Below the pieces are notes generated by a model. It saw only the letters and a program-made list of their open reading frames with translations. It was not told the DNA's origin and did not search any database. A stretch of 62,160 bases of DNA, counting the filler, from Globobulimina sp. (lineage: Eukaryota), in the NCBI GenBank assembly GCA_003354225.1. It is 16 parts of 16 records of this genome, joined end to end, with 100 filler letters (N's around TTAATTAATTAA, not from the genome) between each part and the next. Parts side by side here need not be neighbours in the genome. Positions count along the whole stretch, not along the records: positions 54,489 to 58,275 come from PIVH01002093.1; 15 more parts are not named here. One strand, written 5' to 3'. Within the stretch, counting starts at the first letter, position 1, and each line of letters begins with the position of its first letter. The position numbers and the translations under genes are program-made. This document shows, piece after piece, positions 1 through 62,160 of the stretch.

Positions 1-1
1 T

Positions 2-731
2 GAAGTAGAAAATTATAAATGGATTACATTAAGGTATTATAAACCGGTACCTGTTGTAGTCATAGATATGTGTTGTTACGTTTATATGCAGTGAGCAAAC
101 ATGGAGCAATCATTCGTTGTGTTTATGTGGAAATAAATTGTTTTTAATTGGTGGAGTTAATGAAGGAAATAAAAAAGGAAATGTAACAAACAGTGTTGAA
201 ATATTAGATTGCTCAAAACTTGCAAACTTATATAATGAGGATCATTGTAAGAAGAGCAATAAATATGGAATGAAATCTGTTATGTTGACATCAAAAATGA
301 ATGTTTGTCGGGTATTTGGATGTTGTGATGTTATGAATGTCAAAAATAACCAGATAGTGATTGGTGGTGGATATGAAATGTCAAGGAATAGGTACAGTGC
401 TAGCTATAGTAGGATGCGTGGGGACAACGCATCAAATTCAATTGAATTTTATGATCATAATAAAGATAAATGGATGTTGCATGGCGCAACAACAAAATTC
501 CCGCACCAAGAAGCAAGATTGTGGTGCTCGGGGAATTTATTATTTATTGTCGGTGGTTGCTATTCTCAACGTGGTTCCGGTATTGCTAATGTAGGTAAAA
601 TTGAATGTATTGACATTCGAGATAATACAAATAAATGGCGGGTATTGGATGCAAGAGATATACAAAAACTTTATTGTTTATACAACCAACACGATTCGAG
701 CTCATATAAGACTCAAGGAATATTTATTTAG
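2..731 (+). CDS. Kelch-repeat beta-propeller protein, 5'-partial
   Basis: Repeated hydrophobic-GG motifs (LFLIGG, IVIGGG, LFIVGG) followed by E.YD...W (SIEFYDHNKDKW). Intron 34..91 (GT..CAG) joins ...WITLS-EQTWSNHSLC in frame. Confidence 0.8.
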
Positions 732-1027
732 TTTGTGAATACTCATATTTCCACTGCGGATCTGTGAATACTGAATACGTTTTTATCGAGGTCTATAACT
801 CAAAATAAATAAATTAATTAATGACAAAATAATTCAACGACATTTAAGAAAAAAATAAGCTATTTTTATACAATCCTATTCGTTAAAACAATACAGATAC
901 ATTTAATACGCTGTTTCTAAATCCATTTCTTTTCTAAATAATTCTTGTGCTTCATCCAACTATTTATAAAACATTTACATACAATTTAATAAAAGATTGA
1001 CATACAAATGATACAATATATTAAAGC

Positions 1028-1723
1028 TTATACCTTGGCGAAAAACGTATAATTGGATATAAACACAGCAGACCAGAACACAAATACTATTCCAATATAA
1101 GTTGATAGATATTCTCCGTCAATTCCATGCCATTTAAATGCTGAATATAGTATAACAACTCCATGCGTACTGCTCCAGATAATAATCAACCATTTGGACC
1201 ATACTCTATATTTATATATTCCAAAAATAATTGCCATTGGAAATATAATTTCAACGGATGCAGATACTGCTACATAAATATCCTGCATTATTAAGCCATA
1301 AATAAACAAAGCTCCGATAAGTACAGTAACAATGGTCCAAAATATAACGGATACAATTTGCCAACATTTCCCTCCGTTATTACTGATTTTGTTTGACATA
1401 AATTGTATTTTTTCAGCAACTTCATCGTCTGTTGTTTCATCATGAAAAGGATCCACTAATATTGGTTCGGATTCAGAAGACATCAAATCATTAAGCTTTG
1501 CTATTGTTGCTGGGGTTTGTATCAATAACACAATGGCTTTGCCTATATCTCCGTTGGCTTCATTTAATGTGATCTATGTATATTGGTTTGTATATGATGC
1601 TGTTAATACAAACATGTACAATCTGACATTACAATGCTTAACTTTGATGATAGACTGGTCAATGGAAGGAAATAATTCAATCAAATTTCCAAGTTTATTG
1701 TTTGCCTCAAGATGCTTTGCCAT
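1028..1723 (-). CDS. CUE (ubiquitin-binding) domain protein with about 4 C-terminal TM helices
   Basis: Exon 1 is 1723..1643 (MAKHLEANNKLGNLIELFPSIDQSIIK), intron 1642..1574 (GTTAAG..TAG), exon 2 is 1573..1028 (ITLNEANGDIGKAIVLL...). This gives the CUE signature FP...L....GD...AI..LL. Confidence 0.75.
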
Positions 1724-1915
1724 GCTGGATTAGAGTTTTTTTGTGCCAGTCACTATCAATCCCCATCGAACATGCTGTGTTGATCTACTTCCAAAATCAC
1801 ACTTAATCACTCGTCATCCACCAATCTAACTAACAGTAAAATGGTACTATCCATCTACAAAACAAATTAGACGATCTAACAAAACCATACGTTTAATATT
1901 AACATAAAATATGAA

Positions 1916-3262
1916 TTGAACAACACACAGAGTCTTGTTGCAAACAAAAGGAAAACACATCGTTCCAAATCACTCTCCCCTTCACCCATCAACCCATATA
2001 ACCAACGAACCTGTAAATATCATCACGGCAACAAAAAAATCGACACCTCCGCCTCCTCCACCTTTGCCTGCAACGACTGCAAATCCAAAATAAAGCGCTA
2101 TGGCATCATTTACGGCTGTCTACGATGCAAATTTTATTTATGCCAGCCCTGTTTTCGTAAACCTTCCTGTCCCAATGGCCATTTATTGAAACCAACGCAC
2201 GTCAGCCGCAATACCACCTGTTCAGTCTGCAAATATAAATCGAAAAAGCAGCGCCTCCAAATGTATCAGTGCAACCTCTGCAAATTCAAAATGTGTCTCG
2301 GCTGCTATTCGTATGAGACTTGCAGCGGCAATCACGGATTGAAATGGATCAAAATCAAAAGCACGACGCACAAATCCATGGTAAACTGCCATAAATGCCA
2401 ACGTATCTTCAAAATCAACAAATCCTTATTTATGTGCAAGAAATGTAAGTACGCTCTGTGCGGCGACTGCTACCAACCTTCGCTGACTCTAAAATCAAAG
2501 ATCCATCGCCAGCAGAAAATGAATGAGAAAATCAGATCCAATCAACAGCAGCACATTGAACAGAATATGATGAACGACAATGACGGACTGGGACAGGAGA
2601 ACCAGCTGCTATTTGAGCACGAAGAAGAGGAGAAATCCGTGGTTCTGACGGATGACCACTTGGCAGTCCATAACCACAGTTATGCCGCCAATCTGTATGG
2701 GAGTGCTGCTGCAGCACAGGGACAGGCACAGCCGCTGCCTCCGCCGCAAGGCCAAGGCCAAGGACAAGGCCTCGGGTTTGCGCAGTCCTATCACTCCTAT
2801 TCGCATAGTAATAGTCTGCAAAGTGCGTCCAAATCGAGGGAGAGGGAGCGGGCCAAAAAGAAAAAGAAATCAAACAAAAAGAAAGAAGCGAAAAGCAGCA
2901 AAACAAAGAAGAAGAAAACCAAAACAAAGGCTGCGCAGATCAACAATGGGAATACGCCGAGTTTGAGTTTGAGCGCAACGAGTTCTGTCAATATGCCGTG
3001 TATGCCGTATAACGAGAGCGAGATTAATGAGTTTAGTTCGAGTTTTTCTGGGATTGAAAGTTGTGCGCCGTCTGAGATGACTCGGATACCGTCGATATTA
3101 ACGGATTGCTGCATTTGTATGGAGAGAGACAAACGAGTGGCGTTCCTGCCGTGTGGACATTATATTGCATGTGAGAAATGTGCGAAATTGTTAAAAAATG
3201 ACACGGGAATGTGCGCCATTTGCAGTATGAAGATACAATCTATTCTTACAATATATGAATAA
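1916..3262 (+). CDS. Cys-rich zinc-finger repeat protein with C-terminal C3HC4 RING (likely E3 ligase); true start uncertain
   Basis: Three CxxC..CxxC..LCxxC repeats, a low-complexity Q/K/S middle, and C-terminal CCICMERDKRVAFLPCGHYIACEKCA...CAIC. Confidence 0.85.
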   Translation: MNNTQSLVANKRKTHRSKSLSPSPINPYNQRTCKYHHGNKKIDTSASSTFACNDCKSKIKRYGIIYGCLRCKFYLCQPCFRKPSCPNGHLLKPTHVSRNTTCSVCKYKSKKQRLQMYQCNLCKFKMCLGCYSYETCSGNHGLKWIKIKSTTHKSMVNCHKCQRIFKINKSLFMCKKCKYALCGDCYQPSLTLKSKIHRQQKMNEKIRSNQQQHIEQNMMNDNDGLGQENQLLFEHEEEEKSVVLTDDHLAVHNHSYAANLYGSAAAAQGQAQPLPPPQGQGQGQGLGFAQSYHSYSHSNSLQSASKSRERERAKKKKKSNKKKEAKSSKTKKKKTKTKAAQINNGNTPSLSLSATSSVNMPCMPYNESEINEFSSSFSGIESCAPSEMTRIPSILTDCCICMERDKRVAFLPCGHYIACEKCAKLLKNDTGMCAICSMKIQSILTIYE

Positions 3263-3501
3263 TATATGTATAAACAAATGTGATCCAATCAATATATTGT
3301 TGTTAAAATTTCCATTTTTCTTTGTTGGTTAGTTTTTATTGCGTTTCTAATTTTAGCTTTATATGATCCTTATTTCGTATTAAATTGTTCAATTTATCAG
3401 TTTTGTTTGAGGTTTTCACAGAACAACATTCTAAATTTGTGTAACCTCTCTTTTTTCTTTATCACACTGAACAAACGCAACATAATATTTTTAAAAAATT
3501 A

Positions 3502-3795
3502 TTACAATGGATTCACACAAAAAGAAGGGAATTTACCATAACGAGGATGATTATTTTGTTCAATCTCTAATTTATAATTATATTTAGCATATTTGATTGA
3601 ATGTTTATTTATTAATTCATTTAATGATTGCATACTATTTTTTGGATGCTGAATATCAATAAATTTCCATGTATTATTTTTATTTGATAAATACGATAAT
3701 ATTTGCAATAAAAATCCATCTGTTATTAATATTGATGCAATTTTTTGATAACTATCCCACTTATTTTCTATTTTATCAATACGTTGAATATAAAT
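3502..3795 (-). CDS. 3' end of hypothetical protein, truncated by contig edge
   Basis: Frame is open from the contig edge (IYIQRIDKIENKW...) to TAA at 3502; no recognisable motif. Confidence 0.45.
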   Translation of the reverse strand: MYIQRIDKIENKWDSYQKIASILITDGFLLQILSYLSNKNNTWKFIDIQHPKNSMQSLNELINKHSIKYAKYNYKLEIEQNNHPRYGKFPSFCVNPL

Positions 3796-3895
3796 NNNNN
3801 NNNNNNNNNNNNNNNNNNNNNNNNNNNNNNNNNNNNNNNTTAATTAATTAANNNNNNNNNNNNNNNNNNNNNNNNNNNNNNNNNNNNNNNNNNNN
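3796..3895. other. Artificial contig spacer (first of 15)
   Basis: N44-TTAATTAATTAA-N44, with stops in all six frames. The others start at 7691, 11585, 15479, 19373, 23266, 27158, 31050, 34941, 38832, 42722, 46612, 50501, 54389 and 58276. Contig lengths decrease from 3795 to 3785 bp. Confidence 0.99.
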
Positions 3896-4982
3896 TCTGA
3901 AACTCACAGTTTACTAAATCCAGAATATAATCACATGGATTGCAATAATGAGGCACATAAAAATCAATATTTCTTATATATGACACCAACTTATTTACTT
4001 TACCAAAATACATAGTTCTGCCAGATTCCAACACCATCATTGTAAAGTCACTGAAAATAATTGAAATAAAATCAATATGCAAAGTGTTTCTGTTATACTG
4101 CAATATATATTTACTTAACTTCTCCGCCATCATATCGAATATCTTAGACGATGGTTGATGTATAGTGACAATAATAGTATGTCCTTTTTTTGATAATGTA
4201 TTAATAACATTCATGATTTTATAAGACGACGCTGAATCTAATCCAGACGTGATTTCGTCCATAAACAATAGCGAGGGCTGTCCCATCAATTCAAGTCCAA
4301 CCATCAATCGCCGCTTTTCTCCGCCAGATATTCCTTTAATAAATACATTGCCAATCAAGTTATTGGCGCATGAGTTTAATCCTAACTCTTCGATTGTATT
4401 TTGAACCAATTCATGCCTCTCTTTGTGCGATTTCTTTGGTGCTTTTAATATTGCTGAATATGACAATGATTCCTGTACTGTTAAGGAACCGCATAATATA
4501 TCTTCTTGACCAACATACGCTGCGTTGCCGGAATAACCCATAATATCATCAGAGATTGTATTCTTTTTCTTTGCTTTTCCACGATAATAAATATCGCCAT
4601 CTGTGGCATTCCGTAAACCACAAAGTGTTTCTAATAATGTGGTCTTACCGCTGCCCGATGGTCCCAATATGCATAACACTTTTCCGGGTTCAATGTATCC
4701 TGATATTGAGGTTAATATTTGCTTATCTTTGACGACACACGTTAGGTTTTTCCATGATAAACCGACTGATTGTTTGATTTGACAATAACTGTTTAATGCA
4801 TTAACTCCCGCTTTATTCATCTTCAACAACTCGTTTGAATCATTTATAACTTGATTGTGGTGATGATTGACTCTATATCTGTCATCATTTATATTTTGGT
4901 AATTCTGTGCTCTCCACGGAGCGGTCATTATTAAAGTGTTAAGTTCCTGTTTGATGTATTCATGTGAGTTCATGTTTGTCAT
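3896..4982 (-). CDS. ABCG (White/BCRP-type) transporter NBD, 3'-truncated
   Basis: Walker A GPSGSGKTT, signature ISGGEKRR, Walker B LFMDEITSGLD, H-loop TIHQPS, and NPCDY motif. Probable intron 4119..4051. Confidence 0.95.
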
Positions 4983-5042
4983 TGTGCACACCCGGAGACT
5001 GACTCAAAAAAATATTATCAAATTAAAAACTTCACATTTTAA

Positions 5043-6280
5043 ATGTTGCGACTTACAATATTGACTTTTTTGTTGGTGTGTTTGATTTCAAATGCAAGCA
5101 ATGTGCAATTTAAGTATCCAACGTCTCTGGCAAAACTTTTATCAGATTCAAAAACAAAATACAATGATGCCATACTCGGAAATCCATTGTTATACCGGAA
5201 ATGTTACCATGCATTAATTGACGAACACAAGCATAACTTGAATTATTTAGCAAATCATGGATTGCCACAACCATGGTTCTGGTCACGCGAATCCATTGAT
5301 GCTGTTTCAAAAGTAAAACATTGCAAAGAGTGTTAAAAGTGAGTCATGCGTTGGAATTAAAGCCAAAATCTATTATTGCATTGCAGAATGTAATGACAAT
5401 GGATTATGTTTACAGAGACAATGTATCAAAGCAACAGAAAATGGCCAAACAAAACGCAGACACTGTCACAACAAACAGCACAGTTTACCTATCACCACAA
5501 AAAAAACTGCAGCTTATGAATGATGTGAATAAAAATGTGAATAAAAATGTGTATTATTATCACATCCCCAAAACAGCATCGTCGACCATTGGTGGCAGCA
5601 TATTGGGGAAACACATGAACTTTTCTGGTGCTCTGATCTCAGAGAATGCACTGACAAAAACAAGCTGTGGTTTTACGTGGGTTCGCCAACCAATCGATCG
5701 CTTTGTGTCTGCGTATTACACTGTAAATCGATTGATTTATGGGCATAATTTGGAGAAAAAAAAGAATCAATACGACCATTGGAAGTTGTTTAAATGGTAT
5801 AATGTGACGGGAGAACCGCAGAGAATATCTGCATTTATTGATGATTTGTTGCAATTTAAATATGACTTTATTGAGACTACTCCGTTGGAACATGTATCGT
5901 CGCAAAGTGGATTGTTGAGTATTCCTCAAAGTGACATACATTTTATTGGGAGACTTAGTAAATTGAAGGAACATTGGAATTTGTTAAGAGAAGTATGTGA
6001 TGATATATTTATTGACGCGATGCCGAACAAACATATTCAGAGAATGGCGAGTTACGGTACTCGGCATATTGAGAGAGAAGAGTTTAAACCGTATGCAAAA
6101 ATGATGGGTTTGTTAACGTATAAGACAGATGATGTGTTGCCTGGATATAAAGCTATTGCTGATGATTACACATTGTATCATAAACTTGTCGAGTATTATA
6201 AACAGGATTTCGTTTGTTTTGGTTTTGAACCGAATTTTATTGAATTTAGGAATAAAATCTATAATAAAAAGGATATATGA
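5043..6280 (+). CDS. Golgi-type (Sulfotransfer_2) sulfotransferase
   Basis: N-terminal signal anchor. PAPS-binding motifs HIPKTASST and VRQPIDRFVSAY; C-terminal YYKQDFVCFGF. Intron 5313..5386 joins the two ORFs in phase 0. Confidence 0.85.
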
Positions 6281-6449
6281 TTCAACGTGCATAAATAATC
6301 AAAGTGATGGAACAAATAATGAATTACCATCACTTATAAATTGTAACTACTTTTTTTTGCATTCTTTTGACGGATATTTGTGCGTTTCTACTCTCTGTCT
6401 CAGACTAAACTATTTTCCCCACATTTAACCAACCATTTAACAACAAACA

Positions 6450-7690
6450 ATGTCGAAAAAAGGAAAAAAGATAAAATTGAGAACCAGCTTAGATGTATAT
6501 CACAGACTGATTCATGACTCAACGTTGCCAATCAATACGAACAACGTAGCTATAGGTTATACCGATGGCAGATACGAAGAAATTAGACACCTTCCATTGT
6601 ATGAATGGGTACTGATAGATAAAGGCGGTGATATTCCAATGCATCATGTGGTCTATTTCAAATATAAAGATATAATTCTTTGGGATAAACGAATAAGATT
6701 AGATCGGTTGTATGGATCTGGAAATACCACAAAATCACAATTGTTACTACAAGTTTTAAATGAAAACAGTTATAATGATGAAAACATTTCTCATTCACCA
6801 AACAAACAAACGTTTGAATATCCGCCGTCTGGTAAAATCACCGCTAATCCACGACAAGAAACAGCGACCGATGCAAAATTAACAAAAAAGGGAATCACAA
6901 TGATTTCATATATTTATTCATTTGGTGTTATTGGCTATAAATTTCAATATATATATAAAGAATTAATGCCATTATATCTTGTAATCCAACACCAAAACAA
7001 TAAGGAATGGTCATTTCCAAAGGTTTATTACTTTATTTGTGTTTAATTTATGTTTTTGAAATTATTATATGTTTAATTTAGGGTCGTTATGAAAATGGAG
7101 AACATTGTCATGGATATGATACAGCAAAACGAGAATTTGAGGAAGAGAGTGGAATATCATTCAATAATAATAATATAAAAGCAATCGATTGGGAAAATCC
7201 ATATATTTGTCATTATGAATATAAATGGCGACATAAATTAATTCGAAAATGGACTGTTTTGTTTGCTGCACAATTAACACTGACTGCAGCTCCAAATATT
7301 ATTCGACAAAAAGAAATTGATGATATTAAATGGCTGAATTTGCAACAATTTAATCGAAAAAATAAACATAAAGAATATAAAAATATCATTGCAAAATTAC
7401 ATAAAAAATTAATGCAACAAATAGCTGCAGACAATGACAACGTTAACAAACAAGACTATAAACACGAAATAAAAGAAGAGCAAAAATGTTCAGAGAAACC
7501 TGCCAAACAATCAACAATTTATAATACACAAAGAAAAAGTGTCAAAGATTTAATTGGCGAAATAGATGAAGTGATAAACTTTTTAAGCTCCAAATTATGT
7601 GTCGAAGAAAAGGAAATAAAACCTGAGGAAGAAGAAAAGGACCATTTTGGGGAAAGGAAACAACGCAAGAAACGAATAAAATATTTAATG
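6450..7690 (+). CDS. MJ1316/DUF504 RNA-end-recognition domain fused to a Nudix hydrolase, 3'-truncated
   Basis: LRTSLDVYHRLIHD...IGYTD...IPMHHVVYFKY...LWDKRIRLDRLYGSG is MJ1316-like. After intron 7023..7081: WSFPK-GRYENGEHCHGYDTAKREFEEESGI, a Nudix box. Confidence 0.8.
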
Positions 7691-7790
7691 NNNNNNNNNN
7701 NNNNNNNNNNNNNNNNNNNNNNNNNNNNNNNNNNTTAATTAATTAANNNNNNNNNNNNNNNNNNNNNNNNNNNNNNNNNNNNNNNNNNNN

Positions 7791-8237
7791 CTTATTCCAA
7801 TGAAAGAACTGTGTTTGCCGCGCAAACCTTTCCTGAATCATTTCATAACATTTCTTGAACTCTCTTTGTAAATGATCAAAATCTGTGAATAGCTTTATGG
7901 CTACCAAGTGTTTTAGGTTTAAGCCAATCTTTCTTGCTCTGTTTGTTCTGGCAAAACAGACACATCTCCTTAGCATTTCATTCCATTGCGGGGTTAATAA
8001 TTTTGCAAAATCGTTGTTCAATATTTCCATTTTGGGGTTTGCAAATTTAGCCTTTTCCACAACAAATGGTGAACCAAATTGTAAATCTGCATAAAACAGT
8101 AAGCATAAATCAACAATTCCTGTCGGTATGCAATGTCGTTGCGGCAATAATGATTGTTCTGCATTGTGAAAGTACCCAGAGACTATTTTATCTGTTTCTC
8201 CATCAACACATCTGAGTTTCTCTTGTATTGTTATCAT
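7791..8237 (-). CDS. Hypothetical protein, 3'-truncated
   Basis: ATG-initiated frame open to the contig edge; contains HLVAIKLFTDFDHLQREFKK; no confident family assignment. Confidence 0.6.
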
Positions 8238-8288
8238 TCTTAGTTAGGCTTGTGAATAAATGTGAAATGTAACTTAAAAACGTCAAAA

Positions 8289-11081
8289 ATGAACAACACA
8301 ATCCTTGCTAATTTATCCAATGTTACAATTGAAACAACACCTTCCCCAACAACGCTGTTTCAGAAACTTGGATATCATGTTCCAACTACAGCTGAATTCA
8401 CTACACAATTAAAAATATCAATTCCGATCAGTATCGTATTCATAATCATTTATTGCATTGTTCGTAAATTTTTTCCACGCACATTTGAATTAAGAAAGAA
8501 ATTATCGCAGAATCTAATATCTGGTAACGAGCAAAACGAAAATGCTGATTTTGATATGGACCAAAAAGAGTATGATTTAAAAAAGGAAAAACAACCAATT
8601 ACTTTCCCAACATTATCCAACGGATATTTTATGTGGATGTACGATGTCTGGATAATGGATACAAATACCTTTTACCTCCATGCTGGATTTGATGCATTAG
8701 TGTTTAGATTGTACCTCAAAGGCTGTGTCTATATATGTTTAGCCTCATTGCCTTATGCATTGTTGATATTGTTGCCAGTTTATGGCACATCAAAAGTTTA
8801 GACTTTACAATACGTTTTGCTTTGTGTCATAGTATCAATTACACTGACTTTATACAGTTACATGGAGGTTGGTTGGATGAAGTGTCATTAAACACTGTTC
8901 CTGAAGGGTCCAATAGATTGTATGCAGCCGTTGTTGGGTCGTATATATTTTCCTTTATCGCATTATATTATTTGTCCAAAGTATATTTAGCCGTTGCTTA
9001 TGCCACCGATCAATTCTTGATTGGATCCAGACAGTTAGACGATATCAGCAACATTTCATGGTTCAATTATAAGGAAGCAATTAATAATATCATCGATTTT
9101 AATATAAACTTAGCAAAGAAACCTATGGATATTGTTGGCGATATATATGCAAAAGGGCACAAATTAATTAACAAACAGCAAATTAGATTGTCACACACTG
9201 TAAATATTCCAATTGCAGACAATGCGTCGGGAAATATTGAGATGGATTCAATGGAAGAACATAAAATGATGAACATTGATGATGAAGAAAAGGAGATTTC
9301 AGCGCAGATCACTGAAGAAGAGAGAGTTGCTATGATACCACCAATTGATCGCTATACTGTAATGATTCGAAATTTACCGACACAATTTCGTGATGAAAGC
9401 ACCTTGAAACAATTCATGGAACAGTTATTTCCAAATAAAATAGCGCGGGTTGTTGTGGTTCCAGATGTGAGTGAATTGACTGCCATTCATAAACAAATCC
9501 GAAATCATCAAAAGAAACTGACAAAATTAGCAGAAAAACACGATTTCAGTTTGAATGATTTATATGATGACAGTAAGGTATGTCCATATAACATGTCTCG
9601 ATTTTTGTAACAAATAATTATTTGAATATAAGTTACCTGAAATATTAGAAGGCACAAAATGTTGTGGATGTTGTGGGGATAAAATCAATCTGATACAATA
9701 TCACAGAAAGAATAAAGATGCGCTGATCGCGAAATTTATCAAAACCAAAACCCACGGATTGCATACAACGCCCACAGCATTTATAATATTTAATAGTTTG
9801 GCTCAAGCTACGATATCAGTATCATCGCCGATACGTTTTGGATTAACTACGTTAAAAGTCTCAAAAGCGCCATATCCAAATGACTTATATTGGAACAACT
9901 TGAAATTTAAAACAAATGATTTGATTTTCAGCAATTTATTGGTAGCGATAGCAGTGTTTTTCTTATTGATATTTTGGTCAATTCCAGTCGTAGCCATCCA
10001 AGCTTTAGCAAATTTGGACGCAGTCTTTACATTTTTTGGTGGAAATGCACATGAAACATTAGGTGGTAAAGAACGCGTAGCGACATTGCAGGGAGCACTT
10101 ACTGTGTTAATACTCGATTTATGGTTGGGAATATTGCCAATTATTTGCGAGATATTGACATTTATACAACGCAAAGCGTACAGAGGAAGACATGAAATGT
10201 TGGTGATGACGAAATATTTTGATTGTTTAGTATTTATGGTGTTGTTAGTTACTGTGGTGTCTGGGTCAATAATCAGTGGAGGAGAGGATTTCGCAGATTA
10301 CGTATGTACGCTCTGCCAAACAATAGTATAAATATTAACTTTTGTCATGTTTCAGGCACAGAATATTGTGGGCTCTATGAGTGGGATTATAGAGACATTG
10401 GCTGATGGATTATCCAGAATGAGTACATATTTTTTGTTGTATGTTTTATTAAATGCATTTCTATGGCTTCCATTTGAATTATTTCGGCCTGGCTATTTTA
10501 TAATGCATAAGTTGAAAATTCCTGAAGCGAATAGGTTTCATTATTCCGTGTGGTATGCAAAAACCATGTTAATTTTATCAATTTTGTTGACGTATTCTGT
10601 GATGAATCCGATTATGTGGATATTTGGTTTGGTATATTTTGTGTTTGCCACATTTGTGTTCACTTATAATTTATCAATGTCGTGGTGTCCAGAATTCGAA
10701 ACTGGCGCAAAACAGTGGCCGTTGGTGTTTGGTAGGATAAGATTTGCATTTTTAATATCTATATTCACTTTGATTGGGTTGATGACATTTAAACAAAAGT
10801 ATATTTGTGCTGCGTTGTTGTTGCCTTTGGCTGGATTTATTTGGTTTATTACGGGGAATATAAATGTTAAATTTAGGACAATTTTCCGGGTGACATCGTT
10901 GACTTCGGCCAGACAAAAAGATAAACAAATTACCAAATTTGTAAATAATGGAAATGCAAATACGTCAAAACATTTAGGTGATAATATCAAATTAAAATAT
11001 GTATATTTACCGCCAATTATGGCTGTTAATTATACAAAAGATAAACTAAAATACTCACCACCTCATTTGCAAACTATTTGA
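8289..11081 (+). CDS. OSCA/CSC1/TMEM63 mechanosensitive cation channel
   Basis: Motifs GFDALVFRLYLK, LLPVY, YTVMIRNLP, AFIIF, APYPNDLYWNNL, FETGAKQWP. In-frame introns 8796..8857, 9578..9632, 10302..10355. Confidence 0.92.
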
Positions 11082-11226
11082 ATTTTTGATTTTAGAGTAG
11101 TTTTTTTTTTAGTAATTGAAAGTTGTTCGTATTTGTTGTTTGCGTATGATTGGAGTCTTTAATCCTCTGTCGGAAGGAAAGATTTATTTCCCACCTTGTC
11201 CAGAAGAAAAGGAAACAGCATATTAT

Positions 11227-11297
11227 TATCGCTTAGCTCAAGAAGAGCCCTGGATGGATGGGTCCAGAAGATTCGGGTTCAAATCCTGATGCGACCG
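11227..11297 (+). pseudogene. Degenerate tRNA-like sequence (tRNA pseudogene or SINE head)
   Basis: TA-GCTC-AAGAA-GAGC D arm; CTGGA/TCCAG stem with an abnormal 8-nt loop; TCGGG-TTCAAAT-CCTGA T arm; only 4 of 7 acceptor pairs. Confidence 0.6.
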
Positions 11298-11479
11298 CAC
11301 GTACACAAACAGACATCGAAAAGAACGGATCTGTTGAAAAGTTTTTGGAAAATTCAGTGCATATCGGAAAGCCCTACTTGCGTTATTGCATAAGTTTTTA
11401 CCATAAATATTTTTGTGCCATTCAATAGCAATATATATAGCTTACCAATAATTATGTTATGCCCAAGAAATAAGCGAAA

Positions 11480-11524
11480 GACTCAGTAGCTCAATTGTAT
11501 AGCTATAGAGCGTGTGTCTGAAGG
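11480..11524 (+). pseudogene. tRNA-Phe-like 5' half fragment
   Basis: GACTCAG-TA-GCTC-AATTG...TA-GAGC-G-TGTGT-CTGAAG (GAA anticodon context). No T arm before the contig end. Confidence 0.4.
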
Positions 11525-11884
11525 AGATTGCAGATCTTCAAACAAAATAAAAATCAACAAAAAAAATAGAGTATTATTTGCATTNNNNNNNNNNNNNNNN
11601 NNNNNNNNNNNNNNNNNNNNNNNNNNNNTTAATTAATTAANNNNNNNNNNNNNNNNNNNNNNNNNNNNNNNNNNNNNNNNNNNNAAGGGATAAAAGAGGA
11701 TGTAAAAAGATTATATTGGAACAGAAAGAAAGAGGGTATAAAGTGCATGAAGTGTATATGTAAAAAAGTAAAATGGAAAAAGAATGGAATAAAACACAAT
11801 GCAAATTACATTTAATGAACCAATGTTTTTTTTTGTCTTTTTTGGATGCAAAAGTTTTATGACATTTTGAGCATTTGTGTTGTT

Positions 11885-13079
11885 TCACTCCTTTTTGTGT
11901 GTTGCTCTATGCCTTGAAAAATAACTTTTGTCACTGAATGCTTTATCACAAATATCACATTTATATGGTTTCTCACCTGTATGTATTCGACAATGTCTTT
12001 TCCAATCATTTTTACCATAAAATTGTTTGTGACAAATATCACATTCAAATCTTTTCTCTTTATTATGAACGGAACGAATATGATCTGTTAAATGACCATT
12101 TGTTTTAAATGATGAATTACATTGATTGCATTGATATGGTTTACTGTCACTATGAGTATATTTAATATGTTTATGTAAAACACATTTTTGTTTAAATGCT
12201 TTATTACAGAATGAACATTTAAAGGATCGCTCTTCTTTATGAATTAGACAATGTCTTTTCCGCTTTGCTTTGTCATAAAACTGTTTCCCGCATACATCGC
12301 ATTTATAATTTACTTGATTCAAATGTTTCTTTTTAATATGTTGTATAACATTTCTTTTTAAACCATAACTTTTATCGCATTGATTACATTTAAATGCTTT
12401 TCTTATACGATGTTTGAGCCACATATGAGTTTCAAAATCAATCGCAAACAGAAATTCTTGCTCACACTCAATGCATTCCATTTTATATCTTACCTCAATG
12501 TTTACATTTTGCTGATGTTCTTCTTTTGATTCTAAAGCATTTCCTGTTTCTTCTTCTTTTATTGCTTGGATTATAATATCATTATTTTCATTGTTCGTAT
12601 TTTCATTATGTTGTGGAGGTTCTATTGATTCTTGTTGTATTATTTGAGCATTTTGAGGATAATTATCATTCATATTATCTTTATTTGCAATTTTATGCAT
12701 TTCTTGATAAAATGCATGACTTTTTTGATTTTTCTCATCAAATAATTGTTTAACAACAGCAATATATGTTTCTTGTAAATCTTTAATTAATATTGTTTGT
12801 GCTATAAACATGAAATTAAAATAATTATTTTGATATTCTTTTTTTATAATTTGATTATTATGTGTTTGAATCTTTATTTTTGAATTAATTTGATTGTAAA
12901 AATCTCGTTGATTCCGTTCATAATTTAATACCATTTCTTTGAATTTATGTTCAATGGATACCATACATTCTGAATCTAAATCAGTATTAACGGTTTGGAT
13001 TTTTTTAATACAAGTCGTCCACATTGTTAATATAACTGCATCACATCCACTCAAAAACTTTTACAGATCTATTGTCCAT
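11885..13079 (-). CDS. C2H2 zinc-finger array protein, apparently frameshifted at both ends
   Basis: Seven C2H2 fingers with an HTGEKPY linker. The upstream ATG at 13079 is out of frame by one base at the run 13053-13057. An eighth finger-like unit (KCSKCHKTF...) continues in another frame past the run 11892-11896. Confidence 0.85.
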
Positions 13080-13454
13080 TAATTTACTGGGAAATGGTGA
13101 TAACAAGCAAAAATTAAAGTTGTCAGGGATGAAGAAAGGAGTTATTTCAGGATGTAACGCACTTTGAAATTGGCATACTACATTACTCAAAGAATGACAA
13201 GTAATAATTGTCATGACAGTTGCTAGTGTAATAACCAATAGCAACATATACAATCAAAATAATCACAAAATAATCACAAAATTGCAAGATTTAAACTTAT
13301 TTAAAATTATTTAATGCATTCTTGTTCTGATTCGTTTTAATTGAGGCCTCGTAAATCCATGTCGATGTCCCTTTTTGTCTTGAATTCCCTTCCTTTGATC
13401 GTTTTTGATAAATAAAATCAATTACATATAATTCTTTGACTAAACTGGATGCAC

Positions 13455-13671
13455 TGGAAGGAATGCATTTAAGTCAGAGGTTTAGAAGTTGAGAGGTTTA
13501 GAAGTTTATGCGTTGAGAGGTTGGGATGTTGAGAAGTTGGTGGATAAAAGTATCGTAGAATTGGATTCTTGTTTCATTAATAATTCAACTTCTGAACCTC
13601 TGAACTTCTGAACGACTAAACCTCCGAACCTCTCAACCTCTCAAACCTCTGACTTTAATGCATTTCTTTCA
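13455..13671. mobile_element. Foldback/MITE-like element: about 84-bp imperfect inverted arms built of 8-bp tandem units
   Basis: Left arm 13456-13539 (GGAAGGAATGCATTTAAGTCAGAGGTT...) matches the reverse complement of 13586-13670 (GAAAGAAATGCATTAAAGTCAGAGGTT...). Unit is about AGARGTTN; spacer about 46 bp. Confidence 0.65.
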
Positions 13672-14203
13672 ATCACAAGAGAAGTGTTTAGAAGTGTGAA
13701 CCTAAAAAGTCAATTGTTTGCAGGTATGTTGTTTACTTTTAGTACAGATCCATATTTTGCAGCTCCTTCTTTATACTCGGTGTACAATATATTAATAAAA
13801 AATCACGATTGGTGTACGAGGTTTATGGACGTTGCCATATAGGGAATTATTGGGCAATTCTTTACCACCAAAACAACCATCGAAATTTAACAAAAACAGT
13901 AAAACATCTCAAAAAATATCTACATTTTTAGTTGATTGTAAAACGTTAACAGAGTCCAAATTTGATTGTAAAACATATACACACGCTCGATTAATTTATC
14001 ATAAATGCGTTAACGTTCGACTAATTTATCATACCTAAATAGAATAACATGTACACATATTTGTGTACAAACTTGTGAAAATTTAAACAACAAAACGGCA
14101 TAATTAATACTTCACAAACAAAACGACAAACAACAATAACATGTACAGCATAAACAATAAGTTATAATTTTATAATTAATTACAAATAATAATTTAGAGT
14201 CAC

Positions 14204-15404
14204 TTAGATATTATACATTTGAGTCTGAGATATCGATGTCTCAGATTTCACCGTCGGCTTCGAATTCATCCATTTCTTAAACATCAATGAACTTACAGCC
14301 AATTTGCATGGTTTACAAAACATATCATATTGATTCTTACAAAAAACAAACTGTAAATGTAAACATATGGCATTCACCAAAATATCAGTATTCCCCGCTG
14401 AAACATGCCACATTAATAGCTCAAATGTGTCATTCTCGACCACAAAATTACGATGAATCGCCATATAATTAATCAAAATAGTTGTAATCACAGCAAATGA
14501 AGCACAAATTAAATATTTTACTGATGGATCTAATAAACTGTGTAAAAAAATCAATTCTTCTTCTGTGGTTTGTACTAAATCACTCATTGAATTAACGGAA
14601 TTAACGGAATCAATGGAATCAACATCAGAATCAGCACCAGCATTATCATCATGAACAGAACTTGTACGCGTTGCGTCTTTGGTGGCGCAGCCAGAGGTTC
14701 TTCCAACTAAATGATCTTAAAAATATATACACAAATATAAACATATAAACACATATACACATATACATATATATACACATATACATATATACATATATAC
14801 ACATATACACACAATGAGGAACATAATTAAGTATTTACACACATGTTTTCTTGATAAAGATACAAAATAACAATATGCCGAAGAATGCATTGGCGAATGA
14901 GAAGAATAAAGTGCTCATCAATGTATATTCGTGGCCTCTTACATCATCAATGGAAATATATGCGGCATAAACCCCAGTACAAATTGGTAAAAGTTCGACA
15001 AACACACCAAATAATAAAAAATAATACATTTTGTCGGATAATTCTAAGTATGTTCCCTTAAATGATAGCTTGAGACGGAAGACAAGAAATGTGTACAAAG
15101 CAACTAATCCCAACAAATAACCGGCATAACCAATCACCAATACATTGAATACTAATTCGCCATGAATACAATAATACGGACTGTAGACAAATATTTCAAA
15201 GAGCATATAAAAAGTCGATCCAACAAAAAATAAAAAACAACTAATCAAATAGAGTGCTTTTAATTTGCCACCAAATTGGGATAAATTGAATGTGTTTTTA
15301 ATTCCAACCATTATGATGACATCAATACAGAATGCAGCAATAATCGCTAATGATAGAATGAATATTCTTTCTGCAGTCCACACACCGCACATTTGAAACC
15401 CCAT
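14204..15404 (-). CDS. Multi-pass (7TM/GPCR-like) membrane protein
   Basis: Exons 15404..14843 and 14715..14204 join in frame through a GT..AAG intron, giving 357 aa with about 7 hydrophobic segments and an acidic loop after TM5. Confidence 0.7.
14723..14813. repeat. Compound (AT/AC) microsatellite inside an intron
   Basis: ATATACACATATACAT... tract within intron 14716..14842. Confidence 0.9.
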
Positions 15405-15578
15405 GTTGCTATAACAAGTTACTGACGGAACTGCGTCGTAGAGTCGTAGCCTAGTCGATGACCTTATTAATACTAATTNNNNNNNNNNNNNNNNNNNNNN
15501 NNNNNNNNNNNNNNNNNNNNNNTTAATTAATTAANNNNNNNNNNNNNNNNNNNNNNNNNNNNNNNNNNNNNNNNNNNN

Positions 15579-18500
15579 GCGAAATGCAAAGTTTGCAAAA
15601 GAATTAGAAAGAATCGCGATGGATATGGCAATTTTGGCGCTAAAACAATCCAATATTGGCTGTCTACCAATGATGCAAAATTCATTCTGTGTTACCCGCA
15701 TGGCTCCAATTTTGGCGATGGCTGCGGCGGCGCCATACAGCAAACAAGTCAGTTCATACAAACTGCAAATGAGTTGGCCATGATGTTTAAGGAAATTATT
15801 GAAAAATTGAGAAAATATCAACAGACAGACGGAGAGAGCAAAGAAGATGATACAATTAGCGAATTAAAGGGTGTTCCATATGCCATCGAACAGTGTAATA
15901 TTGAGCAGTTACAAGAAATTGTGAAACATTATGCCTTTAAAACTATGCCAAAATATAACTGTTCAAAGGATATTTTATGTGTTACTGGAACGGGATTAGT
16001 CGACTTTATCGCCGACCAATTAATTTATAAATGCACCGCGACTTCGCATTTCATGACTTTTAAGCTGAATATTAAAGTGCCAGCCAGCGGGAAATATTTC
16101 TATCAAATGATTTTAGGAAATGGTCATTTAGCGCAGATTGGTTTTGCTGACGACGAGTTCCAATGTTCGGATAGAACGGGCCAAGGCGTCGGCGATGACA
16201 GTCATGGTTTTGGTGTGGATGGATATCGTGTTTTGAAATGGTGCAACGGATCAAGCAAATATGGCGAGAAATGGAAGGAAGATGATTTATTGACCTGTGC
16301 CATTGATATGGATGCAAAAACGTGTTCGTTTTATCTCAATGATAAGGATTTAGGCGTTGCTTTTGAAAATATCAATACATCCGGTGATATTTATCCGTGT
16401 TATACGTTGGGACGCGATTACCAGTCAACAGTTAAATTGTTATTACATTCGAGTGTGGTTAGAAGAGGACCGTGGACCAAGGCGGGTTTTGTCCCATTAT
16501 GTCTCCCCAACGCATCGTTTAAAAGAGAGGGAAAAAAGCAAGCCGTTATGAAATATTTTGATGAAAATGAAATAAATGGACTGAAATTCAATGAAATGAA
16601 AGAAGCAAAATTTGTGAAAGAGTTGTCGTCATTTCTTAAAAAACAACAAACGGATAAAATGGTGGAGAGTGCGTGGAATAGCGATGAAAAGGAAGAAAAA
16701 GAAAAAGAAGAAGAGAAACAGCCAGAAGACGAACAGAGTGAATTGAAAGAATTATATGATTTAATCCAAAAATACTTCAATGCGATGCGACAGAATGCAA
16801 AAAAAGAAATTAATAAAGTATTGAATGAAAGTATATCTTTATCAGATAATGATAAATTGACCCAAAGTTTGTGTAAATTGGTGAAAAATCTGCAGAAATA
16901 TGACGAGTTTAAAGATAAATCATATTGGAAAATTAAAGAGGAAAAGAAACAAAACGAAGAAGAGAAGAAAGAACAATTAAAAGATCCATCATTAGCGTTA
17001 GAAATAATGTTGAAACATCATATAAATGGAATTAAAATATTTGCAAAAAAAGAGATATCGCAAAAAGTGAGATTGAAAAAATTTATGTTCAATCATCTGA
17101 TGAATATTTTGGATTCATATTATTGGGAATTTACATTAAAATCTTCGACCATACCACACGAATTTTTTGAATCCGATGCAGATAAATTGAGTGGCGCCGA
17201 TGAGTTAAAATTGGATTCCAAACATTGTTGGGAAAAATTTGGTGATTTTCTGAGAAATGCTCCAAATGATTACAAAAAATTGATGGCCGAAGCTATATTA
17301 AAAACGGATGATTTTAACCGGACGTTAGGAACAGAGACATTGAAGCGATTAATTCAAGGATTCAGTGATATTTATTTTCGATATGAACGATGGCATTGGA
17401 ATACACGAAGAAAAAAGAAAAATGAAGCCGTTATTCATCAGCATATTCGTGGAATTGTGCAATTTCTATATGATGATTCGAAAAGAAATAAAGATTATAA
17501 TTTAACTATAAACAGCTTTATCTTTGATGAAAATTGGTGCAATGCCTTAAATAAATAAAGAACAATTAAATAAAGAACAATTAAAGAAAGAAATTGTCAA
17601 ACAACAGACAGAGATCCCAGACATGGCTACAGATGCCACCTTAATTCAAATTGAAATGCAAACTCACCGACAACTTTCCACACAAACTGAGGATTATAAA
17701 CAAGAGGAAGAGGAAAAGTATGCCAATCTCGACATTGATGATGAAATCGATGAATTAGAAAGAAAAAGAGATGCCGACGAAAATAATCAAGACTATAACT
17801 TTCAAAATGTAGCGCCGTTAAAACATTATTCGATATTTTCAACACAAATTCAACAATCATTTGTAGATAATGACAATCGGAACTTTTATTATTTTGAAAT
17901 GACAAATGATTTCAAGCAAGTGAATCAAATAAAATTTCGAATATCTTCCTGGCCCGGTATGCCTACACATATTTGAATAATTTATTTTCACAAACAAAAC
18001 ATGCACAAAAAACAGGAGCTGAAATTTGGATTAAAGCAGCAGGAAATACTCGGGATTGCAAAACCGCAAAACCATTATTTTTAGAGAAAACTGACAATAA
18101 TTGGTATACAATAAAAAAAGAAGCAATTAAGAAAAACTGGAAAAAAAAACAAGAAAAATTAACCATTGTTTATGGCAGAAACCGAGAAAAATCCATCATT
18201 GACAAAGTAAAAGAATCACAAGAATTTATTATTGGCATAGCAGTTCAAACCAAGACGTCTGATAAACATTTTGTTGTAAGTTCCAGTCATTTTGAATTAA
18301 ATATTCTAAAAACATGGGAAAAACAACAAAATAAACTTATTGATAATGGCGATTTTGTATTATTAATTGACGGAATCACGGCGTCGAGAGCTGACTGGTT
18401 TGTACAGCTTAAAATTTACATTGAAAATATATTTAAAGAAAAAAAAGTATATCTAAATCAGTTGAATTATTCTTTGTTTCCAAAATGTTGCAAATCCGTA

Positions 18501-19372
18501 GAAGTTCGTACCTCATATCAGGTTCCCGCTGCTATTTTGCGTGAATCGCTATCTGTGGATTTCTCAATGTCCTCCATCTTAGGAAAAGAATTTATTGTCA
18601 AAAAACAAACATTGTATCCAAATATAAAAATTAGTCAATCCGTTTATGAATTTATTACTGGCACAGATAAAAATAAATTGATTGGGAAACATCCGCAATT
18701 TAATCAAGTTCGACAGTTTTATAATGCTCCAAAATTGCAACAATTTCAACAATTTTTAGTTCGAAATGCTCCGAAACAAACTGACTATGATGACCGTATG
18801 TTTTATGACGAAATCGCATATCAAGAAAAGGTAAATAAATCAACAAAAAAGATTTACTTGAAAGCGGATTTAGATGAATATATTGAGGAAAAATATGGAA
18901 AGGAACCAGAAGAAGAAGAGGAGGAAGAAGAAAAAAAGCATGCAAATGAAGATACGATCAACATTGAGGAAATTGAAAATGTTAACGATGGTTTATTATC
19001 TTTCAATGCCTTCACTTTTTATGAAATTAAACAATTAAATGAAGGATTACGAGCATTTTTAATCAGACAACAAAGTAAATATTTTAATAAAAAAACATTT
19101 TTACGCAAATTGGAATTAATCCAAGAAAAATTAGAGACGTTTCCAATATGGCCGTCGATCACAATTGAACCAAAACGCCCCGATGTCATAATTACGCGAA
19201 TTTGTGGTGATGGAAATACAGAATTAAGGTCGCGATTTTCTATCGACACTGCGGCGTTCACCTCGCGGCCATTACCATTATTAACAAACAGCAAGTTTCC
19301 ATCGCAAGGTATCTATTATTATGAATTGCGAATAAAATCCATATCCAATGATATAAATACTGCGATATCTGC
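15579..19372 (+). CDS. Large SPRY-domain protein, internal fragment with one frameshift
   Basis: SPRY motifs QIGFAD..GVGDDSHGFGVDG..KW..YGEKW..CAIDMD..FYLN; a second SPRY-like start GIYYYELRI at the contig end. Extra TAAA at about 17550 shifts the frame; intron 17957..18015. Confidence 0.75.
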
Positions 19373-19472
19373 NNNNNNNNNNNNNNNNNNNNNNNNNNNN
19401 NNNNNNNNNNNNNNNNTTAATTAATTAANNNNNNNNNNNNNNNNNNNNNNNNNNNNNNNNNNNNNNNNNNNN

Positions 19473-20850
19473 TGTAGCATCAACTTTCACGGTAGAATTA
19501 TCACTAAAAGTGCCCAAATCTTGTTGATTTACAACATCTCTAACCTGAAATGATCCGCTATCATAATCTTCAAACATTGGATAAAATTCACTATTATATC
19601 CAAATGGATGTACTGTTACATTTACCCCATTATTTGTCTGTGCTTTATTAACAACCACAATAACAACATCTCCACCGCTTATCGGCTTACCCCATATTTC
19701 ATATTCATCCAACATTCTTAACATTGATCCTTGAGTACAATCCATATCCTGATTGATTGCAATTACCTCTTTATTTGTGATCAAATGCATAATATCCTTA
19801 TCACCCAATAACTGTTCCAAAGTAGCACCAAATATCAATGGCGTAGACAGCACGGACCATAATAAAAACTCTGACCTATACTGTGCCAATGACATGCGTC
19901 CCTGTGCTGTGGTCAACATATCCGCCATATTGAAAATGCCGCAACTTTGATATATGGATAAGCCAATTTGTTGGTGCAAGTTATCCATCACAGAACGCCA
20001 ACTGTCTTCTCTATCAAACCAGGATTTGAACATATGAGCCACGGATAGCTTGCTTGTATTATCATAAAATGGCTCTTTGTTGACCCATTCATAGATCAAT
20101 TCATCCGATTTCGTGGCTAATTTGATTGTGTTGGCCTGTTATATTCGAATCGCAACATTCAAATTAAAATGCAATGAGCGAATAAAAAGTGAGAACCTGA
20201 GTGCAATGATATGAGTGTGGATTGAATAAACGATAGGAAGTGCTGGGATTTCCACCATCGATGTAATAGACAGCATTTCCGTTGGAATACATATTTAAGA
20301 AATATCCCATATAATATGTTGAATTTTGAATGCAGCCATTTGTTGTGCCACATTTTGAAGTATCATCACTTGCTTCCATCGAACATGTATCGTGTTTTAC
20401 AAAGTCAAAGCCCCATTTTATGAATGAGTGTGCATCGATTTGTTCGTATCCCAATGAGCCCGTAAAGCCGCCGCAAGTGGTGAATGACACTGATGTATAA
20501 ATTCCTAATTTTAAGCCCAACGCATGAACATAATCTGATAAGTTTTTAAAACCGTACGGGAATTTATCAACATCCACAATGATTTCATTTGTAGAGCTAT
20601 TCCGTGGATATTCTTCAGTACAACTCTTATCACGCGCATATTTATTGCATTTGGGCCAGCCATCATCAATTAAAATGTATTCATAGCCATATTCGGCAAG
20701 ATTTGCGGATAACAATTCTGCCGATTTGCGGATAAATGAATCATTTACTGAATATTCTACAGAATTCCAGGAACTCCATCCCATTGGAGGTAGCATTGTA
20801 TTACCATTACAAGATGACAATATGTACAATGAAAGTAAATAATGCGACAT
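19473..20850 (-). CDS. GH27 alpha-galactosidase / alpha-N-acetylgalactosaminidase, 3'-truncated
   Basis: Signal peptide; PPMGWSSWN, IDDGW, KFPYGFKNLSDYVHALGLKLGIY, WGFDFVKHDTC, VIAINQD. Intron 20196..20136. Confidence 0.95.
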
Positions 20851-21011
20851 CTGCCAAGACTCAGTAAAAGCTCTAGTCTTATAATTATTATTTTCTTTAT
20901 ATTTTTGAAAAAATAACAGTGACAGAAAAGCAGTTTAGATTGCTGCAAGATTCTCCTTCAGAAGTTATAGTGTATTTTACCTATAACGAAAAGCAGCGTT
21001 AACTCAATTAA

Positions 21012-21509
21012 TCATTGTTTTAAATGATTTGAGGACCAAATATCTATATATATTTTCCATTTTTCTTTTGGTGTATTTCTTTTAAGAATTAATACATTTT
21101 TCCCATCATCAACAACATCATCACCGTCACCAATATTTAAATATGTATATGTGCCACGGACAAAGGCCATTGTTGAATCTTTATCCATTGGTCCAGCTTC
21201 ATCTAAATGAGCAACAATTTGGCTTACGCGATTTATAACTTTTGAGAAATATTTCCTGGCATTTTCATGTCCAGAAAATGATTCTTCCCCACTTGCCATT
21301 ATTGTACAATCTTCCGTATATAATTCACATAATTTATCTACATCGCGACGATTATATAATTCTAACCATTCATCGTGCACACCCGCTAAATCTGGAGTAC
21401 TTGTGCCATATCCTGAATATATGGTAAATCTATGCGTTTGATGTCTAGTTGTTGTTAATGTTGGAAAAACTGATCTTGTAATGAATCGGTTGGAGAATTT
21501 AGATAACAT
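21012..21509 (-). CDS. NTF2-like (SnoaL/DUF4440-type) protein with mitochondrial presequence-like N-terminus
   Basis: MLSKFSNRFITRSVF... is R/S/T-rich with no acidic residues; then YNRRDVDKLCELYTED...GK.VLILKR...WKIYIDIWSSN. Confidence 0.8.
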   Translation of the reverse strand: MLSKFSNRFITRSVFPTLTTTRHQTHRFTIYSGYGTSTPDLAGVHDEWLELYNRRDVDKLCELYTEDCTIMASGEESFSGHENARKYFSKVINRVSQIVAHLDEAGPMDKDSTMAFVRGTYTYLNIGDGDDVVDDGKNVLILKRNTPKEKWKIYIDIWSSNHLKQ

Positions 21510-21565
21510 GGTTGTGTATACAAAAAAAAACACTGCTTCGATAAACTTTGCAACTTAATTGAAAC

Positions 21566-22650
21566 ATGGCAACCACGCAAATTGAATGGATACATTTACC
21601 ATCAGCTCCCAAAATGTGGCTATCAAAACCAATTATGATAAACGAATCAGAATTCATTGTAGCTACAGAAAAAATGCAGGCAGAGAATAACAATGAAAAT
21701 GAAGGCATATTCTGTTACAATACATTTAGCAATACATGGTCAATGTTTTTTAGATATCCCGACAATATCAACATATACATTGAATATCCCACCATATGGT
21801 TAGACGAAAAAGGTAATATATTGTACCTGCATTCAGACAGAAAAACATTGCTAATCATAAATACAATCACCAAATCATACGATATCAAACAAGATTTTGT
21901 TTTTTCTGGCAGTTACGCGCCGTGCATTGCTATCCATGACACGTTTCATTTAATTGGAGGCGATCGGAGTACAGCTCATTTGGTATGGAACGATGTACAA
22001 AATAAACCAAAACAGTTTCTACGCATTCATACGTTCGCGGATTATACCGCCGGATGTGAGAACCCTGGTTTTATCCATGTTAAATCGCAAAATATGTTTC
22101 TATTATTTGGTGGATATGATAGGGACAGACATTATTCCGTCAACACAGAACCATACAAAATATGGTATTATAAATATGTAGGTTTGATTTGTTGACATTG
22201 TTTTTGCAAAATTAAACCAAAACGCTTGTTTTTCAACAGAATGAAATGAAGCAAGGATGGAAACAATATAAAAATATGCGAATGCCATATAATATCCGCT
22301 TATTTGGATTTGCTATGACTAATAATGAGAAATATATCATGATATGCGGTGGTATTAAGTTAGAGAATAAACAATTGCCAAAAAGGATATTTGTGATAGA
22401 TATTGCAGCGGGAACAATGAGACAATCAAATGTATGTTGTCCAGTGGAGTCTGCATGGCATTCAGTGATAATGCCGCAAAATCCGATGGATAAATTGTTG
22501 GTAAGTGGGTATTTGAAAGATATGACTGTTTTGAATGGGGTTAAGCTCCCGAAAGAGATTCGTAATTTAATTGTAGCATGGTACTCATCTTCAGATGTAC
22601 ATCTATTGAAAAATGGAGGTCATTGGAAACTCAGTGTTAACTACATATAA
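21566..22650 (+). CDS. Kelch-like beta-propeller protein
   Basis: HLIGG, LLFGGY and MICGG motifs; intron 22178..22239 joins the two ORFs in phase 0. Confidence 0.75.
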
Positions 22651-22750
22651 TTATCAAACACAATTGTTGTACAGACAGTGTCCATGGATGCAATCTGTTT
22701 TTTGTGTTTCTAACAGTAAGAAAAACAAAACTGAAGTAGCGAAGTAGACA

Positions 22751-23265
22751 ATGTCGATGCATTCCTACCTATCACGACTAAACACAATATTTTTCTTTGC
22801 ATTGATGTGTTTAGCCGCTTCTGGTGGTTTAGCCGCATTAAGTTGCTTCATTCCTTATGTAAATCCACCGGATTCCGTGAAAAATCTAGTTTCCGATGTC
22901 ACAAAAGTGGATATTGATAGTTTGTTAAGTGAATAATAAATAATGAACAATATTGTGAGTAAAAATGATGTGTATGAAACATAACAGTTTCCATCATCAT
23001 GGATCATTACGAAGAGGAGTGCGAAGGACAAAGTTTGAGAGGGCAGAATTAACATTTTCAGTGGATGTTGATTTGAGAGATGAATTTCATTGGAATACCA
23101 AGCAATTATTTGTGTGGTTATCTGCGGATTATATTGGAAAACAGAGTAAAATTACACATAGAACATCATTATGGGACAGTTTAGTTATTACAAAATCGCA
23201 AGCTTTGTTTGAAATTGATGCGAAACTCCCGGAATATAAATTGATTAATACATTTACCTATGGCA
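22751..23265 (+). CDS. SPCS3: Signal peptidase complex subunit 3 (SPC22/23), 3'-truncated
   Basis: MHSYLSRLNTIFFFAL N-terminus; DLRDEFHWNTKQLFVWLSADY and LWD motifs. Intron 22924..22987. Confidence 0.88.
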
Positions 23266-23365
23266 NNNNNNNNNNNNNNNNNNNNNNNNNNNNNNNNNNN
23301 NNNNNNNNNTTAATTAATTAANNNNNNNNNNNNNNNNNNNNNNNNNNNNNNNNNNNNNNNNNNNN

Positions 23366-24491
23366 TATTCGGTTTTTTATCACCAAGGAAGTTGTACACT
23401 GCATCTAATACTTTTTGAAATTGCGTAATGTCGACTGCATTTGCATTGGGTGATCTGTATACTGATAGGAATACAATTTGGTGCCTATTTCGAATTTTTT
23501 TATCCATCATCAGTATCACCGCACTCGCATGAATTTTATTCTTACCTTCAATACCTTCATATATCGTTTCTGGTATTGGTATTGGAAGGAATTGCTCAAT
23601 ACTTTCATGCACAAAAATAGCCGTTGCTCCATATTTATCATGCGTTGCCAAACACATACTATCTGATACATTGTGTATATGCTCTTTCTTGACCGTATCC
23701 CTGTATCCAGTGCCCTTTGTGCCATATGGTTCTTGTACCATAACTACCATTGGTTTATGTCTTTGTATATAGTCTTTGATTTGTACTAATTTACCATAGG
23801 CTTTGCTTTCTCTTTCCTCTTCCTCTGGGTTTTGGTGTCTTCTTCGTGTTTGCTTCTTCCCCGCCCTCAGATATCCATCAACATTCCAGGTAATTATTTT
23901 GTGTACTGTATTTTTTTTGAGGTGGAATCTCTTCTTTCTTTTATTCATTGGTATGTTTCGTTGAAAGTTTATGTACATGTCATTAATGTTTGGTGTGGGT
24001 CTGGATTGTTTTTGTCGCTTTTTTCGTTGCTTTCTTCTGGTTTCTATCCCTGATTGAATACAATGTTCGCACTGGTTTGAGTCCACCAATTTTGCATCTG
24101 CCTTCGGGAAAAATCCTATTTTATGTTTTATTCTTCGATTTGAAGTGCATTTCATTGGCAGTTTTTGTTTTCTTCTCCTTTTTTTGGTGGGTCGCTGTTT
24201 TAACGCATACTTTCTCCTCTTTTGACAGGGTTGTCGTGTTTGGTCCGTTGTTGCTTCTTCCTTTGATTCATACTGCCGTCTGCTTCTTTTACGTCGCCTC
24301 CTTGGATTAATTGGTTGCGAATGATTATATCTCTGGATCCTCGAATTTGGTATTATTGTATTGTTTTGGTTGGGATTGATTTTATTTTCATATTCTTCAT
24401 AGGAGCTATGGATTCTTGATTGATTGTTTGATTGGATGTTTGATTGGTTGTTTGATTGGTTGTTTGATTGGTTGATTTGGGTATTATTCAT
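23366..24491 (-). CDS. LINE ORF2 N-terminus: basic extension plus APE (EEP) endonuclease, truncated
   Basis: KIITWNVDG, VMVQE, GATAIFV, FLSVYRSPN motifs. Confidence 0.85.
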
Positions 24492-24820
24492 TGGTATTTT
24501 TATCACTAAAAAAAGATAAGATTAAAAAGAAAAGAATAAAAAAGTAAATTGGTGTTAGAATTAAATAGAATGATTCGGGTTAATTATCAAACAATAATAG
24601 AAATAGAATTATTCAATAATTGAAAAGATAAAATTAAAAGGAAAAGAATAAAATAAAATAAAATAAGCAATGTAAAAGGAATTAAAAATTAGAATTAGTA
24701 TTTGATTATAAAAATAAATAAATTAAATGAATAATTTATTACTGTTTATACAATGAAAAATAAAAATAAATACAAATTTATGATACAATCTATTATTACA
24801 ATTATGTTATGGTATTATCC

Positions 24821-26080
24821 TCAATTTTCATCGTCATCCTCCATATTAGATTCGGATGACGGTTGTGGCGGTTTTTTATTATGGTTTTTGTTATGATTTT
24901 TGTTGTTATTTGTGACTTGTTCTATGTTATCGAGGCACGAGCTCAGATTTTTATTGGTTTTTTTACTTAATCTAAATTCATGATTTTTTTTCTCAATTCT
25001 GGCCTTTTTTTTTTTCGCCGCTTTCTCTTCCTGTTCGATCCAATATAGTTTTTTGAGCTCTTCAAAGGTTGTGAGTGCTTTATCCGGTTCATAGGTCTTA
25101 TATTTTTCATCCAACGGCTGCTGTCCTCTCTTTTTTAATATGACCTTCTGCCTGGTTTGCATTTTCTCATTTTTTAGCATTCGGAGAGGTTCTTCCCACT
25201 TTATGACGTTTTTTCCCTTCCTCTTTATCGGTTTTAATGTTTGTAATTCGATCATATTTTTGATTAGGCCCGTTGTTTGATCCCTCGCTCTCTGCCATCG
25301 TAATTCCTGGTCTGGATCTTTGCCAATAATGTATTTCTTACAATATTCTGTCACCCAAATTGCGTTCTCTCGACCCGCTAATTCTTGGGTTATTAGGTCA
25401 GTCGGGATGTTTTTAACTGTATATTTATAGAAAAATTGCATATTACTCGCTTTTTTTATACACACTCGGGAGTTTTTCTTGCTGTGTCCAATAGCATCCG
25501 GAAGATGTGGGTTTGCCACAAACTGTTGTCTAATCAAATGGTACATTGCGTATGCTTCTGCCGGTTCTTCCATACTCGCCCTGAATTGCCATAGTGCATG
25601 GGCACTGTAGCCTTTTTGTCTTTCTCTTCCTCCGGTTTTTTTTTGAAGGTGGCTCACTAATTTATAGATTGATGCCATCTCCGCTCCATTTTCAGTCATA
25701 ATTTCCTCCAACATTTCGACAAACGGAACTAATGCATAGTGATTCGGATTTTCTGATTTTAGAAAGACAGTTACTTGATATTCTTGGTTTGTTAGGTCCA
25801 CCGAGATAAATGGATATACTTTTTCACCAAATAATGATTTTATTCTTCTATTATCGATTGGTTCATATATTACGTTGTCTTTGTCCAATGTATATGGGTC
25901 ATACGGCGGTTGGGGCCCTGTTGAGTACGGATCATAGTCTGCTTCTTCCTCTTTTTTTTCGTCGTCGTCGTGCTCTGTTTTGTCCGACCTAATTTTTTTG
26001 GTATTATCTTGGTTTTTATCCATATCAACATCGTCATCGATTTCGGTATCAGTCTCATTGGCATTGTGGTCTGTTTCCAT
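24821..26080 (-). CDS. Putative LINE ORF1 protein
   Basis: 419-aa intronless ORF directly upstream of the APE ORF; acidic N-terminus, basic C-terminus, no CCHC knuckle. Confidence 0.65.
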   Translation of the reverse strand: METDHNANETDTEIDDDVDMDKNQDNTKKIRSDKTEHDDDEKKEEEADYDPYSTGPQPPYDPYTLDKDNVIYEPIDNRRIKSLFGEKVYPFISVDLTNQEYQVTVFLKSENPNHYALVPFVEMLEEIMTENGAEMASIYKLVSHLQKKTGGRERQKGYSAHALWQFRASMEEPAEAYAMYHLIRQQFVANPHLPDAIGHSKKNSRVCIKKASNMQFFYKYTVKNIPTDLITQELAGRENAIWVTEYCKKYIIGKDPDQELRWQRARDQTTGLIKNMIELQTLKPIKRKGKNVIKWEEPLRMLKNEKMQTRQKVILKKRGQQPLDEKYKTYEPDKALTTFEELKKLYWIEQEEKAAKKKKARIEKKNHEFRLSKKTNKNLSSCLDNIEQVTNNNKNHNKNHNKKPPQPSSESNMEDDDEN

Positions 26081-26531
26081 TCTTGTATTGTTATTGTTAT
26101 TGGTTGTTGATGGATGGATTAATTATTTCAATTGGATAGCTCTCGGGAATTGGTTTATTTATCTGTTATTGGTGTTTTCGGTTTCGATGTTCGACTGCTG
26201 CTGTTATTTCGTGCTTATATTATATTACAAAGGAAAAAGAGTGTTGTCTGGTGTTTGTTGTTTGCTGTTTGTTTACTTTGTGGTTGTTGTTGTTGTGTGT
26301 ATTAATTTAATTTAAATTCCTTGCAATTTGTCACAAGTCACTTTCTAGTCCCTCCGTCCTGGTTTTTGAGGTTTTTGAGGTTTTTGCAAATGGATTATCC
26401 TTTCAATCTGATATTTACTTTTTTTCCTTTCAATCTGATTTTTATAATTTCATTTTGTAAAAAGGGATGAAAACTGTGGTATTTATTCAAATTCGACCAA
26501 AAATTTCAATGAAAACTGTTCATTCGCACAA

Positions 26532-26942
26532 ATGGATAAATTAAAGACAGACGAATCATTATCTAATTCTGTGCGAGATAAAATCATCCAAACTGGCGGT
26601 TATGGATACACTGACGACGCAAATTCCATCCTTAACACTGAAACACGTTTGAGATATAATCGGTGTGTACTCCCGTTGTCAGTTTTATTCTCACTTCCAC
26701 CAAGTTGCCATTGTCAGTGTACTTAGAGGTGTTTTTTTTTTAATTTGTTTACGTTCAATTTGGAACGTCCCAACGGTGCGTGTAAATGGATTTTTAATCC
26801 ATGGCAATATTGATTGTCAGCCACCAGTCACCGTGGCAACGTGTACGGCATTATCCGCAATCTGTGCAGGGTTTATACAAGGCACACAACCGTCTGTCTG
26901 TTATGCTACACCTGCACCAACAATGGCAGTCTGCAACGAGTC
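26532..26942 (+). pseudogene. Vacuolar-sorting-receptor-like gene fragment
   Basis: PTVRVNG...GNID...LSAICAGFIQGTQPSVC resembles the VSR motif PTLVVN..YRG..LKAICAGF..T.P.C. No 5' part, and it is cut at a T-run. Confidence 0.55.
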
Positions 26943-27431
26943 TTTTTTTTTAAAGGAGAGGGAAAACAAGGCTTTGTAACTTGTGTTAATTAAAGTCGGG
27001 GGGGTTTAACGGCCAACACTCTCCCCCCAACATACCACAAACATAACAATAAATAGAAAAATAATAAAAAACCAAATAATAGAATAAAATAAAAAACAAA
27101 ACAATACATATAATCATAAGATATGGTCTGGAAAAATAAATAAACTGCACAAAAGAANNNNNNNNNNNNNNNNNNNNNNNNNNNNNNNNNNNNNNNNNNN
27201 NTTAATTAATTAANNNNNNNNNNNNNNNNNNNNNNNNNNNNNNNNNNNNNNNNNNNNACAAACCACCACCAAACCCCCGAACATATAATAAAATTCGAGT
27301 AGTTCTATCCTAGCTCGAACAAGAAAACTAAGAAAAATTTAATATAAATTGCATTGCGTGAGTGAGTGTGTGTGTATTGTAAGAATGAAATGAGAGCGTT
27401 TGTAAACCAGCAAAAAAACAGCGAAAATTAA

Positions 27432-30400
27432 TTACAACATTTTGACGCATCGATAAGATTCAAAGTTTCTTTTGGGATAATTGGGTTTGACGCCCTTCTT
27501 ATAAAAAGCCAGCCTTTTATACAACTCAATTGCGGCATAATTCTCCTTCAAAACATGCAGCCGAAACTGCGAGATATTCTCTTCGCGGCCGGCCTCATTC
27601 ACCATGATATCAATGAGCCGCGACGCGATGCCTTTTCTCTGATGTTTGTCGTCCACCAAAATCCAAAACAACTCGCCGTACCGCTTGCTGATATTCTCAT
27701 TCTTGATATGTTTGTACATTGCAAAGGCGACCGGCAGCGATTCCACCTTCCTCTCGCACTCACCGTCGGCGCCTACAATCTCATGACATTTCTCCTCTTC
27801 ATCCAACTCGCCAACAGCCAGCAACTCGCAGCACGCAATGGTCCGCCAGATATGATGCGTAGTACGCGCCGGATTCGTCAATTTGTGCAGCCAGCCTTTG
27901 CCATAACACTCCGCCTCGTCGCCCAACAGTTGCGCCGTCATTTTGATATCCAAATCATGCAAAATGTCCAAGTCCCGCCGCTCAAATCTGCGCATTATGT
28001 ACACGCCTTTGGCCGCACCCCGCGGCCTATAAACATACGGCGAAAACGCAACATTCGCCTCGCAAAAAGGCCGATTCTTTTTCTTCTCCACATTCTCTTT
28101 CTTCAGCTCCGCATTCACTTTTTTCTTTTTCCCTTTCTTTTTCTGCGCCTTTTCCTGCAAAACGTCATAATCCGCATCGCCGCCGTCGTCATCGCTGCAG
28201 CCGACGTCCTTCACTCTGTACTGTTTGAGCCGCCTATTCTTTTTCAGTCCGACGCGGAATGTATGTTTACATTTGTTACACGCCCAAATCCGCTCATTGT
28301 CGTCGTGCAACAGGTCGACAACGCACCATCGCTCGTTATCTCATAAATCACCGGCGAATACGTGTTGCATTTCGTCTTTATCTCACCGCCAATGTCCGCG
28401 CCGGGAACGTAAATAAAAAAATGGATCTCCAACCGGCGATGTTTAGATTTGGCATTGGGATTTGCCACAAACTGCGTCTCCTTAAAACAGCCCGGATCCC
28501 GCAGTTGTTTCCGAGTGTAATCGTTTGGATTCAAACAATAACTCGGTATGCAAACGCCGAGCGACAAAATCTCGTTCAAATCGGTCACAATGCCTTCCTT
28601 ATCGCTGTCCGTCGACACCATTGACACATCCTCGTCGTGGTCGTCGTGGTCGTCGCCGCCGTCAATGGCCTCAGTTTCAGGTTGCTTGCGTTTGATGGCC
28701 GCACTCAATGCATCCGGCGCTATGTGCGGGATTTTGTACGCTTCCAACTTGTCCATTTTCTGGTATTCCGCAGCCAGCTTTTCTTGCAATAATTGCTGGC
28801 AAACTAACGGCATTTTGATTTTATACATTTCGTGGTTTGCGCCGCGTTTCGCCATCGAATATGTCAAATTGTAGTCGTTGACGGTGGACGTAGCTTTTTT
28901 GTGGACGCTGGCATGACTTATTATGGCTGCCGCCCATCAAACTGCCGCTGCACAAACTCATTATATCCTCATTTGGCGACAGACGCAATGTGGTCACTTC
29001 GGGCTGCCGCAATTCCAAATCATCCACGTCGTACAATGCAAATAACGCCGCTTTCTTCAATTCCTGATCATGACTCAACTCGTTGAAACTTATATTATTA
29101 TTAATATTATGGTTGCCATCATGGTGGCAATTCAACTCCGCGAAGGTGATGGGAAATGGCGGCAAATTGCCATCAAAGTCCGCCATATCCTCTATGCCCA
29201 ATTTGTGGCACAATTTGCGCCGATTCTCATTGTACGCGTGGTAGCCGTCCATATCATCGAAAACATCCACAGAGTTCGCCGCTTCGTCCACGCTCTGCTC
29301 AGAAATGTCATCGTTGTTGGGCGTGGCGTGAAAATGCGTCAATTTGTCATGTGCATTTTCGCTGTAATTGGTACCATCGGAGATGATGAACGGCGAGTTT
29401 CTACACTGTGGGATCTCACTCACATTTGCTTTCACATCGCGTGTGTACTCATTGTCGTACATATACGGCGTGATGCAGGCGGGGGAGGTGTTGGGTGATA
29501 TATTTGAACGCATTGTGTTGAATGTATTGGGCGAGGTCAACATATGCGAGCTCACATTGACAGAATTAGTGCGCGTGGGCACCATCATAGGTCCTTGCGG
29601 GTATAGCGGATACTGAGTGTGCGTAGTGATTGATGTGTTACTCAGCGCAGTGTCGCTGTCACCGCTGTTATTCAGCAGCATTTGCGAGCGATTGCGATGG
29701 CTGTCGGTGATGGACGGCATGGGCATGGACATCAAGGCAGGCACGATTTGCCCGGCAGACAATGGATGAGTCGATGCGGCGGCGCGTGCTTTGGGGTTGC
29801 TGTGGGAGGCCATGTGTGTACGTGTCGTGAATTTAAAATTGGGCAACGAGTGGGTCGAGATGTGGGTGTTGGTGCTCTCTGTGCCGTCGTCGACTGTGTA
29901 TCTCTGCTCTGTCAAGGCAGGGAAGGGACGCATGAACTGTTTGGAGTGGGGTTTGTAAGTGTTTCTGGTGTGGGATTTTAGCTGTTTTTTGCTTTTAGAG
30001 TGCTTGGGTGTGGGTGGTTTAGGCGGTGATATATTGGTATTGGTAAAGGGCGCGGACGGTGGGCGTACAGCAGCTTTGTTGCGTTGTCTATGAACACGCA
30101 CACAATGCGGCGCATGCATGTGTTTGCCGAGAGGAGCCATTGAGTGATCATGACGGGATTTGTGGCTGTGGCAGCTCTGATGGAGAGGATGAGACATAAA
30201 TGCTTGATTTGGAGTATTTGCGGCATTTTTATTGTTGTTGTTGGCTATTTTTCGTTTTTTAAAGGCTGGCTGCATCAGTAATTGCTTGTTGATGTAGTTA
30301 TGAGCGGACGCATGATTATGAGAATGGGATTGGCAATGCGTAGAATGATGGTGGTGGTTGTTATACGGTGCACATATGTGTTGGTTTAATTTTGTACATT

Positions 30401-31019
30401 GTGAGTGTTTGCGTTTTCGACCCTGATGATGTAGCTGTTGCTGTTGCTGATTATGACGATGTTGCTGTACATAGGCGTACTGATTGACAGATGCATGCGA
30501 TTTTGCGTGAGGGCGAGTGCGAGGCATCAATGCGTGACGAACTTGCGTGGACTGCGCGTGCTGTACATGGGGTGACATGTTATGTGGTGAGATGTTGTGT
30601 GGTGAGGAATTCGTGTCCAATGTATCTAATCCAATGGGTGAGGGTGCTTTGACGGCGCCATCGGTGATCACATTGCCAAATGGATGGTCATTCCCCATTG
30701 TAGGGGTAGTAGATGGTGGCGGCGGTTGGGATTGGATGAAATTGGTCGGTGAGGATGCTTTGAAATGGATATTGGTCGGTGATGATGGCGCAAGTGTGCT
30801 ATCTGCGCGTTGTGGTTGCGGCGGTAATGGCGGATTGGACACTTGTTGGCGATGTGTATAGTAATTATTAGATTGTCTCTGTACTCGGTGTCCTGTTTGT
30901 TTATACGTGTATATTTTATGTGTATTTGTGCTGGAAACAAAGTGTATAAATTGTATACCGGATCCGCGTTGTTGCTGTGGGGTGAAATTAGAATAGGTTT
31001 GGTTTCTAGACCTATGCAT
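27432..31019 (-). CDS. Large disordered protein with C-terminal GNAT acetyltransferase, split over three ORFs
   Basis: Motif A VDDKHQRKGIASRL and motif B LHVLKENYAAIELYKRLAF. ORFs 31019-28821, 28867-28244 and 28310-27432 overlap with a +1 and then a -1 frame change. Confidence 0.7.
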
Positions 31020-31149
31020 ATGACGTGGATGCGGTGTATGGTGACGAGGNNNNNNNNNNNNNNNNNNNNNNNNNNNNNNNNNNNNNNNNNNNNTTAATTA
31101 ATTAANNNNNNNNNNNNNNNNNNNNNNNNNNNNNNNNNNNNNNNNNNNN

Positions 31150-31841
31150 AAATTGCTTTGTATCCACTGATTTGGTGCATCAATATGTAGTATTTTGCCT
31201 CGAATCTGTCCAAATATGCATCTTAAATATGCCATAGCTACATCATCACCATTAACAGTATTAAACCCAGGTAGTTTATGACCGATTTTATGTGATGTTT
31301 TCCCTGTTAATAATCCCGGACATACTATATTTACGCAAATATTTGGTGTCTCCATTACTGTGGTTTGAACAAATCTATTTAATGCAGAATTTTGTGTTGC
31401 TGCACACCACCAATCTTTTAGATTTAGTATCGATGTATGTCCTGAGGTCAAAGTAATTGTTGGTATTGTTTTTGTTTTGTAATTATTGCGATTATTAAAA
31501 TATTTATTTGCTTCAATCACTAACTCCATTTGACCAAATACCTTGGCATTAAATGCCTTTTTAATATCATTTCTATTGCTAATTAAGATATCTTTGCATA
31601 ATGATTTCCCAGCACAACATATAATGTCTGTGATATCCTCCAATTTCTCATTTTTAAATAATGCTTTGATTGTGGATGAATCATCTAAATCCACATAGAT
31701 CTCATTATAATCAGATTGAACATTCCTGCCACCAATAATAATTTTTACAGCAATATTATATTTCTTACAATGATTTCTTAAATTTCTTATAATTACTGAA
31801 CCAACCACACCGTGACCGCCAATGACTAAAACTTTCCTCAT
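31150..31841 (-). CDS. Short-chain dehydrogenase/reductase, atypical bacterial-like subfamily
   Basis: VLVIGGHGVVG Rossmann motif; CCAG, AKVFGQMELV, ITLTSG, AATQNSALNRFV, PGFNTV...VAMAYLR. Lacks YxxxK; intronless. Confidence 0.85.
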
Positions 31842-31999
31842 TTTTAAGTTTAGGGTTTTTGCATAGTTCGAGTTTTTTATTTAGCTCAATTTTTCGGGGT
31901 TGAAAATCAATTAACCAATGAAAAGGTATTGAATATATTACAAAATATAATTAAAATGCATATGCTACTAAAAAAACCGTTGAAATTGAACAGTATCTC

Positions 32000-33600
32000 T
32001 TATAATTTATGAGTACTCAATTTATATTGTGAAATTTGTGAATTTTGTGATTCAATTTCTTTCTGTTGATTATCCACGGCCAATATTTTTGAGTCATGAT
32101 CTGCTTTTAAAACTAATTTAATTCTGAACCATAACCACGAAGCACTAAAAATAACCAACATCAAACAAATAACAAATGCGCTTTGTGGCCAACCAGATTT
32201 ATACAATGAAATGATTGATATTGCTCCAATATATTGACAAATTGCTTCAACAGATGCCAAAACTCCGAATGTTTTTCCCTTTTCGAGCTTATTCGTAGAT
32301 TGTAAAACCAAGACATAAATATACGGCAACAATAACTTCGACCATGAAAATAAAATACCGCCAAAAAAGGCCGATAAAAATTTTGGTTGCTCGAATGGAT
32401 CCCAATTCGACATCTCTTCATCTTCGCGTTGTATCATAGCAATCATCAAAATAACAGCGGTAAACAAAAGAATCAGAAAAAATAATAATTTCACAAAAAT
32501 ATCTTTACAGCACAAATTAGCACAGCATAATACCGTCGGATTCAACATCTTACCGAGCGATGAACCAATGTTCAAGAAAAAGAATAAGAAATTAAAATGG
32601 GAAATATGTATATTTGCATCGATCAAACCGGCCACACCTTGGAATATAAACAATATCAACAAATACAACAACGCGACGGAATATAACATATGGTTTTGTT
32701 TTATTGTATCAATAAACATTTTGAAACATTGCCGTTCCTCATTTACCTGACAAAATGCATGTGATTACAATTTTATTTTCATATTGAAAAAGAAAATTAA
32801 ATGAACGCGTTTTCAATGAAAGTAAAATCCAACACATTACATTTATGTTTCTGTTTTTTAATGGAAGTGATTCCTTCATACAACAGGACATAATGCCCAA
32901 TGCCAACATAAATAATCCAAAAATCACAGCTAACCCCACCCTTTGTTCTACACTCTCTACCGATAAATAAAAGGATATGATCAGGACACAAAGCCCGGCA
33001 AACCCTTCTGTGCTATGAATGAGTGCAAAGGAATAAGCTAAATATTTTTTAGGCACAACATCAACAATATACGTCGCCATTAATCCCGTTAAAATTGATG
33101 TTGATCCCACAAAACCGATTATTGGTAGAAAGCACAAATATAACCATATATTTGGATATATTGTTGCCATCAAATACGGAACAGCAGCAACAATAACTGT
33201 CCATTGTAAATATTTCTTACGTCCGTTTATGTCACTTAAATTCCCCAAATACACACAAAATACAAACGAGATAAACTGCAATCCCTAAGAAAATGTGATG
33301 ATATAAATCATAGTCCTCAGCAATAGGCGAAGCTAATACTGCTACAACATATAATACGCCAGTTTTATATCCAATGTAATAGATAAAATATACAAATCTA
33401 AATCGACACAATGTGCATAATTCTGGAATGCTGCAAATAGCACAACAACCCGGCGTTTCTTGTCCGCCATCAGCAATCTTTGTTGGATCGAAACTTTCTG
33501 ATATTAAACCCCCAGACATCACTGAAATATTCGATGCTGGAATGGTACCGCTTTCATCAATATTCTCAGCTACAAAGCCCGCAGTTTGATCCGTCGACAT
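32000..33600 (-). CDS. MFS transporter (TetA/MFSD14-like)
   Basis: Motif A GNLSDINGRKK, plus TYIVDV and EKGKTFG. In-frame introns 33357..33285 and 32840..32747. Start is either the ATG at 33600 or read-through from the upstream ectodomain gene. Confidence 0.8.
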
Positions 33601-34287
33601 TTTCGTCTGTTCGTTATGTTGCTTTGATAGTTGTTTATTTCTTTTTGTATAGTACCACCACACAAATACGACAGCAACAAGTACAATTACAATAATTAAG
33701 GAAATAACCACTACCGCTCCAGTAATAGATGCTGTGTTTGAATTGTTGGGTGCCGCAGTTGTCGTAGTACACCAATAATAGTCATAAATACAATAAGGAT
33801 CTGTTGTTGGAGATGGTGTTATTGTGCCACATTCGCCTTCAGAAATAGATATCGATGATATGGAGACCCAGTTCGATATGTATGAATCCCAATATTCCCA
33901 ATTATAACATGGATTATCAAGTATGTCAAAAAAGCCATTTTCGTCTGTTTAAAATAGCAATATGTGAAATTGTTAAAGTAATGATTCAAACAAATATAAA
34001 TTTGACCTGAATACGCTGGACCACAGGTCATCATTGCTGCTGGAACTGTATAATCAGAGCCTATTCTCCAATACACACCCGTTGTAAATGAATATGGATA
34101 CAAATATGTTGCTTGATGAACTATACCAAATAAGTCCATTCACTCCATTGGAGTTACCAGTAACGGATGTATCGTATGTACTGTCGAATTCTGCATTCAA
34201 ACTTCCTGTCAAACATAACGGACTAAAGTTGGCAGCTTGTGATAATTTAATTAATATATAATAAGCACCAAACCACATAAGTATCAT
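33601..34287 (-). CDS. Signal peptide + Cys/Trp ectodomain + Thr-rich stalk + TM helix, in frame with the downstream MFS
   Basis: +1 frameshift near 34110; intron 34006..33945; then an open frame DENGFFDILDNPCYNWEYW...SISEGEC...TM with no stop before the MFS. Confidence 0.6.
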
Positions 34288-34369
34288 GTTGTTTGTCAGT
34301 TATGAATTATTTCTGCAAAAACAACAAAAAAACAGTTGTGAAAATTTGAAGTTTTTTGAAGTGAGTAAA

Positions 34370-34940
34370 TCATTTATGTTTTGCCAAAGCCATCGGTCCC
34401 ATTTTAAATGCATGAGATAATTGATCAAAATTATCACATTTTTCCACTGCATCTGCATTTTTCTTTGCAAATTCCATTAACGTGATATAACCGTCTTTAA
34501 TGGCATAGAGATCAAATATATTTACAGTATCAACAAAATTATCAACAGAAATGTCACTAATCATTTTATTGATGCATTTATATTTTAATCGCTCCATTTG
34601 ATAGTAATGTGCTAATTTGATCATATTTATACCATTTGAATCATCTCTTAATTTATTAGTGCACATAAAATATACCATATCATCCACACACTTTACACTT
34701 TCTGCATAAATTCTTATTCTTTTTTCCTTTTTTTCAATCATATTATTTGTCAATACATTTTTAAAAACATCACTCGCCGATTTTAACATAATTCCACTAA
34801 CTTTTATCTCATTACTATCACCTTCTTTTTCTTCATTCACACACTTTGAATCATTATTATTTGTATTTGCAACTCGTCTCTTTTTCTGTGCTGGAGGTTG
34901 AATTTTCAAATCAGACGCGTCATTATTGCCTTCTGTATCT
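34370..34940 (-). CDS. BTB/POZ-domain protein, 5'-truncated
   Basis: IKVSGIMLKSASDVFKNVLTNNMIE...FMCT...LAHYYQMERLKYKC. Confidence 0.85.
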
Positions 34941-35040
34941 NNNNNNNNNNNNNNNNNNNNNNNNNNNNNNNNNNNNNNNNNNNNTTAATTAATTAANNNN
35001 NNNNNNNNNNNNNNNNNNNNNNNNNNNNNNNNNNNNNNNN

Positions 35041-37073
35041 AATATTGGTGGTATTTCCTGCAATAGTTTCGGAATCTCAATAAAATCACCACAATCAACA
35101 ATATTTTGCAAATATTTTTTTATCACTGTTTCTTGTTTATATGCAATAGTACCAATTATATCATTATGCGTATTTGGATTATATTCTTGCGCTTTGATTG
35201 GAATTATTTGCATTGTGGCTATATGCTTTGCAAACAATTTAATAATCTTATTATTCTGCTGAGATTTATATATTTTTTCTAAATCAAATATGAATTGTAA
35301 TGTATATAATGCTTTTTTTAAAATATCACTCCATTCAATCTTATGTTTTTTATGTGAGCAATACTCAAATATTGAACATATTGCCTCAATATAACAACTA
35401 ATAAAACATATAAATTTATCATTTTGTAATTGTGGATATTGACTGATTGCCTTTGTATGAAATTGAAAGAAGTCCAATGCTGTATTATAAGTAGCAATTT
35501 CTTCTTCATTGCTAAGGAATTCTGTAAAAAAAAATAAGTTTATCCAACTTTTCATCAGTTTGCCACCATTATCTTGAATAAATTGAGCATGATCTTGCTG
35601 TGTTTTTAAAATCAACATTAATAATTTCAACACTGTTCCCCGTGGATATTTTATACTTTGTGATTGTGGGGAATATTGACAAGATTCATTCCATTTTTTC
35701 ATACATTTTTTAAGCATTTTCGGTGTTGCATTTTTCATACATTTAAAATCAATAATTTTTCCAATAAAAATAAGAATACCGTTTGCAGCTAAATTTGATC
35801 TGTAAATATTATGTGATGTAACTATATCTGAAACAGCCCATAAAAACCAATGTTTATCCACAATTTTACGGTTAATCCAATTCTCATTTTCTTCATTTTC
35901 ATCGATAATATTTGCAAAATATGTCAATAACTTATATGTTATGGATACAACCTGCTCCATATATGGTGATACAATATTTGATCGGGTTGATACTAAGTAT
36001 TGTGATGTTAATGCATCAATTAATTGATCATTATAAAATGTCTGCGGAGGTTGTTGTGACTTTTCAATTAAACCAATCAAAATTTGTAATATTAATACCT
36101 TATCATCGTTTTTTCCCCACGAAAATGTTTCAGCTCCAGCCTCCAAAGCAATAAATATTTGACATAATAAGTTCCAGTTTTTGTGACTAATTAATTGAGA
36201 TATAATTTGTGTTGGAAATAATTTTATTAATTCATTTAAACAACTTAAATATTTATCTAATTTTGGTTTTCTTTCAGTATATTCTTTTAAATCAGCAGGA
36301 AATGAATCATTTTGATTGTCAATTAAACTTTGATCACATGCGATATTTAATACCTTTTGTAATTGTCGAATCATTAAAGATATAATTTTATTTATTTGCA
36401 TTTGTCGGACTGTATTATATTTACAATGCATTTTATTTATGGAAGCTTTTAAAAATAACATGGCGACATCACGAACAATTGGCATATTCATGTTCAATAA
36501 GCTGGTAATAATTGGTGTTGTTTCATCCATATTTATTATTATGTTAAGTTTCATTGATTGAATGGAAAAAGATATTTCTTTTACCATTGCATGTTTGGAA
36601 AAATAAATCTGTTGATATTTAGTGTTTGAATTAATATGAATTTGTTGCAATGTTTTTGGTTCATTACAATTGATATACATTCTTCTGCTAATTTGACTAA
36701 AATATGCATAATTTTTTTGATTTAAATACGATCCGATTTCACCAATCATATTTTTAGGTAAATATTCAAGTGTTAATTCTAAAAATAGTTCACTTTCATG
36801 ATCATTAGTTTCATTATTTTTATTTTTTTCATCTTTATTATTTTGACGAGATTCAATTATTTTATTCATGATATTATTCATTGTATTGATTTGCTGAATA
36901 TTTTGTGATTGTATGATTGAATTGTTATTATTATTAAATTGATTGAATATTGATGAAATAATCACAGTTCTTGGACATGATCTTGCTGTTTGTAATAAAA
37001 ATTGTTCAAATTCATGCTGTGTTAGCTGGTCATTCAAACAACGAAATGTTATTAAAGTTGGAAGAGTTGCCAT
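35041..37073 (-). CDS. Hypothetical helical protein with F-box-like motif, 3'-truncated
   Basis: Long ATG-initiated ORF; LEYLPKNMIGEIGSYL...ISRRMY is F-box-like. Confidence 0.65.
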
Positions 37074-37272
37074 GGAAAGTTTGCTGAGTGCTCAGATCAC
37101 AGAGCTATTATTAGAATTAGTATAATTTCCGAATTATGAATTCAGTTGGCAGCTGTCATAATTCCATGAAGAAAATAAATATATAAAAAAAGAAGATATG
37201 TGCACAGTAGATTTGATAAAAAAGGACATGTTGATTATTATTATTATGAATTAGAATGAGATTTAATCGGCA

Positions 37273-37358
37273 CTTAAGCTGGATGGTGATAGGGGATTTT
37301 TGCTGCTCCGTTTCCGGCCTCACACGGTACTCCCTCTTATTATCAACCCCGAATTAAG
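37273..37358 (-). ncRNA. SRP RNA S-domain (helix 8 / SRP54 site) hairpin
   Basis: Minus strand GGGAGTACCGTGTGAGG-CCG-GAAA-CGG-AGCAGCAAAAATCCC shows the SRP helix-8 GNRA loop, the (C/G)AGG/AGCA symmetric loop and the ACC asymmetric loop. Closed by GGTTGATA/TATCACC and CTTAA/TTAAG; T6 run downstream (plus-strand A run 37218-37223). Confidence 0.75.
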
Positions 37359-37502
37359 ATATTGCATAATAGAAATAGAATACAGATATCAGTGTTTGGT
37401 CACACACCAATAAGTTGCAAAGTGATTACACATTCAGGTTATCTTTATATTTAGTTATCTTGCTTTTTCTGTCACAGAAAATAAACTGGAGCACTAGCAA
37501 CA

Positions 37503-38645
37503 ATGTTCCAGTCTAGTAATATCATAGCAACAATGTTCCAGTTGTTGTTTTTATTTTTCATCACAAGTTCACAACCAGCAAACATTTGTTTGTGGAATCA
37601 AGCCAATCAAATATTCGACAGATTAAACGGGTTATATCGAATCACGCCACAACAACTGAATGGGAAACATGTTTGGAGGCTCGATCGACACGGACAGGGT
37701 TGCGGCAGTCCATATTATGAGATTTACTGGAAATATGACAGCATGGCCGGCGGATATGGTTGGTATATTGTCTACGCTCAAAGTAATTACGGCAAATGTG
37801 AAAACCCCGCAGCAGAGGCATCTCCACTCGATTGTGGACCCAATTGGGCCTTCCAATATCCCTTTGGTGTCTCTAGGATCAACCCATCCGTCTCTGTAAC
37901 GGAAGGTCGCTGTCCAGCATTAAACTGTGCAGCTCTTACAGTGACACAATATCATATGCCAACGGGTTTTGGTTACGCAGAGCAAACCGGCGCCAATCAG
38001 TACTTCAACGCATCTCAAAATTGGGTTTGGTGGTTCAATACAGCTCAATTCAAATGGTTTTGTACCACCCCAGACATTGCAGGCCATACATGTAATACCA
38101 CTGCCTTTCCTACACAGAAATTATTAAATGTTGGAGCACAGCAATTGTGGCAGAATTTGAATGATGGGGACGTATTTATTTATGATGGATCGGGAACGTT
38201 TACCTGTTCTGGTGAAGCAACAACGAGTACCTATCAACCGACGACACCGCACCCAACGAGATGGACATGGACTCCATCTGTAGCTCCAACTAATATACCA
38301 ACGGGCGGTCCTAGTTACGGACCAAGTGTGTATCCTACGGATGGACCGAGTTATGGACCGAGTGTAGCTCCCAGTGATGGGACTGGTGCACCGAGTTATA
38401 ATCCGAGTGAAAATCCGAGTTATAATCCGAGTGTTGGCCCTACCGTGACACCGAGCATTGGAACTGGAGAAGTAGAACCGAGTTATAGTCCGACTGGAAA
38501 TCCGAGTGAGAATCCAACGGTGCCAACTGAATGGGTGAAGACGACAAAAAAAGGCGTACATAATACGTCTGGATGTTGTTCAGTGTTTTGGAGTGTTGAT
38601 GTGTATATTTATTGTTTGTTGGGTTTAATTTGTTTATTGTATTAA
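37503..38645 (+). CDS. Secreted/surface Cys-rich protein with P-S/T tetrapeptide stalk and hydrophobic (GPI-like) tail
   Basis: Signal peptide; Cys/Trp domain; PSYG/PSYN/PSEN repeats at about 38280-38520; terminal hydrophobic segment. Confidence 0.85.
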   Translation: MFQSSNIIATMFQLLFLFFITSSQPANICLWNQANQIFDRLNGLYRITPQQLNGKHVWRLDRHGQGCGSPYYEIYWKYDSMAGGYGWYIVYAQSNYGKCENPAAEASPLDCGPNWAFQYPFGVSRINPSVSVTEGRCPALNCAALTVTQYHMPTGFGYAEQTGANQYFNASQNWVWWFNTAQFKWFCTTPDIAGHTCNTTAFPTQKLLNVGAQQLWQNLNDGDVFIYDGSGTFTCSGEATTSTYQPTTPHPTRWTWTPSVAPTNIPTGGPSYGPSVYPTDGPSYGPSVAPSDGTGAPSYNPSENPSYNPSVGPTVTPSIGTGEVEPSYSPTGNPSENPTVPTEWVKTTKKGVHNTSGCCSVFWSVDVYIYCLLGLICLLY

Positions 38646-39427
38646 TTGTTTGACATCAAAAATGTTCGGATTTTACATCTAGATCTCGCAAGCCCGACGA
38701 CGAAGCAATCTGTTGATTTGTTGAGCCACGCTTGCATATATATCGGATGCTAACAAATCAATAAAATAACAGCGAAAAAAAAGAAGGACTTATAATGAAA
38801 ATAAAGTAAATTTATTATTAATAATACACTANNNNNNNNNNNNNNNNNNNNNNNNNNNNNNNNNNNNNNNNNNNNTTAATTAATTAANNNNNNNNNNNNN
38901 NNNNNNNNNNNNNNNNNNNNNNNNNNNNNNNATTTTTGTTATTATCCCATAATTCATCACATTTTTATGTTTTGTATAATATTTTATGTTTTTTGTTTGT
39001 GTTTTTCGTTTCTATTTTACTGTCACTAGGTCAGTAAACGGGTCAAAAAGAGTGGAGTAATACCACTTTTACTGGCCTTTTTTTGGATAAAAAAGGATAC
39101 ATCATTTCGAAAACAATAATAACAGTGCTACGTGAAAAGTAAGTAATGGACTGAATGTTCAATACAACAAAGCAAAAAAAAGCATCAACACAAACTGGAA
39201 TACAAAGTAAAATAATAAGTCGATAAAACGAAAAAAAAAAGAATCAAAGAAAAATCTATATGTTCAAACATTTTACCAGAATACAATCGATACATAGTTT
39301 CAAAACACGAATACAGCATACTATAAAAAAACAAATCACTGAATTTGTAAATTAAATAATAAATGCAACATAATAATATTTAATACCAATATAACAAAAC
39401 TGTTACAAATTTATAATATGTTAAATA

Positions 39428-40986
39428 TTATCCAAATATCGGCATCGGCATTGGAGGCGGAGCAGGGATATGTGTGGTAACTTTATTATGCGTTGCTTCA
39501 TCATCATCATCATTACTTCCATTGGTTTGCATACTCAAACTTAAAACTAATGGTTGCACATCGCCAATATCAATATCCATACTATTCATATTCATACTAT
39601 TCATGCTCATATTAGCAATCTCATTATTTGATATTCCAGATCCAGATCCAGATCCAGACACAGATGCAGATACTGATGGGGTTGACACATTATTTTGAGA
39701 AAATATCGATTGTGATTTATCCGGTGATTCCGCAACATTTGCTATTACAATGCTACCCTCCATGGACATTGACATTGACATTGACATTGCACCATCAATG
39801 TCAATATCAATATCGATGTCAGTATCATTTTTGGTGGCGAATGAAAATGATATTGGATCTCCATTCAATATATTTGAATCATTGCAAGATGGAGATGATG
39901 GAATTAGTTGTTTCCACACATTAATCTATTAAATAGACAGTCTATTAAATAAACGTACAATTTTATGTTTAAATATTATTCACATACATTACTGCCACCA
40001 CTGGCTTCGATTTCTTTTTTTATTTCTTTTTGTTGGTCGGATTGAGTACTTATACGCATTTTATTTGCTTGTTTGGCTCTCTTCCGAATGGCAGCTGCCT
40101 TTTTCGCAGCAATTCGATTAATTTCTTGTCGAAGCTGCAGCGAAATCTCCCGTCGTGGAGCAAATTGCTCTCTATCTCGTGGGACATAGCCGGCTTTGCC
40201 ATTCATAAAAGCTTTATGCGCTGTCAGTTGGTTGGGCACTGTTAACAATATGCCGCCATTCGGATGGCTCACTTTCTTGTTTCGAATATAATGTTTGGTT
40301 TCTTCTCTATAATACCTGAGCAGATAAACACGTGGTTCCCACACAATATGCTCTGCGAAATCCACATATTTTACATAGAAAAAGTTAATATCGCCATCTA
40401 ACCGCGTTTTTATAATCCAATCTTCCAAAATTGATTCTATTTTCAACTCCTTACCCAATAACCTTTGCTCTTTGCTTTTTTGTTCCGCAAAATGTTCAAT
40501 ACAATGCTTACTGGTCTCAAAAACAGAATAATTTGCTAATAACGTATCATTATCGCATTCTGCATTAAATTTCGTAGTGGTTCTATATTCCACCCATTTC
40601 CGGCGCAATGTTTCGATAAACGTTCGATAGCTCTCATTTTGAAGAAATATGTCTTGCAAATTGTCAAATGCAGATTGGATATCTTGTTTAATACTGGCAT
40701 TGGTTGTATATAACAAATATTGTAATTTCAACTCAATTTCAAAAAAAGTAATGGGATTCGCCTGCCGCCATAAATTGACCGCAGCACAGGCGATCACCGC
40801 ATCTTGTTCCGGGCGGATGGACGGATCAAATGGTTTGAACAAAGTTATTTTATCAGCTTTGATACATTCTTCCTTAAATTCGTAGATAATTCGGATCCAT
40901 TTAGCTCCCGCAAAGTCTGCGGACACCGCACCTAAATCTTGTCTCTGTTGGTAATCACAACGTTGTGCAAAACATTTGTATAACAA
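39428..40986 (-). CDS. Chromodomain-containing protein with dipeptide-repeat tail; 5' end unresolved
   Basis: LKIESILED...FFYVKYVDF....WEPRVYL fits a chromodomain. Intron 39987..39926 joins a last exon with (DI)n, (MS)n and (SG)n repeats. Confidence 0.65.
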
Positions 40987-41595
40987 ATTAAAATAATACT
41001 TTGCAAACTTAAGGTAGTACAGGAATTAAGAAACACGGAGATCAGTGCAACAATAAAACGTCTATAACTTACAATGTATTTGAGACTCACCACTGAAATT
41101 TTTGTAGGTTGTGAATTTGATATTTAATGCAATAATTGATACAACATCAATCCATGAATCTCATCGCAAGCAATATTTAATCCATGATTACTTTTACATA
41201 TTTTCATGTATGACGCATGCATAAATGCATCAAATGAGCTCGGAGTATTGGAGTTGGCAAAACCATACTTAACACACATTGATACGAGCTAAATGCTAAA
41301 CTTTCCAACAGAATGGATTTTTGATTTGCTTTCTTCATTCGTAATTAATGTCCATTTATGTAAATAATGTACAAATTTTGTTGCTCATATCGTAGATCGC
41401 AATTGATGAGGAATTTGATAAATCTGTTCTGTTGGAAAGTTGCGTAATAATATCTTATTCATTGCCATTCAAACAGAAATGTCATAGGACGCCATGATAA
41501 TGTTTATTAGATGCATCTATGCTTTAAAGTGAGTTGAAACTGTAGTTTTTTTCAACTATTTGCCAACATTTATTTGTTGTTGTTAAGTGCAAGCA

Positions 41596-42721
41596 ATGAC
41601 TCTGAATTTGGTGATTGATGCGATCAAATCATCCCAAGATCACAGAGGAATGACAATAAGAACAATAACAAAGTTTGTAAACGCCTCAAACAAAACAAAT
41701 AGAAACGTGAAAGTTGAACAAATAAAAAAAATTGTGATTGATGCGATAAAAATTGGCACGCTTTGTAAAGGAGATACGCGACAACGCTATAAAATTGCTG
41801 TAAATAGACGTAAAAAAAAACAAGCACATACCAACAGTAATAATATTGAACGAAAAAAATCGATAAAAATACGCAAAAAGAAACCAAAGCATATGGATCC
41901 AGTTCATGTGACTGAAGGTATACAAATTATGCAAAAACAATATAAATACTGTTCACGGCTAAGAGGGACCGCTCGTGCATTTGAACGCAAATCACCACAA
42001 CAAAAACAATTCTTTTCTTCACGAATTGCCAATGCGAGAGCTAAGCTTAAGAATAAATATGAGACAATAAATTCGGTATTTTTTTATTTTATAAAATAAG
42101 CATAATTAATTGTATATTGATAGATTATATTTTAAATATTTTCAGCATTCCAATTCAAATGTTGATGTATCTGACAATGAAGCAATGGATATTAATGAAT
42201 GCACAGATGATGACTCTTCTGGTTGTGAGGCAAATGACATTGAGAAGGCAGAAGAACTAAAATTAAAACATTTAAAACTAAAAATTAAAGAGAGAACAGT
42301 GCAGTTTGCACCATTAAAATTACAGACACAAAGACGAAGCACCAGAATTAAAGCAAAACAAAATGATAAAATATTAAACAATGCTGAAAATAAGTTACGA
42401 AAAAGAACTACCGTTTAGTTAATTTTACACATAAATTTACATTTTGTCATATATATAACTTACATTTTGCCATAGCCATCATCGATATGCATAGATAGGC
42501 ATGATTTTGAGAGATTGATTGAAGCGATTGGAGCTTGTCCCTGTTGTATTCGCAGAAATATATCCTGTGCTTTCACTGAGCGCAATGATATTTTATTTGA
42601 TTGTGAGTGTGGATGGCATTTTTTGTTTCAAACACAGGACAGAGTGAAGATAGGGACATTTGTACGAGGGATCCCTATTAAACAATATGTATATGCGTTG
42701 GTTGCAATTGTGAGTGGAGTT
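41596..42721 (+). CDS. Linker-histone (H15)-like domain fused to a probable DNA-transposase N-terminal zinc-binding region, 3'-truncated
   Basis: LVIDAIKSSQDHRGMTIRTITKFV...IKKIVIDAIKIGTL..G...YKI is H15-like. Introns at about 42075..42147 and 42413..42475, then ICIDRHDFERLIEAIGACPCC...CECG...ALVAIVSG. Confidence 0.55.
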
Positions 42722-43012
42722 NNNNNNNNNNNNNNNNNNNNNNNNNNNNNNNNNNNNNNNNNNNNTTAATTAATTAANNNNNNNNNNNNNNNNNNNNNNN
42801 NNNNNNNNNNNNNNNNNNNNNGAAATAAAAGTAAATTTAAGAGAGGTGGGGAAAAGAAAAATGCTAAAAATAATTAAATTGAATTGTTTTTTTTTTGTTT
42901 TTTGTTTTTTTTTTGAGTATTAAACAAGTACGTATCCTTTCGTGATATAACACAAATTTGTGTAATAGGATAGGATATGATTTAGAGTTGCAACTAACTA
43001 CGTTTTTTGATC

Positions 43013-43927
43013 ATGGGCTCAGCTGATTTTGATGTATTTCCTTTTGTTGAAACGATCGATGGTACGCCATCAATGCCAATCAGCAAAGTGGCCTTAGTTT
43101 TAATCACTGCAATAACATTCAATATTGTGTACAATCAATCTGTAAAATTGTTTCCAGATAAAAAAAAAGCAGGACGCATTGCACCATTATTGCATGCAAT
43201 TTATGCGACATTGTCGTCAACTTACATGCTTTATAATCATTCACCACTATTTGAAACACCATCAAGCATTTGTGAGCCATTGGGCCAAACCGCATACATT
43301 TTTACAATATCCTTAGGGTATTTTGTTTGGGATTTATTTATTTGTATTAAAGAAAGGTGGGGTATCGATTGGTTAATACATGCAATTTTTTGTGTGATAA
43401 TGTATGGAATTGCTGTATGTATGCATGGTATGCATAGATGGGGTCTAATGACATTATTTTTTGAATTTTCAACCATCTTTTTACATTGTTACATATTTCT
43501 TTATTATTACGGTTATAACAAATTTGCTGCTTCACTCAAGTTAACATTTTATATCCTTACACAACACGTCACTCATTGTTCTTTTTTTGTTTTACCATCA
43601 AACAGAACAGTATTCGGAATATCATTCTTTTTTTGTAGAATAATGGTTGGAAGTGTGGTAACAAAGGAATGCATTGAAGCATTTTTTAAAATAAAACCAA
43701 TCGATGTCTCATGTATTGGATATAAGTTATTGGCATTTGCAGTAATTGTGAATCTGCTGTTTCATCTTTTGAATTTTTATTGGTTTTGGTTAATTGTAAA
43801 GGCTGCTATTTGGGGCAAAAAATCAAAAAGATATAAAGTAAGACGAAGATCAGCTTCACATAAATCAAAACGCAAAAACGGTTTATCCACAGAAAAAAGA
43901 TTTAATCCCATTCATAAAATAAATTAA
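43013..43927 (+). CDS. TLC-domain membrane protein (TMEM56/TLCD4-like)
   Basis: LLHA, SLGYFVWDL, LIHA, FEFSTIFLH, FFFCRI, LNFYWFWLI. Probable in-frame intron 43540..43605. Confidence 0.88.
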   Translation: MGSADFDVFPFVETIDGTPSMPISKVALVLITAITFNIVYNQSVKLFPDKKKAGRIAPLLHAIYATLSSTYMLYNHSPLFETPSSICEPLGQTAYIFTISLGYFVWDLFICIKERWGIDWLIHAIFCVIMYGIAVCMHGMHRWGLMTLFFEFSTIFLHCYIFLYYYGYNKFAASLKLTFYILTQHVTHCSFFVLPSNRTVFGISFFFCRIMVGSVVTKECIEAFFKIKPIDVSCIGYKLLAFAVIVNLLFHLLNFYWFWLIVKAAIWGKKSKRYKVRRRSASHKSKRKNGLSTEKRFNPIHKIN

Positions 43928-44012
43928 AAAAGACATAAATTTAAATTAATTCGTTTGTAGAATGTATAACAATAATATTGAATAATAATATATGAATTAT
44001 TTCTTTGCGCAT

Positions 44013-45229
44013 TTAAACTGAATGCAGTTGCTTGTTTTGATCCATTTTCATAATGACCTTTGGTGACAAATATAATTGTCCATGTTTATTGTGCTGATGC
44101 ATTGCAGTGATAAATGCGTATCTTAATACACCAATAATTACAATAATTAATGACAAGAATTTGAATGAATCGAAGCATTGCGATTCCTGTAATTCACAAA
44201 AACACACTCCTGATATTACAAAGACCCCACAAGCGCGCAATGCTTGATTTATTCCGGTTGATACCGCCCCAGAATTATGCAATAATACATAATATGACCA
44301 ATTATGTAAGAAATTGCTGATAAATATTAAAAAATATGATCCCATGATGACTATTACAGATCCGTTATGTACGTGTACTTGATGCAAAAATACATTGTTC
44401 CATTTCGGTATAACATTAAATAAAATATATAAACAAACAAATATCAAGCCATAGAATCCCTGTTTGTAACATAATTCATTGTTAGAAGGCGCGTTTTTGC
44501 TTTGTAATAATTTCTCGATGCATACGTATTCAATCGCATATAACATGGTTGTAATGAAAGGCCATAGTAATTGGCCAAATGCTAATTCAATACTCTCTAT
44601 GATGGAGGACGAGTGTTGATGTTTATTGCTTTGCCCAAAGCCAGATAATAATAAACCAAATGTAACAATGCAACATGCAATCCACTGCTGTACTGTTAGT
44701 TTCTTATTTGGTAATACAAAATGTCGAAATGTTGCGGTTACAATAATAATACTCGAATATACCAATTGATAGACGGCAGAACCACTCCATACTAAACTTA
44801 AAAAAGAGATAATTGTACAAAATAAATCATACAAAGCTAAGAACATTATCATTAATTCATTTTTGCTCATAATATTATTAAATGACACATTATTTCTTAG
44901 ACTCACACTTTTCCGCTTTAAATTAACCATTGAATTATTCTCTATATCATCTGATGAGTTGTGGCCACCATCTGATGTACTTTTAGGTAAAAAATACACC
45001 GCCGCAGACGCTAAATACGATGTAAATACTGGCAATAATGTTGCCTAAATACATTGGTGACTTTGGTGTGTGGTCCGATGATATAAATAAATGTATTTTT
45101 AACTGGGCTCGCTCCTCCATGATACGATACAAGATTGACTAAGCATGTTTGCGATATGCCCGATATTAAGAATATAAATTGTAACCATAATATATATTCT
45201 GTACTTGCAGAAGCGGCGCCATCTTTCAT
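44013..45229 (-). CDS. DMT-superfamily / SLC35-like nucleotide-sugar transporter
   Basis: About 10 TM segments; GSAVYQLVYSSIII, KKLTVQQW, EKLL, AVSTG. Intron 45103..45045. Confidence 0.8.
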
Positions 45230-45275
45230 TGTTCAAAGTTTTTGGAAAGAATTCGCTTCTTTGATTAACAACAAA

Positions 45276-46123
45276 ATGGCACGTGAATTATCCTTAACGC
45301 AATCAATATTCGGTATTGATTCATGCAATTCAATGAATGGAATGAATTCAGCAACTTATCCATGCCCAACTGGATCGATAGGTCATTGGAAGGGTGGTCC
45401 ATTACAAACTGGAACAACAATTGTTGCCATTCAATATAAAGATGGTGTATTATTAGGAGCAGATTCCCGTTCATCTGTTAGTTCAACATATGTTGCAAAT
45501 CGATTAACTGATAAATTGCAGCCATTAACAGATAATATATTCATATTAAGATCTGGTTCGTCCGCACATACACAAAACATCGGTGATTATGTGCAACATT
45601 ATTTAAATAATTTATCTCAGGAAATCGACGAGCCACCGCGTGTTCGAACGGCTGGTATGCAAATTGCTTAATTTTCTTATCTTTATCCTTGCACTCAATA
45701 ATAAATAAAAAACAATAACTAAATAATAAACCAGCACAATTAGTACAATCAATATGTTACGCAAATAAAGAATGGGTGTCAGCCTCAATAATCATAGCAG
45801 GATGGGATAAATATGAGGGAGGTCAAGTGTACGCATGTCCATTGGGAGCAACATTAGCAAAGAAAGTGCCATATGCCATTGGCGGATCTGGTTCAAGCTA
45901 TATTTATGGATATATTGATGCTAATTTTAAATCAAATCAAATGGAACAAACAGAGGCTCGCATGTTTATACGTAGAGCAATATCACATGCTATATTTAGG
46001 GATGGCTCATCGGGCGGTGTGGTTCGAACTATTTCTATCACAAAAAATGGATTGTTCAGGCAAACTAATCAACCGTTTGGAATTCAACAACTTGTCATCA
46101 AGCAACAAAAGGACAAACAATGA
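45276..46123 (+). CDS. PSMB6: 20S proteasome subunit beta1 (Pre3/PSMB6-type)
   Basis: Propeptide then G|TTIVAIQYKDGVLLGADSR, YVANRLTDKL, RSGS, AIGGSGSSYIYGY, RDGSSGGVVR. Intron 45655..45734. Confidence 0.93.
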
Positions 46124-46178
46124 ACAACAACAAAAACACTATAAACTATAAACATAACAATGTGCTTGATTTTATTTT

Positions 46179-46611
46179 CTATGTTTGGTTCATGCGCCGA
46201 ATTTCAAATACATGGAAGGTTGGGTTCACAAATTCCCATTTTAATTTTGCAAATCTTTCATTATATCGGCTTTTAGCATCGACAAAACTCAATTTATATG
46301 TCTTTAAGTTTTTTAATATAATTTTTTTTAATTTATAGTGTTGATAACGATTATTATTCAATGATAGATTTTTAATATGAAATAGCAAATCTTCAAAGAC
46401 TCCACTCGTTAATTTTATGTATTGAATAGTGATACATTGTAAATTTGTACATGCGTTGACAAATAAATGCCATTTTATCCATTCAATGTTATAATAACAA
46501 ATAAATGGTTGTATCAATGATAATATTTTTATATTAAAAGTATTTTTTTTGCCAAATCCTGTAACTTTACGTTTTGATTTTGATATTTGCTTCCAACTGA
46601 TCTCGATTTCT
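46179..46611 (-). CDS. 3' end of hypothetical protein
   Basis: Open frame near the contig edge converging on the proteasome gene; no motif recognised. Confidence 0.4.
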
Positions 46612-46975
46612 NNNNNNNNNNNNNNNNNNNNNNNNNNNNNNNNNNNNNNNNNNNNTTAATTAATTAANNNNNNNNNNNNNNNNNNNNNNNNNNNNNNNNN
46701 NNNNNNNNNNNTCTTAGACGCATACAATCTCAAATAATTAATTGAAAACGTAATTGATTTTAAGCTTCACTAATAATTAAAATACGAAATTCAAATAAAA
46801 TAAAAGCAAAAAATCGAACCCAAATTATATTGAAAATTACAAAAACAATTTCTGCAAAAACAATAAAATTAATTAAAAAACAATCGATAGAATTTCAACG
46901 CAAAAAAACAAAGTGGTTAAAACGACGGCTATTATGTATGTTTAATATGCTATGCACTTTTCATTTCTTTTTGTT

Positions 46976-47574
<599 letters not shown>

Positions 47575-47886
47575 GATTGTTTTGGTAATCTATGCTGTTC
47601 AACGCTAAAAAGTCGGAGGGATTCTCTCGTTAATGAAAATGTGAAGACCTGTCAAGATAAAAACAACAAATAATAGCAATAAAAAAACAATTATGACATT
47701 CGCCGCCAATAATACCAATAAATGAGCTGTAATAATTATGAATTATGCATAATAGCAATATACAAAATTACTAAAATACCTCTATGGGATAAAGTGTTTC
47801 TAAGAATAGAATATAGAATTAAAGGAATGCCGAGAGTTGAAACAGAAACACTCGGATATAAACAATTTTTCTTTGGTACATATTAT

Positions 47887-50500
47887 TTAAACATGGAATG
47901 AGTGCGTCCTTGAATGCCTTGAGACAGCTCGGTCTTGATTTGCCTTGAACGCAATCTTCAAAAAATTATCCATCATTGATTCCGCAACATTCAACTGTTT
48001 AACAGGAATTCTCTTTTTATCAGCAATGGTCCAAATCCATTCCGTATTTTTCAATTTAAACGGTTTGCCCATTTCCTTCATTGTCTGCCCATTCCTTTCG
48101 ATATATTTCCCAATATATGCAATTCTACTATTTTTACTTTTTTCCTGTTGCAACTTATCATCAATAGTCACCGCTTTAATCTTACAAATATACCATTTCT
48201 TTTTTTTCTTCACATCAATATGATCACCAATTTCAAACTTATATTGTAATATATCCCTCCTTCTACAATTACTATTATCATTACTTATACCTTTCAAAGA
48301 ATACAAATACGGCCACATTACAACCTCAATATCCAAATGCCAACAGCCTCCAATTCCTATCACTGATGACATAATCTCAATAAATGAGCCATGAATACCC
48401 AAAACCACTGCTAATTCATTGATTAACAGTTGTTTATACTGATTTTCATTTTGTTTGATCGCTAAATATTCAATATCGAAATTAATGCTTACCATCATCT
48501 TATAATCTATTTGCTGCTGTGTAACATGTGGAGAATCCTTTAATTTATCAACAATTTCATAGTCATATTCATTTTTATTTGTATGTACAGATATGAGCAA
48601 TGTTTGTAAAACAGTCTGTGATATTTCTTTATTGATATTAAAAAATGCTGTGACCGCTGCTGGTCCTCCGATTACACTCAATAATCGTTCCAGTTTCTTC
48701 AAGCACTGCAATGTAACCGACCTGGTATTCTCATATTGATCAAGACATTGTATATTCGCATCCAATGCACGCTGTTTATTCCATATTTTCTGGCATTTAT
48801 TTATTTGAATATCAAATTGTTTAAAATCATTGTCATCGCATATTAATAACTGTGCAATTCCGCCACTGTTTTGATGTACTTCTACCAAACTATTTCGTTG
48901 CATGTCAGTCAGTTGTGATGAGTCATCATCTGAGTCTGGAATCAGATTGCTATGTCCTGTCGGTGTGAGAACTGGTGTTTTTATATCAAGCGGTTCAATA
49001 TACATATCCTCAATGCTGTCGCTGTCAATATTTTCTGCAGCTGTGAGGAGCATACTTTTTGAGGGCGGCAATTCTGGACCATTTGGAGACAATTGTTTTA
49101 ATTTAATAATATTATCTTGATTCTCTTTTAATACTCTATACATTCTCATTAATTTGTTGACCGCTACAACTTTGTCTTTCAATATCGAGGCCTTATTCCG
49201 ATTAATATTGGAATAATTAGTATGAGATAAATCCTCATTATCATCACTACGCAGGTTGTTGGGTGGCAACTGTCCTTTGCTTTTATATACATTATAAAAG
49301 GCAGCATAGCTCGCTGTAGCATGAGGCGTCAACCTCTTTTGTTTCATTCCATGATCATACTCAACATTCTGTTTAGTTTCTTTTTGTTTCACCACAATCA
49401 TCGACGTCCAGGGAGTCACAAACTTATATTTCAATGCTAAGGATAATGGCAATGATTGCTCTTCTTTTTTTTCGTCATCATCAATTTCAATCATATCATT
49501 ATGAATTAATTTTTGTGTCGCAAATTGTTTTAATTTCAAATAAGCCCATATTCGTTGTGTGCTTTCCACTGTTTCTGAATTAATATTAATTGTCAACTGC
49601 TTGCAAATATGTATTGGATCGATATCCATCATCAACTCCTTGTTTCCTTTGACTTGTTTGCCACTCACTGCTGATATTACTAACGATAACTTATAATCAC
49701 CACTGGTCAGATCTTGTTTGCTTTTAATTTTGCCACAAATAATTAGGTCATTTCCAGAATATAATGCATTAAAATGTGTATTGGTCAGTTGGCAAACATT
49801 TCTATCTTTATATTCGACATTGATGTTTGACAAAATTGGGCTTGATAAAATATTAAAATATTGAGATAATTCTGTATCTGCGGATCTTGTTTTTATTCTT
49901 GAATAAAATCCACTATTATTGACAGATAATAATTTCAAAAACGAATGGTTTAAACCTTGAGTCCATTCAGAAACGTTTGTATCTTTTCCTGTGAATATAT
50001 ATCACAAATAAAAAAAAAAAGACATTTCCTGTCAATAAATATACTGTACACACCAACGCCAAATGAAAATACGCAGATTTTATTATTATATTTATCGATT
50101 TTACGTAAATCATTTGCATTTTTGACATTTGTTAAGATTTTATTTGTATCAGTTTCTCCATTCCTGGCCTCACCATCTGTAATAAATAGGATTTGGTTGA
50201 TAAAAAAATTATGCTTAACCTTGTGATCAGTGTTTAACAATAAAATATCATTTTTTATTAATTCAATAGCTTTTAATAAGGCATCATTAATATTTGTGCC
50301 ACCGCAGGCATTTGCATTTTGTAACGCATTCACAGACTCATTTATATTTACATTGTTTGCCAATATGCAGTCACGGAGATGCTGCAAAGTATCGTTAAAT
50401 AAAATAATACCAAACCTATCATGCCCAGTTCGTAGCTGTTTGACGGCCATTATGGTGGCACCCGTTGTTTTTATCCATTTCGAACCGCCCATAGAACCGC
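47887..50500 (-). CDS. ITIH/VIT-type vWA protein with a long C-terminal extension, 5'-truncated
   Basis: GSM.G.K, GGTNINDALLKA, ILFITDG, VFSFGVG, RIWAYL, LALKYKFVTPWTSMIVV. Intron 50053..49989. Confidence 0.85.
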
Positions 50501-50600
50501 NNNNNNNNNNNNNNNNNNNNNNNNNNNNNNNNNNNNNNNNNNNNTTAATTAATTAANNNNNNNNNNNNNNNNNNNNNNNNNNNNNNNNNNNNNNNNNNNN

Positions 50601-52923
50601 TACTGTCTCTGCTGCTTGTATCCCTAAATAATTTCTCTCAAATTTAATATTAATTCGTGAAATATAATCTGCACTCATTTTATTATGTACTTGCACAATC
50701 ATAACAGCTCTGTCATGTTCGCGTTTAAATCCAACATTCATCTCCAATCCTTCTCCTTTATTACTATCAAATGCCGTCGTCAATGGCGTCTCAAATCCGC
50801 CCAATAAATCAGCAAATGCCCAAATATTTTCATCACTTGATTTATCATCACATGCTTTGTTATCAGTATCAAATTCCTTTTCATCGTACAAATTGCCTCT
50901 GGTTAGATGCGCATCCAATGCCCAAATATACCGATTCGGCATATGACTGGCAAGCGATTCAGGAATATCCAGCACCATATCTTGAAATATCTGCCTGCAA
51001 TGGGTTGCCTCACACAACACATAATGACTGCCATCATACTTTTTGGCAAGTTTGGCGCTTCCGGTAATCAGTGGATTATCCATTACATCCTGAAACTCTT
51101 TAAATCCGCGAGCTAAATTATGCCATGTATTGGAGAATGCGCCTGATAAATTACGTGCATGTGTGGTTTTATATTTTGTCTTTTCCTCATCATTGCTGGT
51201 TTCTTTGTCCTTTATACGCATCAAAACCTTCCTTCTTTCTACAACATTCGTTGTCAGACAGCATTTAGGGACAAACCATAATATCTCTCCCAACGGAAAT
51301 AGCTCATCATTTGGCTGCGGTGTCTCCGTTTCTTTTAACAGTTTGAGAAATTTCAAAGATTGTTGCATAGCCACTGGCACATCCAAAAAATTGCGAATTG
51401 CGGGTAATGCCAAAATATCTTTATTAGACACTAAATATTGCAGATACGCTGTTAATTGCTGTGGGGAAGTTTGTTTTGTTGGAAATGCCGGCAATTTAAC
51501 ATCTTTGCTGGGTGTCACAGCTTGTAACATATTGTTTAATTTTTTGAATTCATTATACCGTTTTACCACAGTCCATGTATTATAATTATCTTTTAATTCA
51601 AAGGTATATTCATCTGAATGCTTATTTGCATTATGTTCATATTTAATAAATGAACAGTGCAACTTCAAAATATCAGCGTCATTGTCCTCTTTCCCTTCAG
51701 TTTCCGTCATATCATTTAAATCCATCATTAAATTTTTAATTGTATTTTTATCGCAACTCATCAACATATCGAGTCTACAATTTTGTTTTTTCATTGATTC
51801 CAATGACAATCTTGTCACTAAATCAGTTGTCAATGCAACAGAGGTTATATAGTCTTCGCCAATTTTGTTATCCACAAAAGCTTTTGACACAACCGGTGGT
51901 GACGCAAATGCTGACAGCAAACAGCAAAATAAATATTTTAATGTGTCATATAGATTGGAAATGAAACATACCATACACTTTTAAATCATTTTGCGTGTGA
52001 ATAACCGGGTGATTTCTATACATAAACCCTAAGCATGCAGCAACGCCGGCGCCTAATGAGTGGCCAGTGATTATTAACTGATACGTCTTATATGCATGGC
52101 ACGTATCAACCAATTTGTTGGTCACTTTATCAAACACGAAACGCGTCGCCGCCATGATACCTTCATGCACATATCCATCGATACCGAATGCGGAATATTG
52201 CTTTGAGACCGCATTAACATCGGTCAATGCATCAGAAAGTGAGCTGGAACCACGTATTGAAACAATAATTTTGCTTTGTTGATGGTCGACACATAAATAA
52301 AATGCGGGTTGATGCGTTGCATTGGGCAAAATTAAATGATTGGAACAGTTATCAACGATAACGTCCTTTTCGTCAATTTGGAATGCTGATTTTAATATTT
52401 TTTTATTTGATTTTAAAGCGTACGCAACGTCACTCTTTAAGCCCATGAAGCAGATAAACATTGGGGGATAGGCTGCGATGGCATGGCGTACAGCATATTT
52501 TAAGTCGTTTATCCTGCTTTTTGAAGAAAGCATATTTATTGGTTTTAGTTGGTTATAGGGTGGATATGATATATCGCATCGATGACATAATTTGCCCCAT
52601 AACGTCGCTGCTGTTCTTTGTTTGGATGTCCGCAATCTTGAAATCATATTTTCACCTAACAGTAAAACATGGAGATAATTGATAGAGATTGTTTTCTTAT
52701 ATGGGATATATGACTGTGACGTACCTGATATTTGCTTCCATAATTTAGTTAATATCTGCTTACCGCCTTTATCGGAGAGTGATCCATCAACAATATCATC
52801 AAACCATTGCATGTCGGTATTTCCATCTTCTGTTAATAATGGTTTTTCTGTTGAATCTTCTTTTTGTTTTTGTTTTGAATCTTTCCGTTTGTGTTTATTG
52901 CCTCCAAACCAAGAAAATGCCAT
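50601..52923 (-). CDS. Class-3 (DAG-lipase-like) lipase with PX domain and beta-adaptin-appendage-like C-terminus, 3'-truncated
   Basis: IVSIRGS, VHEGI, ITGHSLGAG, YAFASPP (across intron 51971..51911), DLVTRLS. PX motifs WTVVKRYNEFKKLNNML..LPAFP..YLQYL..FL. C-terminal GLEMNVGF...KFERNYLG. Confidence 0.85.
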
Positions 52924-53098
52924 TATAAAAAAGACTTTTTTGTTGGACTGATTCTGATTTTAATACAAATATAGAGCGCACACAAATTTCCGCCCCAACG
53001 AGAAACAAAAAACTGAGTACATTCCCTTGCAAAAAAAAACAGGAAAATTCGTCAATTTGTCTTGATAAATAGTTGTCGATGTACTGCAGTGCATTACG

Positions 53099-54187
53099 CT
53101 AATCCTCATGCGATGCCTCCTCGCCATCACTCCTTACATCCGTTACTTGCCCGCCACTCAATTTATTTTGAATGACTTTCAATATCAATCTAAACCAATA
53201 AATATGTATTCCCTGCAAAACACAAAGAAACAATACATTAACAACAGCAAATACTAACCATGAGCCATCATTCCATATCGTATAAATACCACAAACCGCA
53301 ATGGAATACAACAACTTATAGCAAAAAAAGTACATTCGAAATATGATCCAGGATAACAAGAAAAACACGAAAAAAATATCCGCGCCTAATTGAAATGATA
53401 TATATGTACAAAGTTTGCCGCCCTCCAAAAATATATCACTGTACTCATGAATGGCTAATGTGATACAGCCAGTTCTTAACTTTCCTGCGACGAATGAACA
53501 GACCATTAAACACAAAGTGATCCAATGATGAATAAATAATGCAATGAAATCCTTCCGCTTCGGATTATAAAATTGAGTGATTGCGCGATTTAAATGATAT
53601 CCAAAAGAGATTATATAATACCACAATATATACGCATCATATTGCTGTATCAATGGCTCATTTGTATGATTTATATCACATTGAAGATCAGAAGCAGTGT
53701 CTCCAAAATGTATCCATTGTTTCCAATGATTCATAAAGAAATCGTTCCGAACGTAACAAATATAAATGCCATACAAGGAAATTGGAATAATAGCAATTAA
53801 TTTGAAGATAGCTTCTAAGAATTTGTCAGTTTGAACATCGAATTGTTTATAGGCAATGAAATATGATTTCAATGCACGGATTTGATGGGATGTAAGATGT
53901 AGGTTTGGTAAATTGGTCACGCGATCATGGAGTTTGGCAAATTCTTTCTCGTTTAATGCGTCCATTGAACGCATGATTTCGTTGTATGTTTGCATATTTT
54001 TATCTTTATTGAGCCATTCAGGTTTAGATAAATGGATTTTTTGTCTGGTAATTCGATTTGCTGTGGAGCTAAAATAATAATTCACAATTATTCGGATGAG
54101 AGCAATGACAATAGCCACGAATACAGATGGCCATAATTGTAGTGGATTTAATAGGATTCGAAACTCTGCTCTACCCAACGAAACCAT
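53099..54187 (-). CDS. Ceramide synthase (LAG1/CerS family)
   Basis: Lag1 motif RKDFIALFIHHWITLCL...LAIHEYSDIFLE; HIYWFRLI; C-terminal DVRSDGEE. Confidence 0.92.
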   Translation of the reverse strand: MVSLGRAEFRILLNPLQLWPSVFVAIVIALIRIIVNYYFSSTANRITRQKIHLSKPEWLNKDKNMQTYNEIMRSMDALNEKEFAKLHDRVTNLPNLHLTSHQIRALKSYFIAYKQFDVQTDKFLEAIFKLIAIIPISLYGIYICYVRNDFFMNHWKQWIHFGDTASDLQCDINHTNEPLIQQYDAYILWYYIISFGYHLNRAITQFYNPKRKDFIALFIHHWITLCLMVCSFVAGKLRTGCITLAIHEYSDIFLEGGKLCTYISFQLGADIFFVFFLLSWIIFRMYFFCYKLLYSIAVCGIYTIWNDGSWLVFAVVNVLFLCVLQGIHIYWFRLILKVIQNKLSGGQVTDVRSDGEEASHED

Positions 54188-54488
54188 GATAGAAATCGCA
54201 AACTTGCTGTTTTCAGCAGACTCAGGTACTTTTTTTCTCTGTTCTTTTCTCTGACATGCTGATGCTCCGAATTGACTACTGCCAATTAAGTTCGGAGGTT
54301 AAACATTCGAAAGCATGTCACCTTTACAGTCACTTCTAGCCGAGATTGGATTTTTAAACTACGATAGCGGTTTACATACGAAACATCTNNNNNNNNNNNN
54401 NNNNNNNNNNNNNNNNNNNNNNNNNNNNNNNNTTAATTAATTAANNNNNNNNNNNNNNNNNNNNNNNNNNNNNNNNNNNNNNNNNNNN

Positions 54489-56205
54489 CATCGGACTAGC
54501 TAGCGGAGATCGAACAGCATCATTAATGGTCAGATCGTGGACATTCAAAATACGAGAAAACTGGTTATGATGACGAGGTGATAGGTTTCGTGGTGACTGG
54601 ACCCGCGGACTGGAAGAGGTATTATCGACATGATGGTGTAATGGATTATTAGTGCTATCACTGTCTATGCGGTAAACACCATCCTTTATCGAAGTGAAAG
54701 TGGTCGCAAACCGTTGTGCTTCCTTGGTAAATAGGGAAGAGTCTGATTGTTGGTCGTCAGACGATGTCGTTACACGGGGGTCAATGTGGTTAGGTTTAAT
54801 ACGAACGGTTGTAATATCTGCATCATTATGATTTGCTCGCTGGCCAATAACAGTAAAAGGAGAGTGGAATATGCGTGGTTGGGACGGAAATGCATGTGAT
54901 ACATTTTCAAAATTGTGGGAATATGACTGGCGAATTGGAGAAGATTCATTGTCGACGAATATAATCTTCGACGGACTGGAGCTGTTTTCGGACGCGGTCA
55001 TTGATTCAATATGTTGTGCGGAATCTGACTGCGTAGAATGATCTGAATGTAATATATAAGGTTTGGGAGATTGCAAATCAAAAACGGATTGGTTGATGGT
55101 CGGATCATCCGTACTTTGCGGGGGAGAGCGGGGACCATTATCGAGAAAATCTAACATATCAACGGTATCGTCGGAGAGCGGTCCATTATCCAACGAATCT
55201 AATAACCGCTGTGTATCATTAACTAAGTCTTGCGTGTCGTCGACGGGCGAAGCGCGTAAATCGACTGCTAAATTATGAATAGATGTATGTGGAGAAGAAG
55301 GGGACTTAATCGGTGTCCGTAAGAAATGAGGAATGGTCTGGACATTTGATTGAATACTGTTGCTGCACCGTGCTTGTTGTGTACCACTCCTATTCAAAAT
55401 ACCATGATTGTAAGTCAGCGACGCTGGAGGATGCGGTTGCGAATTAGCGTCATCACTGCGCTGCAAAGGCACTGGTTGGTGCATGTTAAGGGAATAAATC
55501 TTGTTTAATGCCATCGTTGTTAACGCCGCCTCATTCATGTTATTTTCGTTCAATTTGTCCAGGTTAATACGGGATAAATTACGGCCGCATTTCTTCCGAA
55601 ATTTATGGAGAGTACGAACGTCTAATTCATGGACCAATTTCATACAGTTTAATTCGGCAAAATTCGCGGCATAAATCAAAAATGTCTTATTAATGCGAGC
55701 TAATCGTAAATGTTTCCAGTACAGCTGCGCTAATTTAATCTTGATCGGCACAAATTCGGAACAATTCCTTCAAATAAGCTTTCGCCAAACGGTTAGTCGT
55801 AATACCTAACAGAAAATAGAAGGATTTATTTAAATTGTTGCTATTCAATAATTTGGGTTTGCAAATCTTGCGAAGGTCGAAGATATCGACGTTTTTATGT
55901 TTAAATAATAACAAATTATTAATGTGATGTGTTAATCGCAATATTTTATAATAACATTTACGATAAAGTTTGAGGAGCCGGAACATATTATCCGGGATTG
56001 ATAATGGTGGACTAAAATTAGATAAAGGTTTAACTATGAATTTATCTCTGCACATTTTAGCATTCGAGTATCTTCTCATCGAAAGGGATATATTAATACG
56101 GTGAGGGAGTTTCCTCCATGAATAATAACAGTGATCTACAGATCGGGCGCATCTTAATACTTTGTGGAATAAATCCATTGTATTTGTCCTAATGTTACTA
56201 CGCAT
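54489..56205 (-). CDS. Putative PLE ORF N-terminal region, +1 frameshift near 55750, 3'-truncated
   Basis: ORFs 56205-55735 and 55751-54489 overlap by 17 nt; a basic region is followed by an S/P/D-rich disordered region. Confidence 0.5.
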
Positions 56206-56382
56206 ACTGCCGCGGTATAGCCAAAACTAAATAATCAGGTTCTGAATTCGCTCAATTTATAGAGAATCTAAAGAGAGAAACGATAATCCAGGCGCTGGGA
56301 GAATTTGATTTTTATTTCTTTGTTTTGTGGTGTTTGGTTCTAGAGATGGCTAAGTTTAGAACAGTTTATTTGAGAGTTTAAT

Positions 56383-56421
56383 AACCGACGTTTCGGCAAA
56401 ATTGATGCCTTTTTCGAGGTT
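56383..56421 (-). ncRNA. Minimal type-I hammerhead ribozyme variant
   Basis: AACC-UCGAAAA-A-GGCA-UCAAUUU-UGCC-GAAA-CG-UC/GGUU: stem I AACC/GGUU, stem II GGCA/UGCC, palindromic minimal stem III, GUC cleavage triplet. Confidence 0.75.
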
Positions 56422-56988
56422 TAAATTGAAGTTTAAAGTGTAAAAAGTTTTTGTATTATACAAAAAACTTAACACAAAAAAGTATATACTGTGCAATATA
56501 GGATGTGACAAACAAAACAAAAAGATAGATACAAAAGTAAAAATAAAATATTGGAACTAATAATATGAGAAAAACAAATAAAATATATAGAACCAATCAA
56601 TATAATGCAAATAAACCATATATAAATCGAATAATAGGGTAAAATTTATGATAATATTATAAAATAATAAGCCAAAGGCCCCAAAGGATGCAAAGCGAAT
56701 TTTAAACAAAAATAACATGAAAAAGAAGGAAAATAATATAAAAGGAAATGGCTGACAATAGAACCCAACGAAAGAGATGAAACAAAAGAAAAAAGAAAAG
56801 GAGAGAGAGATGGTTGAGAAATACTGAGAGCAGCAACAAAATAGGCAGTACAGACAAAGGGGCCGTTGGTTAGTAAAAAATACAGACAGATAATATCGAA
56901 AAAATATTTCTAAATATAATAGAGAGAAAATTTGTAAACAAAAAGTCAGATATAAAAAGAAAAAGAAGTATGGGAGGACAAAATCGAC

Positions 56989-58275
56989 TTAATCAACATC
57001 CTCCAATTCACTATACTTCTCATCAACGCCGTGGGCGTCGGAACCAGAGTCAAAATGGCTGTCAAACTGTATGGTATTAATAAAATTCTCAGCAAAAAAT
57101 TGATCATCAATATTTTCAGAATCAGAATCACATGGAATCGTCAGATTTGGTGCGGGCTCATTGGTAGAACCGCCCAAAATATGATCGCGGAAATCTATAT
57201 AGTCCAATCGCTGGGAAACAGGCACCGAATAATTAAATGGATTGCTAATATGATTGTAATTATCCGAGGCATTGGCAATGACCGCTGGGTCTGGATTTAA
57301 TATGTTTGTATCAATGGGTGGCATCGAATTATCAGTAATTGCGGGTGAATTGGTATGATCATCAGATAAATCAGCAGAAGTAATGGAGTGTGGCATGTCA
57401 TCGGTGTTAGACGTTGGTGGACAATGATTAACTGAGATAAAGGATTGGTTGGAAAGATTTTTGAGATATAATGTCAGATCCGAGCGATTAAGGGTATGAT
57501 TGAGGCGATTATGATTAAAATGAGTGTTGGGGGAATTGTTGGGGACATTATTGGTGATATCGGAGGAACCATCGTCGTTCATCACAATATTCTTCATTTC
57601 ATCCAAATCAAAGGGATCGAAGTAAGAATCCGAATCACTAAAACCGGAGGGGTCTGCTGGTGTTGTTGGGGGAGGTTGGGGTAATAACAGAGTTGAGCTA
57701 ACCGCAATATTGTTGACATCCACAGCTTCCAAACGGTGGAACAAAGCCTGGCTTTCAAAATTGAAAATATCCTGAATACCAATCCGTTTTTGTGATGTAA
57801 ATGCTTGTAATCTCCGGATATTTAATTTAAAATTTGATAGGCGGACTGCATCGGAATCAATCATTGCTTGGTCCACTTTATATTTAAAATCCGAGGTAAA
57901 AGTATCAATTTTCTTGAAGTCGCCCATGCCATTCATACCATTATAGACAGAACACATTTGGGCGTGATAATATTTCTCATTGGCACATAAAATCGCTTCG
58001 TTCCAAGAGCGAGTGATCTTATTCGCTTGTCGGAACCCAAAAATACGATAAAACTTCAACGGGTCTTTGCCAGTATGTGTATGGCATTTAGTGCCATCTA
58101 AGCCCGTAAAGTGCAATATATCGCGCGTATAATTGTTATTGAGGAGCGTTGCGATAACTCCTTTTAAAATCACTGAATTATTTTGAATGAGGGCGCCTTT
58201 CGCATCGTAAAATCCTTTCGAATCTAAATCAGAGTAAATGCGACGTATACAATTAATATGTTCATTGTTACGATC
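56989..58275 (-). CDS. PLE ORF C-terminus: GIY-YIG endonuclease C-half plus acidic disordered tail
   Basis: Open from the contig edge: DRNNEHI...HFTG...CH...FYRIFG...RSWNEAIL...YNGMN, matching the RxxEH...H..H...R...E...GxN pattern. Confidence 0.7.
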   Translation of the reverse strand, partial: DRNNEHINCIRRIYSDLDSKGFYDAKGALIQNNSVILKGVIATLLNNNYTRDILHFTGLDGTKCHTHTGKDPLKFYRIFGFRQANKITRSWNEAILCANEKYYHAQMCSVYNGMNGMGDFKKIDTFTSDFKYKVDQAMIDSDAVRLSNFKLNIRRLQAFTSQKRIGIQDIFNFESQALFHRLEAVDVNNIAVSSTLLLPQPPPTTPADPSGFSDSDSYFDPFDLDEMKNIVMNDDGSSDITNNVPNNSPNTHFNHNRLNHTLNRSDLTLYLKNLSNQSFISVNHCPPTSNTDDMPHSITSADLSDDHTNSPAITDNSMPPIDTNILNPDPAVIANASDNYNHISNPFNYSVPVSQRLDYIDFRDHILGGSTNEPAPNLTIPCDSDSENIDDQFFAENFINTIQFDSHFDSGSDAHGVDEKYSELEDVD

Positions 58276-58376
58276 NNNNNNNNNNNNNNNNNNNNNNNNN
58301 NNNNNNNNNNNNNNNNNNNTTAATTAATTAANNNNNNNNNNNNNNNNNNNNNNNNNNNNNNNNNNNNNNNNNNNNA

Positions 58377-61300
58377 AATCCGAATGAATTATATGTATTG
58401 AGACATTGCAAAAATTCAGATTCGGCATCATTACATACTGCCATTCGGAAAGAAAATGTTGAAATTGTCAACTTATTATTAAAAGCCGGTGCCGATACAA
58501 ACCAGATAATGATCCGAGAAAATAGTGAAAAAGGTGAATTATTTCCTATTCATGTCGCTGTACAAAATAACAATATTCAAATTACACAAAATTTATTAAA
58601 ACATGCAGCGTCACCAAATAGCGAATTAAACGCAAAACGTACCATTTATGGAGATGTGGTACCAATTCATATTGCAGTCAGATTATCAAATTATTCATTG
58701 GTTCAATTATTATTATTATATGGCGCAAATCCAAATATTTTATTAAAGCCAAAAAAGGAAAATGAAATCATTTGGAAATGTAAATGCGATGCCGGTTATA
58801 AAGAGTATGATAAAACATTACAGATTTTAATTGAACAACGATATCAATCCTATAAATTAGAAAAGGAAAAAAAAGCAGATTGGCTCAAAGATATCGCAAA
58901 ATCCAATGTAAATTTGACTATTAAAAAAAAAGTTGATCAAGAAAAAATTAAACAATTTGACAATAAAATTAAACAAAAATCAATATTTTCTTTACGTTCG
59001 ACATTACCCACCTCACATTTTCATAAACATCGCGGATATTTTATTAATTTTGAATATTTACGACAAGAGAGAGAGAAGGGCGCAACACGAAAAGTGATGC
59101 GATATCAACATCCATTCGATATGCACGTCGATGGTGGCTCTTCGTTGTGGATGGCCGTCAGACAAAGAGATTTACAGATTGTATCATTATTAGTTGATTA
59201 TCATTGCGATATGAACAGTACAAATGTTTACGGGCAAACCCCTCTCATTTATGCCATTCAACAAAACGATTTGACTCTGGCTGCCATATTAATGCGAGGT
59301 GCTATTTATTATAATGATAAATATAAAGAGAAAATCATTCGTGGTATTAAACGAAGACCGCAATTGCTTGATGACGAGGACGAGGACGAGGATGAGGATG
59401 AGGATGACTGTAAAATGAAAGAAATAACACCAAGGAAAAAAAGACCACGGTCTGAATCAAGGTTTGATAATAAATCGCCAACGAAAAAAAGAAAAACATC
59501 ATCAAATACAATGGTATGTATTCAAGACGAAGAAGCTGGAGAAATTGAAGAATTTATTGCAATAAATGTCTGTTTGGGAGATGACATGGATGGATATTCT
59601 GCAATTCATCATTGTGTGATAACGGATGGTTGTTATAATGCGTCCTTTGAAAATGAAACAATGCTCCAATTATTGATAAATGGCGAAACCGGCCGAACGC
59701 AGCATTTCTTAGAAACAAAAGTAGACTGTTTATCGCCATTTAAAACTGAATTAAATGAGCAAGAATTAAAAGAAACTGATTTTACAAAACCACACCATTT
59801 TAAAAGTAAAGCTAATTTTGATATTGATATTGGTATTAAAAGTAAAGACAAATACGGCAATGAGGCAATATATTATTCATTATTGCAAAAATCCGGCAAA
59901 ATGCGAAAATGCTTAGAAAGTTTAGGGGCGCGCTTTGATGAAGAAACAAAAATTAAAGCTAGAAAAGCATTGAATGATAAAATGGAAAATGATAAAAAAG
60001 AGAAATTAAACGCATTAAAAGAATTATATGGCGCAGATATAGTAAATGGAGAGAGCTACGATGTATTAATGGATGCTAGAAATTGGAGAAAAGAGTTTTT
60101 CATTCAAGACGGAGAAGAGTCGAAAAATATTGATCATGAATGTGAAAAAATTGCAGTTGATTTTCCAGCAAAAAAAGAGATTGGTAAAAAAGGTTTTGTT
60201 TTGGTTGATGATGAGAACGGTGATATTTATAATTGGGATGGTTTGTATGTCAATGTAGATAGAGGCAAATACGGTGCATATATGTTTTACAAATTGCAAC
60301 TTTTATATAAGCCGATACAAAAACTGACGATATTGTGGTGCCGATGGGGCCGCCCTGGAGAGACTGGCAGTTTTCAACGGTCGCCATATCAAAAGAAACA
60401 GGATGCAATCAAAGAATTTAAAAAAATATTTGAATCAAAAACATTAAATTCGTGGGAAGATAGGTTGAGAGAGAAGTTTGTGCCAAAAAAATGGCGGATT
60501 GTGCGCAAAAAAAGAAGAAGATATTTATGTAAAAATAAAAATAAAAATGAAAAGGATAAAAAAACCCCACATAATTTAGTAAATTCAATAAAAGAAATAT
60601 TGCGCACATTGGCAAAAGAGGAGCGACCAACAACCCGATTACCAGAAGAAATTAGCAATTTTTTATATATAATATTTGATGTTGCAGCGTTTACGCAATC
60701 TCGACGAAGATTGGGACTAAGCGATGACTTATCCAATTTGGGCTATTTGGAAGATGAGGATTTAGATAAAAGTTACCAACTTATTCAAAATCTAAGTGAT
60801 TTGGTTCAACAGCAGGACGAGCAAAATATTAAAACACAGCTATTACAAAACAATAAATACAAAGTTGAAAAACAAATTCGTGAAAGAAATACAAAGCGAG
60901 AGCGAAATAAAAATATTGCTTTAAGAAATCAACAAAAATTACAACAAGACATCACACGCTTAAATGCAACAATTCGTTCATTAAAAACAAGAATAACAAG
61001 CATTGATAAACAAATTACAAAATTAAAAAGTGATCAACTTCCAGAAAATCAACAATTTGTAATACAGATAAAAAACACAAAAGAAAATTTAGAAAAAAAA
61101 GAAAACCAAAGAAAAGAAAAAGAATTGCAAGTAACGGAGAAAAAAATTGAGGAAGAAAAAAGAATAAATGAAGAAAAATCAATATTTTTACCATTGGATG
61201 AATCGGAAAAAGAGAAAATTAAAGAATTAGACGCTGAATTATCAGAATATAATAAATTAACAAAAGAAAGAAATAAAAAAATATCACATTTGTCAAATGA

Positions 61301-62160
61301 ATATTATTTATTAATGCCACGAAAAGAATTTCGAGACACATATATTACATCAATAAATCATCGGAGTTTGGTCAATAAATATTTGAAAATAATGATGAAT
61401 TTAAGCGAACATCAAATTGCAATCTCAACATTAATGGGTGCTCAATATCAATATTTAAATAATAAAAACATACATCCCATCGATTATTGTTATATATCAT
61501 TAAAATGTAAAATATTACCATTAAAAGCGAAATCATATGAATTTAAATTAATATTATCTTATATAAATCGCACAGCATCGCCATTAATAAAAGAGAAAAA
61601 ATTAAAAATATATGAAATATGGAAGGAAAATGAAGAAAAAAGATATTTAAAATACGAGAATTATTCAAATCGTATGCTGTTATGGCACGGTTCAGATACA
61701 TCAAATATTTGTGGTATTTTAAGTAAAGGATTAAAAATAGCGCCGCCAGAGGCCGATGCGACTGGTTATATGTTTGGAAAAGGTGTATATTTTGCCGATG
61801 CATTTCAAAAATCAAAAAATTACGCATCTACAGGAAATCAAAGGAATTCCTCAAATATTCGATGTTTGTTTTTATGTCAAGTTGCATTGGGAAAAATGTA
61901 TGAAGCCATCACTGCGGAATATATGGAAGAAGCCAAAAATGGATTTAATTCAACTAAAGGATTAGGGCAAAGAGGTCCAAATCCGTCTCATGTTAAAACG
62001 ACATTTAATGGAGAAATTATTCCTGATTCGCCGCCAATTGATTATCCACAAAGAACGACCAGAGATAAAGAGAATAATATTGTTCCTGTTCCATTCTTTT
62101 TAAATTGGAATGAATATGTTATTTACAATCAAGAACAAGCGAAATTGAAATATTTGATAA
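58377..62160 (+). CDS. Ankyrin-repeat - WGR - PARP-regulatory - PARP catalytic protein, partial at both ends (absent from the ORF track)
   Basis: One frame across the whole contig. Ankyrins (SLHTAIRKENVEIVNLLLKAGAD, GQTPLIYA); WGR (FYKLQLL..LWCRWGRPGETG..FKKIFESKT..W); LSNEYYLLMP; catalytic RMLLWHGS, GYMFGKGVYFAD, NEYVIY (H-Y-E triad). Confidence 0.95.

Follow-up and report, generated by a model that had tools for sequence, protein, structure and literature searches.

Results

Organization of the locus

The DNA analysed (the window) is a stretch of 62,160 nt from the Globobulimina sp. assembly GCA_003354225.1, a fragmented genome of 70 Mb in 48,370 contigs, and it consists of contigs of about 3.8 kb each with N spacers between them. 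In the contig that covers positions 54489-58275 (C2093), a 39-nt motif lies in the interval that separates two successive Penelope-like ORFs (Table 1). This position between the end of a GIY-YIG ORF and the next ORF start had been proposed in a preliminary description of the DNA, and it was confirmed; both ORFs align with copies of the same family. The upstream ORF (58275-56989) starts inside the GIY-YIG domain, aligns with intact copies over the R..EH, HF, E and GxN motifs and displays 60% identity with the sister copy L059 over 186 aa. An assignment of this ORF to an RT thumb without nuclease was discarded, since the alignment to intact copies shows the second half of a GIY-YIG domain. After the nuclease, the ORF continues for about 300 aa, mostly of low complexity, so that the motif lies about 570 nt past the stop codon and about 1.5 kb past the nuclease itself. 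The downstream ORF, with its ATG at 56205 and a frameshift near 55741, is the N-terminus of the same element family.

Genome matches were found at 48 places for the upstream ORF and at 21 places for the downstream ORF. Contigs C1377 and C862 carry both matches in order, and therefore the window joins the terminal part of one copy to the beginning of another, in support of the Penelope-like tandem junction previously claimed and of a pseudo-LTR. Head-to-tail junctions were present in C2093, C1612 and C2344.

Table 1. Features of the contig that contains the hammerhead motif (window coordinates).
Feature	Position	Strand	Remarks
Next tandem copy, 5' part of ORF, with an N-terminal domain (about 210 aa) and low-complexity sequence behind it	54489..56205	-	ORF truncated by contig end
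Conserved CUAGAA and AC-rich tail	56305..56343	-	Dispersed copies end shortly past it, in most cases within AT/TA-rich DNA
Minimal type I hammerhead motif	56383..56421	-	Predicted cut between 56387 and 56386
Palindromic ACGU in the place of stem III	56388..56391	-	Pairing possible only with a second copy; invariant in 17 copies
Stem II GGCA/UGCC (4 bp, G10.1-C11.1 at base) with 7-nt loop II	56395..56409	-	
Core positions 3-9, UCGAAAA	56411..56417	-	U3:A8 instead of C3:G8, plus U4C
U-rich 3' UTR / pseudo-LTR of upstream copy	56422..56988	-	Putative, from 3' UTR alignment
3' end of element ORF: second half of GIY-YIG and extension of about 300 aa	56989..58275	-	ORF truncated by contig end

Two short words precede the motif. 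A reversed CCAAT-like word (56590-56601), about 180 nt before it, is conserved among the 3' UTRs (6 of the 8 that were aligned), and a CACAG (56489-56493), partly conserved, follows the U-rich tract about 70 nt before it; from their sequence and position, they are candidates for an internal promoter and for a 3' splice or start site. The adjacent contig (58376-62160, plus strand) contains a long ORF with ankyrin-like repeats and WGR/PARP-like motifs, unrelated to the hammerhead.

Anatomy of the hammerhead motif

Read on the minus strand from 56421 to 56383, the motif opens with the stem I strand AACC, which forms 4 bp with the closing 3' strand GGUU. The hammerhead core boxes G5, A6, A9, G12-A15.1, U16.1 and C17 are present and pair 3:8 is U:A, with U3 at 56417, C4 at 56416, A8 at 56412, A9 at 56411 and an extra A at 56410. 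On the 3' side of stem II follow GAAA, CG and UC, with C17 at 56387, and then the closing strand of stem I. The coordinates and the cut 3' of 56387 given in the preliminary description hold when the minus strand is read, and so do the core UCGAAAA with U3:A8 and U4C, the extra A, the GAAA and the palindromic ACGU, which is replaced by AGCU, also a palindrome, in the sister family. The U4 of the uridine turn is absent, C4 being found in the window copy and in two others and U4 in 63 of the 66 matches obtained with the U3:A8 descriptor described below. Since U4C has been described as a tolerated natural variant, its presence weakens hammerhead membership but does not exclude it.

A scan of the window at the Rfam gathering thresholds gave 0 matches. 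The folding energy alone of the monomer was not significant (z-score -1.3, 20 of 200 shuffles as good), and the ACGU/ACGU helix was not formed in the minimum-energy dimer obtained by cofolding two copies. A tight descriptor found one match in the window, where 100 shuffles gave an expectation of 0.01; as the motif was already in view when this descriptor was composed, the weight of the identification rests on the comparative evidence.

Copies of the motif in the genome and covariation of its stems

A DNA search with 151 nt around the motif yielded 20 matches among the 20 candidates scored. The search of the whole assembly with a relaxed descriptor, suggested in the preliminary description, also gave a positive outcome, with 66 matches for the U3:A8 descriptor against 0 with the reversed pattern, and 137 matches against 26 in the control for a looser descriptor that accepts both 3:8 states. 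Among the 100 of these 137 matches that were listed, stem II has at least 3 bp in 91, and 88 of these 91 are palindromic at 15.2-16.2, where the forms CG, GC and AU were found. A count by hand of pair 3:8 in these 88 listed matches gave 50 U:A, 36 C:G, 1 U:G and 1 C:A, the latter in a sequence lacking stem I. Stem I is absent from both descriptors, yet it has at least 2 bp in 55 of 59 motifs of the examined loci, and its third pair, unfiltered, forms in 37 of 44 distinct motifs, compared with a mean of 19.7 and a maximum of 29 in shuffles.

In 17 aligned copies of the family of the window, 93% of the cells are paired, compared with 84% in shuffles (none of 500 as high) and 17-63% in slid controls. 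Stem II is paired in 100% of its cells, with one pair changed from GC to AU in five copies, and stem I in only 81%. Changes on both sides were observed at 5 of the 11 pairs, including 3:8 (13 U:A, 4 C:G); the number of such pairs was not above shuffles (90 of 500), and the copies are related, so these counts are not independent events. The stems are conserved among copies, as required by the preliminary description, with covariation of stems I and II and of pair 3:8 in the 17 copies. Decayed copies are also present (L009, L012, L014, L016 and L018-L020). Homologous copies carry at the same place the standard U4, and even the canonical core CUGACGA, with compensating stems. In a nuclease tree of 21 sequences, of which 17 have a linked motif, U3:A8 occurs in the subfamily of the window, in family B and in a Poseidon-like pair, and C3:G8 elsewhere; as read by eye on a tree with some weak inner branches, at least three switches of 3:8 are needed. 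U3:A8 would represent a compensatory swap. Conservation of sequence is by itself no proof of catalysis, since the tail immediately downstream of the motif is well conserved too.

The preliminary description considered this type of element invisible to canonical searches. This is correct for the motif, which is missed both by Rfam and by CUGANGA, but not for the family as a whole, because its close relatives use the canonical C3:G8 core and are thus visible to such searches.

The U4C change

The change at position 4 was found in 3 of the 66 U3:A8 matches, all belonging to one subfamily (C2093, C13724 and C34802), and its presentation in the preliminary description as the state of the family has to be abandoned. 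A loose U4C descriptor applied to the genome produced 25 matches compared with 35 in controls; in the absence of any excess, there is no wider U4C family and UCGANRA cores arise by chance. The three U4C copies are 88-90% identical over about 260 nt. They differ in 1 of 39 motif columns, located in the loop, compared with 43 of 280 flank columns (Fisher p=0.017), and show no difference at any of the 32 motif positions outside the loop (binomial p ~0.005), which suggests, in this sample of three sequences, that the C4 motif is still under constraint.

Both single changes of the window motif occur naturally among the variants reviewed by Perreault et al. 2011 (PMC3088659), where U3:A8 is described as a compensatory natural variant and U4C as causing considerably lower activity in vitro, the activity of a viroid hammerhead with U4C being sufficient for infectivity. 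No report of U3:A8 and U4C together in one minimal, dimer-type motif was found in the literature searched. U4C is a change of one subfamily that probably lowers the cleavage rate but would be tolerated.

A different explanation would be that the family motif is a true hammerhead whose U4C version is catalytically dead or nearly so, cleavage being dispensable for retrotransposition and the motif being kept as a protein-binding or promoter-proximal structure, or by recent descent. The confinement of U4C to a single subfamily and its reduced activity in vitro (PMC3088659) are compatible with this, and so is the Anolis element, for which PMC11167929 reports hammerhead mutants without effect on in vitro insertion and no reads ending at the cut site. 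Against it speak the three copies, 88-90% identical overall yet without change at the 32 non-loop positions, and the U4C viroid hammerhead that is active enough for infectivity, and this explanation is considered unlikely.

Coding capacity and structure of the element

In intact copies, a single ORF encodes an RT (YRDD/FRDD) and, C-terminal to it, a nuclease of GIY-YIG type. In the sister copies L059, L060, L062 and L063 the RT lies upstream of the nuclease; that of the window copy falls off the contig. The motifs of this CCHH-type GIY-YIG nuclease are arranged in the order IIY-CxxC-YVG, R..EH, HF, E and GxN, and the window ORF begins at R..EH; the insertion between the two histidines comprises about 30 extra residues, and about 65 in family C.

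A Pfam search with 7 window ORFs and 5 long element ORFs gave nothing relevant, and both RT and GIY-YIG were missed in 5 of 5 element ORFs; the Pfam GIY-YIG model matched weakly 3 of 17 members (best E 0.054). By contrast, a profile of 79 outside Penelope-type nucleases matched 5 of 5 intact copies (E 1e-14 to 1e-17), with no match to the half-domain of the window and none to reversed controls. The AlphaFold model of a sister nuclease (pLDDT 72) was superimposed on I-TevI with Z 7.3, a value in the range below 8 that can reflect a common arrangement, and rmsd 2.1 over 82 aligned residues; T4 EndoII was next, followed by other GIY-YIG nucleases, and 5 of the top 6 structures are of GIY-YIG type. 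Foldseek with the same model found no match at E 0.001 or better, the best being T4 EndoII (E 0.42). Concerning the RT, a word-based homology search gave 1 match among 4,832 candidates, making a profile search necessary, and the family profile recovered proteins that carry Pfam RVT_1 plus GIY-YIG.

Three deep families of the element were found in the genome. In family A, overlaps between different copies (L041, L044, L059 and the window) suggest an ORF of about 2,400 aa with two PHD-like fingers. These Cys/His fingers lie upstream of the RT (L059:1419-2300 and the end of the L044 ORF), and their Atlas score of 0.88 is taken as a lead only; PHD fingers have been reported for Chlamys elements (Craig et al. 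2021, PMC8557442). In this family, dispersed copies break off soon after the conserved CUAGAA and the AC-rich tail, 30-60 nt beyond the cut site, and by analogy with PMC11167929 this segment is probably the 3' end of the element and the region where reverse transcription would start. Family C (L061 ORF, about aa 1050-1140; P0003, P0009) shows a ZZ-like zinc finger after the nuclease, with a Pfam E of 0.011 that is below the cut-off.

In family B, L066 is a complete unit, with two motifs 4,347 nt apart in 131-nt direct repeats that are 98% identical. It is inserted in TA repeats with an apparent 16-nt target duplication, seen for this sister family only, and its ORF is split and internally deleted. 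A TA-rich satellite with a period of about 58/117 nt (L066:4505-4893) flanks this element. In L004, the element end is truncated inside the hammerhead and joined directly to a histone H2A-like fragment (L004:748-1035, minus-strand frame); an insertion into host sequence, or a template switch onto it, is proposed for this junction.

Placement among Penelope-like elements

An RT tree of 146 sequences and 396 columns was rooted on a Poseidon-like element of the same genome. Short or over-long matches were dropped (L040, L071 and L086 among them), and the motif labels missed degenerate nucleases. In this tree (FastTree), a clade with support 0.88 unites the family with P0002-P0005 and P0152, and the family sits on a long branch surrounded by unnamed sequences with C-terminal nuclease and linker zinc finger (Neptune-like); as the tree holds no named references, Neptune-like refers here to architecture and not to tested membership. 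The linker cysteines are present with a spacing other than the Neptune CX2-5CxxC, and Neptune itself has been described as paraphyletic (Craig et al. 2021, PMC8557442). As in Neptune-type elements (PMC8557442), the RT is followed by a Cys-containing linker and by a GIY-YIG domain with CxxC between its motifs and two histidines, and the hammerhead, the tandem arrangement and the TA-rich target (L066) are also shared. Differences are the host outside animals and conifers, the RT and GIY-YIG that Pfam misses in 5 of 5 ORFs, the enlarged spacing between the histidines, the modified linker cysteines, the long extensions at both ends and the PHD-like fingers of family A.

Other arrangements do not fit the element. 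The nuclease follows the RT in L059, L060, L061, L062 and L063, unlike the N-terminal nuclease of Naiad and Chlamys elements, and its fusion within the RT ORF separates the element from the endonuclease-lacking Athena and Coprina and from Terminons, no telomere-like repeats being seen by eye beside the motif. The long element ORFs that flank the motif distinguish it from non-LTR retrozymes, made of non-coding tandem units of 170-400 nt, and there is no second copy of the motif within the window.

The closest hammerheads described are those of the Cercyon elements of Schistosoma mansoni (Cervera and de la Pena 2014, PMC4209133). That work describes type I motifs in the pseudo-LTR with U3-A8, a base between 9 and 10.1, G10.1-C11.1, palindromic 15.2-16.2 and a short stem I, in mostly solitary copies with many consensus families per genome, and all these traits are found here. 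However, stem II has 4 bp in the window motif and 7-8 bp in Schistosoma, the host is a protist, and U4C is not mentioned for Schistosoma hammerheads in the sections of PMC4209133 at hand, where the Penelope elements of protists are described as lacking an endonuclease and as carrying hammerheads with a large helix III. The Poseidon element PAc of Anolis carolinensis (Frangieh et al. 2024, PMC11167929) shares a hammerhead upstream of the ORF start, an AC-rich tail where copies end and AT-rich targets, but it belongs to a different clade, its core is canonical C3:G8 and its start codon lies within the hammerhead, whereas that of the window element is located about 180 nt past the cut site.

The same assembly contains another group, Poseidon-like and of ordinary appearance, which has a C-terminal GIY-YIG and minimal hammerheads (L080, L081, L084, L086-L089, L091, L129 and L130), with U3:A8 cores in L129 and L130. 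It also contains Naiad-like ORFs in which the GIY-YIG nuclease precedes the RT (L082, L085, L090 and L092), in whose loci the hammerhead descriptor found no motif.

Host of the element

A profile of 9 RT-nuclease regions retrieved 9,782 proteins at E 0.001 or better, and 28 of these matches were looked up. Among these 28, seven clusters were named: three from Bolivina argentea, two from Nonionella stella, one from a 'Phycisphaerales bacterium' MAG, which is probably misbinned, and one, more distant, from a Montipora coral. Bolivina argentea and Nonionella stella are Foraminifera, and these relatives give support to the retroelement of a protist lineage that the preliminary description had proposed. 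In addition, the motif copy L007 adjoins a divergent beta-tubulin gene whose best identities, among the 120 matches listed, were to Nonionella (53%) and Bolivina (46%), the others being 45% or less. When the polyubiquitin insertion of Rhizaria was searched for, the matches were all ubiquitin-fusion genes. Numerous unrelated proteins proved to contain a fused ubiquitin domain (L120-L127), and in L122 ubiquitin alternates with Hint-like segments.

The host is probably a foraminiferan. An origin of the same hammerhead and element from an animal (prey, symbiont or contaminant), or from recent horizontal transfer, could be considered given the fragmentation into 48,370 contigs, the ordinary-looking Poseidon-like and Naiad-like elements of the assembly, the position of the RT among Neptune-like sequences, one of which is named as coral, and the close relative filed under a bacterial MAG. 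Nevertheless, it is made very unlikely by the five named close relatives from two foraminiferan data sets (P0004, P0010, P0032, P0013 and P0021), by the tubulin gene beside a motif copy with its two best identities, among those 120, in foraminiferal sequences, and by the diversification of the element into three deep families in this genome. No report of Penelope elements or hammerheads in Foraminifera was found in the literature listings searched, which include few subscription journals and not Repbase.

Discussion

Taken together, the motif is likely to be a minimal hammerhead of type I, carried in the pseudo-LTR of a Penelope-like retrotransposon that is divergent, has a C-terminal GIY-YIG nuclease and resides in a foraminiferan genome. 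Considered by itself, and as judged from sequence comparison, it is very likely a real hammerhead of an already described kind with one rare core change. A chance look-alike in AT-rich repeat DNA, which would agree with the unremarkable loose U4C descriptor (25 against 35) and monomer z-score (-1.3), is extremely improbable, since 66 matches against 0, homologous copies with U4 or CUGACGA at the same place and, decisively, the covariation of the stems rule it out.

According to the preliminary description the motif is non-canonical, and U3:A8, U4C and an extra A are indeed present; nonetheless, the Penelope elements of Schistosoma were already known to have U3-A8, the extra base and the palindrome (PMC4209133), and U4C is known from a viroid. 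The ribozyme variant is largely anticipated by that work, which limits the surprise, and the divergent Penelope lineage in a probable foraminiferan host is the more notable result.

A processing pathway can be proposed for the element, which by analogy may be regarded as ribozyme-processed. Read-through transcripts of tandem copies would carry the motif, and two motif copies would pair through the ACGU palindrome, or a protein of the element itself would assist folding. The RNA would then be cut slowly after C17, between 56387 and 56386 as predicted from the sequence, to give unit-length or circularisable RNA, and reverse transcription would start further downstream, within the AC-rich tail, with AT-rich DNA that the endonuclease has nicked as primer. 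Published activities of such motifs are low: minimal hammerheads of Penelope elements show no activity as monomers and only weak cleavage as dimers (PMC4209133), no cleavage was seen for 8 of 9 Xenopus retrozyme dimers (10.64898/2026.07.22.740005), and the hammerhead of the Anolis element, the one Penelope element tested in vitro, cuts only with the element protein, depends on pair 3:8 and is dispensable for insertion in vitro (PMC11167929). Penelope hammerheads are nearly universal, weak in vitro and dispensable for insertion in the one reconstituted system.

C-terminal-nuclease Penelope elements are known, according to PMC8557442, only from animals and from one transfer to conifers. If the host assignment holds, these elements extend to Rhizaria, in a form missed by Pfam and Rfam. 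A broader proposal, which is advanced tentatively and may well prove wrong, is that Foraminifera own an old, vertically inherited lineage of this kind, a new clade with a Pfam-invisible RT, an enlarged nuclease, PHD-like fingers and ORFs of up to about 2,400 aa, whose hammerheads repeatedly switch pair 3:8 and tolerate U3:A8 with C4 under selection. Were it true, it would end the view of the C-terminal-nuclease architecture as confined to animals and would provide a natural series for testing protein-assisted versus dimeric Penelope hammerheads and their role. The genome offers matched natural variants in related elements (C3:G8, U3:A8 and U3:A8 with C4; ACGU and AGCU palindromes) that can be assayed side by side.

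The family B motifs (L060:22, L066:66 and others) have a further peculiarity, as A9, an extra U and G10.1 form an AUG, which in the 6 copies translated opens a five-codon micro-ORF in stem II. The Anolis element also begins its ORF at stem II (PMC11167929); in family B, 2 of the 6 copies have the micro-ORF in the same frame as the main ORF, behind stop codons.
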